Assembly: GCA_046045965.1 (NCBI GenBank)
Contig: JBJOKS010000003.1
Location: 64,001-128,000 of the forward strand
Source of the DNA: Cyanobacteriota bacterium
GTDB lineage: Bacteria > Cyanobacteriota > Cyanobacteriia > Cyanobacteriales > Nostocaceae
Length of the DNA stretch: 64,000 nucleotides
Direction: 5' to 3'
The translations under genes and the position numbers were made by a program. The first letter of the stretch is position 1. Each line of letters opens with the position of its first letter. This document shows, piece by piece, positions 1 to 64,000 of the stretch. The notes under the pieces were generated by a model. That model was not told the origin of the DNA. It searched no databases and saw only the letters and a program-made list of their open reading frames with translations.

Positions 1-1149
<1,149 letters not shown>

Positions 1150-1637
1150 TGAGATCCTTTAATCAAATAGGTTACTTTAGTTAGATACCCTATATGACTT
1201 TAGACATAGCTATAAGTTCCCAAGTGAATGTAATTTTCTACACTTCTTTGTCGGCTACAAAAATATAAGGCTATGATTTTAATACATCTATCCGTAGGAA
1301 TATTTTCGTATGTATTTACACTTAAATGATTCAATAATGCTTGTTGTTTACGGTACGACTTGATAATAAACATATATAAAGATATATGAAAACTACACTC
1401 AAAGATTAGGCGATCGCTCTATACATTCAGGTGATCAGACAATACAAACTCACCTAAAAACAATAAAGAAGCATCTGATCGTTCTCAACTTCCCCTGAAC
1501 ACATTCCCCCTTATACCCATCGGTTCTTGAGAACAAATCCTTGATGAAAATTGGTTTCCTGAATATAGCTGCAATCATCACGATAAACCCGACTAAAATA
1601 GATACACCAATTACCCTTCCTCCAGGAGTATCTAGCG

Positions 1638-1838
1638 GTGCAGCCAGATTTAGTAGGCTTGGAAATTAGCAAAGGTGAATTAAAACGCTTAACAGGCTTT
1701 GACACAGAAGACGTTTTTCGTCCTTCAATTATGGCAGACCAGCAAAAGCGCATCGGCTTTTTTATTAATGAAGCTTTGGTAGCTTTAGCACTGACACCGA
1801 TTATTGTCGGTATCCAAAAAATCAACCTCTCTATTTAA
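1638..1838 (+). pseudogene. Probable truncated remnant of a conserved cyanobacterial membrane protein
   Basis: GTG start with AGGAG RBS; protein-like N-terminus (QPDLVGLEISKGELKRLTGFD...) ending abruptly just after a hydrophobic segment (ALVALALTPIIVG); I recall longer homologues but cannot verify. Confidence 0.4.
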
Positions 1839-1853
1839 TCGGGAGAATCCTAA

Positions 1854-2309
1854 ATGATATCTCAATTATTGAGTCAAACTCTCTATGAACAAGATTATCC
1901 CCAGTGGTTGGAAATCACTTTACAACAATTACAGGAAAAAGACATAGAAAATATTGATTGGGAGCATTTAATAGAGGAGATTACCACATTGGGTAATGAA
2001 CAAAAACACAAACTAGAAAGTTATCTATTACAACTGCTCAAACATCTGCTATTGTATCAGCACTGGAGCATTCCTGATTGTAAAAATCATTGGGAAGTAG
2101 AAATTGATAATTTTCGTGTAGAAATCAGGAAATTAACCAAATCAAAAAACCTCTATAATTATCTGTTAACAGTGCTGGATGAAGTATATAATGATGCAGC
2201 ACGACAAGCTAAGAAAAAAAGTGGTTTAAATTGTTTTCCCCAAACTTGCCCTTACACAATTGAACAAATTTTAGATGTAGAATATTTACCACCATTCACA
2301 TACTTATGA
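1854..2309 (+). CDS. DUF29 family protein
   Basis: LYEQDYPQWLE...IDWEHLIEEI..LG..LLKHLL...FPQTCPYTIEQILD signature. Confidence 0.9.
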   Translation: MISQLLSQTLYEQDYPQWLEITLQQLQEKDIENIDWEHLIEEITTLGNEQKHKLESYLLQLLKHLLLYQHWSIPDCKNHWEVEIDNFRVEIRKLTKSKNLYNYLLTVLDEVYNDAARQAKKKSGLNCFPQTCPYTIEQILDVEYLPPFTYL

Positions 2310-3628
2310 ATAACCAACCCAAAATAATCGTTTTAGATGATGATCCAACTGGTTCTCAAACCGTTCACAGTTGCTTACTCCTGATGCGCTGGGATGTGGA
2401 AACCTTGCGTTTGGGGTTAAAAGATGATGCTCCTATTTTCTTTATTTTAACCAATACGCGATCGCTCACCCCAGAAGATGCAGCAAACGTCACCAGAGAA
2501 GTTTGTCATAACCTGAAAATTGCCTTAGCAGCAGAAAAAATCGAGGATTTTCTCGTAGTTAGTCGTTCTGACTCCACCTTACGCGGTCATTATCCCATAG
2601 AAACCGATGTCATCGCCGCAGAACTTGGACCCTTTGACGCTCATTTTCTCGTACCCGCATTTTTTGAAGGTGGGAGAATTACCCGCGACAGCATCCATTA
2701 TCTCATTATTGACGGTGTTCCTACCCCCGTACATGAAACAGAATTTGCTCGTGATTCTGTTTTTAGTTACAATTACAGCTACTTGCCTAAGTACGTAGAA
2801 GAAAAAACCAAAGGACGCATCAAGGAAGATACTGTCACTAGGTTTTTACTTGCAGATATCCGTGCTGGAAGTTTAGAAAGCTTACTACAACTGCATGATA
2901 ATCAATGTGGGGTAGTTGATGGCGAAACCCAAGCGGATCTTAACACCTTTGCTGTAGATATATTAACAGCCGCAAGTCAAAGAAAACGCTTTTTGTTCCG
3001 TTCCGCTGCTAGTATATTAACAGCTTTAGCGGCTTTACCCCCCCAACCCATCCCTGCTGAAAATATGGCAGAATATGTGCGTGGTGGTAAACCGGGTGCA
3101 GTGATTGTTGGTTCCCACGTCAAAAAGACAACTCAACAGTTAGAATCATTGTTAGCAGTTGAGGGAACGGTGGGGATAGAAGTTAATGTGGGAAGATTAC
3201 TTGATGATGGAGTGAATGAATCTGCTAAACTGCTAACCGAGATTCTGGAAAATGTCCGGGAAGTACATAATGCTGGGAAAACACCAGTAGTTTACACTAG
3301 CCGTCAGGAATTATCTTTTAAAGATGTCAAAACCAGGTTAGAATTTGGGGCAACAGTTTCGGCTTTATTAATGGATATTGTCAAGGGTTTACCAGCTGAT
3401 ATAGGATTCTTAATCAGCAAGGGGGGTATTACTTCTAATGATGTCTTGAGTACCGGACTAGCTTTAACTTCTGCTAGGTTATTAGGTCAAATTTTAGCCG
3501 GTTGTTCAATGGTAATTACACCATCTGATCATCCTCAGTTTCCTAATTTACCTGTTGTATTATTTCCCGGTAATGTCGGTAATGCTGATGCCTTAGCTAC
3601 AATTTATCAAAGATTGACTAATCAGTAA
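2306..3628 (+). CDS. Four-carbon acid sugar kinase family protein (DUF1537/OtnK/YgbK-like)
   Basis: IIVLDDDPTGSQ, RSDSTLRGH, PAFFEGGR, VGSHV, SKGGITS, FPGNVG motifs. Confidence 0.9.
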   Translation: MNNQPKIIVLDDDPTGSQTVHSCLLLMRWDVETLRLGLKDDAPIFFILTNTRSLTPEDAANVTREVCHNLKIALAAEKIEDFLVVSRSDSTLRGHYPIETDVIAAELGPFDAHFLVPAFFEGGRITRDSIHYLIIDGVPTPVHETEFARDSVFSYNYSYLPKYVEEKTKGRIKEDTVTRFLLADIRAGSLESLLQLHDNQCGVVDGETQADLNTFAVDILTAASQRKRFLFRSAASILTALAALPPQPIPAENMAEYVRGGKPGAVIVGSHVKKTTQQLESLLAVEGTVGIEVNVGRLLDDGVNESAKLLTEILENVREVHNAGKTPVVYTSRQELSFKDVKTRLEFGATVSALLMDIVKGLPADIGFLISKGGITSNDVLSTGLALTSARLLGQILAGCSMVITPSDHPQFPNLPVVLFPGNVGNADALATIYQRLTNQ

Positions 3629-3650
3629 TTAGTTATCAGGAGTTAGGAGA

Positions 3651-3768
3651 ATTTTAGATTTTAGATTTTAGATTTTAGATTTTAGATTTTAGATTGGAGT
3701 TAACAAAAACAATCTAAAATCAAAATTTGTATCACCAATTACCAATTACCAATTACCAATTACCAATT
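3651..3768. repeat. STRR heptamer arrays (TTTTAGA)n and (ACCAATT)n
   Basis: Direct tandem 7-mers upstream of minC. Confidence 0.9.
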
Positions 3769-3772
3769 AAGA

Positions 3773-4837
3773 ATGAATTTTGATTCTAAGAAATCATCAA
3801 AAGATTTGGAAATGGAGTCAAATTCTGCACTTCCTAATGCAGAAGCAATCTCTATTAATGATGATAGAGAGGATAAAATTGCCAATCCTGTTGATAAAAA
3901 AGCAGATACAAGTGTTGAAGATCGAGACAATGATTCTATTATCCCCAATGGGGAGTTAAATTCTGTTCTTGTCTATTTACAAGCTAATTCATCTGGGAAA
4001 GTAGACTCTAATTCTGAAGAGAAGAAAACAGAAGAATCTGCTGCGGATTTAATTGATTTGAACAGCGATGAGTTAGGATTACCAGAACAAAGAATCAACA
4101 ATAATATTCAAGTTCAGATCCAAACGGAGGAGGGAAGACTATTATTAATTTTGCCAACTGAATCTCAAGTACCTGCTTCTGAATTCAGTTGGTCCCAGAT
4201 TTGGCAACAAATGAGACAGCGACTCAATGGTAGTGATCGCTTGCGGACACCTAATACTATAGTCCATTTAGTCGCAAAAGACCGCTTATTAGATAGTAGA
4301 CAACTGCAAGAACTGGCAGAAACATTAAGTGAAATCAAACTTCAGTTAAAATCAGTTGTCACTAGTCGCAGACAAACAGCGATCGCCGCTTGTACATTAG
4401 GTTATTCTGTTGAACAAATACAGCTACAATCATCCTTAACTACTGATCTCCAAGCTACTCCCAAACCTTTAGCAGATGCGCTCTATCTAGAAATGACTGT
4501 AAGATCAGGTGGAGAAATTCGTCATCCCGGCACGGTGATTATTTTGGGAGATATCAATCCTGGTGGTATTGTGGTTGCAGATGGAGATATTCTAGTTTGG
4601 GGTCGTCTGCGGGGGGTGGCTCATGCTGGTGCTGGGGGAAATCGTAATTGTCTAATTATGGCTTTGCAAATGGAACCAACCCAACTGCGAATCGCCGATG
4701 CAGTTGCGAGAGCGCCTGAAAAGTCGCTGACACAGTTCTTTCCTGAAGTGGCGCATATCACACCCCAAGGCATCCGCATCGCCAAAGCTACTGATTTTTC
4801 TCGCACTCAGTTAAGTAAAATTAATCAAAGTTTCTAA
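3773..4837 (+). CDS. minC: Septum site-determining protein MinC with acidic N-terminal extension
   Basis: TVRSGGEI..GTVIILGDINPGG.VVADGDILVWGRLRGVAHAG beta-helix; adjacent to minD. Confidence 0.95.
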   Translation: MNFDSKKSSKDLEMESNSALPNAEAISINDDREDKIANPVDKKADTSVEDRDNDSIIPNGELNSVLVYLQANSSGKVDSNSEEKKTEESAADLIDLNSDELGLPEQRINNNIQVQIQTEEGRLLLILPTESQVPASEFSWSQIWQQMRQRLNGSDRLRTPNTIVHLVAKDRLLDSRQLQELAETLSEIKLQLKSVVTSRRQTAIAACTLGYSVEQIQLQSSLTTDLQATPKPLADALYLEMTVRSGGEIRHPGTVIILGDINPGGIVVADGDILVWGRLRGVAHAGAGGNRNCLIMALQMEPTQLRIADAVARAPEKSLTQFFPEVAHITPQGIRIAKATDFSRTQLSKINQSF

Positions 4838-4904
4838 ATATTTCTAAATATTCTCTAAATATTTAGTATTATTTCCACCAAACCTAATCGAGCGCATTGC
4901 TGTT

Positions 4905-5711
4905 ATGAGTCGTATTATTGTAATTACCTCCGGTAAAGGAGGAGTGGGTAAAACCACGGTTTCCGCAAATTTGGGCATGGCTTTAGCCAAAATCGGGCGA
5001 CAAGTTGCCCTGGTTGATGCGGATTTTGGTTTGAGAAATTTAGATTTGCTACTAGGACTGGAAAACCGCATTGTTTACACAGCGGTAGAAGTGTTAGCTA
5101 GAGAGTGTCGTTTAGATCAAGCTTTGGTGAAAGATAAACGACAACCTAATCTGGTACTTCTACCAGCTGCCCAAAATCGGACTAAAGATGCTGTCACACC
5201 TGACCAAATGAAATTGCTAGTAAATGCACTAGCGCAAAAATACCAGTATGTAGTGATTGATAGTCCCGCCGGGATTGAAATGGGGTTTAAAAATGCGATC
5301 GCCCCAGCTAAAGAATCCCTCATTGTCACCACCCCAGAAATCTCCGCAGTCCGCGATGCTGACCGGGTAGTGGGATTATTAGAAGCACAAGGTGTCAAAA
5401 AGATCCATTTAATAATTAACCGGATTAGACCTGCAATGGTACGGGCAAATGATATGATGTCTGTGCAGGATGTTCAGGAACTTCTCGCTATTCCCTTAAT
5501 TGGGGTCATCCCTGACGACGAGCGTGTGATTGTCTCTACCAACCGAGGAGAACCTTTAGTATTATCAGAAACTCCTTCTTTAGCGTCCATAGCTTTTGAG
5601 AACATTGCTCGGAGATTAGAAGGGGAAACTGTCGAATTTCTTGAGCTTGACTCACCTAACGACAACATCTTTTCCCGGTTGCGGAAGTTGTTGTGGACAA
5701 AAATTGTTTAA
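4905..5711 (+). CDS. minD: Septum site-determining ATPase MinD
   Basis: [28 protein letters not shown]-terminal amphipathic helix. Confidence 0.98.
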
Positions 5712-5746
5712 CTTATTTTCCAGTCTCCGCCTTAAAACTAGCAGCA

Positions 5747-6055
5747 ATGATTCTTGAACTTTTAGAAAAACTTTTTGTTCGCACACCTGACACCAGTCGT
5801 ACCCAAGTTAAACGTCGTCTACAAGTAGTTATAGCTCACGACCGTGCCGATTTAGACGCGCAAACTTTGGAAAAAATGCGCCAGGAAATCCTAGCTATTG
5901 TTTGTCGATATGTAGAAATTGAGACAGATGGTTTGGAGTTTTCCCTAGAAAGCAACCAACGTACAACTGCTTTAATCGCTAATTTACCTATTCGTCGGGT
6001 AAAGGAAGCTACATCTGAGTCGGAAGACACTAGTGATACATCTATTGAGGTTTGA
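5747..6055 (+). CDS. minE: Cell division topological specificity factor MinE
   Basis: [13 protein letters not shown]...[13 protein letters not shown] at 5747 preferred over upstream start. Confidence 0.95.
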
Positions 6056-6076
6056 TCTGTAGGGTGGGTTAGGAGT

Positions 6077-6212
6077 CAATACTTTTCGGTTAAGCCCAAC
6101 AAATATAATGATGTAGGTTGGGTTGACGATAGGAAACCCAACATTTACAAGGGTTTGTTGGGTTTCACTTTGTTCAACCCAACCTACGAAAACTCTTAAC
6201 CGAACAGTATCG
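6077..6212. mobile_element. 136-bp MITE, copy 1 (Nezha-like geometry)
   Basis: 18-bp TIRs CAATACTTTTCGGTTAAG / CTTAACCGAACAGTATCG; 10-bp TSD GGTTAGGAGT at 6067-6076 and 6213-6222; near-identical copy at 47344-47479. Confidence 0.9.
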
Positions 6213-6259
6213 GGTTAGGAGTGTAATTTAATTTCCACTGTAACCTACCTTTTCTGAGT

Positions 6260-6539
6260 TTCAAGACTTGACAAATCGCAAATATTATTGTACACTTATG
6301 TTATGAGTGGGAATCTGTGGGCGCATATATATAGGCTTTTTAACTGTCTGAATCAGGATAACCAGGATTTAATGATTTACAGGATGGTAATTTTTAGATG
6401 GTTCGTTTGGTGATAAAATTTGCATTTGTCTGAATCAGGATAACCAGGATTTCAGGATTTATGCTAATGAAAATTGCATTTGTCTGAATCAGGATAACCA
6501 GGATTTCAGGATTTACAGGATGGTAATTTTTAGATGGTT
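6260..6539 (+). repeat. Dispersed promoter-leader element followed by three TGTCTGAATCAGGATAACCAGGATTT repeats
   Basis: 26-bp repeat at 6345, 6427 and 6481; 6260-6386 is homologous to the reverse complement of 33645-33772. Confidence 0.8.
6268..6296 (+). promoter_or_regulatory. Consensus sigma70-type promoter with no downstream sense ORF
   Basis: TTGACA (6268-6273), 17 nt, TACACT (6291-6296); spacing conserved in the 33736-33764 copy. Confidence 0.6.
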
Positions 6540-6652
6540 TAAATTATTCAAAAACAATCATCCAATCACATCCTGATAGCAAAGTGTAGTGTTAGCCATA
6601 AATGCTCAAAACTTGTTATATATGGCGCGGACAGATTTCTAGATATACCATT

Positions 6653-6681
6653 ACAATAGCAAAAACTCAGAACACTGTCAA
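6653..6681 (-). promoter_or_regulatory. Convergent sigma70-type promoter of a divergent copy of the same element
   Basis: Minus strand TTGACA-17nt-TATTGT, followed by AATCTGTCCGCGCCATATATA resembling AATCTGTGGGCGCATATATA. Confidence 0.5.
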
Positions 6682-6782
6682 CCCCCCTCGCTGAAATAAC
6701 GAAAACTCATTAAATTATTGACTTCATTCTCAATAATGTTGAGAATAGACCCTCCTTTATTGATAAAAATCTTTTTTTCGAT

Positions 6783-6815
6783 AGATCCCCGACTTCTTCA
6801 AGAAGCGAGGGATCT
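6783..6815. repeat. Small dispersed palindromic repeat AGATCCCCGACTTCTT..AAGAAG..GGGATCT
   Basis: Imperfect hairpin; related copy at 14101-14128. Confidence 0.65.
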
Positions 6816-6888
6816 GGGTATTAGCAGAAAGAAACCGAAAAACCTCTTCCCTCCTGCCTCCTGCCTCCTGCCTCCTGCCTTCTACTAA

Positions 6889-8241
6889 TTAAATCAATCC
6901 TGCTGATTCATACAGTCTTTTAAACAAAGCTTTAATCTTAGTACCATAATCTAAATCTGCTGACCATCTTCCTGATAGTTGATCAACAGAAGGTGCAACA
7001 CCCCTAGTCACAAATCTAAACCGAGGATCTACTTCTTGTTGTACTAAAGGTTCTAAACTAGCGTAGGCTTTTAAATGTTGAATATGCGCTCTCACACCAA
7101 TTCTGGCACTAGGAAAAGATGCAGCTTCAGATCCACCACCGATCGCTCCTAAACCGGCAAAGTTATTTTGTTGAGGTTTAATATCGCTACCAAAACGTAA
7201 AAAGCCAGTTTCTAGACACATTTGAGAAAAGGCAATATCATGATTTACTCCTTCAATTGTCGCTTCTTCCCGATACAGTTTAGGAATGTCAGGAAACTGT
7301 ACTAAAGCATTTTCATTGTTATTCCTCAAAAATAGTTGTAGCTGCACTTCTGTGGTATTACCATTAGAAATAATTTGCTCAATATGTCCAGGACAAATTG
7401 TTAAAATTGAACGGAGTTTAAGAGTTCGAGTTGCACTATCCCAAGCAATAGAAATATTAAAATCTCTCAGTTCAATGGCTTTGATATAAACTACACGCCG
7501 ATAAGTTACACGGTTAACATTAGGAGCTTTTGATAAATCAATCCGCAACCGATCTACCAAATCAATGGGAATATAAGAATTACCATTAATTAATACCCCT
7601 TGTTCTGGATAATTTTGCCCATTGATGTTAATATTAATTGGTGGATAATTTGGTTCTATAGGAGTTCCCGGACTAGGATCAACTGCTCGACTCCAAGCTA
7701 TTAATCCATCAACAATTCCTAAAGCAAAATCACGACGACGAGTTTGTAATAAATTGCGATCGTCTGGACTGCTGAGAAACCCTACTTGCATGACTAAAGC
7801 TGGTAAAGTAGTGCGGCGACAAAACTGTAAACTACCTAAGCCGCTGTCTGTATCTGGTCTGACTCCGCGATTAGGTAATTGAGGTACACGACGCAACAAT
7901 CCCATCAGTAACATTTCTGCATTTTGCTTGCGTTGATTGTTGCTGGCAATGTAGTAAACACTAGCACCCCTAACAGTAGGACTACTAGCAGCATCAGCTT
8001 GAATTTCTACAGCCACATCAGTGGAACGACCGCGAGAGTTAATCCAGGTGATAGTTTGGGCAGCACTTAAATCATCAGGTACAGCTAAAACTTCAACACT
8101 ACGCGCCCTAAGTTCTGTTACAATCAAATCCCGCAACATAATCATTTCTCTGGCTTCAGTTGTACCACCTGCGATCGCACCAGGATCAATTCCGCTTGCT
8201 TCCCTACCACCATGCGCGGCCGAAATAAAAATACGTCCCAT
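6889..8241 (-). CDS. tftA: Amidase_3 plus glucosaminidase-domain cell wall protein, TftA-like (hormogonium tapered terminus morphoprotein)
   Basis: N-terminal IFISAAHGG..DPGA...TTEA amidase fold; C-terminal QMCLETGF...QNNFAGLGA...GVRAHIQHL glucosaminidase motifs. Confidence 0.75.
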   Translation of the reverse strand: MGRIFISAAHGGREASGIDPGAIAGGTTEAREMIMLRDLIVTELRARSVEVLAVPDDLSAAQTITWINSRGRSTDVAVEIQADAASSPTVRGASVYYIASNNQRKQNAEMLLMGLLRRVPQLPNRGVRPDTDSGLGSLQFCRRTTLPALVMQVGFLSSPDDRNLLQTRRRDFALGIVDGLIAWSRAVDPSPGTPIEPNYPPINININGQNYPEQGVLINGNSYIPIDLVDRLRIDLSKAPNVNRVTYRRVVYIKAIELRDFNISIAWDSATRTLKLRSILTICPGHIEQIISNGNTTEVQLQLFLRNNNENALVQFPDIPKLYREEATIEGVNHDIAFSQMCLETGFLRFGSDIKPQQNNFAGLGAIGGGSEAASFPSARIGVRAHIQHLKAYASLEPLVQQEVDPRFRFVTRGVAPSVDQLSGRWSADLDYGTKIKALFKRLYESAGLI

Positions 8242-8324
8242 TTTGATTATTTTCCGTTGTTAAGCTCCAGCATGAAGCAATTTTAGCGATTATTTTGGGT
8301 CTGGGATCAAGAATATAATAAGGC

Positions 8325-8408
8325 AGGAGTCAGGAGTCAGGAGTCAGGAGTTTTGATTTTTTCCCCAATCACCAATCACCAATCACCAATCACCAATCAC
8401 CAATCACC
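8325..8408. repeat. STRR arrays (CAGGAGT)n and (CAATCAC)n
   Basis: Tandem heptamers upstream of dnaG. Confidence 0.9.
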
Positions 8409-8413
8409 CAAAA

Positions 8414-10324
8414 ATGCAAATCCCCCGTTTACATCCAGATACAATAGAAGAAGTTAAACACCGGGCTGATATTGTTGATGTTGTCTCAGATTACGTGGTA
8501 TTACGTAGACGGGGCAAAGATTTTGTTGGTTTATGTCCTTTTCATGATGAAAAAAGCCCCAGTTTTACAGTTAGTCCCGCCAAGCAAATGTATTATTGCT
8601 TCGGTTGTCAAGCTGCGGGTAACGCCATTAAGTTTGTCATGGATTTGAATAAACGACATTTTGCAGAAGTAGTTTTAGATTTAGCAAAACGTTATCAAGT
8701 TCCTGTAAAAACTTTAGCCCCTGAACAAAGACAAGAATTACAGCGTCAGATATCTTTACGTGAGCAATTATATGAAATTCTAGCATCTACATCCCAATTT
8801 TATCAACACGCTTTAAGGCAAAATTTGGGTCAAAAAGCGATGCAATATTTACAGGAAAATCGTCAATTAAAAATAGAAACAATTCAACAATTTGGTTTAG
8901 GTTATGCTCCTTCTGGGTGGGAAACTTTATATCGTTATTTGGTGGAAGATAAACATTATCCTGTGCAGTTGGTAGAAAAAGCCGGTTTAATTAAACCCAG
9001 GAAAGAAGGGGGCGGTTATTATGATGTATTTCGGGATCGGTTAATGATTCCTATCCGCGATATTCAAGGAAGAGTAATTGCTTTTGGTGGCAGAACTTTA
9101 ACAGATGAACAACCAAAATATTTAAATTCACCAGAAACAGAATTATTTAGTAAAGGTAAAACCTTATTTGCTTTAGATCAAGCCAAAGATGGTATTTCTA
9201 AATCAGATCAAGGGGTAGTTGTAGAGGGATATTTTGATGCGATCGCTCTCCATGCAGCAGGAATTAATAATGTCGTTGCATCCCTGGGTACAGCATTAAG
9301 CATAGAACAAGTGCGGCTATTATTGCGTTACACAGATTCCAAACAATTAATACTCAATTTTGATGCAGATAAAGCCGGAATTAACGCCGCAGAAAGAGCA
9401 ATTGGTGAAATTGCCACCTTAGCATATAAAGGTGAAGTACAGTTAAAAATTCTCAACATTCCCGACGGTAAAGATGCAGATGAATACTTACAAAATCATA
9501 CAGCAGCAGATTATCAGCAACTATTAACAAATGCACCACTGTGGTTAAATTGGCAAATTGAGGAAATCATTAAAGATAGAGATTTAAAACAAGCTACCGA
9601 TTTTCAAATAGTTACTAAAGAAATGGTTAAACTCTTGCAGAAAATCGTTAATAGTGATACACTTAATTATTATATTTCCTACTGTGCAGAAATACTCAGC
9701 TTAGGTGACACTAGATTAATACCCCTAAGAGTTGAGAACCTACTAACTCAAATTGCACCTGCTAGTGTGCAAACTCCACCACTGCGACCACGCAAACCAG
9801 AGTCAAAAACGCCAAAGCTATCTCTAGTAACCACTGAACGCAGTTTATTAGAACAAGCTGAGGCGTTATTATTGCGGATATTTTTACATTGTCCTGAACA
9901 GCGAGAGGTAATATTTGCAGAATTAGAAGAGCGAAATTTAGAATTTAGCCTTTCTCATCATCGGTTTTTGTGGCAAAAAAGTTTAGAATTTCCATTAGAA
10001 GAAATAGATTTAATTTCTAAATTACAAAATCGGTATTTAGAATTAGAAGAAGATTTAAAAATAGTATCTCATGTATTTCATTTAAACGAGAAAAACAAAA
10101 CAGAAATATTAAGAACACCTCAAGTTGTACAAGCAACATTAGCTTGTATGGAAAGAGTTTTGAGAGAAAAACGTTATCGTCATTTTATGGAACTGTGGAA
10201 GAAAATTGATCCACAAGTAGAACCAGAAAAAGAGAAAATATATTATAATAATGCCATGTCTGAAAAAATGCGGATACAAGAATTAGATAGACAAAGACAA
10301 TTTCCCATTTCCGAATTATTTTAA
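8414..10324 (+). CDS. dnaG: DNA primase
   Basis: CPFH...CFGC zinc finger, FRDRLMIPI, KYLNSPET, VEGYFD, Toprim FDADKAG, GKDADE. Confidence 0.98.
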   Translation: MQIPRLHPDTIEEVKHRADIVDVVSDYVVLRRRGKDFVGLCPFHDEKSPSFTVSPAKQMYYCFGCQAAGNAIKFVMDLNKRHFAEVVLDLAKRYQVPVKTLAPEQRQELQRQISLREQLYEILASTSQFYQHALRQNLGQKAMQYLQENRQLKIETIQQFGLGYAPSGWETLYRYLVEDKHYPVQLVEKAGLIKPRKEGGGYYDVFRDRLMIPIRDIQGRVIAFGGRTLTDEQPKYLNSPETELFSKGKTLFALDQAKDGISKSDQGVVVEGYFDAIALHAAGINNVVASLGTALSIEQVRLLLRYTDSKQLILNFDADKAGINAAERAIGEIATLAYKGEVQLKILNIPDGKDADEYLQNHTAADYQQLLTNAPLWLNWQIEEIIKDRDLKQATDFQIVTKEMVKLLQKIVNSDTLNYYISYCAEILSLGDTRLIPLRVENLLTQIAPASVQTPPLRPRKPESKTPKLSLVTTERSLLEQAEALLLRIFLHCPEQREVIFAELEERNLEFSLSHHRFLWQKSLEFPLEEIDLISKLQNRYLELEEDLKIVSHVFHLNEKNKTEILRTPQVVQATLACMERVLREKRYRHFMELWKKIDPQVEPEKEKIYYNNAMSEKMRIQELDRQRQFPISELF

Positions 10325-10372
10325 TCCTGTAAATCTTGAAATCGTGAAATTCTCATTGAGAGAAATAAACCT

Positions 10373-10981
10373 ATGAAACTACAAACAATTATCCAAGAAA
10401 TCAAAACTGTTAAAGCCTACTATACCCCAGAAGAATATTTAGAACTAGAAGAAAAATCAGAGTACAAAAATGAATATAGAGATGGGGAAATTATACCAAT
10501 GACAGGCGGAACAACAAATCATAATAAACTGGCATTAAATTTAGCTACTAGCCTGAATTTAGCATTAAATGATTTAGACTATGAAGTTTATATAGGTGAT
10601 GTAAAACTGTGGATACCACGCTATCAGGAATTTACCTATCCTGATGTCATGGTCATAGAAGGTGAGCCTATTTATTATAGTACAAATACCACAATTGTCA
10701 CCAATCCTTTATTAATTGCCGAAATTTTATCTAAATCTACAAAAGACTATGATAGGGGTGATAAATTTCTTTATTATCGTTCCATTCCCGAATTTAAAGA
10801 ATATATTTTGATTGATCAAACTCAACATTATGTAATGCAATATGTCAAAAATAATGAAAATCAATGGCTTTTGACAGAGTATGAAACAGAAGATGCTATT
10901 TTAAAACTTTCATCAATTAACCTTCAATTACCTTTAAAAAAACTGTATAAAAAAGTTAACTTTTTAGCACAAATAGAGTAA
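10373..10981 (+). CDS. Uma2 (DUF820) family endonuclease-like protein
   Basis: EEYLELEE..KNEYRDGEI..MTGGT..H; YPDVMV; EILSKST..YDRGDKF..YRSIP. Confidence 0.92.
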   Translation: MKLQTIIQEIKTVKAYYTPEEYLELEEKSEYKNEYRDGEIIPMTGGTTNHNKLALNLATSLNLALNDLDYEVYIGDVKLWIPRYQEFTYPDVMVIEGEPIYYSTNTTIVTNPLLIAEILSKSTKDYDRGDKFLYYRSIPEFKEYILIDQTQHYVMQYVKNNENQWLLTEYETEDAILKLSSINLQLPLKKLYKKVNFLAQIE

Positions 10982-10983
10982 TA

Positions 10984-11092
10984 TCTCGTTCCCAGTCTCT
11001 GACTGGGAATGCCATTACAGAGGTTCTACCTCTACTTTATCATAAGGCAGAGCCTTACAAACTTCATTCCCATACAGAGTATGGGAACGAGA
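10984..11092. repeat. REP/REPIN-like palindromic element
   Basis: Termini TCTCGTTCCCAGTCTCTG / CAGAGTATGGGAACGAGA (16/18 inverted match) with internal hairpins; ACAGAGTATGGGAACGA duplicated again near 11107-11123. Confidence 0.75.
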
Positions 11093-11136
11093 ATTAACGA
11101 TAATTAAACAGAGTATGGGAACGATAAATTAAAACA

Positions 11137-12102
11137 TTAAATAAAATTTACCTTGGGAAAAATTGACTTAGATAACATTCCATGTACTCCTTTTTGGGGA
11201 CTATTAACCACTTGAGTAATATGAAAATTCACTGCTAAACTACATAAAACATAAGCATCTTCTGGAGATAAATTTGTAAAGCGTTCTAGAAAATCAATCA
11301 TATTTTTTAAAGCCAATTCCAAAGCATCATCTAAAGTTTCTGCAAAACCCATTGTGATGAAATCTGTAGGTGTTTCTGCTATGGGTGTTGTCAGTTGTAA
11401 ATCTTTACGCAGTATGAGTTTAATTCTACCATTCATAGATGTTTCAATAGCAGTTACATTCACTTCCCCATCACCTTGTGCAGAATGTCCATCACCAAGA
11501 GAAAATAATGCACCGGGAAGATATATAGGTAAAAATAACCTTGAACCTGCTTGTAATTGACGATTATCAATATTCCCTCCATAAGCACCTGGGGGGATAG
11601 AATTACGGTTATTTTCTGGTGTAGCGACTCCTAAAATGCCAAAAAAAGGTGTGAGGGGAATTTTGATATTTGAACCCGGTGGAAATTCGGCAAAATTATT
11701 TTTTAAATCGAGGGGAATAAATCTTAACGCAGGTTGAAAAAACTGCTGTGGTAATGCTCCCCAACCTTCACGAATAGCGTTAAAACCAACAGGTAAACGG
11801 GGTGAAATTGCCTCTAATTGTACTTCTAAAACATCTCCTGGTTCTGCATTGTTGATGTAAATTGGTCCGGTGAGTAAATGGGGTCCTGGTGCTATTTTTT
11901 GTTCTGGTGGTAAATTTTCACAGATATCAATAAATTCTGGTGTGAGAAATTCTGAAGGTGCTTTGTCGTAAACGTAATAACCTGTGTATGTTTCTATGTC
12001 TATTGTGTCATGGGAATTTACAAACAGTGCTGGTTTTAATAAGTGAGAAAAGCCACCTAAATGTACAGTTTCTTTGGTAGCTTTTAAAATGTGGTGAGTC
12101 AT
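11137..12102 (-). CDS. Acetamidase/formamidase family protein
   Basis: HLLTGPIYINNAEPGDVLEV, GGNIDN, GDGHSAQGDGEV..TAIE motifs. Confidence 0.92.
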   Translation of the reverse strand: MTHHILKATKETVHLGGFSHLLKPALFVNSHDTIDIETYTGYYVYDKAPSEFLTPEFIDICENLPPEQKIAPGPHLLTGPIYINNAEPGDVLEVQLEAISPRLPVGFNAIREGWGALPQQFFQPALRFIPLDLKNNFAEFPPGSNIKIPLTPFFGILGVATPENNRNSIPPGAYGGNIDNRQLQAGSRLFLPIYLPGALFSLGDGHSAQGDGEVNVTAIETSMNGRIKLILRKDLQLTTPIAETPTDFITMGFAETLDDALELALKNMIDFLERFTNLSPEDAYVLCSLAVNFHITQVVNSPQKGVHGMLSKSIFPKVNFI

Positions 12103-12176
12103 TTGATTTTGGATTTTAGATTTTGGATTTTCATATTCATATCCCGCTAAATATACCAGAAAGTAGGTAATTTAAA

Positions 12177-12773
12177 TTAGCATATTTGCGAAGTAATGAA
12201 TTGAATTACATCCGCTAATCCGGTTTTAGTTTTTAAGTTGGTAAAAATAAAAGGTTTATCACCTCGCATTTTTTTTGCGTCTCTTTCCATCACGTTTAAA
12301 TCTGCGCCAACATAGGGTGCAAGGTCGGTTTTATTAATAACTAATAAATCTGATTTTGTGATACCTGGACCACCTTTGCGGGGGATTTTATCACCAGCAG
12401 CAACGTCTATGACATATATAGTTAAATCTACTAATTCGGGACTAAAAGTAGCGGCTAAATTATCACCACCACTTTCTAAAAAGACTAAATCTAAATCTGT
12501 GAATTTTTCTTCTAGTTGTTCAATTGCTGCTAAATTCATGGAAGCATCTTCACGAATAGCGGTATGGGGACAACCTCCTGTTTCTACTCCCAAAATGCGA
12601 TCGCTCTCCAAAGCTTGAGAACGGACTAAAAATTGAGCATCTTCTTGAGTGTAAATATCATTGGTAACAACTGCTAATTTATATTTTTCTCGCAATGCTT
12701 TACACAAAGCATCTACTAAAGCCGTTTTTCCAGAACCTACAGGTCCTGCTACCCCAATTCGATAAGCATTCAT
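12177..12773 (-). CDS. ureG: Urease accessory GTPase UreG
   Basis: [36 protein letters not shown]. Confidence 0.98.
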
Positions 12774-12775
12774 AA

Positions 12776-12855
12776 GTAATTGGTAATTGGTAATTGGTAA
12801 TTAGTGATTGGTAATTGGTAATTGGTAATTGGTAATTGGTGATTGGTAATTGGTA
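12776..12855. repeat. STRR array (TAATTGG)n
   Basis: About 11 tandem heptamers between ureF and ureG. Confidence 0.9.
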
Positions 12856-12906
12856 AAATTCTTACCTATCTTCTCTTACTATTCCCTATTCCCTGTTAAG
12901 AGTTCC

Positions 12907-13596
12907 CTAACTCCTAAACAACCTAGTATATTGGGTTTCATGCTGCATACTAGCTAGAGATAAACCCCAACTACAACAAGCTAGATTATCATCTTCTAAG
13001 GTGAGAATTTCTGACATTGTAATATTTAATAATGTTTGTAACTCCAACAATATTTCTTGTCCAGCGGTTTGGCCAAGGGGAATAATTTTGACTCCAGCAG
13101 TAATTAAATTATTTATCCAACTATGCAGATATGCTAATAATGCAGCATCAGTATTAATTTGCCAATGAGCGCAAGCAATACCAAAAGCGATCGCATAATT
13201 GCAAGGATAACCCACAGCAGTAGCTAATGGTACAATTTGCGGGGTAATTTTACTTAATAATTGTAAGAGCGATCGCCCCATTTGCCAACTAGCAGCGCGT
13301 AATTCTTCTGTATCTCTCACCGCAGATAACCACAAATTCCATCTTTTTAAATCTTCTAAATTACCAATTTTCGCAGTTTCTAAAGCTCTGATCATCACAG
13401 CCCCATCTAGGCGAATTGAGCCATAGTTTAACTCAGCTTTTAACCAATTTTTTAGGCTTTTACTATTATTAATAGTCCCCATTTCTACCAACATTTCCAA
13501 CCCTTCCGAATAGCTATAAGCTCCCACAGGTAAAGCCGGACTAGCCAATTGTAAAATAGATAAAAAATGACTATGAGTGAGAGTGAGTGTTTCCAT
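12907..13596 (-). CDS. ureF: Urease accessory protein UreF
   Basis: [27 protein letters not shown]-terminal [11 protein letters not shown]. Confidence 0.96.
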
Positions 13597-14020
13597 AAGC
13601 TCCTAATTCTGGCTGAAAAGGTACAACTTCTTCTTTAATTTCTAAACCCAACTTTTCCAACATTGTGCATAAAACTGCATCGGGAGACAAACGCAAATAA
13701 TTTGGCGTAATTTCCACAGGTACATGACGATTACCCAAATGATAAGCTGCTCTTGATAACAGTAAAGGTGTGTGTGCAACCACAGTCAAAACAGGTTCAG
13801 GTTTAGCAACAATTCTGATGAAATTGCTTTGACTTTCATCTGCCAGAATATCACCATTATGTAAAACCGTACCTCTTGGTAAACGCAAAAATACCACCTG
13901 ACCATCTGCTAATGTAAACCGATGACGACTACGGGTGCGTTCTTCAGCAGTGAGTGGAAGAGTTAAATTAACAACAGCATTAATATCAGGAGGTTTAATT
14001 TGCGTTAACGTCAGCATCAT
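13571..14020 (-). CDS. ureE: Urease accessory nickel chaperone UreE
   Basis: [32 protein letters not shown]; overlaps the ureF start. Confidence 0.95.
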
Positions 14021-14151
14021 TGAGGAAATCATTGATAGATATCTTTGTGAATTTTAAGCCATGATGGTACAAAAAAAACACAAAAATCTTAAAAAAATAA
14101 ATCCCCAACTTCTCAAAGAAGTCAGGGACCTATATCCTGCACCTTTTATGT

Positions 14152-14493
14152 TTAATTCTCATCCCTACCATGAATTTGAGCCGGGGGACTCGTTGCTTCC
14201 ACCGCTGTAAATGGTTGCAGAATTCTATAAGAATGAATTGCACCTTTTGGTACAACCCAAGAACTACCTTTTTCTAGGATAATTGTTTGTCCGGCAATAT
14301 CCAATTCTGCTTGTCCATTAATTACATAACCAACAGTTTCATATTCCCGTTGAGTTGGTACTTTTTCCTCTCCAGGTTCTTCATTTTCCCACAGTCGCAT
14401 CGAAACAGTTTTACCAGATGCAAGATACTTTTGACCGAGTTGACCTTTGGGAGAATAGGCAGAATCAACTTTTTTAACACTGGTGTCACTCAT
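14152..14493 (-). CDS. Cupin domain protein
   Basis: GQLGQKYLASGK.VSMRLW; YETVGYVI.G; SWVVPKGAIHSY; ATG at 14493. Confidence 0.85.
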   Translation of the reverse strand: MSDTSVKKVDSAYSPKGQLGQKYLASGKTVSMRLWENEEPGEEKVPTQREYETVGYVINGQAELDIAGQTIILEKGSSWVVPKGAIHSYRILQPFTAVEATSPPAQIHGRDEN

Positions 14494-14691
14494 AAAACTT
14501 GAGGCTCCAATTATTATTAAATTTGAAGTTTGAAGTGTTTTGTGTTTCAATCAGATTTAATTTGCATGGTAAGGGTGGGCTTTGTTTACCACTCCACAAG
14601 AGTTATATTTTCTTCAGGTGCTTGAAAAACTTGCTAGTCTATATTTTTGATGCAAGCAAATATTCTGACTCCTGACTCCTGAATTCTTGGT

Positions 14692-15102
14692 TTATCTCTT
14701 GTCTCTCAATATCCTTTCCGGTGGTATATTCTCTTGATAATATCCTGGTTTACCTCTAGTAATTGGCTCTACAGTTTTTTCAACATTTGTGCGTACATCC
14801 TGTAAAAACTCTTTTGTAGATTCAGGAATAGGTTCATCAAGATTTAGTCTTTCTCTAACATTATCAGCAGTATCTTTAAGTCTCTTCTGAGCATTTTCAA
14901 CCTGCTGATCATTTCTGATCTCTGCTGCGTCTGGAGTACCTTTGTAATAAATGCCTTCTGGAGTTGTCACAGTATCAGCCTGTGCTATTAGCATCATATT
15001 ACCAGAGCTAAAAACTGGGAAGCCGAAAAAGCTAAATACTACAAAAGAGATTACCAGAAGACGTAAAATTACACGTTGTAGATTCTTCAAAAAATGGTTC
15101 AT
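14692..15102 (-). CDS. Hypothetical exported protein (stress-cluster)
   Basis: N-terminal hydrophobic/signal segment; ADNVRERLNLDEPIPESTKEF. Confidence 0.7.
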   Translation of the reverse strand: MNHFLKNLQRVILRLLVISFVVFSFFGFPVFSSGNMMLIAQADTVTTPEGIYYKGTPDAAEIRNDQQVENAQKRLKDTADNVRERLNLDEPIPESTKEFLQDVRTNVEKTVEPITRGKPGYYQENIPPERILRDKR

Positions 15103-15154
15103 AAGTATCCTTGTAAATATGGTTTTTGCTAACTGAATGCTAATTGCTAATTAC

Positions 15155-16249
15155 CTAAATCACAGCAGCACTAGAAGTCGGTTTAGGAGGCTTCACACCA
15201 GCAGAGATTCGCCCTCGATAGAGTTCTACTAATCGCTGTTCATATTTACCCAAATCATTGTGAATCTCCTTGAAAATTGCCGTTGCTACTGGGTCAGTAT
15301 AAGTTGCAGACAAATTGCTAATATCACCAATACCTGTTTGCACATCACCCAATGCACAACGGATTTGATAGATATCATCACTACCAGTCAAGGCAGATTT
15401 TACCTTGGCATATTGATTAGCAATATTTGCAGCTAAAGACGGTTTTTCATGCAAACGATCAAGATAATTTTCCAGCTTTTGAATATGGCGCTGTTTATTA
15501 ATTATCATTTCTTGAAACAGGTTTTTAACTTCCTGATCAGATTCTTTTTCTAAATACTTTTCTAAAGCTTCTAAGGAATAACGTTCACCACCTAAAGCAG
15601 TATTTAGACCTTTAACAATTTCATTCTTTGTGGAACCACCCCAAGCATCAGCTAATTTCCACCATTCAGCACTTGTGTCTTTTTCATTAGGTAAATTAGC
15701 ATCTTTACCACCATAACCTAACCGGTTTAAAAGTGCTGTTGTAAAAATTGCCAAATCTCCAGGTTCACGAGATGTAATCAAATTACCATCTACAACTACT
15801 GGTTCATCTAAATAATTTGCCCCCGCATTAGTTATGTCTTTACAAATAGCAGAAAATCCTGTTACTTGTTTACCTTTGAGTAAATCTCCTTCAATTAAAA
15901 CCTGTGGTCCGTGACATACTGCGGCTATTAATTTACCTTGTTTCATTGCTTCGCGCACAAAGCAAACTGTATTACAATTTCGCCGCATTTTATCAGGAGC
16001 CATACCACCAGGAATTACCACTGCTGCAAATTCATCAACTATAGCTTCTGTTGTTGTTCCATCAGCTTGAATGCTCAGTTTTCCCCGTTTTCCCTTATAT
16101 TTTTCATTCATCCGTGAACCCAGGACTACTACCTCCATTCCCGCTTGTTTTAGCCCGTTACAAGGAACTATAAATTCTAAATCTTCTACTGCTTGTTCAA
16201 TGAGAATTGCAACTTTTTTCTTACCCAAATGATGATTATTGTTGATCAT
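15155..16249 (-). CDS. DJ-1/PfpI family protein fused to C-terminal ferritin-like domain
   Basis: VEDLE, IPGG, AAVCHGP, VVVDGNLITSR; C-terminal helical bundle with E..H-type motifs. Confidence 0.88.
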   Translation of the reverse strand: MINNNHHLGKKKVAILIEQAVEDLEFIVPCNGLKQAGMEVVVLGSRMNEKYKGKRGKLSIQADGTTTEAIVDEFAAVVIPGGMAPDKMRRNCNTVCFVREAMKQGKLIAAVCHGPQVLIEGDLLKGKQVTGFSAICKDITNAGANYLDEPVVVDGNLITSREPGDLAIFTTALLNRLGYGGKDANLPNEKDTSAEWWKLADAWGGSTKNEIVKGLNTALGGERYSLEALEKYLEKESDQEVKNLFQEMIINKQRHIQKLENYLDRLHEKPSLAANIANQYAKVKSALTGSDDIYQIRCALGDVQTGIGDISNLSATYTDPVATAIFKEIHNDLGKYEQRLVELYRGRISAGVKPPKPTSSAAVI

Positions 16250-16310
16250 TGGTTTTCTTTCCCTGGTTATTTCTCAAATTAAACTTGTTAACTGATTGAG
16301 GAATTAAGCG

Positions 16311-16712
16311 TTATGCTGGCATTTCACTGGTTGATGAAGTAGCAAACAACTCCTCATAATCATGTGAAAAATAGGTGTGAAATTTCTTGAACTTCTCTGG
16401 AGTTACAGCATTTTGTAAAACAGCAAAAACAGCCCGCACGTGCATTGCAGTTGTAGTTGGTTCGACGTTTTCTTTTTGACTGGTACGCTCAATAAACTCT
16501 TGCAGATGAAAAGATTGACTAGCTTCTATCTCTCTACCTCGCAAACATTCACCTAATTCTGGTGGTATTTGTGCAGCTAATTCTTGTGCTTCATCTTTAG
16601 GAATAAGTTCTCTCACCGTTTCTAATGTTGCACGAGTAGCAACTTCCGCTTCTTCACGGGAATTTGATTGAGCTAGACTTTGTACATGGGTAATGAATTC
16701 TGTATATTCCAC
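16311..16712 (-). CDS. DUF2267 family protein
   Basis: EFITHVQ..AEVATRATLETVRE...ELAAQIP.EL; GTG start with GGAGG RBS. Confidence 0.8.
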   Translation of the reverse strand: MEYTEFITHVQSLAQSNSREEAEVATRATLETVRELIPKDEAQELAAQIPPELGECLRGREIEASQSFHLQEFIERTSQKENVEPTTTAMHVRAVFAVLQNAVTPEKFKKFHTYFSHDYEELFATSSTSEMPA

Positions 16713-17029
16713 TTTTTAACCTCCTCTCTGAAACCTGAAAACCTAAAATTCATAAATAATTATTTGGCTTAGGTTGAATTAGATAGTGATTCTTGAAGAA
16801 AAAATAATTGTTAGTTGCTGTTTTTCAAACCTAAAACATCTAGAAATAAAAACATCTAGAAAAATAATATTAATGAATTTCTACTTACCATATTAATCTT
16901 AATATTTAATAAATTGTTCCTCTTCGTTCTGAGGGGATAGATTTTTTATAACTTTAGTTATAAAACTTTAGTTAGATAAAGATATTTTGTGAAAAGGTTA
17001 TAATCAAAAGGCAGCAAGTGACTATTAGC

Positions 17030-17449
17030 ATGGCAAACAAACGAAATAATCACGAAAATAAATCTAATGATTTGCCACAGGAAATTACTGAATCCTATGG
17101 TACGGGTGTAAAAGACTTGCCTGGATATAATATTGGTGAACGTTCGCTGCGAGAAAATAGACAAGAGTATACAGAAAGCAGTCCTGAATTTCCTGTTGAA
17201 TTCACTATTACTGCTGATGAAGTTGATACTTATTGGCAAGATACTGTAGGAGATGAAGCTGTTGGTGGTACTGTTGCTACTCCTGACAAGAATGTAGTTG
17301 AGGAATTAGGAGCAGCAGTAGGTTTAGAAATGAATGACTATGCCTTTCTTCGCACTAACGATATTTTAGAACACCGTGATGATGAGCGTTGGGAACTAGA
17401 TCCGAAGTCTGCTGAAGATTATAAAGATCGGCGGGAAGATAATTCATAA
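17030..17449 (+). CDS. DUF6335-like acidic protein
   Basis: VGDEAVGGTVATPDKNVVEELGAAVG...RD..RWELDP. Confidence 0.7.
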   Translation: MANKRNNHENKSNDLPQEITESYGTGVKDLPGYNIGERSLRENRQEYTESSPEFPVEFTITADEVDTYWQDTVGDEAVGGTVATPDKNVVEELGAAVGLEMNDYAFLRTNDILEHRDDERWELDPKSAEDYKDRREDNS

Positions 17450-17609
17450 TTATGAATGTCACCGGGAATTTTAGATTTTAGATTTTAGATTTTAGATTAA
17501 ACAAATTCGTCAATCCAAAATCCAAAATACTCGCTGCGCTGCGTACGCTTCGCTAAGGTCAATTCAAAATTGAGTGACCATCACCTGATCTAAAAGTTGC
17601 AGATTGAGT

Positions 17610-18518
17610 TTAGTTCAACGACTGATTAGATGAAATATACTGCTTTTGACAATATTCCTTGGTTGGGGTTACAGATACAACTTCCACTTCCACCGGTTGT
17701 TCTGGTGTTGGGTTAATAATAAACTCACTCGCACCTTGATGGGGTTTTTGTGAATTTCCCCAATCATAGGTATACCCCAAACCAGACCAAGGATAGTATT
17801 CCTTTTTGGTGTTACTGAAAGAATTGGTGTATATTGTCTGGATTATAGGACTGCTATCAGGCACTGGTAAAGGTAAAAGATTACAAGTAGCATCGTCAAT
17901 TTCTGGATCAATACATGGTCTAATTAAATCTTCTCCTTTGACCCACATTTCAACAAAATGGGTTTTGCTGGAATACTTGTTTAAAATTAATCCCAAATAC
18001 TGTTGTAATCTTAGTGAAAGCTCAATATCATCAGGAATATTTGCGTCTGGGGCTTGATATTGTTGGCAAAATTCTTTTACTTGTGGTGCTGGTGTAAACC
18101 AAGTTTGATAAGCTAGTTGTTTTTTTGCACCTATGGGCCAGTCTACGCTTGGGTCTTTTACATATCTCCAAGTTGACATTAAATATTCAATTTTGCCATT
18201 ATTTTCTCTCCATTGAATTTTGGTGTCTTTGGGAGATAATGCCCACAGATTACTTACTACTTCATCTGCTAATGGCTGTTTTGCATCTTCAACACCATCT
18301 GCTAATGTTTTGGATAACAAGTTATAAGTTTCTGGTTGATATTGCAATAGATACTCATAAACATTTATTGGGACTTCTGCTTGGGCTAGTTGTGCTTTGA
18401 GTACAGGATATATATTGCTTTCAGCTAATACTCTGGGTTGCCATCCAAACACTAAAAAAGCACTACAAATAGTACAACATAGGAAACCTATTAAAAATCG
18501 CTGTTGCCAGTTCTTCAT
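17610..18518 (-). CDS. Conserved hypothetical secreted protein
   Basis: Signal-like N-terminus; RLQQYLGL, FVEMWV, LIRPCIDPEI, YPWSGLGYTYDWG, GASEF. Confidence 0.8.
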   Translation of the reverse strand: MKNWQQRFLIGFLCCTICSAFLVFGWQPRVLAESNIYPVLKAQLAQAEVPINVYEYLLQYQPETYNLLSKTLADGVEDAKQPLADEVVSNLWALSPKDTKIQWRENNGKIEYLMSTWRYVKDPSVDWPIGAKKQLAYQTWFTPAPQVKEFCQQYQAPDANIPDDIELSLRLQQYLGLILNKYSSKTHFVEMWVKGEDLIRPCIDPEIDDATCNLLPLPVPDSSPIIQTIYTNSFSNTKKEYYPWSGLGYTYDWGNSQKPHQGASEFIINPTPEQPVEVEVVSVTPTKEYCQKQYISSNQSLN

Positions 18519-18863
18519 GGTAACTAACCTGGTGGTATTGATAGTGAATTGTCAAATAATTCCATGTCAGATTTTATGGTTAATCATCCAGTCATATCCA
18601 ATGTGTTTATTTTTTGTAATTAAAGATTTGTGTATGAAAAATAAATTTTTATGTAGTTTTTTAAAAGAATTATGATTTTCTAACATTTTTTTATTCAGCC
18701 AGCTAAATCACCGTATAATTATCAGTTAGAAGTTCACGTCATTAGTAAAATCTATTACATATTAAGCAGCATCGGGCATGAGGAGAAAAAATAACTGCTC
18801 AGATGAACTAAAAAGAAAATTCTCCGTCAAGGGAAGTAACAGTATATGTTTAGAGGTAAAGTT

Positions 18864-19634
18864 ATGTCATCACCAACTCTGCGGTATTTATTTTTCAGTA
18901 GTCTAAGCCTATCTTTATTTATCGGTAACTCCGTAGCCTTTGCCCAAACGGGTGTTGTTGTTCCCACAGTACCATCAGGCTCAACAACAACAGTACCATC
19001 AGGTTCATCTACGAATATACCGACTTCTACCCCTGTTAATAGTAGCACTAGATTTAGCTGTCAATTTCACAACGATAGATACACTGTGATGTATCAACCC
19101 CAAAGCCAACCAGGTCAATTTTTTCCTTGGGCTGCACCTCAAGCGTTGGGTAGTGGTTGGACTCCTCAAAATCGTTGTGAAGCGATCGCTAATCGTTTAG
19201 AATTATACCGCCCCGACGGACTACAAGAACTGCAAATAGCCAGACAAAATAACGAAAATATTATCTGTGTAACTACTGAAGCTATCCCCACTTGTCGCAT
19301 TGTTCTCACAGTACCACGGGATAGAGATCCTTCCGCTGTCCGCAGTAGTATCTTCAGCAACTTGGCCACCGCAGACAACGGACAGCAAACCATAGCTGTT
19401 AACACCTATACTAATCGTGGTAGAGGAGGGGTAAACGAATTATACAATTTAGGTCGCACACTCCTGGGTAGTGGTAAAAATCAAGTCAGTTCAACCAGAA
19501 ATGGAATTAATTTGAAACCTTTCTTAGCTCCTGAAGATGGCGGTACAGCGACTAACTTGCGAAATGGAGTATCAATTGGTCGTCAGTCCCCACCACAAAA
19601 CCCCACTATCTTAAAGCCAGGGTTATTTAGATAG
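18864..19634 (+). CDS. COP23 domain-containing secreted protein
   Basis: Signal peptide; TRFSCQ...GWTPQNRCEAIANRL...ENIICV...CRIVLT. Confidence 0.8.
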   Translation: MSSPTLRYLFFSSLSLSLFIGNSVAFAQTGVVVPTVPSGSTTTVPSGSSTNIPTSTPVNSSTRFSCQFHNDRYTVMYQPQSQPGQFFPWAAPQALGSGWTPQNRCEAIANRLELYRPDGLQELQIARQNNENIICVTTEAIPTCRIVLTVPRDRDPSAVRSSIFSNLATADNGQQTIAVNTYTNRGRGGVNELYNLGRTLLGSGKNQVSSTRNGINLKPFLAPEDGGTATNLRNGVSIGRQSPPQNPTILKPGLFR

Positions 19635-19958
19635 TTAAAATTTAACCTCATAGGGGTATTCGCGGATAATTAATTTTTTAAAATCCAATTGTGGCTTCTT
19701 TGTAAGTATTTACAAGGAGGCCTTTGCCTGTGGTTAGTTTTGAGAATCTGGAGCATCACTTTTTCAGGAAAAATATCATGGAAATTCTCGACGATATAGA
19801 TTTTTCAGTTTACAGTGATTGCAGAAAAGTGGAGACAATGCACGATGTGTCAGGAGTATAAAGTCACATTATCAACTTAAAGTGATCTTGATCTAGACAG
19901 ATATTGCAGTCTTCAGTTTAAATAGATTGATTGTGGCAAATTTAGCTTGGAAATAATA

Positions 19959-22100
19959 ATGACAACAACATTTAGCACTCCCAATAACATTCCAGCCGGA
20001 ACTAACACCTTTTCTGTAGATGTAGGAGACTTTAACGGAGACGGCAACCTAGATATAGTGGCAGCAAATGCTGGTGATCTAAACCCTGCAAGTAAAACTG
20101 TCACAGTTCTATTTGGTGATGGAGCAGGTGGTTTTACTGCTTCTACCGTGCCTGTGGGATCAACTTTAAATCCAATTGACGTATTTGTAAGCGACTTGGA
20201 CGGGGACGGCGACGATGACATAGCAGTAGCCAACTTTGATCTGCTAGGTCCTTTTTTCAATCCTGGTGACTCAACTCCCGCCAGCGATATCTCAATTCTT
20301 CTGAACGATGGGAGTGGTTCTTTTAGCGCAGCCACAGATTCTCCCTTTGCTGTTCCTGATGGACTGAGTGCGGTCTCATTAGGAGACTTCAACCATGATG
20401 GCTTTTTAGATGCAGCAGCAGGCGCACTTGACAATGATGATGTCTCAGTCTACTTCGGCAATGGACTGGGTACTTTTGACCCCACTCCTTTGACATATAC
20501 AATTGGTCGGACTACCCGTGATCTTGCTATTGGTGATGTGAATGGTGATGGCTTCGATGACTTGGCAATAGTCAGGAATGATGCCAACTCCGTTTTCGTG
20601 CGCTTAGGGACTGGTACAGATTTATTGTCGGGTGCGCCACAGTTCTCTGCTGATGAAACTCCTTTTCCTGTAGGATTAGATCCCCGTGGAGTAAAAATAG
20701 CCGACATCAACGGTGACGGCAACGCAGACTTAGTAGTAGCAAACAGTGGTAGTAATAATGTTTCCGTGCTACTAGGAAATGGCGATGGTACATTTGGTGA
20801 TGCTACTAACTTTACTGCCGGACCAGGTTCTCGCGATGCAGCTGTAGCCGACTTCGATGGCAACGGACTTCTCGATATTGTCACAGCTAACGAAACCGGA
20901 AACAATATTTCTGTGCTGTCCCGTTCCGTTAACCTTATCGGCACTGCTGGTGATGACATACTCACTGGTGCTGCTGGTGATGACACCCTCACAGGTTCTG
21001 GTGGCAATGACACCTTATTTGGTGGTCTTGGCAACGACTTGCTCAAGGGTGATACAGGCGCTGACTCTCTGGTTGGTGGTGCTGGTGATGACCGTTACGA
21101 AGTTGATGATCCGGGTGACACAGTTACCGAAGATGTTAATGGTGGTATAGATTTGGTTACTTCCTCTTTGAGTTTTATTTTAGGAGAGAACCTAGAAAAT
21201 CTGACTTTAAGGGGAACCGGCATTATCAATGGTACAGGTAACGCTCTAAATAACAGCATCATCGGCAATAGTAACAGTAACACCCTGACAGGTAATGGTG
21301 GTAACGACGAGCTTAGAGGTGGTGCTGGTGACGACACCTTATTTGGTGGAGACGGCAACGACACACTAGTTGGTGGTCTGGGCACTGATTCTCTGGTTGG
21401 TGGTGCTGGTGATGACACTTATGTCATTGATGGTTTGATTGACACAATTGTCGAAGCTGCTGGTGGTGGTACTGATACGGTTAGATCCTCAGTAGATGTT
21501 ACATTAGGAAGCAATTTAGAAAACCTGATTTTGAGTGGAACCGCTCTCAATGGTGGCGGTAACAGCCTAAATAATAGGATCGTTGCTAATCCTGCGGGCA
21601 ATAATACCCTGCGTGGTTTTGGTGGTAACGACACCCTGGTTGGTGCTGCTGGTAACGATAGCCTTGATGGTGGTGCTGGTAACGATGTCCTAGTTGGTGG
21701 TGCTGTTGACGACAACCTATTTGGTGCTAGTGGTAATGACGTGTTAATCGGTGGTTTAGGTAATGACAACCTGAATGGTGGTCTCGGTAGCGATATTTTC
21801 CGATTTAATAACCTAACTGAAGGGGTTGATACAATTCAAAGCTTTTCAAGCACCGACGACACGATTGAAGTATCAGCCACTGGTTTTGGTGGTGGTTTAC
21901 TTGCAGGTGTTTTAGCTGATTCAGCTTTCGTTTTTGGTGCAGGTATCACGACAGCTAGTGATGCTGCCCATCGATTCATTTACAACACTACCAATGGTGC
22001 TTTGTTCTTTGATGCCGACGGGATTGCAGGTGGTAGTATCCAGATAGCAACTCTCACCGGATCACCTGCTCTCACTGCTGCTGACATTGTTGTTATCTAA
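19959..22100 (+). CDS. FG-GAP (integrin-like beta-propeller) plus RTX calcium-binding repeat protein, probable T1SS substrate/adhesin
   Basis: Multiple GDFNGDGNLD-type repeats then many GGxGxDxL nonapeptides; C-terminal RFIYN..GALFFDADG; no Sec signal. Confidence 0.9.
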   Translation: MTTTFSTPNNIPAGTNTFSVDVGDFNGDGNLDIVAANAGDLNPASKTVTVLFGDGAGGFTASTVPVGSTLNPIDVFVSDLDGDGDDDIAVANFDLLGPFFNPGDSTPASDISILLNDGSGSFSAATDSPFAVPDGLSAVSLGDFNHDGFLDAAAGALDNDDVSVYFGNGLGTFDPTPLTYTIGRTTRDLAIGDVNGDGFDDLAIVRNDANSVFVRLGTGTDLLSGAPQFSADETPFPVGLDPRGVKIADINGDGNADLVVANSGSNNVSVLLGNGDGTFGDATNFTAGPGSRDAAVADFDGNGLLDIVTANETGNNISVLSRSVNLIGTAGDDILTGAAGDDTLTGSGGNDTLFGGLGNDLLKGDTGADSLVGGAGDDRYEVDDPGDTVTEDVNGGIDLVTSSLSFILGENLENLTLRGTGIINGTGNALNNSIIGNSNSNTLTGNGGNDELRGGAGDDTLFGGDGNDTLVGGLGTDSLVGGAGDDTYVIDGLIDTIVEAAGGGTDTVRSSVDVTLGSNLENLILSGTALNGGGNSLNNRIVANPAGNNTLRGFGGNDTLVGAAGNDSLDGGAGNDVLVGGAVDDNLFGASGNDVLIGGLGNDNLNGGLGSDIFRFNNLTEGVDTIQSFSSTDDTIEVSATGFGGGLLAGVLADSAFVFGAGITTASDAAHRFIYNTTNGALFFDADGIAGGSIQIATLTGSPALTAADIVVI

Positions 22101-22175
22101 AGCACTGATCCAGCCTGTGAATATTTTTCTCAGACTGACATTTTGCCTGGTTAACAGATAACAATAAGTGGATAA

Positions 22176-22240
22176 AGGCGCAAGGGGATAAAGGAAAAAG
22201 TGTGTAACTTTCCTTTACCCTTTGTTTTTTCACCTTTGGC
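22176..22240 (+). terminator. Inverted repeat/terminator after the RTX gene
   Basis: AAAGGAAAAG...CTTTCCTTT stem with flanking U-rich runs. Confidence 0.45.
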
Positions 22241-22303
22241 AACCTATTTCTGTTATCTTTTAAACAACACTTTATAACAGTGGTAAATCTGCTGAGAAGT
22301 AAT

Positions 22304-23014
22304 ATGAATCCGGTTCTCCAATTTGGCGATCGCATACTGACTGCCCCAGAAGTTCTGCAATTAGTTGGCAAATACCAACTAGTATCGCCATTACTTAAAG
22401 AGGTAGTCATTGATCAAGCGATCGCACAGATTGAGTGTACACCACAAGAAGAGCAACTTGCCTGTGAACAGTTAGCCCAACAATATCAAGGGCGACAAGA
22501 ACAGGGAATAAATTCCGAACAGTTGAATAATCTCGCTATTCGCCAACTAAAACTAGAGAAGTTTAAAGAAGCTTCTTGGGGACAAGATTTAGACTCTTAC
22601 TTTTACCAACGCAAACCCCAATTGGATCGAGTTATATATTCCCTAATTACCACTTCTGATATTGGCATTGCTCAAGAAATCTACTTCCGCATCCAAGAAG
22701 GAGAACAATCTTTTGCTCAACTAGCACGGGAATACGCCCAAGGTCCTGAAGCTCAAACAGATGGCTTAGTCGGTCCTGTAGAATTACAATCTCTGCATCC
22801 CATGTTGACAAAAGTATTATCTATGAGCCAACCACAGCAACTTTCACCACCGACTCAAATAGGAGAATGGATAGTGATTGTTCGATTAGAAAAGCTATTA
22901 CCTGCACAGTTGGATCGCCAAATGCGTCAGCGATTACTGAACGAACGTTTTCAGAGTTGGCTACAAGCACAAGTAGCACCACAAAACTGGCAAATTCAAC
23001 AATCACAAGATTGA
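22304..23014 (+). CDS. PpiC/parvulin-type peptidyl-prolyl isomerase
   Basis: LDRVIYSLI; EIYFRIQEGEQSFAQLAREYAQGPE..T.GLVGP. Confidence 0.88.
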   Translation: MNPVLQFGDRILTAPEVLQLVGKYQLVSPLLKEVVIDQAIAQIECTPQEEQLACEQLAQQYQGRQEQGINSEQLNNLAIRQLKLEKFKEASWGQDLDSYFYQRKPQLDRVIYSLITTSDIGIAQEIYFRIQEGEQSFAQLAREYAQGPEAQTDGLVGPVELQSLHPMLTKVLSMSQPQQLSPPTQIGEWIVIVRLEKLLPAQLDRQMRQRLLNERFQSWLQAQVAPQNWQIQQSQD

Positions 23015-23134
23015 CCGGTTTAGGAAATTTTTCATAGGAGATATGGATTTTTAATAGTATCCCTAAAAACGATATGATGGCAATAATGCAGTAATTGTCT
23101 TAAAACTAATAGTAATTAATTAACTTTCATAAAC

Positions 23135-26100
23135 ATGACTTATAATAATAACTCCTTTGCAGAATTTCTCACCACCGTTGCCGGATTTGACAAATTATCA
23201 ACGGCAGAAATAAACAATTTACTGTCACAACAGCAAGCTTTACGCTACCGAATAGGTCAGAAAATAATTAGTAAAGAAAAACTACCAGACCGCATAGCAA
23301 TTCTTTACGAAGGACGCGTAAGATTATTAGGATATGACCCTCAGACCCAATTGCCAATTACCTTAAAAATACTAGAACCGGGAGCCATAATTGGTGAAAT
23401 CAGTTTGTTGCGGCAGATAGCTTGTGAAACAGCGATCGCATCCACAGAAGTGATATGTTTAACCTTCAGTACAGCAGATTATTTACGTCTGATCTTCCAA
23501 AATCCAGCCTTTGCTAATGTGCGTCAAAATGGTAGTCACATCATAGAAGTATTTGATGTTCTTAGCCCACTGTTAGCCCAACAAGCTAATGCTAGTTTAA
23601 ATATCAAAGAACTCAGTCAACAAGTGTTATCTAGCGCGAAAATCCATCACCTACCACCAGGAAAAACGCCCTTAAACCAACTAGAAAGTGATAGAATCTG
23701 GCTGGTTAGTGGTGGTGGTACTGTAGCTAATTTTCCCCCTGGTTCTCAGCTAGAATCTATCAGTAATAGAGACATTTTAGAAGTAACAGGCAGCAGTCCT
23801 GCACGTTTATTAGGTATCAATCCCGCAGATTTAGTATTCCTAAATCAATATCAAGCAGAAGCAGAACAGACAAATCATCAACAACAAACCACAGATGAAT
23901 TAGACATTCCCTACGCAAAAACAGAGGAAGTTTTTCCCTCACCACCCCAAACACCACAAACCAAACAAAATCACCAAAAATACCCATTTTTTCGCGGACA
24001 AGGGGCAATAAATTCTACCTTGGCTTGTTTCCAAATGCTGTCCAAGCATTTAGAAATACCCTTGCGTAAAGAAGTAGTACGTCGGATTTTAAACGAACAA
24101 ATTAAACGTCAGGGAAATATATCCTTTCCAGCTTGCGCTTATTTAGGAGAATTAATTGGTCTCAAATCCCAATTAATAGATATTCCTGCAACCTCAATTA
24201 CACGCATTCCCACACCTGCACTAATTCAATATCGAGATAGCTATGCTGTCATCTATGCAGTAGAGACAAATACAGTAGTTTTAGCTGTGCCATCAAAAGG
24301 TATCATCACTTGCAAACCTGGCCAACTACTGGAAGAAATAGAAACTGATGAAAGCAATTTGCAACCACAAATTAGGGTATTACTTTTCAGTGCTACCCAA
24401 GAAACACCTCAACAACGCTTTGGTTTAAGCTGGTTTTTACCTTACCTATCACGTTACCGTCGAGTATTAATAGAAGTATTTATAGCTTCCTTTTTCGTCC
24501 AACTGGCAGCTTTAGCAAATCCTTTAGTTATTCAGTTAATCATTGATAAAGTCATCGTTCAAAATAGTATTAGTACCCTAAATATTTTAGGAGTTTTGTT
24601 ATTAGCAGTTGGTGTATTTGAAGCAGTGTTAACTACATTGCGAACTTACTTATTTGTGGATACTACCAACCGCATTGATATGAGTTTAGGGTCACAAATT
24701 ATTGACCACTTACTCCGCTTACCATTACGCTATTTTGAACGCCGACCAGTAGGTGAACTCTCAACTCGAATTAATGAATTGGAGAATATCCGTCAGTTTC
24801 TTACAGGTACAGCTTTAACAGTGGGTTTAGATGCAGTATTCTCGGTGGTTTATATCATCGTCATGCTGTTTTATAGCTGGCAACTGACTGTAGTAGGATT
24901 AGGAACAATTCCGCTATTTGTGGTGATTACATTAATTGCCGCCCCAACAGTTAGCCGACAGTTACGAGCCAAAGCTGAACGCAACGCAGAAACTCAATCT
25001 TATTTAGTTGAGGTGATGTCAGGTATTCAAACAGTAAAAGCGCAAAATATCGAATTGCGATCGCGTTTTTCCTGGCAAGAACGTTATGCTCGGTTTGTCT
25101 CCGCAGGTTTTAAAACAGTCATTACTTCCACTTTAGCTAATTCAACCAGTCAGTTTCTTAACAAACTCAGCAGCTTATTAGTTTTGTGGGTAGGAGCTTA
25201 TTTAGTATTAAAACAAGAGTTAACTTTAGGGGAATTAATCGCCTTTAGAATTATCTCCAGTTACGTTACTAGTCCCATCTTGCGTTTAGCACAAATCTGG
25301 CAGAACTTCCAAGAAACCGGCTTATCTTTAGAGCGATTAAGCGACATTGTTGATACACCCCAAGAAGCAGAAGCAGACAGAGATAACATTCCCTTACCCG
25401 CCATATCTGGTGCAGTCAAATATGAAAATGTTTCCTTCCGATTTGCCCCTAGTGGACCACTGCAACTCAACAATGTCAGTCTTGATTTTCCGGCTGGTAA
25501 ATTTGTGGGTATTGTCGGACAAAGTGGTTCAGGTAAAAGCACAATGATGAAATTACTGCTCAGACTTTATAATGTTGAGTCTGGTAGAATTTTGATTGAT
25601 GGATATGACATCAGCAAAGTAGAACTTTATTCTGTGCGTAGACAAATTGGTGTCGTTCCCCAAGATCCACTTTTGTTTGATGGCACAGTTCAGGAAAACA
25701 TTGCATTGACAAATCCTGATGCGACAACAGAAGAAATTATTGAAGCTGCGCGAGTTGCTGTCGCTCACGAATTTATCATGAACCTGCCTAATGGTTATAA
25801 CACCAGAGTCGGTGAAAGAGGTTCAGCCCTTTCTGGAGGACAAAGACAAAGAATAGCGATCGCTCGTTCTATTTTACAAAAACCCAAATTATTAGTCTTG
25901 GACGAAGCCACCAGCGCCTTAGATTATCCCACAGAAAGACAAATATGTCTCAATTTAGCTAGAGCATTTCAAGGAACAACCGTCTTCTTTATTACTCACC
26001 GTCTCAATACCGTGAGTAATGCTAATACAATTGTTGTCATGGATGGTGGTCGAGTGATAGAACAAGGTAGCCATCAAGAATTAATGACTGCTAAAGGTCA

Positions 26101-26140
26101 TTATTTCTACCTCTATCAACAACAAGAAGTTAATTTGTAA
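23135..26140 (+). CDS. Type I secretion ABC transporter (HlyB family; cNMP-binding, C39-like, TMD, NBD)
   Basis: N-terminal cNMP-like domain; GQSGSGKS, LSGGQRQRIAIAR, LDEATSALD. Confidence 0.95.
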   Translation: MTYNNNSFAEFLTTVAGFDKLSTAEINNLLSQQQALRYRIGQKIISKEKLPDRIAILYEGRVRLLGYDPQTQLPITLKILEPGAIIGEISLLRQIACETAIASTEVICLTFSTADYLRLIFQNPAFANVRQNGSHIIEVFDVLSPLLAQQANASLNIKELSQQVLSSAKIHHLPPGKTPLNQLESDRIWLVSGGGTVANFPPGSQLESISNRDILEVTGSSPARLLGINPADLVFLNQYQAEAEQTNHQQQTTDELDIPYAKTEEVFPSPPQTPQTKQNHQKYPFFRGQGAINSTLACFQMLSKHLEIPLRKEVVRRILNEQIKRQGNISFPACAYLGELIGLKSQLIDIPATSITRIPTPALIQYRDSYAVIYAVETNTVVLAVPSKGIITCKPGQLLEEIETDESNLQPQIRVLLFSATQETPQQRFGLSWFLPYLSRYRRVLIEVFIASFFVQLAALANPLVIQLIIDKVIVQNSISTLNILGVLLLAVGVFEAVLTTLRTYLFVDTTNRIDMSLGSQIIDHLLRLPLRYFERRPVGELSTRINELENIRQFLTGTALTVGLDAVFSVVYIIVMLFYSWQLTVVGLGTIPLFVVITLIAAPTVSRQLRAKAERNAETQSYLVEVMSGIQTVKAQNIELRSRFSWQERYARFVSAGFKTVITSTLANSTSQFLNKLSSLLVLWVGAYLVLKQELTLGELIAFRIISSYVTSPILRLAQIWQNFQETGLSLERLSDIVDTPQEAEADRDNIPLPAISGAVKYENVSFRFAPSGPLQLNNVSLDFPAGKFVGIVGQSGSGKSTMMKLLLRLYNVESGRILIDGYDISKVELYSVRRQIGVVPQDPLLFDGTVQENIALTNPDATTEEIIEAARVAVAHEFIMNLPNGYNTRVGERGSALSGGQRQRIAIARSILQKPKLLVLDEATSALDYPTERQICLNLARAFQGTTVFFITHRLNTVSNANTIVVMDGGRVIEQGSHQELMTAKGHYFYLYQQQEVNL

Positions 26141-26249
26141 TTAATCACTGGTAAGTTGTCAGTGGATTAAACTAATTCATACTTGATAACTGACAACAGA
26201 TAATAAATCTGATATTCACCGAATCTTCAAATCCTGATCTAAAATTGTT

Positions 26250-27809
26250 ATGACTCAAACTAATGGTAATCAAATCAACGGTAACGCAAAAAAACAAAAT
26301 CTAGAATTACTGACACCTACAAAAAAGGCTAAGACAGATTCTTTAACTAATGCCTATCAAGATAGTTTTGAACAATCTATAGTCTTACGTCAATCACCAG
26401 TTTGGTCACGCACCATCATGATCACTCTGATGGTTGTAGCTTGTTTTGGAGTTGGTTGGGCTTATTTTGCCAAAATTGAACAAGTAGTACCCGCAGCAGG
26501 TCAATTAAAACCAGAAGGAACTGTCAAAGAAGTACAAGCTCCTATTAGTGGTGTTGTCAAAGCTGTTTATGTCAAAGATGGACAAGAAGTAAAAGCAGGG
26601 GACTTACTCTTAACATTTGAATCTGTTGCTACCCTCGCTGAATTAAGTTCCTTAAATAAAATTCGCGTTGCTTTAACCAGGGAAAATGATATTTATCGTC
26701 GCTTGATGGGAGCAAGCACAGGTATCACATCAGAATTGGATTTTTTACGTGGTAACTTACCAGCAGAAACAGCTTTTCTCCTCAAAAATCGAGCATCATT
26801 AGTATCAGAAAATGAACTACTGCGTTCTCAATTAAGAAACACAACACCAGATGCTGGTGAAGGAATTGATGAACAACAACTGCTCATAGCTGCTAAAACA
26901 GAATTAGATTCCCGCTCCGCTGCTGCTCAATTAGAAGTTGAAAAAATTAGAAAACAATTATCTCAAACAATATTAAGAAGGAAAGATACTCAAAATAGTT
27001 TAGCTATTCAAGATGGGATTTTAGATAAACTCCAAACATTAGCACAAGAAGGGGGAATTTCCCAACTACAATATCTTAACCAGAAACAACAAGTACAAAC
27101 TCTCCAAGCAGAAATAGATCAATTAATAGAGGAAGAAAAACGCCTCCAATTTGATATTGAGAGAGGACAGCAGCAAGTAACGAATACAGTAGCAGTTACT
27201 GATAAAAATGTTTTGGATCAGATAGCTAACAACAAAAAGCGAATTGCGGAAATTGATAGCCAATTCATGAGGATTATTCTGGAAAATGAGCAGAGATTGG
27301 CAGATATTAACAGTAGAATTTCTCAAGCACAATTAAATGTGAGATATCAAGAACTCCGCGCTCCTGTAGCGGGGATAATATTTGATATGCAAGCCAAGAA
27401 TGCGGGTTTTGTAGCCAACCCCACACAAAAATTATTGCAGATTGTACCTAATGATAAATATGTAGCTGAGGTATTTATCACCAATCAAGATATTGGGTTT
27501 GTACAGAAAGGTATGAAAGTAGATGTGAGAATTGATTCCTTTCCTTTTAGTCAGTTTGGAGATATTAAAGGTGAGGTAATTGATATTGGTTCAGATGCTT
27601 TACCACCTGATCAGATTCATCAATTTTATCGTTTTCCAGCTAGAGTCAGTTTAGAGAAACAAAGCATAGTAGCTCAAGGTAGAAGCATTCCTTTACAGTC
27701 TGGGATGTCTATTACTGCTAATATTAAGGTGCGTGAGGAACGCAGTGTATTGAGTTTGTTTACGGAGATGTTTACCAAGCAGGTTGATAGTTTGAAAGAG
27801 GTGAGGTAA
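26250..27809 (+). CDS. HlyD family membrane fusion protein
   Basis: TM segment, KEVQAPISGVV..V.VKDG, coiled coil, LRAPVAG, DIGFV, FPFSQFG. Confidence 0.95.
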   Translation: MTQTNGNQINGNAKKQNLELLTPTKKAKTDSLTNAYQDSFEQSIVLRQSPVWSRTIMITLMVVACFGVGWAYFAKIEQVVPAAGQLKPEGTVKEVQAPISGVVKAVYVKDGQEVKAGDLLLTFESVATLAELSSLNKIRVALTRENDIYRRLMGASTGITSELDFLRGNLPAETAFLLKNRASLVSENELLRSQLRNTTPDAGEGIDEQQLLIAAKTELDSRSAAAQLEVEKIRKQLSQTILRRKDTQNSLAIQDGILDKLQTLAQEGGISQLQYLNQKQQVQTLQAEIDQLIEEEKRLQFDIERGQQQVTNTVAVTDKNVLDQIANNKKRIAEIDSQFMRIILENEQRLADINSRISQAQLNVRYQELRAPVAGIIFDMQAKNAGFVANPTQKLLQIVPNDKYVAEVFITNQDIGFVQKGMKVDVRIDSFPFSQFGDIKGEVIDIGSDALPPDQIHQFYRFPARVSLEKQSIVAQGRSIPLQSGMSITANIKVREERSVLSLFTEMFTKQVDSLKEVR

Positions 27810-27822
27810 AAAGATAAAATGC

Positions 27823-27852
27823 AAAAGGTAAAGGTTAAAATTTGCCTTTTGC
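27823..27852. terminator. Probable bidirectional terminator between hlyD and the TGT-like gene
   Basis: AAAAGGTAAA...TTTGCCTTTT hairpin between convergent genes. Confidence 0.5.
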
Positions 27853-27934
27853 TTTGTTTAAAGGATGTTATTGTAGTTTGGATATTATAGTGATCGCACT
27901 TAATAAATCACTACAATCATCAAATTTTATTTGA

Positions 27935-28981
27935 TTAATTAGATATTTGTAATAATTTTAATTCCTCAATTAATTCTTTAATTAAAGGTCGGTAAATAGT
28001 ATTATCTAAATGTTCTTGATACCAAATTTCATAATCTCCTAATACTTTTAAATGCAATTCAATTTGTCTAGCTTCTTCTAGTAATACCCATAAATTATGG
28101 GTGGCTCGATTATAAAAACCAATTCCTCCACTCATTTTCAGACCTTCTAAACCATATTGTTTGCACGCTGGACATTGACATTTGTTAAGCTTTTTTTCTT
28201 CTTCTTCACTAATTTTTCTACCTCGCCAATTTCCTAATTCAGCAACTATGCGATCACCTGTTCCTGGTAGTTGAATTATTCCCCTAGCTGCACGATTTCG
28301 CCAACCACTAGAATCAACTGAATTAATACCTAGTAAGGCTGCTATATGTAAAGTTGCTGTTCCTCCAATGCCAAAAATATGTAGTTTTTTATTAGGAAAT
28401 TGTTGATGGAAATGAATTAAGTTATCTATAATTTTTTTATGCGGAATAGCTTTAGATGCACGTAATAAATTAGGAACAATTCCACCTAATGCTATATATG
28501 GCTTTTGAGATAAAGTTTGGCTGTTAACTATTTGTTCTATATATTCTTCTAAAAAATTACTAATATGAACTACTGGAACATAATCACCTTGATCATAACG
28601 AAAGTTCATATTCATGGTTTTTTTAAAACATAGTTCCTGTTCCTTTAAGGTCATTTTAGGAATGGGAATAAAATCTTGAGGAATAGGATACCAGTCTGGT
28701 TTTGCTTCTTTAATAAATTCTGCATATTCTTCTACAGGGACTTCTTGATTGTTTTTAACAAAGGAAAAAGCACCATTATCAAGATAAAATTTTACATTTT
28801 TAGGAACTCCTAAATATTCATGTAAACCTTGTTCCATTGCTTTTTTTCTTTGACTAGGCATTTTATGAAAATCAGCGTAGGAAACCATCACTGCTTGCAG
28901 GTCTTTGAGGTAATACGGTGATGTGGAGTCCCAAACACGGGGTTTTATTCCTTTTAGTCCAAAACCAGCGACTATTTGCAC
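27935..28981 (-). CDS. tRNA-guanine transglycosylase-fold protein (archaeal TGT/DpdA-like base-exchange enzyme)
   Basis: GLHEYLG, YLDNGAFS (DSGG-equivalent Asp), PQD, IALGG, LHIFGIG, SVDSSGW (nucleophile Asp), CQCPAC-x21-HNL zinc site; GTG start. Confidence 0.82.
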   Translation of the reverse strand: MQIVAGFGLKGIKPRVWDSTSPYYLKDLQAVMVSYADFHKMPSQRKKAMEQGLHEYLGVPKNVKFYLDNGAFSFVKNNQEVPVEEYAEFIKEAKPDWYPIPQDFIPIPKMTLKEQELCFKKTMNMNFRYDQGDYVPVVHISNFLEEYIEQIVNSQTLSQKPYIALGGIVPNLLRASKAIPHKKIIDNLIHFHQQFPNKKLHIFGIGGTATLHIAALLGINSVDSSGWRNRAARGIIQLPGTGDRIVAELGNWRGRKISEEEEKKLNKCQCPACKQYGLEGLKMSGGIGFYNRATHNLWVLLEEARQIELHLKVLGDYEIWYQEHLDNTIYRPLIKELIEELKLLQISN

Positions 28982-28987
28982 TACTTT

Positions 28988-30643
28988 TTAAACAATTTTT
29001 TGAATAAATGACTGATATTTAGATAATAGTTTTTGTTTGACATTTTGAGTCAACCACTTACCTACATCTTTAGAATATTTATGAGATTGTTGTGTAACAG
29101 ATGGTATTAAGTAAGTGATAGGATCATCACTCATAAAAGAATGATCTTCATCAACTTCAAAACTACAGTATTTAATAGCTGTTAATATCTTAGCAGATAT
29201 TGATTCAACATTATGACTATTTTCTGAGAAAAATTCATAACGTGGTAATAATTTCTTAGGACTTTTAGAATGTCCAATAAAAAACATATAAGTATGAAAT
29301 TTTTCGCATAAATCTTTGTAAGGTTCTATGTCAATACGACTTCTTTCATCTTCAATTCTTTGACGATACCTGTTAAAATACGATTCATCTAATGCTTTTA
29401 AATTAGCCTTTTCATTTAATGTTGCTCTGGTTGTAAATGACCTACGAATTAAACAAGTACACATAGCTTTTTTCAACCCATTTTCAAAACAATCTGGAGA
29501 GGATAACAGTAAAGTCATTGCTTGCCCATCAGTTAAAGTATAATTTCCTGTTTCCCAATTTTCATCTATGTATTTTGCGATATACCAATCTAAAACAGAA
29601 CTATATACTTTTAATCGAACATTTTTAGAAACTCCACAATAAATTCGATTAAAATCCCTTGCTGAGTTTATACACTCTCTCAGTGCTTGAATAGCTTTTC
29701 TGGTAAATTCACCTCGCCTATTATCAATGATATAATTATCTAAATAAGCATCTTGTGGAAACAAACTACCATCTCTAAGTATAATATCAGGGCAATCTTT
29801 ACCAGCGTTTAGTAAATATTCGTGGTCAAAAACATATTGGCCTACATCCATAGCTGAAGCGGTACAACGATGAAAATCTTCTGGTTCTAACTCATCTTGA
29901 TAAGATGGATCTATTAGCATCCATTGAAGTAAATCTTGAGTAGGTTCTGGATTAAATCTACCTTGATCAAATATAGCCTTACCATTATTTACTCTAACAA
30001 TTGCACCCGCAGCATTGTTTAATAAAAAAGGTACAGTCCGATTAAAAAAACGAGCAGGATAAGGAACTGAACTACGATGTTGACTTACGTCTGAAGAACC
30101 TATTAGAAAATTACCATTATTCCATAAACTATCATCACTTTCAATTGAATTGAGAAAATATTTTCCAACAATATGAGTAGCAAGGTGTTGTGTAATTAAT
30201 TCTTCATTTAATTCAACTTTCCACTTACGACTTCCTTTCGCTGGAGGAGTAATATTAACTTGTTCTTTTGTCATTCCAAAGCCACGAATAGCAACTTGTT
30301 TAAGTAATTTAGCTAACCGTTCTGACTGATTTGAATTTTCCTGTATTTCTTCTTTCAAATCCTGAAAAAATTCAAAATATAATTCTCTTGGATCTTTTTG
30401 TGATAGATGTTCTCTTGCCTTTTGAATAGTAGTTTCCCATTGATCTTGAGCTTTAACTAATTTGCTCATATATTCAACGGTTTCTTCCAATGGATCGTGA
30501 TTTTTTAGAGTATCATAACTATTAATTTGTTCACGCTCTAAAACTTGATAGTTTGAGTTTGCTTCACTTAAAATCTCATCAAAATTCATTTCTAATTGAA
30601 TATAATTGGAGTTAACATTACTAGATTTGTGCTTACGAGGCAT
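28988..30643 (-). CDS. NurA-like nuclease with N-terminal helical extension
   Basis: IGSSDVS, IILRDGSLFP, YCGVSK, PRYEF, IPSVTQQSHKYS correspond to NurA motifs; directly downstream of HerA. Confidence 0.72.
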   Translation of the reverse strand: MPRKHKSSNVNSNYIQLEMNFDEILSEANSNYQVLEREQINSYDTLKNHDPLEETVEYMSKLVKAQDQWETTIQKAREHLSQKDPRELYFEFFQDLKEEIQENSNQSERLAKLLKQVAIRGFGMTKEQVNITPPAKGSRKWKVELNEELITQHLATHIVGKYFLNSIESDDSLWNNGNFLIGSSDVSQHRSSVPYPARFFNRTVPFLLNNAAGAIVRVNNGKAIFDQGRFNPEPTQDLLQWMLIDPSYQDELEPEDFHRCTASAMDVGQYVFDHEYLLNAGKDCPDIILRDGSLFPQDAYLDNYIIDNRRGEFTRKAIQALRECINSARDFNRIYCGVSKNVRLKVYSSVLDWYIAKYIDENWETGNYTLTDGQAMTLLLSSPDCFENGLKKAMCTCLIRRSFTTRATLNEKANLKALDESYFNRYRQRIEDERSRIDIEPYKDLCEKFHTYMFFIGHSKSPKKLLPRYEFFSENSHNVESISAKILTAIKYCSFEVDEDHSFMSDDPITYLIPSVTQQSHKYSKDVGKWLTQNVKQKLLSKYQSFIQKIV

Positions 30644-30644
30644 T

Positions 30645-32186
30645 TTACTTATCCTTTTCTTTTAATTCACCAATTTTAGTAATCCAAGTATCTTGCATTT
30701 CTTGGAAAATATCGGGAGTTTTCCCACCTTCTGAATCTTCAGTATTACGTTTTCTAATTTTGACTGGAATTGTATGTTTAATACTTTCATAAGTTCCAGA
30801 AATTAAACAAGTTCCCTGTGGCATTTTAGGTAAAGCTCGTAACATTTCATCAGTTGCATCTGCTTTTACACCCTTAATAGCATCTAGCTGATCTGGCTCT
30901 AAAGCAAAAACTAATCGAGTATTGCATTGACGAATCACACTTTTATCAATATCAACAGGACTCTGTGTCATTAAAACCATACAAATTCCATGATGTCTTC
31001 CTATTCTGACTCCTTCTCGAATAATTTGTTTACAAGGACTACCTTCTCCCTGTGGAACAAATAAATGGGCTTCATCAACTACAGCTACATAAGGAGGTAT
31101 ATGACCTTTTAATCTCAAATTTTGTAGCTCTCTTAAAACTGCTGTTGCTATAGATTGAAGTTGTTTTGAAGTTAAATTTTTACAATTAATAGATAAACAG
31201 GGATATATGAGTTTTCGCCAGTCGGCAACACCATCTCCAAAAATTTTATACCCTTCTATACTTTTTTTTAACCTTCTTTCAACTGTGTCAATCACTCTTG
31301 GTAATTCTGCTTTTTTCGCTACATATTGTTCTGATATTTCTGGAATTTTATCTATCATATCTTTCAATCTAAATTTTGGAATATCATCATTTTGTAAATT
31401 AGTTTGTAAGTCTCCAAAAACTTTACTGACGATATCACGTTGTAAATCACTGTTTTTCATGGCAGATGGTAATAACTCTAAAAGTTCTGATTCAGTTAAT
31501 GATGAAATACGAATACTAAAATCCTTACCTGGTTCAACAACTTGACCACCATTTTTAATAACAAAATCTGAATACTCATCCTGAGTATCAATAAAAACAA
31601 CTGGTAAATTATGTTTAATTAACTCTTCTGCAACAACTCCCATTGCATAACTTTTACCGCTTCCAGTTGTTCCACAAATAAAGAAATGTCTTTGAATTGC
31701 TTGTTTTTTAAGAATAATATTTGTTTCAACACCTCCTACCGTTTTACCTAAAAATAAACCTTTTGATTTTTCTGTATCTATTCCTAAAACACGAACTACT
31801 TCACCAGAATCAGCGATAAAAACTTCAGAACCCGAATTAGGTAAATTTTGAGGTGATCTAATTTCTTTACCAATAAGTTCTTCTATTAAATCAGCTTCAA
31901 CTAACCGATAAATATCTGTACTATGTTCCTCTGACATAGATGGAATAGGAAGTCCTAGATTATCACTAACAGTTACACCAGCTACACTTTTATTTGGGTT
32001 ATTTTCATAACCACTCCGAATACGTCCAATTAAAATAGTTTTTTCTCCTTCTCTGGAAACATTCATTTTTACCAATGTGCCAGGTTTGACATCTTTTCCC
32101 GCTTTTAATTTAATACGTACTGTTTCAAAAGTTGGTGTTTCCTCATCAGAAATTACAGTACCTATCGGATATTTTTTACCACTCAT
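30645..32186 (-). CDS. HerA/FtsK-family ATPase (HAS barrel plus DUF87)
   Basis: N-terminal beta-rich HAS-like domain; RHFFICGTTGSGKS; FIDTQDEY; VVDEAHLFVP; REGVRIGRHHG..TQSP..IDKSVIRQCNT. Confidence 0.92.
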   Translation of the reverse strand: MSGKKYPIGTVISDEETPTFETVRIKLKAGKDVKPGTLVKMNVSREGEKTILIGRIRSGYENNPNKSVAGVTVSDNLGLPIPSMSEEHSTDIYRLVEADLIEELIGKEIRSPQNLPNSGSEVFIADSGEVVRVLGIDTEKSKGLFLGKTVGGVETNIILKKQAIQRHFFICGTTGSGKSYAMGVVAEELIKHNLPVVFIDTQDEYSDFVIKNGGQVVEPGKDFSIRISSLTESELLELLPSAMKNSDLQRDIVSKVFGDLQTNLQNDDIPKFRLKDMIDKIPEISEQYVAKKAELPRVIDTVERRLKKSIEGYKIFGDGVADWRKLIYPCLSINCKNLTSKQLQSIATAVLRELQNLRLKGHIPPYVAVVDEAHLFVPQGEGSPCKQIIREGVRIGRHHGICMVLMTQSPVDIDKSVIRQCNTRLVFALEPDQLDAIKGVKADATDEMLRALPKMPQGTCLISGTYESIKHTIPVKIRKRNTEDSEGGKTPDIFQEMQDTWITKIGELKEKDK

Positions 32187-32201
32187 TAAATAACTCCTTT
32201 T

Positions 32202-32927
32202 TTACAAATCCGAATAAATTTCTATACCTAATTGTTGTAACATTTGCCTTGCCTTAATAGAATGAAAACTACTAACAGGCAAATCCGTTAATAAACTGAC
32301 TAACCATTTTGGTGAGACTTTTTTATCATCAACTAATACGTACCAGGTTTGATAATTATAAGGTTTACCAGAACTTTCTATTAATCCCTGTCTAGCAATG
32401 ACCAAAATTTCAGCCTCACTTAAATTTAATTCAATACCTTTAAGCGTAGCTTTGCCTTTGATACTATTCTCTTTGGGAGTATGTAGGTATTCAGGAGGTT
32501 GACCATAAAGCCATTGATGTAATATTGAGAGCTTTTTACCTATTGTACCAGTAGCAATAGTCATAGTAAGATGCTCTGGTATATTTTTAGTATTAAATAT
32601 TTGTAAATAATCTTGACTCAAGCACAATAAACACCTGTGGTAAATTCCGCTTTGTAAAAATTCACGAAATTTAGCATTGACAGAAGACTGTAATTCTAGT
32701 GATCGCTTTTTATCCATCTTCTGATCATAATTAGGTATTAACTCATGACTAGATATCAGTCCAAACTTAGCAGACAGGATAAAAATATCTAAATTATGTG
32801 AAATTTGTTGCTGCAAAAACTTCCGTACCACACGAAATGCAACACCATTATAACGCTCAAGAGCAGGTAAATTTTCTACACTGCTATACTTAGATTTAGA
32901 ACAATTAATAATTAATAAATCTCTCAC
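32202..32927 (-). CDS. DUF6884/YaaA-like protein with C-terminal putative DNA-binding domain
   Basis: LIINCSKSK...PALERYNG..F...ILSAKFGLI....IPNYDQKM; C-terminal WYVLVDDKKVSPKWLVSLLT..F....ARQMLQQLGIEI. Confidence 0.72.
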   Translation of the reverse strand: MRDLLIINCSKSKYSSVENLPALERYNGVAFRVVRKFLQQQISHNLDIFILSAKFGLISSHELIPNYDQKMDKKRSLELQSSVNAKFREFLQSGIYHRCLLCLSQDYLQIFNTKNIPEHLTMTIATGTIGKKLSILHQWLYGQPPEYLHTPKENSIKGKATLKGIELNLSEAEILVIARQGLIESSGKPYNYQTWYVLVDDKKVSPKWLVSLLTDLPVSSFHSIKARQMLQQLGIEIYSDL

Positions 32928-33075
32928 TGATTTTAAAAATAGTAATAGTAAATTATACTATATTAATTGCATCATAAATTATATTATAAGAATTAGTGAG
33001 AAAACCCAAAGATAAACTAACCTGTAAAAATATTACATGATTGATATATAATTTATAACAAGGAGGTATTTTTAT

Positions 33076-33306
33076 ATGATGACTCTACAAGAAATTATCA
33101 ACTCTATTGAAAGTTTACCTATAGAAGACAGGGAGTATTTATTTGAGTTTCTCCGTCAACAAAGAGTAGAAAATCGCCGTTTAGAAATCTTAGCTAATGC
33201 CAAAGAAGTAACAGAAGCATTTAAAAATGGTACTGCAAAAAGGGGAAGTGTAGATGATTTGATTGCTGATTTACTAGGAGATGATGATGGAAGTTGTCTG
33301 GAGTAG
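33076..33306 (+). CDS. Putative type II antitoxin
   Basis: AGGAGG RBS; small helical protein ending in KRGSVDDLIADL; overlaps the toxin gene. Confidence 0.75.
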   Translation: MMTLQEIINSIESLPIEDREYLFEFLRQQRVENRRLEILANAKEVTEAFKNGTAKRGSVDDLIADLLGDDDGSCLE

Positions 33307-33568
33307 TGGATTCAAGCGATCTTTTAAGAAGATTATCAAGAAAAATCCGCAATTAAAAAATAAAATTATTGATGTCTTAAATCTCTTAGCAGATGACCCA
33401 TTTACACCATCTTTAAAGTCTCATAAATTAGGAGGAGATTTAGCGGGTTTGTGGTCTTGTTCTGTTACTTATGATTGTAGAATTATTTTTAATTTCTCTG
33501 AGGATGAGCAGTTGTTAGAAATGGTTATTTTATTGATTGATATTGGCAGCCACGACGAAGTTTATTAA
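33281..33568 (+). CDS. RelE/YafQ-family mRNA interferase toxin
   Basis: WSSGFKRSFKK, PSLKSHKLGG.L.GLWSCSV.YD.RIIF, DIGSHDEVY. Confidence 0.88.
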   Translation: MMMEVVWSSGFKRSFKKIIKKNPQLKNKIIDVLNLLADDPFTPSLKSHKLGGDLAGLWSCSVTYDCRIIFNFSEDEQLLEMVILLIDIGSHDEVY

Positions 33569-33644
33569 ATAGTAATGCAAATTGCTAATCATCTCATTGA
33601 AACTGCTAATAGCTAATTGTAATGTGTAATGAAATCCCAGTTTT

Positions 33645-33838
33645 CATCCTGTAAATCCTCAAATCCTGGAAATCCTGATTCTGACAATGGAAAACCCTAT
33701 ATAATATGCGCCCACAGTTTCCCACTTATAACATAAGTCTACAATATATTTTTCAGCTTGTCAAGTCTTGAAGCAAAACAAAAATGGAAAAAGCTCAATC
33801 CTGAAAATCCTAAAATCCTGGACATCCTGATTCTGACA
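33645..33838 (-). repeat. Second copy of promoter-leader-CAGGAT element with a flanking TGTCAGAATCAGGAT repeat unit
   Basis: Reverse complement of 33645-33772 aligns with 6260-6386; minus-strand TTGACA (33759-33764), 17 nt, TAGACT (33736-33741); extra repeat unit at 33797-33838. Confidence 0.8.
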
Positions 33839-33873
33839 AAGTAGGGTGAGCATAACCCACCCCACATTTAAAT

Positions 33874-34878
33874 CTAACCAGCAGCTACCATTTCACTCTC
33901 TAAACGAGCTAATCTTTCAGCCAATAATTGCTCTAAAGTAATTAAAGCCTTGGTGAAACCATCAATACCTTCTGCTAATTTATCAGATGCCATCCGGTCA
34001 GCAGCGTGCATCTTATCAAAAGTGGCTTTATCAACAGAGATTTTTTCAATAGACAAACTTGCTGTTTTCGCAGGATCAAGTTTGCGGGGTAATGCTGCAA
34101 CAGTATTTTGCAATTCTGTTAATAGACCAGGAGAAATAGTCAACAAATCACAACCAGCAAGTTCAGTAATTTCGCCAATGTTACGGAAACTAGCACCCAT
34201 AACTTCAGTCTTATAACCAAACTTCTTATAGTAGTTATAAATCTTAGTTACAGACAATACACCAGGGTCTTCCGCAGCAGGATAGCTATCCCGTCCGGTA
34301 TCTTTCTTATACCAATCAAGAATACGACCCACAAAAGGAGAAATCAGAGTAATACCAGCTTCAGCACAGGCGATCGCTTGGTGAACACCAAATAACAAAG
34401 TTAGGTTACAGTGAATACCTTCTTTTTCCAAAATTTCCGCAGCTTTGATACCTTCCCAAGTCGCGGCAATTTTAATCAAAACCCGTTCTTTAGAAATACC
34501 AGCCGCCTTATACTGAGCAATTAGATCCCGTGCTTTTGCTACAGTCGCATCTGTATCATAGGATAAACGAGCATCTACCTCAGTAGAAACACGACCGGGG
34601 ATAATTTGCAAAATTTTCAAACCAAAAGAAACCGCCAAACGGTCAAAAGCCAAAGAAACTACCTCTGCTTGGGTAGCCTTAGAACCAGCATCTTTTTTAG
34701 CTTTGATTAAAGTTTGATCAACAATATCCTGATATTCCGGCATTTGTGCCGCAGCAGTAATCAAAGAAGGATTGGTAGTAGCATCTTGGGGTTTAAACTG
34801 TTCAATTGCTTGGATGTCCCCAGTATCAGCCACAACAACGGTAACTTCCCGCAACTGTTCCAGTAAATTCTTAGACAT
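33874..34878 (-). CDS. tal: Transaldolase
   Basis: [48 protein letters not shown]. Confidence 0.98.
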
Positions 34879-35032
34879 AAAATACTCCGTGAATTTTTTT
34901 GGTTTAGGATTTACCCAATCCCCATTTATTTAAACTCTTTGATCTTCCACACAATTCCGATTCTGGCAATTTTTCTTAACGATTGCCTAATTTTCCTGAC
35001 TTAGTTTAGGCTTCAGCCCCATTTTAGAAGAC

Positions 35033-36466
35033 TCAAGCTGTAATTGGCTGTCCAATAGAATGCACTTTAATTAAACTGGTTGTTCCTGATTGACCAACTG
35101 GGACACCAGAAGTAATTACCACCTTGTCACCCTTTTTCACAAAACCCCTCTCAACCACAGTGTTTACCACATTTGTAAACATTTCCTCTGCATGATGAAC
35201 AGGTTTTATTAGCAAAGGTTCCACACCCCAAGATAAAGCTAACTGACGATAAGCAATAGCCTCAGAGGTGAGAGTAATAATCGGAGTCAGAGGACGATAT
35301 TTAGAAATCAATCTAGCTGTATTTCCAGAAGTGGTATTACAGAGAATACCTTTAGAACCCGTTTCATAAGCAATCCGACAAACCGCTTGAGCAACAGATT
35401 CCGTCACACTCAGACGACCGGCTTCATGATTCCAGGTATGTCTAGCACCTGCTTGGAGTACCTTTTCTGTTTGTACAGCGATATTGTGCATAGTTTGAAC
35501 CGCCGCAATCGGATAGTCACCCACCGCAGTTTCCCCAGACAACATCACCGCATCCGTACCATCTAAAATAGAATTAGCTACGTCCGTAGCTTCCGCACGG
35601 GTAGGGTCAGGGGCGCTAATCATCGACTCTAACATTTGGGTGGCCGTAATCACCGGTTTACCAACCAGATTACAGAGACGAGTGATATCTTTTTGAATTA
35701 GAGGGACTTGGTGAATTGGCATTTCTACCCCCAAATCACCACGTGCAATCATAATCGCATCGGCAACTTCGAGGATATCATTTAGCTGTGCTACAGCTTC
35801 AGGGCGTTCAATTTTAGCAATCAGGCGAATTTTAGCAGCAGCAGCTTCAATCATGCGTTTTGCAGGTTCTAAGTCTTGAGGCGATCGCACAAATGAAACT
35901 GCCACCCAGTCTACACCCAACTGAATGCCAAACCGCAAATCCATCAAATCCTTTTCAGTGATTGAACTTACAGGTAAAGGCGTTGCAGGTAAATTCACAC
36001 CTTTATGAGTAGAAATCAATCCACCAATATCAACATGAGCGCGAATTTTATCAGCATCACGACTCGCTACAGTTAACTTGACCCGACCATCATTAATTAA
36101 GATCGGTTCACCAGTTCGCATCATCGCAAATAAGGTTGGTAGCGGTAGAGGTATTTCGTCAATACTTTCACCCTTCTCTTGTAGGAGAAAAGTAACTTCA
36201 CTACCAGCTTCCAGCATCAACCCTTCCGGTGGTAATTTCCCCAAACGAATTTTTGGACCACATAAATCTTGCAAAATAGCAACAGGTCTTTGTAACTCAT
36301 CACTAATGCGTCGTAAATGATGAAAAGTTTGGGCGTGGTCTTCATAAGCCCCATGAGAAAAATTCAATCGTGCTACATTCATTCCCGCTTCTACCAAAGC
36401 TTGCAGCTTTTCAGGTGCAGAAGTAGCAGGACCAACAGTACAGATAATTTTGGTTCGACGCATCAT
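35033..36466 (-). CDS. pyk: Pyruvate kinase
   Basis: RRTKIICTVGP, ARLNFSHG, AKIE, ARGDLGVE, TQMLESM, MLSGETA; start moved to MMRRTK. Confidence 0.97.
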   Translation of the reverse strand: MMRRTKIICTVGPATSAPEKLQALVEAGMNVARLNFSHGAYEDHAQTFHHLRRISDELQRPVAILQDLCGPKIRLGKLPPEGLMLEAGSEVTFLLQEKGESIDEIPLPLPTLFAMMRTGEPILINDGRVKLTVASRDADKIRAHVDIGGLISTHKGVNLPATPLPVSSITEKDLMDLRFGIQLGVDWVAVSFVRSPQDLEPAKRMIEAAAAKIRLIAKIERPEAVAQLNDILEVADAIMIARGDLGVEMPIHQVPLIQKDITRLCNLVGKPVITATQMLESMISAPDPTRAEATDVANSILDGTDAVMLSGETAVGDYPIAAVQTMHNIAVQTEKVLQAGARHTWNHEAGRLSVTESVAQAVCRIAYETGSKGILCNTTSGNTARLISKYRPLTPIITLTSEAIAYRQLALSWGVEPLLIKPVHHAEEMFTNVVNTVVERGFVKKGDKVVITSGVPVGQSGTTSLIKVHSIGQPITA

Positions 36467-36517
36467 AAAAAGTAGGGGGTAACGGTCCAGGTAGTGCAAC
36501 CTCGTTAAGCCCTTACA

Positions 36518-36654
36518 GGAGGCAGGAGGCAGGAGGCAAGAGGCAAGAGGCAAGAGGCAAGAGGCAGAAGGCAGAGGAGAAGATTTTTCCCCCTTGCACC
36601 CTGCACCTTGCTCCTTTTCCTCTTAACTGTCACCTGTCACCTGTTCCCTGTTCC

Positions 36655-36655
<1 letters not shown>
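36518..36655. repeat. STRR arrays (GGCAAGA/GGCAGGA; CTGTCAC; CTGTTCC) between gap1 and pyk
   Basis: Tandem heptamers. Confidence 0.85.
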
Positions 36656-37671
<1,016 letters not shown>

Positions 37672-37858
37672 TTAACCTCCTGCTGTTTGTAGAGATGCAA
37701 CCAAGGATAATTGGCCGGGTTAATTCTAATCTGACTTAGCTGATTCTTACAGTTACAAAAGACATAAAGCCGATTTAGCTGATATATTTTAAGGTTTGGT
37801 GATTGATGATTGGTGATTGGTGATTGGGAAATACTCTGATTTATTCCCTGTTTCCTAA

Positions 37859-38455
37859 TTACTTGATAGCACTCGTTAAAATACCCATAATTTTATCAAC
37901 ATCATTTAAAAAATACTCAACCAAATCAACCTGCACTCGTTCACCCGATAACTTTAAAAACTTCCAAATCTCCCCAGTAGTCACTACACCATAAATTTCT
38001 GTAATTTCATTTTCTTCTCGTTCATTAAATAACTTAGCGGCATACATTTCTGCCATACATTGCCCTAAACCACCTTTAATATTTTCCTTCTTGGCTTCAA
38101 CAATTAAAATTACAGGTGCGTTAATCAATAAAAACTCAGGAGAACGAGTAATAATAAAATCGCAATTTCCGCTTAAACCCTGACTAGGATCAATATTAAA
38201 TTCTACACCAGAAAATAAACTAATTTCTTGAGATTTCTTTTTGGTTAACTCTAATAAAATTGGTGTGATAATCATCTCAGAACGAGATTTTTCTGTATTA
38301 CTAGCCAAAGCAAAAGGAACATTATAAGCTAACGTTTCCTGTAAATAATCACTAACTAGTAATGGTGCAACTTCAGCAAAAATATTATCTCTCGTAGAAA
38401 TATTGAGATGCAGGTTTTTTTTGACAGTTTCTAAAGTAAAATCACTGTAAGACAT
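37859..38455 (-). CDS. PD-(D/E)xK nuclease-fold hypothetical protein
   Basis: TEKSRSE.II.PIL; LSGNCDF; IVEAKKE; GLGQC.AEM; YGVVTTGEIWKF. Confidence 0.8.
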   Translation of the reverse strand: MSYSDFTLETVKKNLHLNISTRDNIFAEVAPLLVSDYLQETLAYNVPFALASNTEKSRSEMIITPILLELTKKKSQEISLFSGVEFNIDPSQGLSGNCDFIITRSPEFLLINAPVILIVEAKKENIKGGLGQCMAEMYAAKLFNEREENEITEIYGVVTTGEIWKFLKLSGERVQVDLVEYFLNDVDKIMGILTSAIK

Positions 38456-38627
38456 TTAAGACTCCTCTTTGATTTTTACAGCTTCAGAATCAGATCATAA
38501 TGACATATAGCAGAAGTCACCGAGTCAGGATAAAAATTAATTATTCCCAATTCCCAGTCTCCAGTCCCCAATCCCCAGTCCCCAATCCCTGATAAAATTT
38601 TCAAGCACTACAGCCCTTTCATCCCCT

Positions 38628-39461
38628 ATGCTAACTGACTGGAAAACTGTTAGATCTTACGAAGATATCCTGTATCAAAAAATCGACGGGATCGCCAAAA
38701 TCACCATTAACCGTCCCCATAAACGCAACGCTTTCCGCCCGAAGACAGTCTTTGAATTATATGAAGCTTTTTGTGATGCCCGTGAAGATACAAGTATTGG
38801 TGTAGTGCTGTTTACGGGTGCAGGTCCCCATACAGATGGGAAATATGCTTTCTGTTCGGGAGGTGATCAAAGTGTACGCGGACAAGCTGGTTATGTTGAT
38901 GATGCTGGGATACCCCGCTTAAATGTGTTGGACTTGCAACGTCTCATTCGTTCTATGCCAAAGGTAGTAATTGCCTTAGTAGCTGGCTATGCTATTGGTG
39001 GCGGTCATGTTTTACATTTAATTTGTGACCTAACCATAGCTGCGGATAATGCTATTTTTGGACAAACCGGACCGAAAGTTGGCAGTTTTGACGGTGGTTT
39101 TGGTGCAAGTTATCTAGCGCGGATAGTTGGACAAAAGAAAGCACGGGAAATTTGGTTTCTCTGTCGTCAATATAATGCCCAACAAGCTTTAGATATGGGA
39201 TTAGTTAATACTGTAGTTCCTGTGGAAGAACTGGAAGCGGAAGGGATAAAATGGGCGCAAGAAATATTAGAAAAAAGTCCGATCGCGATTCGTTGTTTAA
39301 AGGCAGCATTTAACGCTGACTGTGACGGACAAGCAGGTTTACAAGAACTTGCTGGCAACGCTACCTTACTTTACTACATGACAGAAGAAGGTGCTGAGGG
39401 CAAACAAGCCTTTCTAGAAAAACGTCCCCCTAATTTTCGGGACTTTCCTTGGTTGCCTTAA
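38628..39461 (+). CDS. menB: 1,4-dihydroxy-2-naphthoyl-CoA synthase
   Basis: [39 protein letters not shown]. Confidence 0.97.
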
Positions 39462-39578
39462 CTATCCTTAAAAGCGCACCTTACCTACAGGTGCGATGTT
39501 TATCAAATTTTAAAGGCAAATCTTATATTTAGCGGTCTTAACGCGGATAAAAAAACTTATTAAAGTAATAACAGACAT

Positions 39579-39893
39579 TTAAACAACTAAAGCTTTAGTT
39601 TTTACCTCTGGTAATGAGGAAGCAGATATTTCTTCAACTGGTGTAAGTGTGAGATTTTCTAAATCGGAATTTAGGGTAGCAGCAACGGGTAACATTGGTT
39701 TTGCTACTGGTAAACTCCAAGCATCTTCTAAAGATTCCCATGAAGGTGCAAAGGCGGGGATCGCTAAAGAGCAAGCTTTCCAACCCGCTTGTACTGGTGC
39801 GCTCAACTGTTGACACATACCACCACGACGACCCTCTGGTTGGTAATGACGGCAGTATTTACAGGCAGATGTTACAGGGTTAATTGGTTTCAT
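39579..39893 (-). CDS. Conserved cyanobacterial Cys-rich hypothetical protein
   Basis: CKYCRHYQPEGRRGGMCQQL...W.AC motif. Confidence 0.75.
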   Translation of the reverse strand: MKPINPVTSACKYCRHYQPEGRRGGMCQQLSAPVQAGWKACSLAIPAFAPSWESLEDAWSLPVAKPMLPVAATLNSDLENLTLTPVEEISASSLPEVKTKALVV

Positions 39894-40255
39894 GAGCTTT
39901 CATCTTGAGTGCGATTTAGGGGTACTGATCACACTTATATTTTGCTTCTATGACAAAATAGGTATAAAAGCCAAAAAGTGATTATCTGATCAGGGTTTCA
40001 GCTATTTTTATCAGAAAATAAACTTTAGGATGTCTTTATAATCTTGTTATATATGTAAATGATCGCTAGAGTAACTACATACTTGTTCTTGCCTAAAACG
40101 TATTGGGGATCAAGGTTAAAAGTTTAGCTTTAGATTCAGCCAGGGTTTAATATTTCTAGTTTACATACCGTAAAATCCCTGTTTATGTGAAGAGAATAGG
40201 CAACAGGTGACAGGTGACAGGGAGGTGAAAAATTAATTCTTTCTCCTGACTCCTC

Positions 40256-40831
40256 CTATTCCCTATTCCCTATTCCCTTATTCATGAATTTAGGTGAACA
40301 GAGAGAACAAACACCCCAGCGTTGGAGTTCACCTGGAGGACAGGGACATTGACATTGTGGACAAAGGGGTAAATTACGCGATCGCTCTTGTCTGGTTCTA
40401 GCCCAATCTTCAAAAACCGTTTTCGCATTTTTGCTATTCTCAGTAATGGGTTTAATTTCAGACTCAGAAAAACCCTCACCCAAGTAACTGGGGTGTTCTT
40501 GGGGTAAAAAAGTTTGTTGCTGGTTGCTTGGTAATGCTGTTCGCTTCCACTCCGCAGTGGAAAACCGCATATCGATCAAAGGCGTAGGTAACTTTTGATT
40601 TAACTTTAACAGTAGGGCTTTACGTCCAAAAGTCAAATTTTGCGCCCAAGCAGCACTAGAAGTTGCTACCCACAAAATATCACGCTGAATGGATAATGGC
40701 CGGGTTTGTGCGGCAACTTTAGCCCCAACAATGTCTTCCCAACACTTAAGCAAGAGTTGAAAAGGTTGTTCTTCTCTTATGGCTTCCAGGTTGAGAATTC
40801 CTAAAATATCATTGGCTGATTTCAACGACAT
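40256..40831 (-). CDS. DUF721/DciA family protein with C-terminal zinc ribbon
   Basis: WEDIVG..VAAQTRP...L.V.TSSAAWAQNL; CPQC...W.VCSLC. Confidence 0.88.
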   Translation of the reverse strand: MSLKSANDILGILNLEAIREEQPFQLLLKCWEDIVGAKVAAQTRPLSIQRDILWVATSSAAWAQNLTFGRKALLLKLNQKLPTPLIDMRFSTAEWKRTALPSNQQQTFLPQEHPSYLGEGFSESEIKPITENSKNAKTVFEDWARTRQERSRNLPLCPQCQCPCPPGELQRWGVCSLCSPKFMNKGIGNRE

Positions 40832-41043
40832 CTTTATTTATCAAGCAAAAATTTATCAGAAATTAGGCTGAAAACCCCAGAATGCCTGATTGAAATCCCA
40901 AAAAGATTTCCAGAAGGTATGTCTTTTAGGTTTCGGGGATGTAGCAAGATCCCGTAGCTTGCGTGGCGAAGCCATAGGGTAAGCTGACTAATAGCTTTAG
41001 CCCTCAGTGACATTCCGCTCAGTTCAATCTCCATATTTACATA

Positions 41044-41163
41044 TAAGTAGGTTGGCGTTAAAATTTGTCGTTATGACAAGGTAAGAGGCAAAAGGCAAGA
41101 GTGAAGAGGTTTTTAGGCTAATTTACATTTTGTTACATACTTTTTTTCACGTCGTTATACTTA
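41044..41163. mobile_element. ~120-bp MITE-like element, copy 1
   Basis: Begins TAAGTAGGTTGGCGTTAAAA, ends CGTTATACTTA; homologous to 47648-47778. Confidence 0.65.
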
Positions 41164-41377
41164 ATCCATCTTGGTCTAAAATAACAACATTATTCTTAAA
41201 GAGGTGATATTTCTGTACAAATGCCAGCAAAATCTAATTAAACCAGATAAATTTGCTTCAATCCCATTCTTTTAAGGGTTGGTTCCTCCTGCCTCCTGCC
41301 TCCTATCTCCTGCCTCCTGAAGATACCAGGTAGTTAGAAAATTCATCCAGCAGTATCACCTTTAAGGCATCGTGGCC

Positions 41378-42583
41378 ATGAGTCAAAATCCCACAATTGA
41401 TCCTCGTACTCCATCCTCTAAAACCTCTGGTTTAAAGCCGGCACTAGCCACAGCACTAGGAAGTTTAGAAGTGCAGTTAGATCAAGAGTTAACTCGATAT
41501 CGACGCGCACGCAACGGAGTCAGGCAACCAAAAAAAGTTAGTGTACAAAGTTACATTCCTAATCCACCTCAACAGTTAAATACTATGACTGGGACATTAG
41601 GAATAACTCAGCCCTTGGTGGCAGAAGTTAACACTAACGCGATCGCTCCAGAAAATCCAGGTTTAGAAATAGAAAAACAGGAAGAAATAAATCCTTTCCC
41701 ACTTGCTTCTGCCCAAGACTCTACCACAGCCCCAAGCCTACCATTTCCACCTCCACCACCTCCAGTCAGGGCAAAGTCTATCAGTAGTATAGTACCCACA
41801 AAGCCCAAGGCTAGTGAAAGTGAAACTCTCGTCTCAGCAAATGATACTCCCCAACACCCAGATGATTATTTAGAATCGAGTGAAGCACTGCTGCGAAGTC
41901 TCCAAGAAGAACAACCACAAACCAAGAAATCAAGTAATTCCAATGACAGTCTGCTGTCACCGTTGGGTATTGGTTCTATACTGTTGCTGCTATTGGCTAG
42001 TTTGACTTTAGGCTATGTAGTATTTAATCCCCAAACTTTGCCAAAGTTGAATTTAAGTAAATTATTTAACTGGATATCGCCACCAACTGAGGAAAATACT
42101 GGAGTAGCTGAGAATAATTCTTCGGCTATAGCTCAACCAAACATTACGCCTATCCCCAAATATCCTAACTTGGCGGCTCGTGAGTTTCCACAGGTGAAAG
42201 ATCCTAATGATATCGTGGGTTTAAAACCTAAAGTTAGACCAACCCCAACAACTATTCCCAAACCCATAACCATTGAAACACCAATCAAACCAGTAGTTCT
42301 GCCAAGTTTACTTCCCAATGTCTCAGCTACACCCCAGCCTCAGCAAACCTTACCAGGACTGAATGCAGAAATCAAACCATCAGCGGATGGGTATTATTAT
42401 TTAGTGGCTGATAATCAAGGCGATGGTGCTTTAGCTGCGGTGCGGCAGGTTGTTCCTGATGCTTATTTATCAGATGGACAAAAGTATATTTATCTTGGTG
42501 CGTTGAAGACCAAAGAAGAAGTAAATCAGAGATTGCAGCAACTACAGGCAAAAGGCATTAAAGCCCGTGTACGGCAACCATGA
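41378..42583 (+). CDS. Pro-rich single-pass membrane protein, possible C-terminal SPOR-like domain
   Basis: ALGSLEVQLDQELTRYRR; DDYLESSEALLRSL; TM LSPLGIGSILLLLL; C-terminal VPDAYL..IYLGA..LQAKGIKA. Confidence 0.8.
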   Translation: MSQNPTIDPRTPSSKTSGLKPALATALGSLEVQLDQELTRYRRARNGVRQPKKVSVQSYIPNPPQQLNTMTGTLGITQPLVAEVNTNAIAPENPGLEIEKQEEINPFPLASAQDSTTAPSLPFPPPPPPVRAKSISSIVPTKPKASESETLVSANDTPQHPDDYLESSEALLRSLQEEQPQTKKSSNSNDSLLSPLGIGSILLLLLASLTLGYVVFNPQTLPKLNLSKLFNWISPPTEENTGVAENNSSAIAQPNITPIPKYPNLAAREFPQVKDPNDIVGLKPKVRPTPTTIPKPITIETPIKPVVLPSLLPNVSATPQPQQTLPGLNAEIKPSADGYYYLVADNQGDGALAAVRQVVPDAYLSDGQKYIYLGALKTKEEVNQRLQQLQAKGIKARVRQP

Positions 42584-42654
42584 GGGTAATTGATAATTCA
42601 TAATAGGAAATATCCCCAATTTGCTGGTTGGTAGAAAGTATCGGAGCAACTAAG

Positions 42655-43389
42655 ATGGAAGTGATGAAGCGTATTCTGCGGGTGATTCGTGCTAACGTCA
42701 ATAGCTTGGTGAACGGTGCTGAAGATCCTGAAAAAATTTTAGAGCAAACCTTTCTGGAGATGCAGTCAAATTTGGTGCAGTTAAGACAGGGAGTAGCTCG
42801 TGCGATCGCTACTCAAAAACGCACTGAACGCCAAGCACTCGCTGCTGAGTCTCAAGCTCAAGAGTGGTATCGTCGCGCTCAAATGGCTCTACAACAAGGT
42901 AACGAAGCCCTAGCACGGGAAGCTCTCAGCAAACGTCAAACTTACCAGCAAACTGCTACAACCCTATTCGAGCAAATAGAACAGCAAAAACAAGTTGTGG
43001 ATAAGCTAAAACAGGATATGGGTCGTTTGGAGTTAAAAACCGCAGAGGTGAAAACTAAAAAAGATATGTACATTGCTCGCGCTCGTTCTGCCGAGGCATC
43101 CTCTAAAATTCAGGAAATGCTAGGGGGAATTTCTTCTACTTCCAGTTTGAGTGCATTAGAACGGATGGAAGATAAAGTTCTACAGATGGAAGCACAATCA
43201 GCAGCCATTAGTCAATTGGGTGGTGACAATCTGGAAACAAGATTTGCTAAGTTGAATTCTATTAATAATGTTGATGCTGAACTAGCAGCAATGAAAACCC
43301 AAATGTTAGATCAGGTAAATAACACACCGACCCAGAATAGCCTCTCAGGACAGCAAGTACCCACAACTCCCACAACTCCAGAGTGTTAA
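42655..43389 (+). CDS. PspA/IM30 family protein
   Basis: AEDPEKILEQ, coiled coil, ERMEDKV..MEA. Confidence 0.9.
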   Translation: MEVMKRILRVIRANVNSLVNGAEDPEKILEQTFLEMQSNLVQLRQGVARAIATQKRTERQALAAESQAQEWYRRAQMALQQGNEALAREALSKRQTYQQTATTLFEQIEQQKQVVDKLKQDMGRLELKTAEVKTKKDMYIARARSAEASSKIQEMLGGISSTSSLSALERMEDKVLQMEAQSAAISQLGGDNLETRFAKLNSINNVDAELAAMKTQMLDQVNNTPTQNSLSGQQVPTTPTTPEC

Positions 43390-43549
43390 ATGTGATTATT
43401 TACTGTAGCCCAATTATAGGTGATGATTCAGAATGGATATAGGATACCATTCCCGACTGAAAAGATTAAATTTAAATAGGTAGCTCTTAAACAGTAAAAA
43501 AGCTCATTGTCTAACCAAGCGCGTAAACCAAGAAAGGAAAAACAAAGTT

Positions 43550-44326
43550 ATGGGATTATTTGATCGCATTAAAAGAGTTGTTGGTGCTAATGTTAACGAT
43601 TTGATCAACAAAGCTGAAGATCCAGAAAAAATGCTAGAACAAGCTATCCTGGAGATGCAGGAAGACTTGGTACAGCTGCGTCAGGGGGTGGCTCAGGCGA
43701 TCGCCGCCCAAAAACGCACGGAGAAACAGTATAATGATGCTGTAAATGAAGTCAATAAGTGGGATCGCAATGCCAGACTAGCTATACAAAAAGGTGATGA
43801 AAACCTAGCACGTCAAGCATTGGAGCGCAAGAAAAGTTTTAATGATACCGCTACAGCCCTAAAAACCAGCCTGGATCAGCAAAATATTCAGGTAGACAGC
43901 ATCAAGAAGAATTTAATCCAGCTAGAGAGCAAAATTTCTGAAGCCAAAACTAAGAAAGAAATGCTCAAAGCGCGAATTACTGCTGCTAAAGCTCAAGAGC
44001 AAATCGGATCAATGGCGCGTGGTATGAATAGCAGCGGTGCTATGGCTGCTTTTGAGCGCATGGAAGAAAAGGTATTAATGCAAGAAGCCCGCGCTCAGTC
44101 TACCGCAGAATTAGTAGGTGCAGATTTGGAAACCCAATTTGCTCAATTGGAAGGTAGTAGCGATGTGGATGATGAATTGGCAGCTTTGAAGGCAAGTATG
44201 CTACCACCAGCAACTCCTGTTAGTCAACCGCAATTACCCCCAGAACAACCAACTAGCAAGGCTAAACCTGCTGAACCGGTAGATTCTGATTTGGAAGACC
44301 TGAAGAGACAATTAGATCAATTGTAA
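43550..44326 (+). CDS. vipp1: Vipp1/IM30 thylakoid membrane remodelling protein
   Basis: MGLFDRIKRVV, AEDPEKMLEQ, C-terminal extra helix VDSDLEDLKRQLDQL. Confidence 0.92.
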   Translation: MGLFDRIKRVVGANVNDLINKAEDPEKMLEQAILEMQEDLVQLRQGVAQAIAAQKRTEKQYNDAVNEVNKWDRNARLAIQKGDENLARQALERKKSFNDTATALKTSLDQQNIQVDSIKKNLIQLESKISEAKTKKEMLKARITAAKAQEQIGSMARGMNSSGAMAAFERMEEKVLMQEARAQSTAELVGADLETQFAQLEGSSDVDDELAALKASMLPPATPVSQPQLPPEQPTSKAKPAEPVDSDLEDLKRQLDQL

Positions 44327-44351
44327 CTTTTGCAAACAACACATTTTAGAG

Positions 44352-44380
44352 CATCCCACGCCTCTTGGTGGTGGGATTTT
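44352..44380 (+). terminator. Rho-independent terminator after vipp1
   Basis: ATCCCAC...GTGGGAT stem followed by TTT. Confidence 0.55.
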
Positions 44381-44449
44381 GCTTCCTTGGGGACTGGGGA
44401 CAAATCAAGTCAAAAGTCAAAAATCAAAAGTCAAAATCAAAGAACTCCT

Positions 44450-44475
44450 GTACGGGCGAACGGCCGTTCGCCTCT
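44450..44475. repeat. REP-like perfect palindrome GGCGAACGGCCGTTCGCC with GTAC 5' end
   Basis: 18-bp perfect palindrome at 44455-44472. Confidence 0.7.
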
Positions 44476-44547
44476 TCTGACTCCTTTTACGATACAGTAA
44501 ATTAATTGTGTGTCCACTTGGAACGATGCCACCTAATGGAGACTTTA

Positions 44548-44883
44548 ATGAGTAAGGGTGTAATCACTATCACTGATGCTGATTTTGAAACTGAAGTTTT
44601 AAAAGCCGAGCAGCCTGTATTAGTTTACTTTTGGGCTTCCTGGTGTGGTCCTTGTCAATTGATGTCGCCAGTGATTAATGTAGCTGCTACTAAGTACAGC
44701 GATCGCTTGAAAATTGTGAAAATGGAAATTGACCCTAACCCCGTAACTGTCAAACAGTATCAGGTGGAAGGTGTCCCTGCACTCAGGTTAATTAAAGAAA
44801 ACCAACTTTTAGAATCGACTGAGGGAGTTATCAGCAAAGATAAATTACTCAGTCTCTTGGATACGCATTTAAATAGTAATTAG
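44548..44883 (+). CDS. Thioredoxin
   Basis: WCGPC active site; GGAG RBS before ATG 44548. Confidence 0.93.
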
Positions 44884-44914
44884 TCAATGGTCAGGTACTG
44901 GGGACTGGGAAGAA

Positions 44915-45078
44915 AGCAGGGGGAGCAGGGGAGGCAGGGGAGGCAGGAGAGGCAGGGGGAGATTAATAACCCAATGCCCAATGCCCAATGCCCAATGCCC
45001 AATACCCAATACCCAATGCCCAATACCCAATGCCCAATACCCAATGCCCAATGCCCAATGACTAATGACCAATGACCA
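44915..45078. repeat. 9-mer (GGCAGGGGA)n and STRR (CCCAATG/CCCAATA)n arrays
   Basis: Tandem repeats in the trx-aminotransferase spacer. Confidence 0.9.
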
Positions 45079-45085
45079 AGGACTA

Positions 45086-46282
45086 ATGGCTAAGATGCAA
45101 TTTGCACAGCGTTTACAACCCCTACAATCTAATGTATTTGCGGATATGGACAGAGCCAAGGCTGTAGCTGTGGCTGCTGGAAGAGAATTAATTGATTTGT
45201 CTTTGGGATCTTCTGATTTACCAGCAGAGAATCATGTGATTGATGCGATCGCTAAATCTCTCTATGACCCCAGCACTCATGGTTATTTGCTGTTTCGCGG
45301 TACTCAAAGATTTCGCCAAGCTGCGGCTCAATGGTATGAGCAGAAATTTAGTATTAAAGTTGACCCAGAAACTGAAGTTTTACCTTTGATTGGTTCTCAG
45401 GAAGGAACTGCCCATTTACCTTTAGCAATCCTCAATCCTGGCGATTTTGCCTTATTATTAGACCCTGGTTATCCTTCCCATGTGGGAGGAGTTTATTTAG
45501 CTAGTGGGCAAATTTACGCAATGCCATTAAAGGCAGAAAATAATTTTTTACCCGTGTTGGCTGATATTCCCGCTTCAGTTTTAGCTCAGTCACGGATGAT
45601 GGTGTTGAGCTATCCCCATAATCCTACCAGTGCGATCGCTCCTTTATCTTTTTTTAAGGAAGCTGTAGCTTTCTGTCAAAAGCACAACATTGTTTTAGTC
45701 CATGATTTCCCCTACGTAGATTTAGTTTTCACTGAGGATGAAACTTTCAATCCAAAATCTCTCGTTCCCTCAATTCTGCAAGCTGATCCAGAAAAAAGCG
45801 TTTCTATTGAATTTTTCACCCTGTCCAAATCTTACAATATGGGTGGTTTCCGCATAGGTTATGCGATTGGTAATGCTCAATTAATTCAAGCTTTAAGGCA
45901 GGTAAAAGCAGCGGTTGACTTTAATCAGTATTTGGGAATTTTAAACGGGGCGATCGCCGCACTCACAGGAAATCAAGATGGCGTTAAAGTCGCGGTTGAT
46001 ACCTTTCGTCAACGTCGTGACACTTTCATAAATGCCCTGCATCGCATTGGTTGGAACGTCCCCACACCGGAAGCGACAATGTACATTTGGGCAAAATTAC
46101 CAGATCCTTGGAGTAACAATTCCATTAAATTCTGCACTGAGCTAGTAAAACAAACAGGTGTCGCTGCTTCCCCTGGTGCTGGTTTTGGTCAAGCGGGAGA
46201 AGGATATGTACGGTTTGCTTTGGTACAGGAACCACCTATATTAGAAATTGCGGTAGATAGAATTGCTGAGTTTCTTAAATAA
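45086..46282 (+). CDS. PLP-dependent class I/II aminotransferase (LL-DAP aminotransferase-like)
   Basis: [45 protein letters not shown]. Confidence 0.9.
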
Positions 46283-46353
46283 TTATGTAATTGGACTGAG
46301 AAGGACAAAGCAACTCTTCAACTCAGAACATTCTTAAACTCAACTCTAAAAAA

Positions 46354-47253
46354 ATGAAAAATAGTTTTGCTACTTTTGTTATCAGTGCATCAATGGCTAT
46401 GGGTATGGGTGCAGTTGCAGCTAACCCAGCACAAGCAGGAAGCTTAACTGGTATTACTATTGGTGGAACAGCAGCAAGTGATTATTTAGTTTATGGATCG
46501 GATGGTACTAACACCTTTCTTGTACCTAATACTCCGGGAAATGTTGCAGCAGCTTTAACTGGTGATGCTGGAAACCCTACTGGTAATGTAGAGTTAAGAG
46601 CCAGCAGTGAACAATTATCTGGTTTTGATTTCAACAATAACACCACATTGTCAGGGCAAATTGGTGGTCAAGATATTACCTTGAGCAGTTTAACATTTGC
46701 AGACTGGTTTAGCACTGATTCAGGAATTAATACATCCTATGGAGCAAATAACCTGGCTAATAGATGGTTTAACGATTTTTGGGTAGCAGCTGGTCAAGTT
46801 ACTGATGACGGTTTACAAGCAACTGCATTTAACACATTCTTGGGAATAAATGGTTTTCAACGTACCAGCGACCCTAATATATCTTACGTTAACCAAGATC
46901 ACAACACAGGCTTAATTAGGATTGGTTTAGCAGGTCATTTGAATTTGAAAGCTGCTTATTTACAGTCCGGTTTTAGTACATTTGCACAACTTTTACCCGA
47001 TGGATTCCAAGCCAGTGAAGTGGTCAAATACACCTATAATGGAGTTACAGACTATCTGTACAGTTTTACCGCTACCAATTCGGGTTTAGTTTCCGATGAT
47101 GGTACTAACTCCCACAATGGTAATTATGAAGTCACCATCCAAGGTGTACCTACAGCTAAAACACCTGAACCTTCTGTAGTTCTGGGTATGTTAGGAGTAG
47201 CTGGTATAGTAGCTGCTCAACGCAAGCTCAAAAAAGCAGCTGTTTCCGACTAA
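46354..47253 (+). CDS. PEP-CTERM exosortase-target surface protein
   Basis: Signal peptide ending PAQA; C-terminal TPEPS, TM segment, then RKLKK. Confidence 0.9.
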   Translation: MKNSFATFVISASMAMGMGAVAANPAQAGSLTGITIGGTAASDYLVYGSDGTNTFLVPNTPGNVAAALTGDAGNPTGNVELRASSEQLSGFDFNNNTTLSGQIGGQDITLSSLTFADWFSTDSGINTSYGANNLANRWFNDFWVAAGQVTDDGLQATAFNTFLGINGFQRTSDPNISYVNQDHNTGLIRIGLAGHLNLKAAYLQSGFSTFAQLLPDGFQASEVVKYTYNGVTDYLYSFTATNSGLVSDDGTNSHNGNYEVTIQGVPTAKTPEPSVVLGMLGVAGIVAAQRKLKKAAVSD

Positions 47254-47305
47254 TATTCTGATTTTCTAAGAAAACATAGTCAATTTTAACGGACTTTAGT
47301 TGTAA

Positions 47306-47615
47306 TACCATTTCTTTATGAGGCTGCACCGAATTTCCTAACCCAATACTTTTCGGTTAAGCCCAAAAAATATAATGATGTAGGTTGGGTTGACGATAGG
47401 AAAACCAACATTTACAAGGGTTTGTTGGGTTTCACTTTGTTCAACCCAACCTACGAAAACTCTTAACCGAACAGTATTGTTTCCTAACCTTGTCTTTCCT
47501 TCTCTGTGTCGCGCCAGTTGCTACAAGTCGGGGAACCCGCCCATCGCACTGGCTTCTCTGCGTCTCTGCGGTTAGTTTATCTTTAAATTGAGTGCATCTT
47601 TATACAGAATTGGTA
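47306..47615. mobile_element. Outer MITE-like element interrupted by the 136-bp MITE
   Basis: Imperfect TIRs (ATACCATTTCTTTATGAGGCTGCAC vs reverse complement ATACCAATTCTGTATAAAGATGCAC, 20/25); TAA at 47303-47305 and 47616-47618. Confidence 0.6.
47344..47479. mobile_element. 136-bp MITE, copy 2
   Basis: Same TIRs as 6077-6212; 10-bp TSD TTTCCTAACC at 47334-47343 and 47480-47489. Confidence 0.9.
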
Positions 47616-47647
47616 TAAGATAGGGAATTTATTCCTTGGTCTGCTGC

Positions 47648-47778
47648 TAAGTAGGTAGGCGTTAAAAATTGTCGTTATGACAAGGCAGGAGGCAGGAGGC
47701 AGCTATGCTGGAGGGAAGAGGTTTTTAGTAATTTTACATTTTTTTACATACCTTGGTTTTTTCGTGCCGACTTACTTA
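47648..47778. mobile_element. ~130-bp MITE-like element, copy 2
   Basis: TAAGTAGGTAGGCGTTAAAAA ... TTTTTTCGTGCCGACTTACTTA imperfect TIR; homologous to 41044-41163. Confidence 0.65.
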
Positions 47779-47838
47779 TATCAAAAATATTTCTTAAAAT
47801 AAAGAAGGGTATATTTGTAAAATTACCTAACTTTAACC

Positions 47839-49716
47839 GTGAAACTATCTTCATCAACAATACCATTAGTTAAAAACCCAGAGAAACTAGAAACCCGTTT
47901 AACAGAAATTCCCCCAGAACCGGGGGTTTATTTGATGCGAGATGGGAGCGATCGCATTATTTATATAGGTAAATCCCGCAAATTGCGATCGCGTGTCCGT
48001 TCCTATTTCCGTGATGACCGTAATAAAACGGAACGCATCAACACGATGGTTAAATTAGTGACAGAAATTGAATTTATTGTCACTGATACCGAAACAGAAG
48101 CATTAGCACTAGAAGCGAATTTAATTAAACAGCATCAACCTTATTTTAATGTCTTACTGAAAGACGATAAAAAATATCCTTATGTCTGCATTACTTGGTC
48201 AGAACAATATCCGCGCATTTTTATTACCCGTAAACGTCAGTTAGGAAAAGCCAAAGATAAATATTATGGACCCTATACAGATTCAGGTTTGTTGCGGGAA
48301 ATTGTCCATTTGTGTAAACGCATATTTCCTCAAAAACAAAGACCACAACCTTTATTTAAAGATCGTCCTTGTTTAAATTATGATATTGGTCGTTGTCCTG
48401 GTGTTTGTCAAAAATTGATTTCTCCTGAAGAATACCGTCAAATCGTCCAAAAGGTAGCAATGGTATTTCAAGGAAGAACTCAGGAACTAATTGATATTTT
48501 AACAGCACAAATGCAAGCTGCGGCTGAAGAATTGAATTTTGAAACTGCGGCAAAAATTCGTGATCAAATTGTTGGTTTAAAATCCTTAACTGCACAACAA
48601 AAAGTATCTTTACCTGATGATACTGTATCACGAGATGCCATTGCTTTAGCGATGGATGATCAACACGCCTATATTCAATTATTTCAAATTCGTGCAGGTC
48701 AGTTAGTGGGAAGATTAGCTTTTGTTGCTAACTCTCACGCTGAACCTGGAGCGATTTTACAGAGAGTTTTAGAGGAACATTACCAAACTGCGGAAAGTGT
48801 AGAAATTCCCACAGAAATTTTGGTACAACATGAGTTACCAGATGGTGAAATTTTGGCGGATATTCTGACAGAAAACAAGGGTAGAAAAGTAAATATTATT
48901 ACACCTTTGCGACAAACAAAAGCCGAATTAATAGAAATGGTAGAACGTAACGCCCAATTTGAGTTACAAAGAATGCAAAAATTGGGTGATAGTAATCAAA
49001 AATCTTTGGCAGATTTAGCAGAGATTTTGGATTTATCGGAGTTACCTCACCGCATTGAAGGTTATGATATTTCTCACATTCAAGGTTCTAATGCGGTAGC
49101 TTCTCAAGTGGTATTTATTGATGGTTTACCAGCTAAACAATATTACCGTCATTATAAAATCAAAAATCCTGATGTTACTATCGGACATTCTGATGATTTT
49201 GCCAGTTTAGCAGAAGTGATTCACAGGCGGTTTAGGAAATATATTGAAGATCCAAAATTAGCAAGATTAGGAAATTCTGATTGGCCTGATTTAATTATGA
49301 TTGATGGTGGTAAAGGTCAATTATCTGCTGTTGTTAGTATTTTACAAGAAATGAATTTGTTAGCAGATTTACGAGTTGTGAGTTTAGCGAAAAAACGGGA
49401 AGAAATCTTTTTACCCGACTCATCTAAACCTTTGGAAACTAACGCAGAACAACCAGGAGTACAATTATTACGGAGGTTGCGAGATGAAGCACACAGATTT
49501 GCTGTTAGTTTCCATCGTCAACAAAGAAGTGATAAATTAAAAAGGTCGCGTTTAGATGAAATTCCCGGTTTAGGACAACATCGACAAAAATTATTATTAG
49601 CTCATTTTCGTTCTGTTGATTATATCCGTCAAGCTACACCACAACAATTAACTGAAGTTCCAGGAATTGGTTCACGGTTAGCGCAAGAAATTTATGATTA
49701 TTTTCATCCAAGTTGA
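47839..49716 (+). CDS. uvrC: Excinuclease ABC subunit C
   Basis: GIY-YIG (PGVYLM..IYIGKS), UVR motif, [25 protein letters not shown], HhH. Confidence 0.98.
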
Positions 49717-49892
49717 AAAATAAACAATGCTGTATTATAACGGTGGAACACTAAGAAGTCGTTTTTTGTCATCCTGAATCTGAAGCGTGGAAATAGTCTA
49801 GCATAGCTATGTTGAGGACAGACTCTACCCAAACCTTGCGCTTTTCTGTATAACCCTAAGAGGTTGTTTGAAAACTTTACTTCTCAATTCTT

Positions 49893-51713
49893 TCACCACT
49901 GCTGATGCTGAGAAAGTAAATCTTCAACTAATCTACTTTCTAAAGGTTTTGCAAAAAAATAACCCTGTCCAAAATCACAATTTAAATCTCGTAAAAATTG
50001 CAGTTGATAAGCAGTTTCTATACCTTCGGCTACCACTTCGATTTTTAATTGTTCCGCTAAGGTAATAATTGCTTTTACTAATTCTATGTTATCACCATTT
50101 TCTTGAATTTGACTAATAAAAGAACGATCTATTTTTAGAACATCTACAGGAAAACGATATAAATAACTTAAAGAAGAATAACCTGTACCAAAGTCATCAA
50201 TACAAACTTGAATTTTGCGGCTTTTTAATGATTCTAAAATACCCTTGGCATATAAATCGTGTTCAATAATGGCATTTTCAGTTATTTCTATTTTTAAACA
50301 ATCATTTCTTAGCTGTGTCTTTTTTAAAATTTTCTCTATTTTTGTGATTAACTGAGTTTGGGAAAAATGTTTTGGTGACAAATTAATATTTAGTGTAAAA
50401 GGATAATTAAATTTTTCTTGCCAAGAATTAATTTGCTGACAGGCTTTTTTAAATACCCACAAGTCAAGTTGTAAAATTAATCCTGTTTCTTCAGCTATGG
50501 GGATAAATTCATTTGGTGTCATTAATCCCTGTTGAGGATGTTGCCATCTAATTAATGATTCAAAACCTGTTATATTACCTGTTTTCAAACTAATAATGGG
50601 TTGATAATAAATTACGAATTCTTCTTTTTCAATTGCTCGTCTCAAATCAGTTTCTAACTTTAATCTTTTGTTAGCATCTGTATACATTTGTTGATTAAAT
50701 AATTGATAACTCCCTCTGGCATTAGTTTTAGCTTGATATAATGCTATATCGGCATCTCGTAATAAATGGAAACAATTATTATAATTACTATTGCCAAGGA
50801 CAATACCTATACTCACATTAGTAAAAACTTCATGATCATCTAAATGAAAGGATGGTAAAAGTTCCTGGTGTATAGTTTGGGCAATATGAATAGCGTCTTG
50901 AGGGGAATTAATCTTTTCTAGCAGGATCACAAATTCATCTCCTCCAAACCGAGATAGAGTATTGCCAGGTTGTAAGCAAGATTCTAGACGACGTGACAAG
51001 GAAATTAGTAATTGATCACCAACTAAATGACCTAATGAATCATTAATGATTTTGAAGCGATCGCAATCTAAAAATAAGACAGCAAAAAGATAAGAAGGAT
51101 GTTGTTTACAAGCATTGACAATTTGTTCTAATCGATTCATTAACCAAGTACGATTAGGTAATTCTGTCAAAGGATCATGTAAGGCCATGTGCATTAATTT
51201 TTCTTGCACTTTTTGGCGTTCGGAGATTTCTTTTTCTAATTGGGTTGTGCGTTGAATAACCCGTAGTTCTAGTTCTTCATTGAGCTTTTTGATTTGTGCT
51301 TTAGCTAACTGAATTTGTAATTGATTATCAATCCTGGCTAAAACTTCTTCAAATTGAAATGGTTTAGTAATATAATCTACTCCCCCCACAGCAAAAGCTT
51401 TAACTTTATCTAAAGCTTCATCTAAAGCACTCAAAAAAATTACCGGAATATCTTTAGTTTGGGGATCAGATTTGAGTTGTTCACAAACTTCATAACCATC
51501 CATATCTGGCATTTTAATATCTAATAAAATCAAGTCAGGATGCGCCGAACGTGCCACTCGTAAAGCCATATTTCCGTTAGTGACACTACGAACTTTATAA
51601 CCTTGTTCATTTAATGTATGAGATAACACTCGTAGATTATCGGGAATATCATCCACAATTAAAATATTAGCTTTATAGTTTTCTAGTTGAAAGGAGGTCA
51701 TAGGATTACTCAA
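49893..51713 (-). CDS. Response regulator with GGDEF and EAL domains
   Basis: REC (ILIVDD, LLDIKMP, KPF); [28 protein letters not shown]. Confidence 0.95.
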
Positions 51714-54700
51714 TTTGGGTTAAATCAATAATCTTGTCATAGCGGAAATTCTTTACCAGGTCGGTGAGTGCGATCGCTAAAGGTTGTTTTTCTTGAGAAA
51801 TCTCCTCTAATAATCTCATAATCCAGTCTTCGTCAGCTTCATTTGCAGCCAAATAAAGCTGTTCAATCCATTCTCTAGGCATAACACTTAAACTACCAGG
51901 AGTCAGCATGAATAGCGAGTCTGAATGCGCGGATATTTCCGAAGTTTCAGATTCATAAATAAAGTTTAACCCTAAATGCTGTTGCATTTTTGCCCAAATA
52001 ATTTCCTCCCGAAAGGGTTTTCTGACAAAATCATCACAGCCAGAAGATAAAATCACAGATTTTTCATTATCAAAAACACTGGCAGTTAAAGCAATAATTA
52101 CAGTAGCTTGTCCGTGTAAATGAGATTTAATATATTGAGTGGCTTCATAACCATCCATTACAGGCATTCTCATATCCATCCAAATTAAATGAGGATGCCA
52201 ATTTTGCCAAATTTCTATAGCTGTTTTCCCGTTGTCTGCGGCTTGTACAGCAAATCCTACCAAGCTTAATAATTTAACTAAAAGTTGGCGGCTTTCTTCT
52301 CGATCTTCAACTACTAATATGCGATAATTTGGTTGGTTGGGTGCTAATCCAATCACTTTTTTACCTAGTTGATTGACTTTAATTTCTTTAGCATCTGCTA
52401 ACCGAATCGGCAGATAAAATTTAACAGTTGTTCCTTGTCCTATTTGACTACTCAGGTTAATTTTACCCCCCATTAATTCTACAAATCGCCGACAAATAGC
52501 TAAACCTAAACCTGTTCCTTCATTGGATTTATGACCTGATTTCGTTTGCACAAATGGCTCAAATACACTCTCAGTTTCATCTTCAGGAATACCACAACCA
52601 GTATCTTTAATTTCAAAGTAAAGAGGTAATAATGATGGGTTGTCATTAGTCATATTATTTTCATTAATAGTTACCCTTAAAGTCACCTCACCTTGTGCGG
52701 TGAATTTAATGGCATTGGATAATAAATTAATTAAAATCTGTCTAATTTTATTTTCATCCGTTTGAATATAACGAGGTAAATTATCATCAATTTTTACTTT
52801 TAATTGTAATCCTTTTGATTGTGCTTTTAAGTTAAACATTTCCTCCAATGAATTTAAAATTACCACCAAATCAAAACAGTTTTCATGAATAGCAATGCGT
52901 CCAGCATCTATTTTTGACATATCTAAAATATCATTAATTAAAGCTAACAAATGCTCACCACTGCGATTAATAATAGCTAAATTTTCCTGATGTTCTAGAG
53001 TTAATTGTTGATCTCGACTCATGATTTGTGTAAACCCTAAAATTGCATTTAGCGGTGTTCTTAACTCATGACTCATATTTGAAAGAAATTCACTTTTAGC
53101 ATGGTTAGCGGCATCTGCTAACTCTTTCGCTTGTTGTAAAGCTAACTCTGCACGTTTTCTTTCTTCAATTTCTTGCTGTAAAGCTTGGGTTCTTTCTTCA
53201 ACTTTTAGTTCTAGTGTTTGGGAATAATCTTGTAATTGTTTATAAAGTTGGGCATTTTCTAAAGAAATAGCAGCTTGGGAAGTAATCATTTGCAAAATTT
53301 CCAAGCGAGCTATAGTAAAAACTCCTGACGTTAAATTATTTTCTAAATACAAAATACCGTGTAATTTACCTTGATAGAGAATAGGAGTACACAAAACTGA
53401 TTTAGGTTGATAAGTACAAATATAATCATCACTATTAAAATTTGCATCTTGACTAGCATCCTCTAATAAAAGAGGTTGTTGACTCTGGACGACATAATTA
53501 ATAATAGATTTCGGTAAAATAATACAAAGAGGATGTTCTATTTTACAAATATCCTGAGAATAATGAATAAAAATTGGTGGTTGAGTAGTAGCTGGGGTGA
53601 TATCTGTTGTTTCTAATGCTTGAATAAACCAATTATCATCATGTTCTGAAGCAGGGGGAAGAATTAAATAACCTACTTCTGCTCCTGCATTTTCAATCAT
53701 GATTTTCATTAAATTATTTAACAAGCTTTCCAGTTGAATTTCACTAGATAAAGCTTGAGATGTTTTAATTGCACTGGTTAAATCTAATATTTTTGTATCA
53801 GTAAAAATTTTGGGAGTAGTGGTTAATTTGGATGACATAATCTCCACAGCATCTTGTTCCCAATATCCCTGATATTTTTGTCGTAAATGCTGGCATTTTC
53901 GGGTTGCACCCCAAGATTGATAAAAGTGATAAGCTGCACGTAAATACAGTCTAGCAAACTGCGGTTTACCTCGACTTATCCAAAATTCGGCTGCTAATTC
54001 ATTTCCTAACGCTGCGAGATGAATTAACTGGAATTTCTCAGCCAAAGCAATTGCTGAATCATATAAGTCTATGGCTATTAAATAATTCTGAAAAACTCGA
54101 TTTTTTTCTGCTAATAATAACTGATATGGTACTTGAAAGTTCTCTGGGCAATCTTTTGACCATATTTGCAATTTTTCTATACTTGTTTCAATTATTGGTA
54201 AATATTCTTGTTGATAGGTCGGTGAAGTATGATGATAAAGTTTTAATAAAGTCAACGGATAATAAAAGTAATATTGAGAGATAGGAAACATAATAATTCC
54301 CTCTGATAATTCTTGAGCATAAGTCACAAAAATTTCTTGAGCGGCTTGGTAATAACCATACAAATACAGCACCTGTCCAATTAAAATTGCATACCATGTT
54401 GAACCATTAATAAAATTATTTGCTTTCCAAAATTCGATAAATTGTTGAGCGTCTAATTCTTGATGAGCGAAACTAATTTCATCAGCCGTTTTACCTTGCA
54501 AATTCAGAATCACTAATTGCAATAATTGCAATATTTTTAACATTTTCATATCATTGGTTTGTTCCACAAACCCTATATACCTTTCTGACTCTTGAAATAC
54601 TTCTAATAAATTTTTACCACAGATAAATTGTGACCAAATTAAAAATACAGTAGCCCATACTCCAAAGACAATTTCTCCATTCTCTTGACAGCGTTGAATA

Positions 54701-57700
54701 TTTTTAGCATAGAGAACAATATTGGATTGAAAAGGTTGACAATGATAATTAATATAATTACAAAAAAGATTTCTTACCTTTGGTAATAGCAGCACATCCT
54801 CAAGTTTATCTATTAAATTTAATGCTAAAGAACCGAATTGATAAGCCAGGTTATATTCTCTCTGTTCTGTTAAATACATTCCATATAAAACATAACCAAA
54901 ACTCGATTCATTACTATTACCATATTCTAAAGATAGATTGACTAAATTCAAAGCACATAATAACATTAGTTGCGAATTACCCTTATAAAAAGCAACTTCC
55001 CAAAATTCCATACAAAGCTGCATTTTTAAATGGGCTATATCTTCTGTAATTAAAGGTAAATCAATTAAGTTATGAATATTATTATCACCTAATTTTAATT
55101 GAATTTTTTGGATTTGCTCTTGGATAACATAACCTTGTTGATTAATATCTTTAGGGAAATTTAAATTGAGTTCTTTTAATAAATTCAAGCCTACTTGTAA
55201 ACCTTTATTGTAATCTAGTCCTTGGGTGGCTTGTAAATTTTTTAATACTGTAAATCCCTGAAGTTTATGAGTGGGCGTTTTCCCTTGATGTAAAAGCACA
55301 TCAATTAGTAGTTCGGCTTGTTCGTGATTACCATTTAAATAATTAACTTCTGCTAATTCCCGATAATACTCAAACGCTAAATCATAATCATTAAGCCAAA
55401 TATTTTCCGGGAGACAACTTACTCCCGTATTTAAGTAAGATAATGCAGATGAATAAGCATGAGATGTTTTGGCTTTTTTACCTGCTTTTAAGTTTAACTG
55501 ATATAATTTAAACTTTTCTAAATTTGATTGTATATAATTAATTCCCTGATTCCAATGATTAACTATGTCAAATAATTTATCTTCTAATTTCTCAGTGGGA
55601 ATATTCTGTAATAATAATCGACCAATTTTCAAATGTAGTTTCTGTCTCTTATCTGCATCGCTTAATGAATATACGGCTTGTTGAACACGATCATGTTGAA
55701 ACTTAAATAATATATCTTCACTCTTAATATCCAAATTAGTTGATACTAACTGATATTTATTGTTTAAAGGAATAATTAAACCTTCTTGAATAGCGGGAAG
55801 TAAATCATTTAATACATTCTCAATAGAAGTTTCTGCAATACTTGAAAGATTTTGTAAATCAAAAGAGCTACCAATACATGATGCTAACTGTAAAATCTTC
55901 TGGTTGACTTGACTTAAATTTTTAATTTTGTTCATCATCAATTCAAGAACATTATCAGTCATATTTTTTTGCTGAATTTCTTGAATATCCCATTCCCAGC
56001 ACCTTTGTTGATAGTTGAATTCTAATAAATTTTCTTTAGAAAGTAACTTAATAAACTCAATCACGAAAAAAGGATTACCTTGGGTTTTTTCATAAATGAG
56101 ATTACTTAAATCATCAATAGCATCAGGAGAATTAGAGAAAGTATCAGAAGTTAACGCTTTGACATCTTGAATAGATAAATTATTTAAACTTATTTCCGTA
56201 ATTCTGTCTATAATATTGTTATTTTGCAAATCATTTAAGGTCTTGATTAATGGATGATCTTCATCAACCTCATTATCTCGATAAGCACCAATCAATAGTA
56301 AATTATGGATTTCTGGAGACTCCATTAATTTTAGGATTAGACGACAAGAAGCCAAATCAGCCCATTGTAAATCGTCTAAAAATAATACCAAGAACTTCCC
56401 TGATTCCACAATGACTTTAAGAAACTTTTCAAAGACTAAATGAAACCGATAATTTGATTCATTGACTCCAACATTAACTAGTGGAAGTTGTTGACCAATA
56501 ATTAATTCTAAATGAGGAATTAAATCAATTAAAATTTGTCCATTATGTCCTACAGCATTTAAGATTTTCTCTCGCCATTGTTGTAAATTAGTCCCATTTT
56601 CTGAGAGTAAATAATTGCAAAATTTATTAAAGGCTTGCGTCAAAGCAGAATAGGGAATATTTTGTTGATACTGATCATATTTCCCAGAAATAAATAATCC
56701 ACCTTGATTGAGAGTTGGTTGGTAAATTTCCCGGACTAAAGTTGATTTACCTACACCAGAGTACCCTTTAATTAAAATTAATTCACTGCTAGATTTTTTT
56801 TCAATAATCCGTTGCAAACATGAGAATATTCTTTTTGTGTGTTGCTGACAATTATATAATTTTGTGGGAATAGTTAAACGAGTAAAAATATCTTGTTTTC
56901 CTAAAGGAAAAGAAATAATAGTTGTATGATTATGTAACTGATGCAAACATTCTGATAAATCCACTTTTAATCCATAAGCTGACTGATAGCGTTCTTCTGC
57001 ATTTTTCGCCATCAATTTCAGGATAATATCACAGAGGACAACAGGAATAGTAGGAGAGAGAAGATGGGGAGATACAGCTTGTTTAGCAAGATGGGAATGA
57101 ATTAGTGATAAAGTATCGTTGCTAGTAAAGGGCAGTTTTCCTGTTAATAATTCATAAAACGTAATCCCCAATGAATAAAAATCACTGCGATAATCAAGAG
57201 TGCGATTTATTCTTCCTGTTTGTTCAGGAGAAATATAAGGAATTGTTCCTTCAATGAGATTGAGATGAGAGGGGTTATAATATTGATTATCTTGCACAAA
57301 GTCACTAGAAATACCAAAGTCAATTAATTTAAGTTGCTGGGTTTGAGGATTATAAATAATATTGCCAGGATTAATGTCTTTATGAATAATATTTACTGTG
57401 TGAATATCTTCTACAGCAGAGGTGATTTTAATAGCTAGTTTTAAAAAATCAATTGGATTTAATTTGCCGGCAATTTTTAACTGGCTTAAAGAAGTACCTC
57501 CACAGTCTTCTAAAATCATGACTAAACAATGGGGATGTGTTTCTAAACCGTAGGCTTTGATAACTCTAGATAAGTTTAATTTGTGGATGACTTCATATTC
57601 TCTTTTAAACCATGCTAGTCTTTCTGCGGAAGCATGAATATCCTGAAGAATTTTGAGTACCACAGGTTGTTGGTCAAGATGGCGATAAGCCCGATAAACT

Positions 57701-57759
57701 AATGAATTATAGCTTTCATAGATTTTATTGATGATTGTATAGCCTGTTAATTTTAACAT
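51706..57759 (-). CDS. Hybrid Ser/Thr kinase-AAA ATPase-GAF-histidine kinase-receiver protein (HstK-like)
   Basis: [73 protein letters not shown]. Confidence 0.93.
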
Positions 57760-58519
57760 GGTCTAGCTGGAAATAAGTTTTTATTCATGGATTATATAGC
57801 AATTCGATTGATTTGTGATCGGTTTTGTCCAGTTTTCTTATTCATCAAAGTAACCAGCTAGACGTGATGCTGAAAATGAAGTGGAATATCAGCCTGATGA
57901 TTATTTTGATCGTGATTTAAATAATAAAAAATAATGGGCAATTAATAATTAAGAATAGCTATTACTAATTACCCATTTCTCATTACCCATTACTAATCTC
58001 TAGATTAGCAAAGCTAACTGATAGCTGTAATATCTCATATTGGAAGTTTTGTTTAAATTATATGCAAATATATGTAATAATTCAGGAGTCAGGAGTGGAA
58101 AAGTTCTGTGGGAACCTCTGTACAAGAGTCATGGTATCTTATCTGACTGTGAAAAATATTCAGAAACATTAATAAAATATAAAGAAATTGTTTTTGTGAC
58201 TTAAGCTACAGTTTTTCTGCGTTTGTAACGCTTGAATACAAGTGTACATTATTTGAAAACACGAGGATAAACAGGCTGATCTCAAAGATTACACCATAGG
58301 GATCACCACGAATATAAAGGAAAGTCACTGCTAAAGTAAATTTATATATCTAAAGTGTGACGACTAAAAATATTAAGACTAAGATAATGAGCGAGAATTA
58401 CAATTTTTTTTTACATTGTTTAACTTTAGTTAAAAATAATAGCCAATCTTGTGGCTGAAAATATTGACAGGCTAGATTTACAGGGTTTCCAAAAAATTAT
58501 TTAATCCAGGGGTTTTAAA

Positions 58520-58699
58520 ATGCAAATCTTACAAAAAATTCACTGCCCAAATTGCGGCAGTGCAGCTGAACGTCACTTTATTACTGATAGTCAAGTTACA
58601 AGAACACAATGCCCAACTTGTGATTACCTCATGATTACCTGCACTCGCACCGGTAAGGTAATTGAGGCTTATGCACCAGGTATTTATGCCCAAAGATAG
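58520..58699 (+). CDS. Small 59-aa zinc-ribbon protein (missing from ORF track)
   Basis: MQILQKIHCPNCGSAAERHFITDSQVTRTQCPTCDYLMITCTRTGKVIEAYAPGIYAQR*; two CxxC motifs; AGGGG RBS-like upstream. Confidence 0.8.
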   Translation: MQILQKIHCPNCGSAAERHFITDSQVTRTQCPTCDYLMITCTRTGKVIEAYAPGIYAQR

Positions 58700-58744
58700 A
58701 TGACAAGTGACTGAGGACAGGTAATAGTTTTTTTGAATTACGAA

Positions 58745-59815
58745 TTACCTTTTACTTGTTCTCAGTTGTCCACAAGCGGCATCAGCTTCTAAACCGCGAG
58801 AATATCTGACGCTAACAGCAATATTTTGTTGTTGGAGAACATTCACAAAAGCTTGGATTCTGTCGCGGTTTGGTCTTTTATAATCTACTTCCTCGATGGG
58901 GTTGTAAGGAATTAAATTGACATGACTTTGAAAGCCGCGCAGACGTTTTGATAATTCTAAAGCGTGTTCTGGTAAGTCGTTGACTCCCGCTAAAAGGATA
59001 TATTCAAAAGTTACTCTGCGTCCAGTTATTTCTACATATTCTCGACATTCTGCAAGTAAGTCTTCAATGGGGTAGGGTTTAGCACTGGGGATGAGTTGCT
59101 CTCGTAATGTTTGGTTTGGCGCATGAAGACTAACAGCGAGAGTAATTTGTAAATGATGTTCGGCTAATTGACGAATGCGATCGCGGATACCTACAGTAGA
59201 AACTGTAAGCGATCGCGCTCCAATTCCCACATCTTGATTTAAAGATTTCAAAGCTAAAATCACATTTTCCGTATTCAACAACGGTTCACCCAAACCCATA
59301 AACACCACATTACTAACCCGTTGCTGAAAATCTTCCTGTACAGTCAAAACTTGATCAACAATTTCTGCACGACTCAGATTACGTTTATATCCTCCCTTAC
59401 CCGTCGCACAGAAATCACAAGCCATCGGACAACCAACTTGAGTAGAAACACAGACAGTTAAACGCTTATCACTAGGAATACCGACAGTTTCAATAATTTC
59501 CCCATCTGCCAATTTCAGCAGATATTTTACTGTATCATCAGGGGCAACAGAACGGTAATGAAGAGATGAACGACCTATAGGAATATCTGTAACATTTTCT
59601 CGCCAACTTTTCGGAAATACAGAAATATCTGCCAGATTACGCACACCTTTATCATATATCCAATTATGTAACTGCTTACCCCGATATCCCGGTTGTCCCT
59701 GCTGTTGTACCCAAGCAGTTAACTCAGCTACCGAAGCACCGAGAAGAGGGGGAACGAGTTCAGATGTTGCAGAGTTGGCTGAATCTACCGGAGATACAAA
59801 GGATATAGCAGACAT
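58745..59815 (-). CDS. rlmN: 23S rRNA (adenine-C2)-methyltransferase RlmN
   Basis: [18 protein letters not shown] radical SAM motif; FMGLGEP; AACGQL. Confidence 0.96.
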
Positions 59816-59861
59816 AAAAAACCATTAATTAATCCTGGATCTCTATCGTACACCTATCATC

Positions 59862-62800
59862 TCAAATTGTGTTGAATTTCCGACTCAAATTAATAGGAAT
59901 TTCCAGTATAAATTCTGTTCCTGTTCCCGGTTCAGATATACACTCCATTCTACCACCATGCTTGTCTACTATGATTTGATAACTAATGGATAATCCTAAA
60001 CCTGTACCTTCACCCACTGGTTTTGTTGTGAAAAAAGGATCAAAAATCCGTTTTTTAATTTCTGGACTCATCCCCATTGCATTATCTTTAATCGAAATTC
60101 TCACCCAATCATTATTAACAATTGCCGTGCAGATTTTAATTTCACTAAAATAAACTTCTCTTGCGGCTGGGGATAAACTCTGCTCATGTTTATGTAAAGC
60201 ATCAATCGCATTACTAATAATATTCATAAACACCTGATTCAGTTGAGAAACATAACAGGTAACTAAAGGTAATTCAGCATAATCTTTAATAACGATATTT
60301 TGTGAATATCCTAACTTTTCTTTAAACCGGGGTTGTAAAAGCATTAATGTACTTTCAATTCCCTCATGGATATTTACAGGTTTCATTTCCGATTCATCAA
60401 GACGAGAGAAATTACGTAAACCCAAAACAAGCTTACGAATACGATCTGCACCTACGGACATTGAATCGAGTATTTTGGGCAAGTCTGATATCAAAAAATC
60501 AGCATCTATCTCTGCTCTTTTTTCCTGAATTACAGAAGTAGGGTTTGGGTATTCTTGCTGATAAATATTCATTAAATTTATTAAACATTCAATATAGCTT
60601 GTAGCATGATCAACATTAGCATAGATAAAATTAACAGGATTATTAATTTCATGAGCTATACCTGCAACCATTTGTCCTAAGCTAGACATTTTTTCCGTTT
60701 GAATTAGTTGCAGTTGAGTAAATTGCAATTCCCGGAGTGTTTTTTCTAGGTGCAGATTTTTTTCATTTAATTCCTGGGTTCTGTTAGCAACTTTTTCTTC
60801 TAATTTACCATAGAGTTGGGCATTTTCTAGGGAAATAGCTGCTTGGGAAGACAACAGGTTTAATATCTTCAACCTTTTAGGGGTAAATGCACTTACGGTT
60901 AAATCATTTTCTAAATAAATAATACCGATAAGTTGACCTTGATTTAAAATAGGATTACATAGTATAGATTTGGGTTGGCATCTAATAATATAGGGATCGA
61001 TAGCAAATGTTTTTTCAGTAGTTGCATCATTAACAAGTACATCTTTTCCGGTATTAAAGACATAATTAATAATGCTTAATGGGATGTCTTGAGTATCACT
61101 AATTTGTTTAAGTTCTACACTACTTTTTTGATTTTCTAGATATTGTGCTGCGATAAATAATTTACCCTCTCGCTGCAAAATCAAAACAGCTTTTTTTGCA
61201 CCTATATTTTCTACAATTACATCCAGTAGAGTATGTAGTAATTTGTCTATTTTAATTTCTGAAGAAATTGCTAGAGATGCTTTAGTAACTGTTTCTAAAT
61301 CTAAAATTGCTGATACACTCTTATTACTAGAATCAAAGATAATCTTACTAATAAGATCAGGTTCTTCAGTTTCTATTTCTTTTTGCTTGAGGATAGGAGC
61401 AAGCAACTGAGGATGGCATTTTTCTAAATTCTCAACTTTAGCTTTAGCACCCCAATTTACATAACCATAATAAGCATCTATTAAGTAGGTTTGGGCTATT
61501 TTTGTCTTACCACAGTCCAGATAAAATTGGGCTGCTAATTCATTAGCAAGAGCTTCTTCTTGGATATATTTATTTTCCTTAGCTCCCACAATTGCTTGGT
61601 CATAAAGCTCCATTGCTTGCCAATTATTCCCCAATACTCTCGCTTTCTCCGCTTCTACTAAATCATACTTATGTTGATAATTTGCTGGTGCATGAATAGC
61701 CCAATTCGCCATGTATTTTTGATTACTTAAAACTGTTTCTAAGTATTGTTTCTGCACATCTATAGATTGATCAGGATATTCAGCCAAAAGAGCTAAAGAA
61801 TAATAGAAATTATGTTGGCTAACCGTAATTTGTCCAACGACATAATGTACATATTCCTGTCCCTGCATAGCACTAGCCAAGGATTTTTTAGTATTTCTAA
61901 AAAAATAGAAGAATATAGTTTTTACTAAAAAAAATGAGAATAAGGTTGTAGAGCTTTTCGATTCTATTAACAGCGGTAATATTACAGATTCATCAAATGA
62001 ACTATCACTGAAATCTGATTTATCAATCTTGCTATCTAACAATTTTATCAGCAACTGTTTCCAGGCTTTGTGAAGAATAACAGTACCCTGTTGCTTAAAC
62101 TTATACATTAAATTAATATGCTGTTCTAGCTCCTGAAATATATATGCTAAATTTTCCCCACTTAAGATCATATTTATATTGTAAATAGCAGAACTATAAC
62201 CAACATATTCTAAATCTCCCGTTTCCATACCATAGCGTATACCTTCCAATAAACTATCTATAGTTTTGCAAACATGATTTTTCCAAAAGTTGATATTTGC
62301 ATTCCACATCAACAAAGCTCTACATTTAATTTCTTTGGTATCAAATTTATCTAATAAATTTAAACCCAATTTACCATAGCGGTATCCAGTATCAATATCC
62401 AAGAAAAATCCACATAACAACACACCATAATTTACATACCCATGAGCAGAACTGGAACAATTACCATATCTCACAGACAAACTGATCATTGTAAACACAA
62501 TTACCGGAAATAATGCCGGATCGACAAAATAACTAGCAGCAGTCATGTTAGCTAAGATCCGCATGACCGCAATTTTATCTGGTGCAGTCATCACGGGTAA
62601 ATCTATCAATTCATCAACATTTAAGTTTGTGGGTGCTTCTTTTTCTAATTCAACACCCAACATATTGATAATAGTTAAACCTGTGTCAATGGCTAATTTT
62701 ATTTGCAATTGAGCCATATATATTTGCATCTCTGCTTCATAAACCGGCACCTGATCCAGCAGACTAGCTGCATTTGCTTTAACGATTTTGATATAGGTTT

Positions 62801-64000
62801 GTGCTTGCTCAAAGTTGATGTTTAAAAATTCAGCCTCTACAGTTTCCACATATAGATTTAATGTCAAATCATACTGATGTTGCCAACTGTCTGCTGCTAA
62901 CAGTTCTAACCCGACTTTTAAATATTTGACAGCAGCTTCATAAGCTGTAGATAATCTGGCTTTATGTCCAGCGACTAAATTTAGTTTAGCTAGTTCATAT
63001 TTTTCTGATTCACTATTAATTAATTCCACACCAATATTTAGTTGATTGACTATCTCAAATATTCTTTCTTCTAGTTCCAGAGCATTAGTATTTTTGAGAA
63101 TTAATTGACCAATTTTCAAGTGTGTTGCTTGTTTGTCAGTTTCAGGAATCAAAAAATAAGCAGCTTGTTGTACTCGATCATGGAGAAACTTGTATTTAAT
63201 TTTCCTCAGCTTTTCCCAATTATTTATTTCTAAATCTGAGTGAGAAATAGAAAAACTATCTATGCTATCTGCATAAAATTTATAACTTTCATCTTGTGGT
63301 AAAATCAGCCCTTGTTTCAGAGCATTCCACAAATTTGATGCTATTTCTAATTGGGATTTTTCACAGACAATAGATAAAGTATATAAATCAAATTGATTAC
63401 CTATACAAGCTGCTATTTTTAAAATATTTTGTGTATCAACTGGTAATTTTTTGATTTGCGTTCCTAAAAACTGAACAATATCATTATGCTCATATAAAGC
63501 TTTGGCTGCATAAATATCACACTGCCAATAACCAAGGCTCAAATTAAAACTAATTAACCCATCTTCATACATGGATTTCATTAATTGATTCGTAAAAAAT
63601 GGGTTGCCTTGGGTTTTTGTTAATAGTAATTCAGTCAAAGATACTGCTTGAGATTCTGAACAACATAAGGTATCTGCTACCAGCAGATTTAGGTGTGTTT
63701 GATCTAAAGGTGGTAGATTGATTTGATTGACTATAATATCCGCTTTGCGAATATTATCTAAGGTGATCATCAAAGGATGCCCAGAATAGACTTCATTATC
63801 TCGATATGCACCAATTAATAAGAGATATTGAGTATCTGGTTCGCTAATTAATAATTCTATTAACTTCAAAGAAGCTGCATCAGCCCATTGTAAATCATCT
63901 AAAAAAATCACTAATGGATGTTCTTTATTAGCAAAAATTTGAATAAATTTACCAAATAATAAATTAAAGCGGTTTTGAGCGGTACTACCTGTAAGTTCTG
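59862..64000 (-). CDS. Second dual kinase-type AAA-GAF-histidine kinase (5' part outside window)
   Basis: Frame stays open to window end (ELTGSTAQNRFN...[15 protein letters not shown]); FLHDRVQQ; GAF; EKMSSLG..IAHEINNP; PFFTTKPVGEGTGLGL. Confidence 0.9.
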   Translation of the reverse strand, partial: ELTGSTAQNRFNLLFGKFIQIFANKEHPLVIFLDDLQWADAASLKLIELLISEPDTQYLLLIGAYRDNEVYSGHPLMITLDNIRKADIIVNQINLPPLDQTHLNLLVADTLCCSESQAVSLTELLLTKTQGNPFFTNQLMKSMYEDGLISFNLSLGYWQCDIYAAKALYEHNDIVQFLGTQIKKLPVDTQNILKIAACIGNQFDLYTLSIVCEKSQLEIASNLWNALKQGLILPQDESYKFYADSIDSFSISHSDLEINNWEKLRKIKYKFLHDRVQQAAYFLIPETDKQATHLKIGQLILKNTNALELEERIFEIVNQLNIGVELINSESEKYELAKLNLVAGHKARLSTAYEAAVKYLKVGLELLAADSWQHQYDLTLNLYVETVEAEFLNINFEQAQTYIKIVKANAASLLDQVPVYEAEMQIYMAQLQIKLAIDTGLTIINMLGVELEKEAPTNLNVDELIDLPVMTAPDKIAVMRILANMTAASYFVDPALFPVIVFTMISLSVRYGNCSSSAHGYVNYGVLLCGFFLDIDTGYRYGKLGLNLLDKFDTKEIKCRALLMWNANINFWKNHVCKTIDSLLEGIRYGMETGDLEYVGYSSAIYNINMILSGENLAYIFQELEQHINLMYKFKQQGTVILHKAWKQLLIKLLDSKIDKSDFSDSSFDESVILPLLIESKSSTTLFSFFLVKTIFFYFFRNTKKSLASAMQGQEYVHYVVGQITVSQHNFYYSLALLAEYPDQSIDVQKQYLETVLSNQKYMANWAIHAPANYQHKYDLVEAEKARVLGNNWQAMELYDQAIVGAKENKYIQEEALANELAAQFYLDCGKTKIAQTYLIDAYYGYVNWGAKAKVENLEKCHPQLLAPILKQKEIETEEPDLISKIIFDSSNKSVSAILDLETVTKASLAISSEIKIDKLLHTLLDVIVENIGAKKAVLILQREGKLFIAAQYLENQKSSVELKQISDTQDIPLSIINYVFNTGKDVLVNDATTEKTFAIDPYIIRCQPKSILCNPILNQGQLIGIIYLENDLTVSAFTPKRLKILNLLSSQAAISLENAQLYGKLEEKVANRTQELNEKNLHLEKTLRELQFTQLQLIQTEKMSSLGQMVAGIAHEINNPVNFIYANVDHATSYIECLINLMNIYQQEYPNPTSVIQEKRAEIDADFLISDLPKILDSMSVGADRIRKLVLGLRNFSRLDESEMKPVNIHEGIESTLMLLQPRFKEKLGYSQNIVIKDYAELPLVTCYVSQLNQVFMNIISNAIDALHKHEQSLSPAAREVYFSEIKICTAIVNNDWVRISIKDNAMGMSPEIKKRIFDPFFTTKPVGEGTGLGLSISYQIIVDKHGGRMECISEPGTGTEFILEIPINLSRKFNTI

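Follow-up and report, generated by a model that had tools for sequence, protein, structure and literature searches.

Bacteria that carry the Dpd system mark their own DNA with a 7-deazaguanine, which distinguishes it from viral DNA. The anti-phage systems Sir2-HerA and DUF4297-HerA consist of two genes, act independently of modification, and have an NADase or a PD-(D/E)xK-type nuclease as effector. In a further system, TdpABC, we take TdpA to be HerA-like and TdpB to be NurA-like (structures 8wfd/8wet). TdpABC, which was described from extremophilic bacteria, is a precedent for the pairing of a modification enzyme with a HerA/NurA-like nuclease (PMC12914056). In the Dpd system of Salmonella Montevideo, DpdA, DpdB, and DpdC modify the DNA and DpdD-K restrict, and bacterial DpdA requires DpdB in vitro (PMC10164549). 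BREX-related capture (BRC) loci, as outlined from comparative genomics only, comprise HerA/FtsK, GNAT, and TGT genes but are defined by PglZ, DUF6079 (BrxC-like), a STAND NTPase, and DUF4007, with TGT in only a subset (PMC12839542). Here we describe a four-gene operon that we regard as a compact relative of Dpd and for which we found no published study.

The operon lies in the window, by which we mean the whole 64,000-nt stretch of cyanobacterial DNA that was analyzed (Table 1). Its order is DUF6884/YaaA-like, HerA, NurA-like, and TGT/DpdA-like. Consistent with the initial annotation, the ORF list and the sequence gave four co-oriented genes on the minus strand with gaps of 15, 1, and 6 nt and an AGGAG ribosome-binding site 8 nt ahead of the herA ATG. 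Similarly, the AT-rich character that had been noted for the locus, between an HlyD-family gene and transaldolase (tal) and beside a toxin-antitoxin (TA) pair, was borne out by the GC profile of the window (0.30–0.33 at 27.5–33.5 kb compared with 0.38–0.45 in the flanks) and by identification of the flanking genes and the toxin. Matches of the flanks to a genome of the same genus (G001) stop at window position 27809 and restart at 33831, and at the same hlyD-tal site G001 holds a 7.5-kb cargo with the type I-C cas genes Cas3, Cas5d, Csd1, and Cas7. The operon was acquired horizontally, and the hlyD-tal site is a defense hot spot, in line with the defense-site enrichment that had been suggested as a check. 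The hairpin downstream of the TGT gene probably terminates transcription from both sides and so ends the operon, a call that is weak by itself because four terminator-like sites were found compared with 2.3 expected. The intergenic region upstream of gene 1 is the presumed promoter region of the operon, and a promoter scan gave no excess over shuffled sequences (30 found compared with 29.7 expected).

Table 1. Features of the operon and of the insert that carries it (positions in the window)
Feature	Position	Strand	Basis or context
Gene 1, two-domain DUF6884 protein, 241 aa, GTG start	32202..32927	-	Pfam PF21818
Gene 2, HerA-type hexameric ATPase/translocase, 513 aa	30645..32186	-	Pfam DUF87, HerA_C
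Gene 3, divergent NurA-family nuclease, 551 aa	28988..30643	-	Pfam NurA and fold match
Gene 4, single-domain TGT-superfamily base-exchange enzyme, 348 aa, GTG start	27935..28981	-	Pfam TGT, PADLOC DpdA
Strain-specific low-GC insert (operon and TA pair)	27810..33830 (~6 kb)		Between conserved hlyD and tal
Hairpin with 12-bp stem	27821..27852		Between convergent stops of hlyD (27809) and the TGT gene (27935)
AT-rich intergenic region, 148 nt	32928..33075		Separates operon from divergent TA pair
Type II toxin-antitoxin pair	33076..33568	+	76-aa ORF overlapping 95-aa RelE/YafQ-family toxin

The four family assignments proposed at the outset were upheld by Pfam matches above cut-off. Gene 4 matched Pfam TGT at 31.2 bits (cut-off 26.3), the PADLOC DpdA model PDLC02807 at 41.8 bits (1.5e-11), and PHROG 887 at 1.3e-17, and it keeps the features of the superfamily, i.e. 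the TGT fold, the Asp nucleophile, the general acid/base, and the CxCxxC...H zinc site. Among 18 sequences, D68 (LDNGAF), D103, D223 (VDSSGW), and the zinc ligands C268, C270, C273, and H295 were invariant, and in the profile the Asp and zinc motifs align with those of ArcTGT (1iq8, 1.8e-9) and DpdA (7ui4, 1.7e-4). The counterpart Asp residues of DpdA are its nucleophile and general acid/base (PMC10164549). Because the catalytic Asp and zinc residues are invariant and aligned with those of both enzymes, the TGT looks enzymatically active. An Arg-rich insert at about residues 226–255 is absent from ArcTGT. The label of a TGT/DpdA-like protein held for the TGT superfamily but not for DpdA orthology, which we rejected: the NCBIfam DpdA equivalog NF041059 gave 37.4 bits (E 1.3e-9), over residues 43–226 only, compared with a cut-off of 200. 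Further, the profile scores tRNA-acting ArcTGT (40 bits, the highest among solved structures) above DpdA (24 bits), so that DNA is a presumed substrate of the TGT.

Gene 1 matched Pfam PF21818 (DUF6884) at 42.7 bits (cut-off 30) and PF03883 YaaA (DUF328) at 28.0 bits, below the cut-off of 29.6; the PADLOC DpdC match (4.7e-6) spans only about 60 residues. The sole candidate-system model that it matched was PADLOC PDC-M57A (5.9e-9); the HerA, NurA, and TGT proteins of the operon had no match to PDC-M57 models at E <= 0.1, and we found no publication under the name PDC-M57. The YaaA/DpdC-like N-terminal domain contains the CxxxK (C9, K13) and LSAxxG (L51, S52, A53) motifs defined for DUF6884 (PMC11701544), and these five residues are invariant or almost so in 30 sequences. 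In the C-terminal domain (about residues 160–241), W195, K207, and W208 were invariant in 30 sequences. In the AF2 model (pLDDT 90.2), the fold of gene 1 is related to YaaA, with 5caj as the top match (Foldseek 2.2e-4; VIA Z 10.3, 142 aligned, rmsd 3.3).

What the operon shares with Dpd is therefore an enzyme of the TGT superfamily whose catalytic Asp pair and zinc site are the same, a partner of the YaaA/DUF328 superfamily (DpdC-like here), a link to the preQ0 pathway, and a logic of marking self and restricting non-self that is predicted for the operon. However, the TGT of the operon forms a clade separate from DpdA, its partner is a DUF6884 protein with an extra C-terminal domain rather than a DUF328 protein, and HerA and NurA stand in for the seven or eight DpdD-K genes, so that the cassette has four genes in about 5 kb compared with about 20 kb for Dpd. 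Searches of the four operon proteins and the flanking ORFs against Pfam, PADLOC, and NCBIfam gave no match to DpdB/ParB models.

Gene 2 matched Pfam DUF87 (PF01935) at 84.3 bits (1.7e-23, cut-off 23.2), HerA_C at 1.4e-10, PADLOC HerA at 1.8e-28, and NCBIfam HerA_Thermprot at 3.1e-22, the last under the equivalog cut-off. It contains Walker A (G172-S179, with K178) and Walker B (V367-E372) motifs, and its best solved relative is Sulfolobus solfataricus HerA (4d2i, 2.2e-14). The match of gene 3 to Pfam NurA (PF09376) was close to threshold (22.3 bits, cut-off 21), and the modeled fold (AF2, pLDDT 74, pTM 0.75) confirms this identity: the best Foldseek match was S. solfataricus NurA (2ygk, 1e-7), the second-best TdpAB chain G (8wfd, 3.9e-5), and then the HerA-NurA complexes 9x1l and 7f6d, such that NurA chains made up six of the seven matches at E <= 0.001 and TdpAB chain G the seventh. 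NurA proteins have motifs I (xDG), II (xxDG), and III (AHxxx) (PMC13748450); in gene 3, D185, D291 (RDG, motif II), D498/H501, and H521 (motif III-like) were invariant in 13 sequences, and motif I is altered to D185-V where NurA has D-G.

Compared with the HerA-NurA end-resection complex of S. solfataricus, T. kodakarensis, and D. radiodurans, the pair has in common the DUF87 core, Walker A/B motifs, adjacent genes, and an RNase H/PIWI-like NurA fold with motifs II and III. It differs in its order (HerA and then NurA), in a NurA of 551 aa that begins with a helical extension of about 125 residues and has the altered motif I, and in its place amid predicted DNA-modification genes on a mobile insert. 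Like TdpABC, the operon joins a small modification function to a HerA-like/NurA-like pair, a likeness seen here only in the structural match between the NurA model and chain G of 8wfd; TdpABC, however, contains no TGT or DUF6884 and marks the backbone with a phosphorothioate formed by TdpC, whereas base exchange is predicted for the operon. As in Sir2-HerA and DUF4297-HerA, a HerA hexamer would partner an effector in anti-phage immunity, but in the operon NurA would be the effector, and it is joined by a predicted writer pair. BRC, as outlined in PMC12839542, similarly combines a HerA-family translocase with a TGT homologue in one predicted defense locus, and neither BRC nor the operon has DpdB or DpdC; that outline lists no NurA or DUF6884 for BRC, and PglZ, DUF6079/BrxC-like, STAND NTPase, and DUF4007 genes were absent from the operon and its flanks. 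The view that no named system has this architecture stands, as no PADLOC v2 model names or covers the four-gene set and we found no paper in which both HerA and NurA accompany a guanine transglycosylase or DpdA.

The initial annotation had required of a genuine system that its genes recur together in other genomes. A TGT-anchored search revealed DUF6884, HerA, NurA, and TGT together in 47/80 genome loci, which span many phyla; 12 of these complete loci follow the order of the window, and 35 are ordered DUF6884-NurA-HerA-TGT. In a NurA-anchored search of metagenomes, TGT was downstream in 22/24 assessable loci, HerA was upstream in 27/27, and DUF6884 was present in 15/15 (13 co-oriented). This recurrence is far above chance, and the linkage is obligate. 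The nuclease module takes several forms: either of two HerA-NurA pairs that are unrelated to each other, a set of the M78/NurA-like/ATPase/Mre11/Rad50-like kind, or a protein with a Z1 domain. Because 7 of the 23 TGT loci without DUF6884 are of the Mre11/Rad50 type (the other 16 have less than 2.8 kb upstream of TGT), DUF6884 is not required in every form. In the TGT tree, HerA-NurA types I and II interleave, the starred branches require at least nine changes, and the TGT nearest to that of the window (85% identity) belongs to a type II cassette. The four-gene architecture is thus recurrent, as had been claimed, but is one of several forms in which a constant TGT (and DUF6884) core, the predicted writer, is joined to exchangeable nuclease modules.

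In 18/80 loci, the cassette has next to it a gene for preQ0 supply, which encodes QueC or a transporter of the YhhQ type. YhhQ, a preQ0 transporter (PMC5372724), is represented by a YhhQ/Vut_1 gene in 13 loci, in 11 of which it is co-oriented and separated from the cassette by 0–900 nt (by no more than about 160 nt in 7), and QueC is found in 6; one locus additionally contains QueD and another contains canonical tgt. Most loci, including that of the window, have no local preQ0 gene. However, preQ0 is available in the genome of the window because queC, queD-family, and queF genes and canonical tgt (513 bits) are present.

We give a probability of about 0.5 to the reading that the operon is a Dpd-like restriction-modification system that dispenses with DpdB, compact and mobile, in which a writer module (TGT and DUF6884) places a 7-deazaguanine mark and a killer module (HerA-NurA) destroys unmarked DNA. 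The usual chemistry of TGT enzymes is a double displacement. With D68 as general acid/base and D223 as nucleophile, the TGT would replace guanine in the bacterium's own DNA with preQ0 or a closely related 7-deazaguanine, the base being supplied by the host queuosine pathway. The DUF6884 protein, as a distant relative of YaaA and DpdC, would bind DNA and then convert or read the inserted base, with the invariant Cys9 and Lys13 as candidate residues for an attack on the nitrile. The HerA hexamer would feed DNA to the NurA nuclease, such that unmarked DNA, including that of phages, would be cut, and it may also provide the ATP-driven step that DpdB gives to canonical DpdA.

An unlikely alternative is that host DNA is unmarked and that the TGT, as in type IV restriction, acts against phage DNA by attacking its guanine analogues, e.g. 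7-deazaguanines; a covalent intermediate or abasic site would be recognized or cleaved through the Cys/Lys residues of DUF6884, and the resulting nick or break would load HerA-NurA, by which the incoming DNA would be degraded. Phages with 7-deazaguanine DNA are common (PMC10516641), HerA-NurA needs ends or nicks (PMC13748450), and this route works without DpdB. The DUF6884 family was proposed to recognize abasic or mismatched sites, so a lesion-based route fits as well, and its member YfjM was recovered binding abasic/RNA-base lesions, with a model that flips a base (PMC11701544); the model of the N-terminal domain of gene 1 matched MUG/UDG glycosylases at Z 6.3–6.7, within the noise band. However, the recurrent operonic linkage to the preQ0 importer and QueC/QueD argues that the system consumes preQ0, which would be needless for a sensor or an eraser, and TGT chemistry ordinarily finishes the base exchange without leaving an abasic site. 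Phages are known to carry orphan methyltransferases, to which we liken the TGT (65% identity) that stands alone on a viral contig with a P22-like coat gene. This contig, the only such case in 2.9 million viral contigs, better suits a protective writer. The nearest GenBank phage matches to the TGT were the TGT homologues of STSV1/2 (27% identity).

Both HerA-NurA and Mre11-Rad50 are archaeal end-resection machinery, YaaA is annotated as a peroxide-stress DNA-binding protein, and an Fpg gene adjoins one locus (L033). It is nevertheless improbable that the role of the operon is DNA repair or damage tolerance rather than immunity, with the nucleases resecting breaks and the TGT and YaaA-like protein replacing or shielding damaged guanines. 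The family was found in 3/41 related genomes and in 0/3 further genomes from the same genus; homologous loci include TA, PIN, AbiEii, Schlafen, transposase, and Tn7 genes or are plasmid-borne; and several copies are degraded by IS or deletion (L041, L049, L082, and P0121). This patchiness, together with the low GC of the insert, the presence of cas genes at its site in a sister genome, and the repeated swaps of nuclease modules, fits an accessory conflict system and not housekeeping repair, which also leaves the preQ0-supply genes unexplained. More improbable still is a paralogous TGT that acts on tRNA and whose product controls or complements HerA-NurA, e.g. through tRNA remodeling during infection. 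The rank of ArcTGT among the solved structures and the database names, given as tRNA-ribosyltransferase, speak for it, but gene 4 encodes just the catalytic domain and lacks the C-terminal domains that ArcTGT (582 residues) has, the canonical tgt is already in the genome, and every partner protein is a DNA enzyme. Further, viral DpdA-family proteins are taken as a signature of 7-deazaguanine in DNA (PMC10516641).

Extending the Dpd-like reading, we tentatively suggest three things jointly, and the combination is less probable than that reading itself. The operon would be one form of a large superfamily of immune systems, as yet unnamed, that are based on 7-deazaguanine and in which a new TGT clade, usually with two-domain DUF6884, has repeatedly and interchangeably been coupled to four or more modules that destroy DNA (two HerA-NurA pairs that are mutually unrecognizable and opposite in order, the Mre11/Rad50-like set, and the Z1-domain protein). 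The HerA motor, and not the ParB-ATPase DpdB, would power base exchange into duplex DNA. Finally, the Cys-Lys site of DUF6884 would perform new chemistry on the DNA-borne preQ0 nitrile.

The TA pair is co-cargo of the insert and is treated here as a neighbor of the system rather than as an established part of it. A family-profile search that included Pfam gave no match for the 76-aa ORF upstream of the toxin; the toxin itself (33281–33568) matched Pfam YafQ_toxin at 1.7e-11 and NCBIfam RelE_StbE at 3.2e-10.

The four-gene operon that the initial annotation had drawn from the window was confirmed in its layout, because the ORFs were recovered at exactly the coordinates listed below, with gaps of 15, 1 and 6 nt between consecutive genes and an AGGAG motif 8 nt before the herA ATG. 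The GC fraction is 0.30-0.33 over ∼27.5-33.5 kb, compared with 0.38-0.45 on both sides. A promoter scan returned 30 sites against 29.7 expected, and we claim no promoter. Near-identical contigs cover parts of the operon in two metatranscriptome runs from different studies; such libraries may contain DNA and the contigs cannot show transcription, the match is not counted as proof of expression, and operon stretches without coverage carry no meaning.

Features of the operon and its immediate surroundings in the window
Feature	Coordinates	Strand	Remarks
DUF6884 protein (protein 1)	32927..32202	-	241 aa, GTG start; ORF listing
HerA (protein 2)	32186..30645	-	513 aa; ORF listing
NurA-like protein (protein 3)	30643..28988	-	551 aa; ORF listing
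TGT (protein 4)	28981..27935	-	348 aa, GTG start; ORF listing
Hairpin	27821-27852		12-bp stem; between the convergent hlyD and operon ends
Flank, hlyD side			HlyD-family membrane-fusion protein and its ABC exporter
Flank, tal side			Transaldolase, then pyruvate kinase
Neighbour divergent from operon			RelE/YafQ-type toxin; 76-aa ORF before the toxin

Protein 2 is a HerA ATPase (DUF87, 1.7e-23; Walker A, residues 172-179; Walker B, residues 367-372) whose closest solved structure is HerA of S. solfataricus. Because PDB sequence searches with the NurA and DUF6884 profiles returned nothing significant, fold searches were needed for proteins 1 and 3. The model of protein 3 (pLDDT 74), which exceeds the Pfam NurA cut-off of 21 only just (22.3 bits), matched S. 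solfataricus NurA first (1e-7), then chain G of TdpAB and then the HerA-NurA complexes of T. kodakarensis and D. radiodurans. TdpA and TdpB have the roles of a HerA/NurA-like pair in the phosphorothioate system TdpABC. By the motif definitions in the available part of PMC13748450, NurA motifs II and III are invariant in protein 3 (D291-G292 and H521), and motif I is changed to D185-V. Protein 1 belongs to DUF6884 (PF21818, 42.7 bits; cut-off 30) and contains both CxxxK and LSAxxG, the family motifs according to the accessible text of PMC11701544, with C9, K13, L51 and S52 invariant among 30 relatives. It scored below the cut-off of the YaaA model and matched the PADLOC DpdC model weakly; its AF2 model (pLDDT 90) is closest to E. 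coli YaaA (Foldseek 2.2e-4; VIA Z 10.3 over 142 residues), and a conserved C-terminal domain occupies residues ∼160-241.

Protein 4 consists of the TGT catalytic domain alone. Among 18 relatives, D68, D103 and D223 do not vary, nor does the CxCxxC...H zinc site, and these positions align to the residues for catalysis and zinc binding in ArcTGT (1iq8, 1.8e-9) and DpdA (7ui4, 1.7e-4). The protein is no orthologue of DpdA, as the NCBIfam DpdA model gave 37.4 bits against a cut-off of 200. The top profile match from any library was the phage TGT family PHROG 887 (1.3e-17). A complex prediction for TGT and DUF6884 scored 0.00, which has no bearing on binding either way. No fusion was found among longer TGT homologues, and the 150 best DUF6884 relatives (222-416 aa) include no TGT fusion. 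The sole protein returned by a search for longer DUF6884 proteins was P0121 of Planktothrix agardhii (523 aa), in which an in-frame deletion joins DUF6884 residues 1-74 to HerA from ∼residue 59 (79% and 73% identity to the window proteins); we therefore rejected it as a functional DUF6884-HerA fusion and regard it as the deletion product of a decayed cassette copy.

Relatives of the TGT number 1516 at E ≤ 0.001 in a library clustered at 90% identity, the top 120 of these being 59-87% identical, and DUF6884 gave 621 clusters at E ≤ 1e-30 in a 50%-identity library. Scanning one genome per species yielded 95 TGT relatives; the analysis kept the best 80 loci, whose hosts belong to Cyanobacteriota, Chloroflexota, Acidobacteriota, Planctomycetota, Bacteroidota, Armatimonadota, Gemmatimonadota, Deinococcota, Actinomycetota, Bacillota, Nitrospirota and Pseudomonadota. 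These 80 loci were classified by a six-frame scan with HMMs built from clustered neighbours. The order of the window, DUF6884-HerA-NurA-TGT (type I), was found in 16 loci (12 complete, four cut by a contig end), and the order DUF6884-NurA-HerA-TGT, with NurA and HerA differing from those of type I (type II), in 39; a third module accompanied type II in four loci and occurred without type I or II in nine, six loci had DUF6884 and TGT only, and six, with <500 nt upstream of the TGT, were not assessable. Type I carriers include Tychonema sp. LEGE 06208, and type II carriers include Coleofasciculus sp. LEGE 07092 and Adhaeribacter aerolatus NBRC 106133, the last with queC/queD beside its cassette. 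All four families are present in 47 of these best 80 loci (the 12 complete type I loci, plus 35 that have the type II gene set). Of the 80, 57 contain DUF6884; among the 23 loci without it, 16 have <2.8 kb of upstream sequence and seven are of the third type.

As a reverse check, metagenome contigs were searched with type I NurA, giving 36 loci. The TGT lies directly downstream of NurA in 22 of the 24 assessable loci, one exception having the TGT on the opposite strand and the other being a NurA fragment without TGT; HerA is upstream of NurA in 27/27, and DUF6884 is found in 15/15 (13 co-oriented). The co-occurrence of TGT, NurA, HerA and DUF6884, on which the initial proposal of a single system turned, is thus borne out in both genomes and metagenomes, and because the reverse search recovers the partners at these frequencies, the association is obligate and not a matter of chance.

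A quick maximum-likelihood analysis of 76 TGTs gave a tree grouped roughly by host phylum, in which types I and II interleave and the starred branches force at least nine type switches. Both the nearest TGT (85% identity) and the nearest DUF6884 protein (75%) to those of the window belong to a type II cassette (L007). A constant writer (here TGT plus DUF6884) with interchangeable nuclease/ATPase modules is a restriction-modification-like design. The NurA forms of types I and II gave no significant match to one another in hhalign and are linked through Pfam NurA only. The third module (L013:1-9023; also L016, L018, L060, L045, L079, L046, L064 and L086) comprises, in order, an M78/IrrE-like peptidase, a 352-aa protein, a ∼620-aa P-loop protein with a weak HerA/mad8-like C terminus, an Mre11/SbcD-like phosphoesterase, a 1050-aa Rad50/SbcC-like ATPase and the TGT, usually without DUF6884, and resembles the complete archaeal Mre11-Rad50-HerA-NurA set. 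Its 352-aa protein has two DG motifs and gave no significant hhalign match to type I or type II NurA; among members of the named Atlas clusters nearest to it, 11% have Pfam NurA (score 0.95). At three or four loci (L046, L064 and L086; L063 by a weak HerA fragment), the third module and a type II cassette surround one TGT. At two further loci (L076:5699-7942 and L083:5817-7970), a Z1-domain (PF10593) protein of 717-747 aa lies between DUF6884 and TGT in place of HerA-NurA and is a predicted fourth effector choice beside the TGT.

The loci are also linked to the supply of 7-deazaguanine. A gene for YhhQ/Vut_1 (YhhQ being a preQ0 transporter according to the available part of PMC5372724) is present in 13 of the best 80 of 95 loci; 11 of the 13 are co-oriented with the cassette at a distance of 0-900 nt, and seven of these 11 abut it or lie within ∼160 nt. 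QueC is found in six of the 80 loci, either QueC or YhhQ/Vut_1 in 18, and QueD and a canonical tgt at one locus each. By our estimate, which is not a computed test, the chance of a single-copy gene falling in a given 17-kb window is well below 1%. The genome of the window contains queC, queD-family and queF genes and a canonical tgt, and therefore preQ0 is made in the cell; Vut_1 was not found in this genome (92% complete). In a Chloroflexaceae locus (L040:1654-2370), a DUF366 (PF04017) gene that may be another deazaguanine-pathway accessory stands between TGT and YhhQ/Vut_1.

The distribution of the cassette is patchy: 3 of 41 related genomes yielded a member of the TGT family, and three other same-genus genomes yielded none. 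In one of the latter (G001), the flanks match those of the window as far as the stop codon of hlyD and again ahead of tal, and the 7.5 kb in between (C14:71376-78917, L097) encode type I-C Cas3, Cas5d, Csd1 and Cas7, where the window (27810-33830) has the operon and the toxin-antitoxin pair. Because G001 bears cas genes at the same site, the hlyD-tal interval is a defence hot spot. Genes for PIN, AbiEii, Schlafen/AlbA, Uma2, transposase, TnsD, Mob and resolvase proteins neighbour the homologous loci, some of which are plasmid-borne. Decayed copies were also found (L041, L049, L082 and P0121), and turnover of the kind seen in these disrupted cassettes is what defence genes typically show. L049 has DDE transposases within its NurA-HerA segment and L041 has them between HerA and TGT, an HNH-domain ORF lies inside the HerA region of L020, and internal deletions in L082, L014 and L015 have left DUF6884 and a truncated TGT. 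In a single case, an IMG/VR viral contig with a P22-like coat gene (L098:5809-7032) encodes a TGT of the same clade (65% identity) beside two PAPS-reductase-like and two PHROG 34599 genes, without HerA, NurA or DUF6884; the phage may have its own copy of the writer for counter-defence, as expected for imitating the host mark.

Comparative genomics supports well the modification-restriction interpretation first proposed from the window sequence, which we consider plausible. The TGT would replace guanine of the host's DNA with preQ0 or a closely related base via the double-displacement chemistry described for DpdA (available part of PMC10164549). The DUF6884 protein would either take the part of DpdC, which in Dpd converts preQ0-DNA to ADG-DNA independently of DpdA/B (same source), or else read the mark; HerA-NurA would destroy DNA without the mark, and HerA may replace the absent DpdB ATPase. 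TdpABC is a precedent for combining a HerA/NurA-like pair with a small modification function (PMC12914056, in the part available). We give the mechanism as a whole, with TGT and DUF6884 writing a 7-deazaguanine mark and HerA-NurA cutting unmarked DNA, a probability of about 0.5; the wider claim, of a mobile conflict system in which guanine exchange in DNA is coupled to HerA-NurA, is likely to be correct. A lesion-triggered or modification-sensing system would agree with the lesion binding reported for DUF6884 in the accessible text of PMC11701544 and would not require DpdB, but it would leave the preQ0 import and synthesis genes unexplained, and we regard it as rather unlikely. That the cassette is a DNA repair module is improbable, being hard to reconcile with a patchy, mobile and hot-spot distribution, and action of the TGT on tRNA is more improbable still, since the genome has a canonical tgt at another place and the partners are all DNA enzymes.

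As the initial annotation had expected, the cassette corresponds to no named system among the PADLOC v2 model sets; the only candidate-system match was PDC-M57A, on the DUF6884 protein. The literature searched on guanine transglycosylase or deazaguanine with HerA and NurA does not describe the cassette, which may be named in the supplementary tables of PMC12839542 or PMC10516641; that on DUF6884 has nothing on it, and the name PDC-M57 was absent from the literature searched. On DpdA and HerA together, the BRC paper (PMC12839542) alone was relevant: in its available part, this BREX-related capture system likewise joins HerA with a TGT but is defined by PglZ, BrxC-like, STAND and DUF4007 genes, all absent from the window cassette. 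A plausible description of the cassette is a restriction-modification system akin to Dpd, based on 7-deazaguanine and assembled with HerA-NurA. If it is correct, 7-deazaguanine DNA marking would extend beyond bulky Dpd islands and phages and would also work from a 5-kb cassette across Cyanobacteriota, Chloroflexota, Acidobacteriota, Planctomycetota, Bacteroidota and other phyla, and the toolbox would gain a small DNA base-exchange enzyme. Of interest to phage-defence and DNA-modification specialists, the cassette would offer a minimal, tractable test of how a TGT enters duplex DNA without DpdB and would help to ask what DUF6884 does and how HerA-NurA discriminates marked from unmarked DNA.

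Several other features were noted in the window. A 42-nt repeat of AAATCCT-like heptamers has two copies at the right edge of the insert (33646-33687 and 33798-33839) and recurs at ∼36517-36660. A CRISPR remnant at the edge was considered and rejected, because the repeats are heptamer-based and occur singly on numerous contigs across G001-G003, the three same-genus genomes searched, with dozens of copies, 90-98% identical, dispersed over them; it is a dispersed cyanobacterial-type repeat and no CRISPR array. At 37859-38455 (-), ∼4 kb from the insert and within a local dip in GC, a 198-aa protein without a Pfam match hits the PADLOC model PD_DExK (5.4e-53), which is annotated as Cas-associated. 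Finally, a 717-aa FG-GAP/RTX-like repeat protein, recognized from translation only (19947-22100, +), is encoded upstream of a cNMP-binding C39-ABC exporter and HlyD and is probably a type I secretion substrate of that neighbouring exporter.
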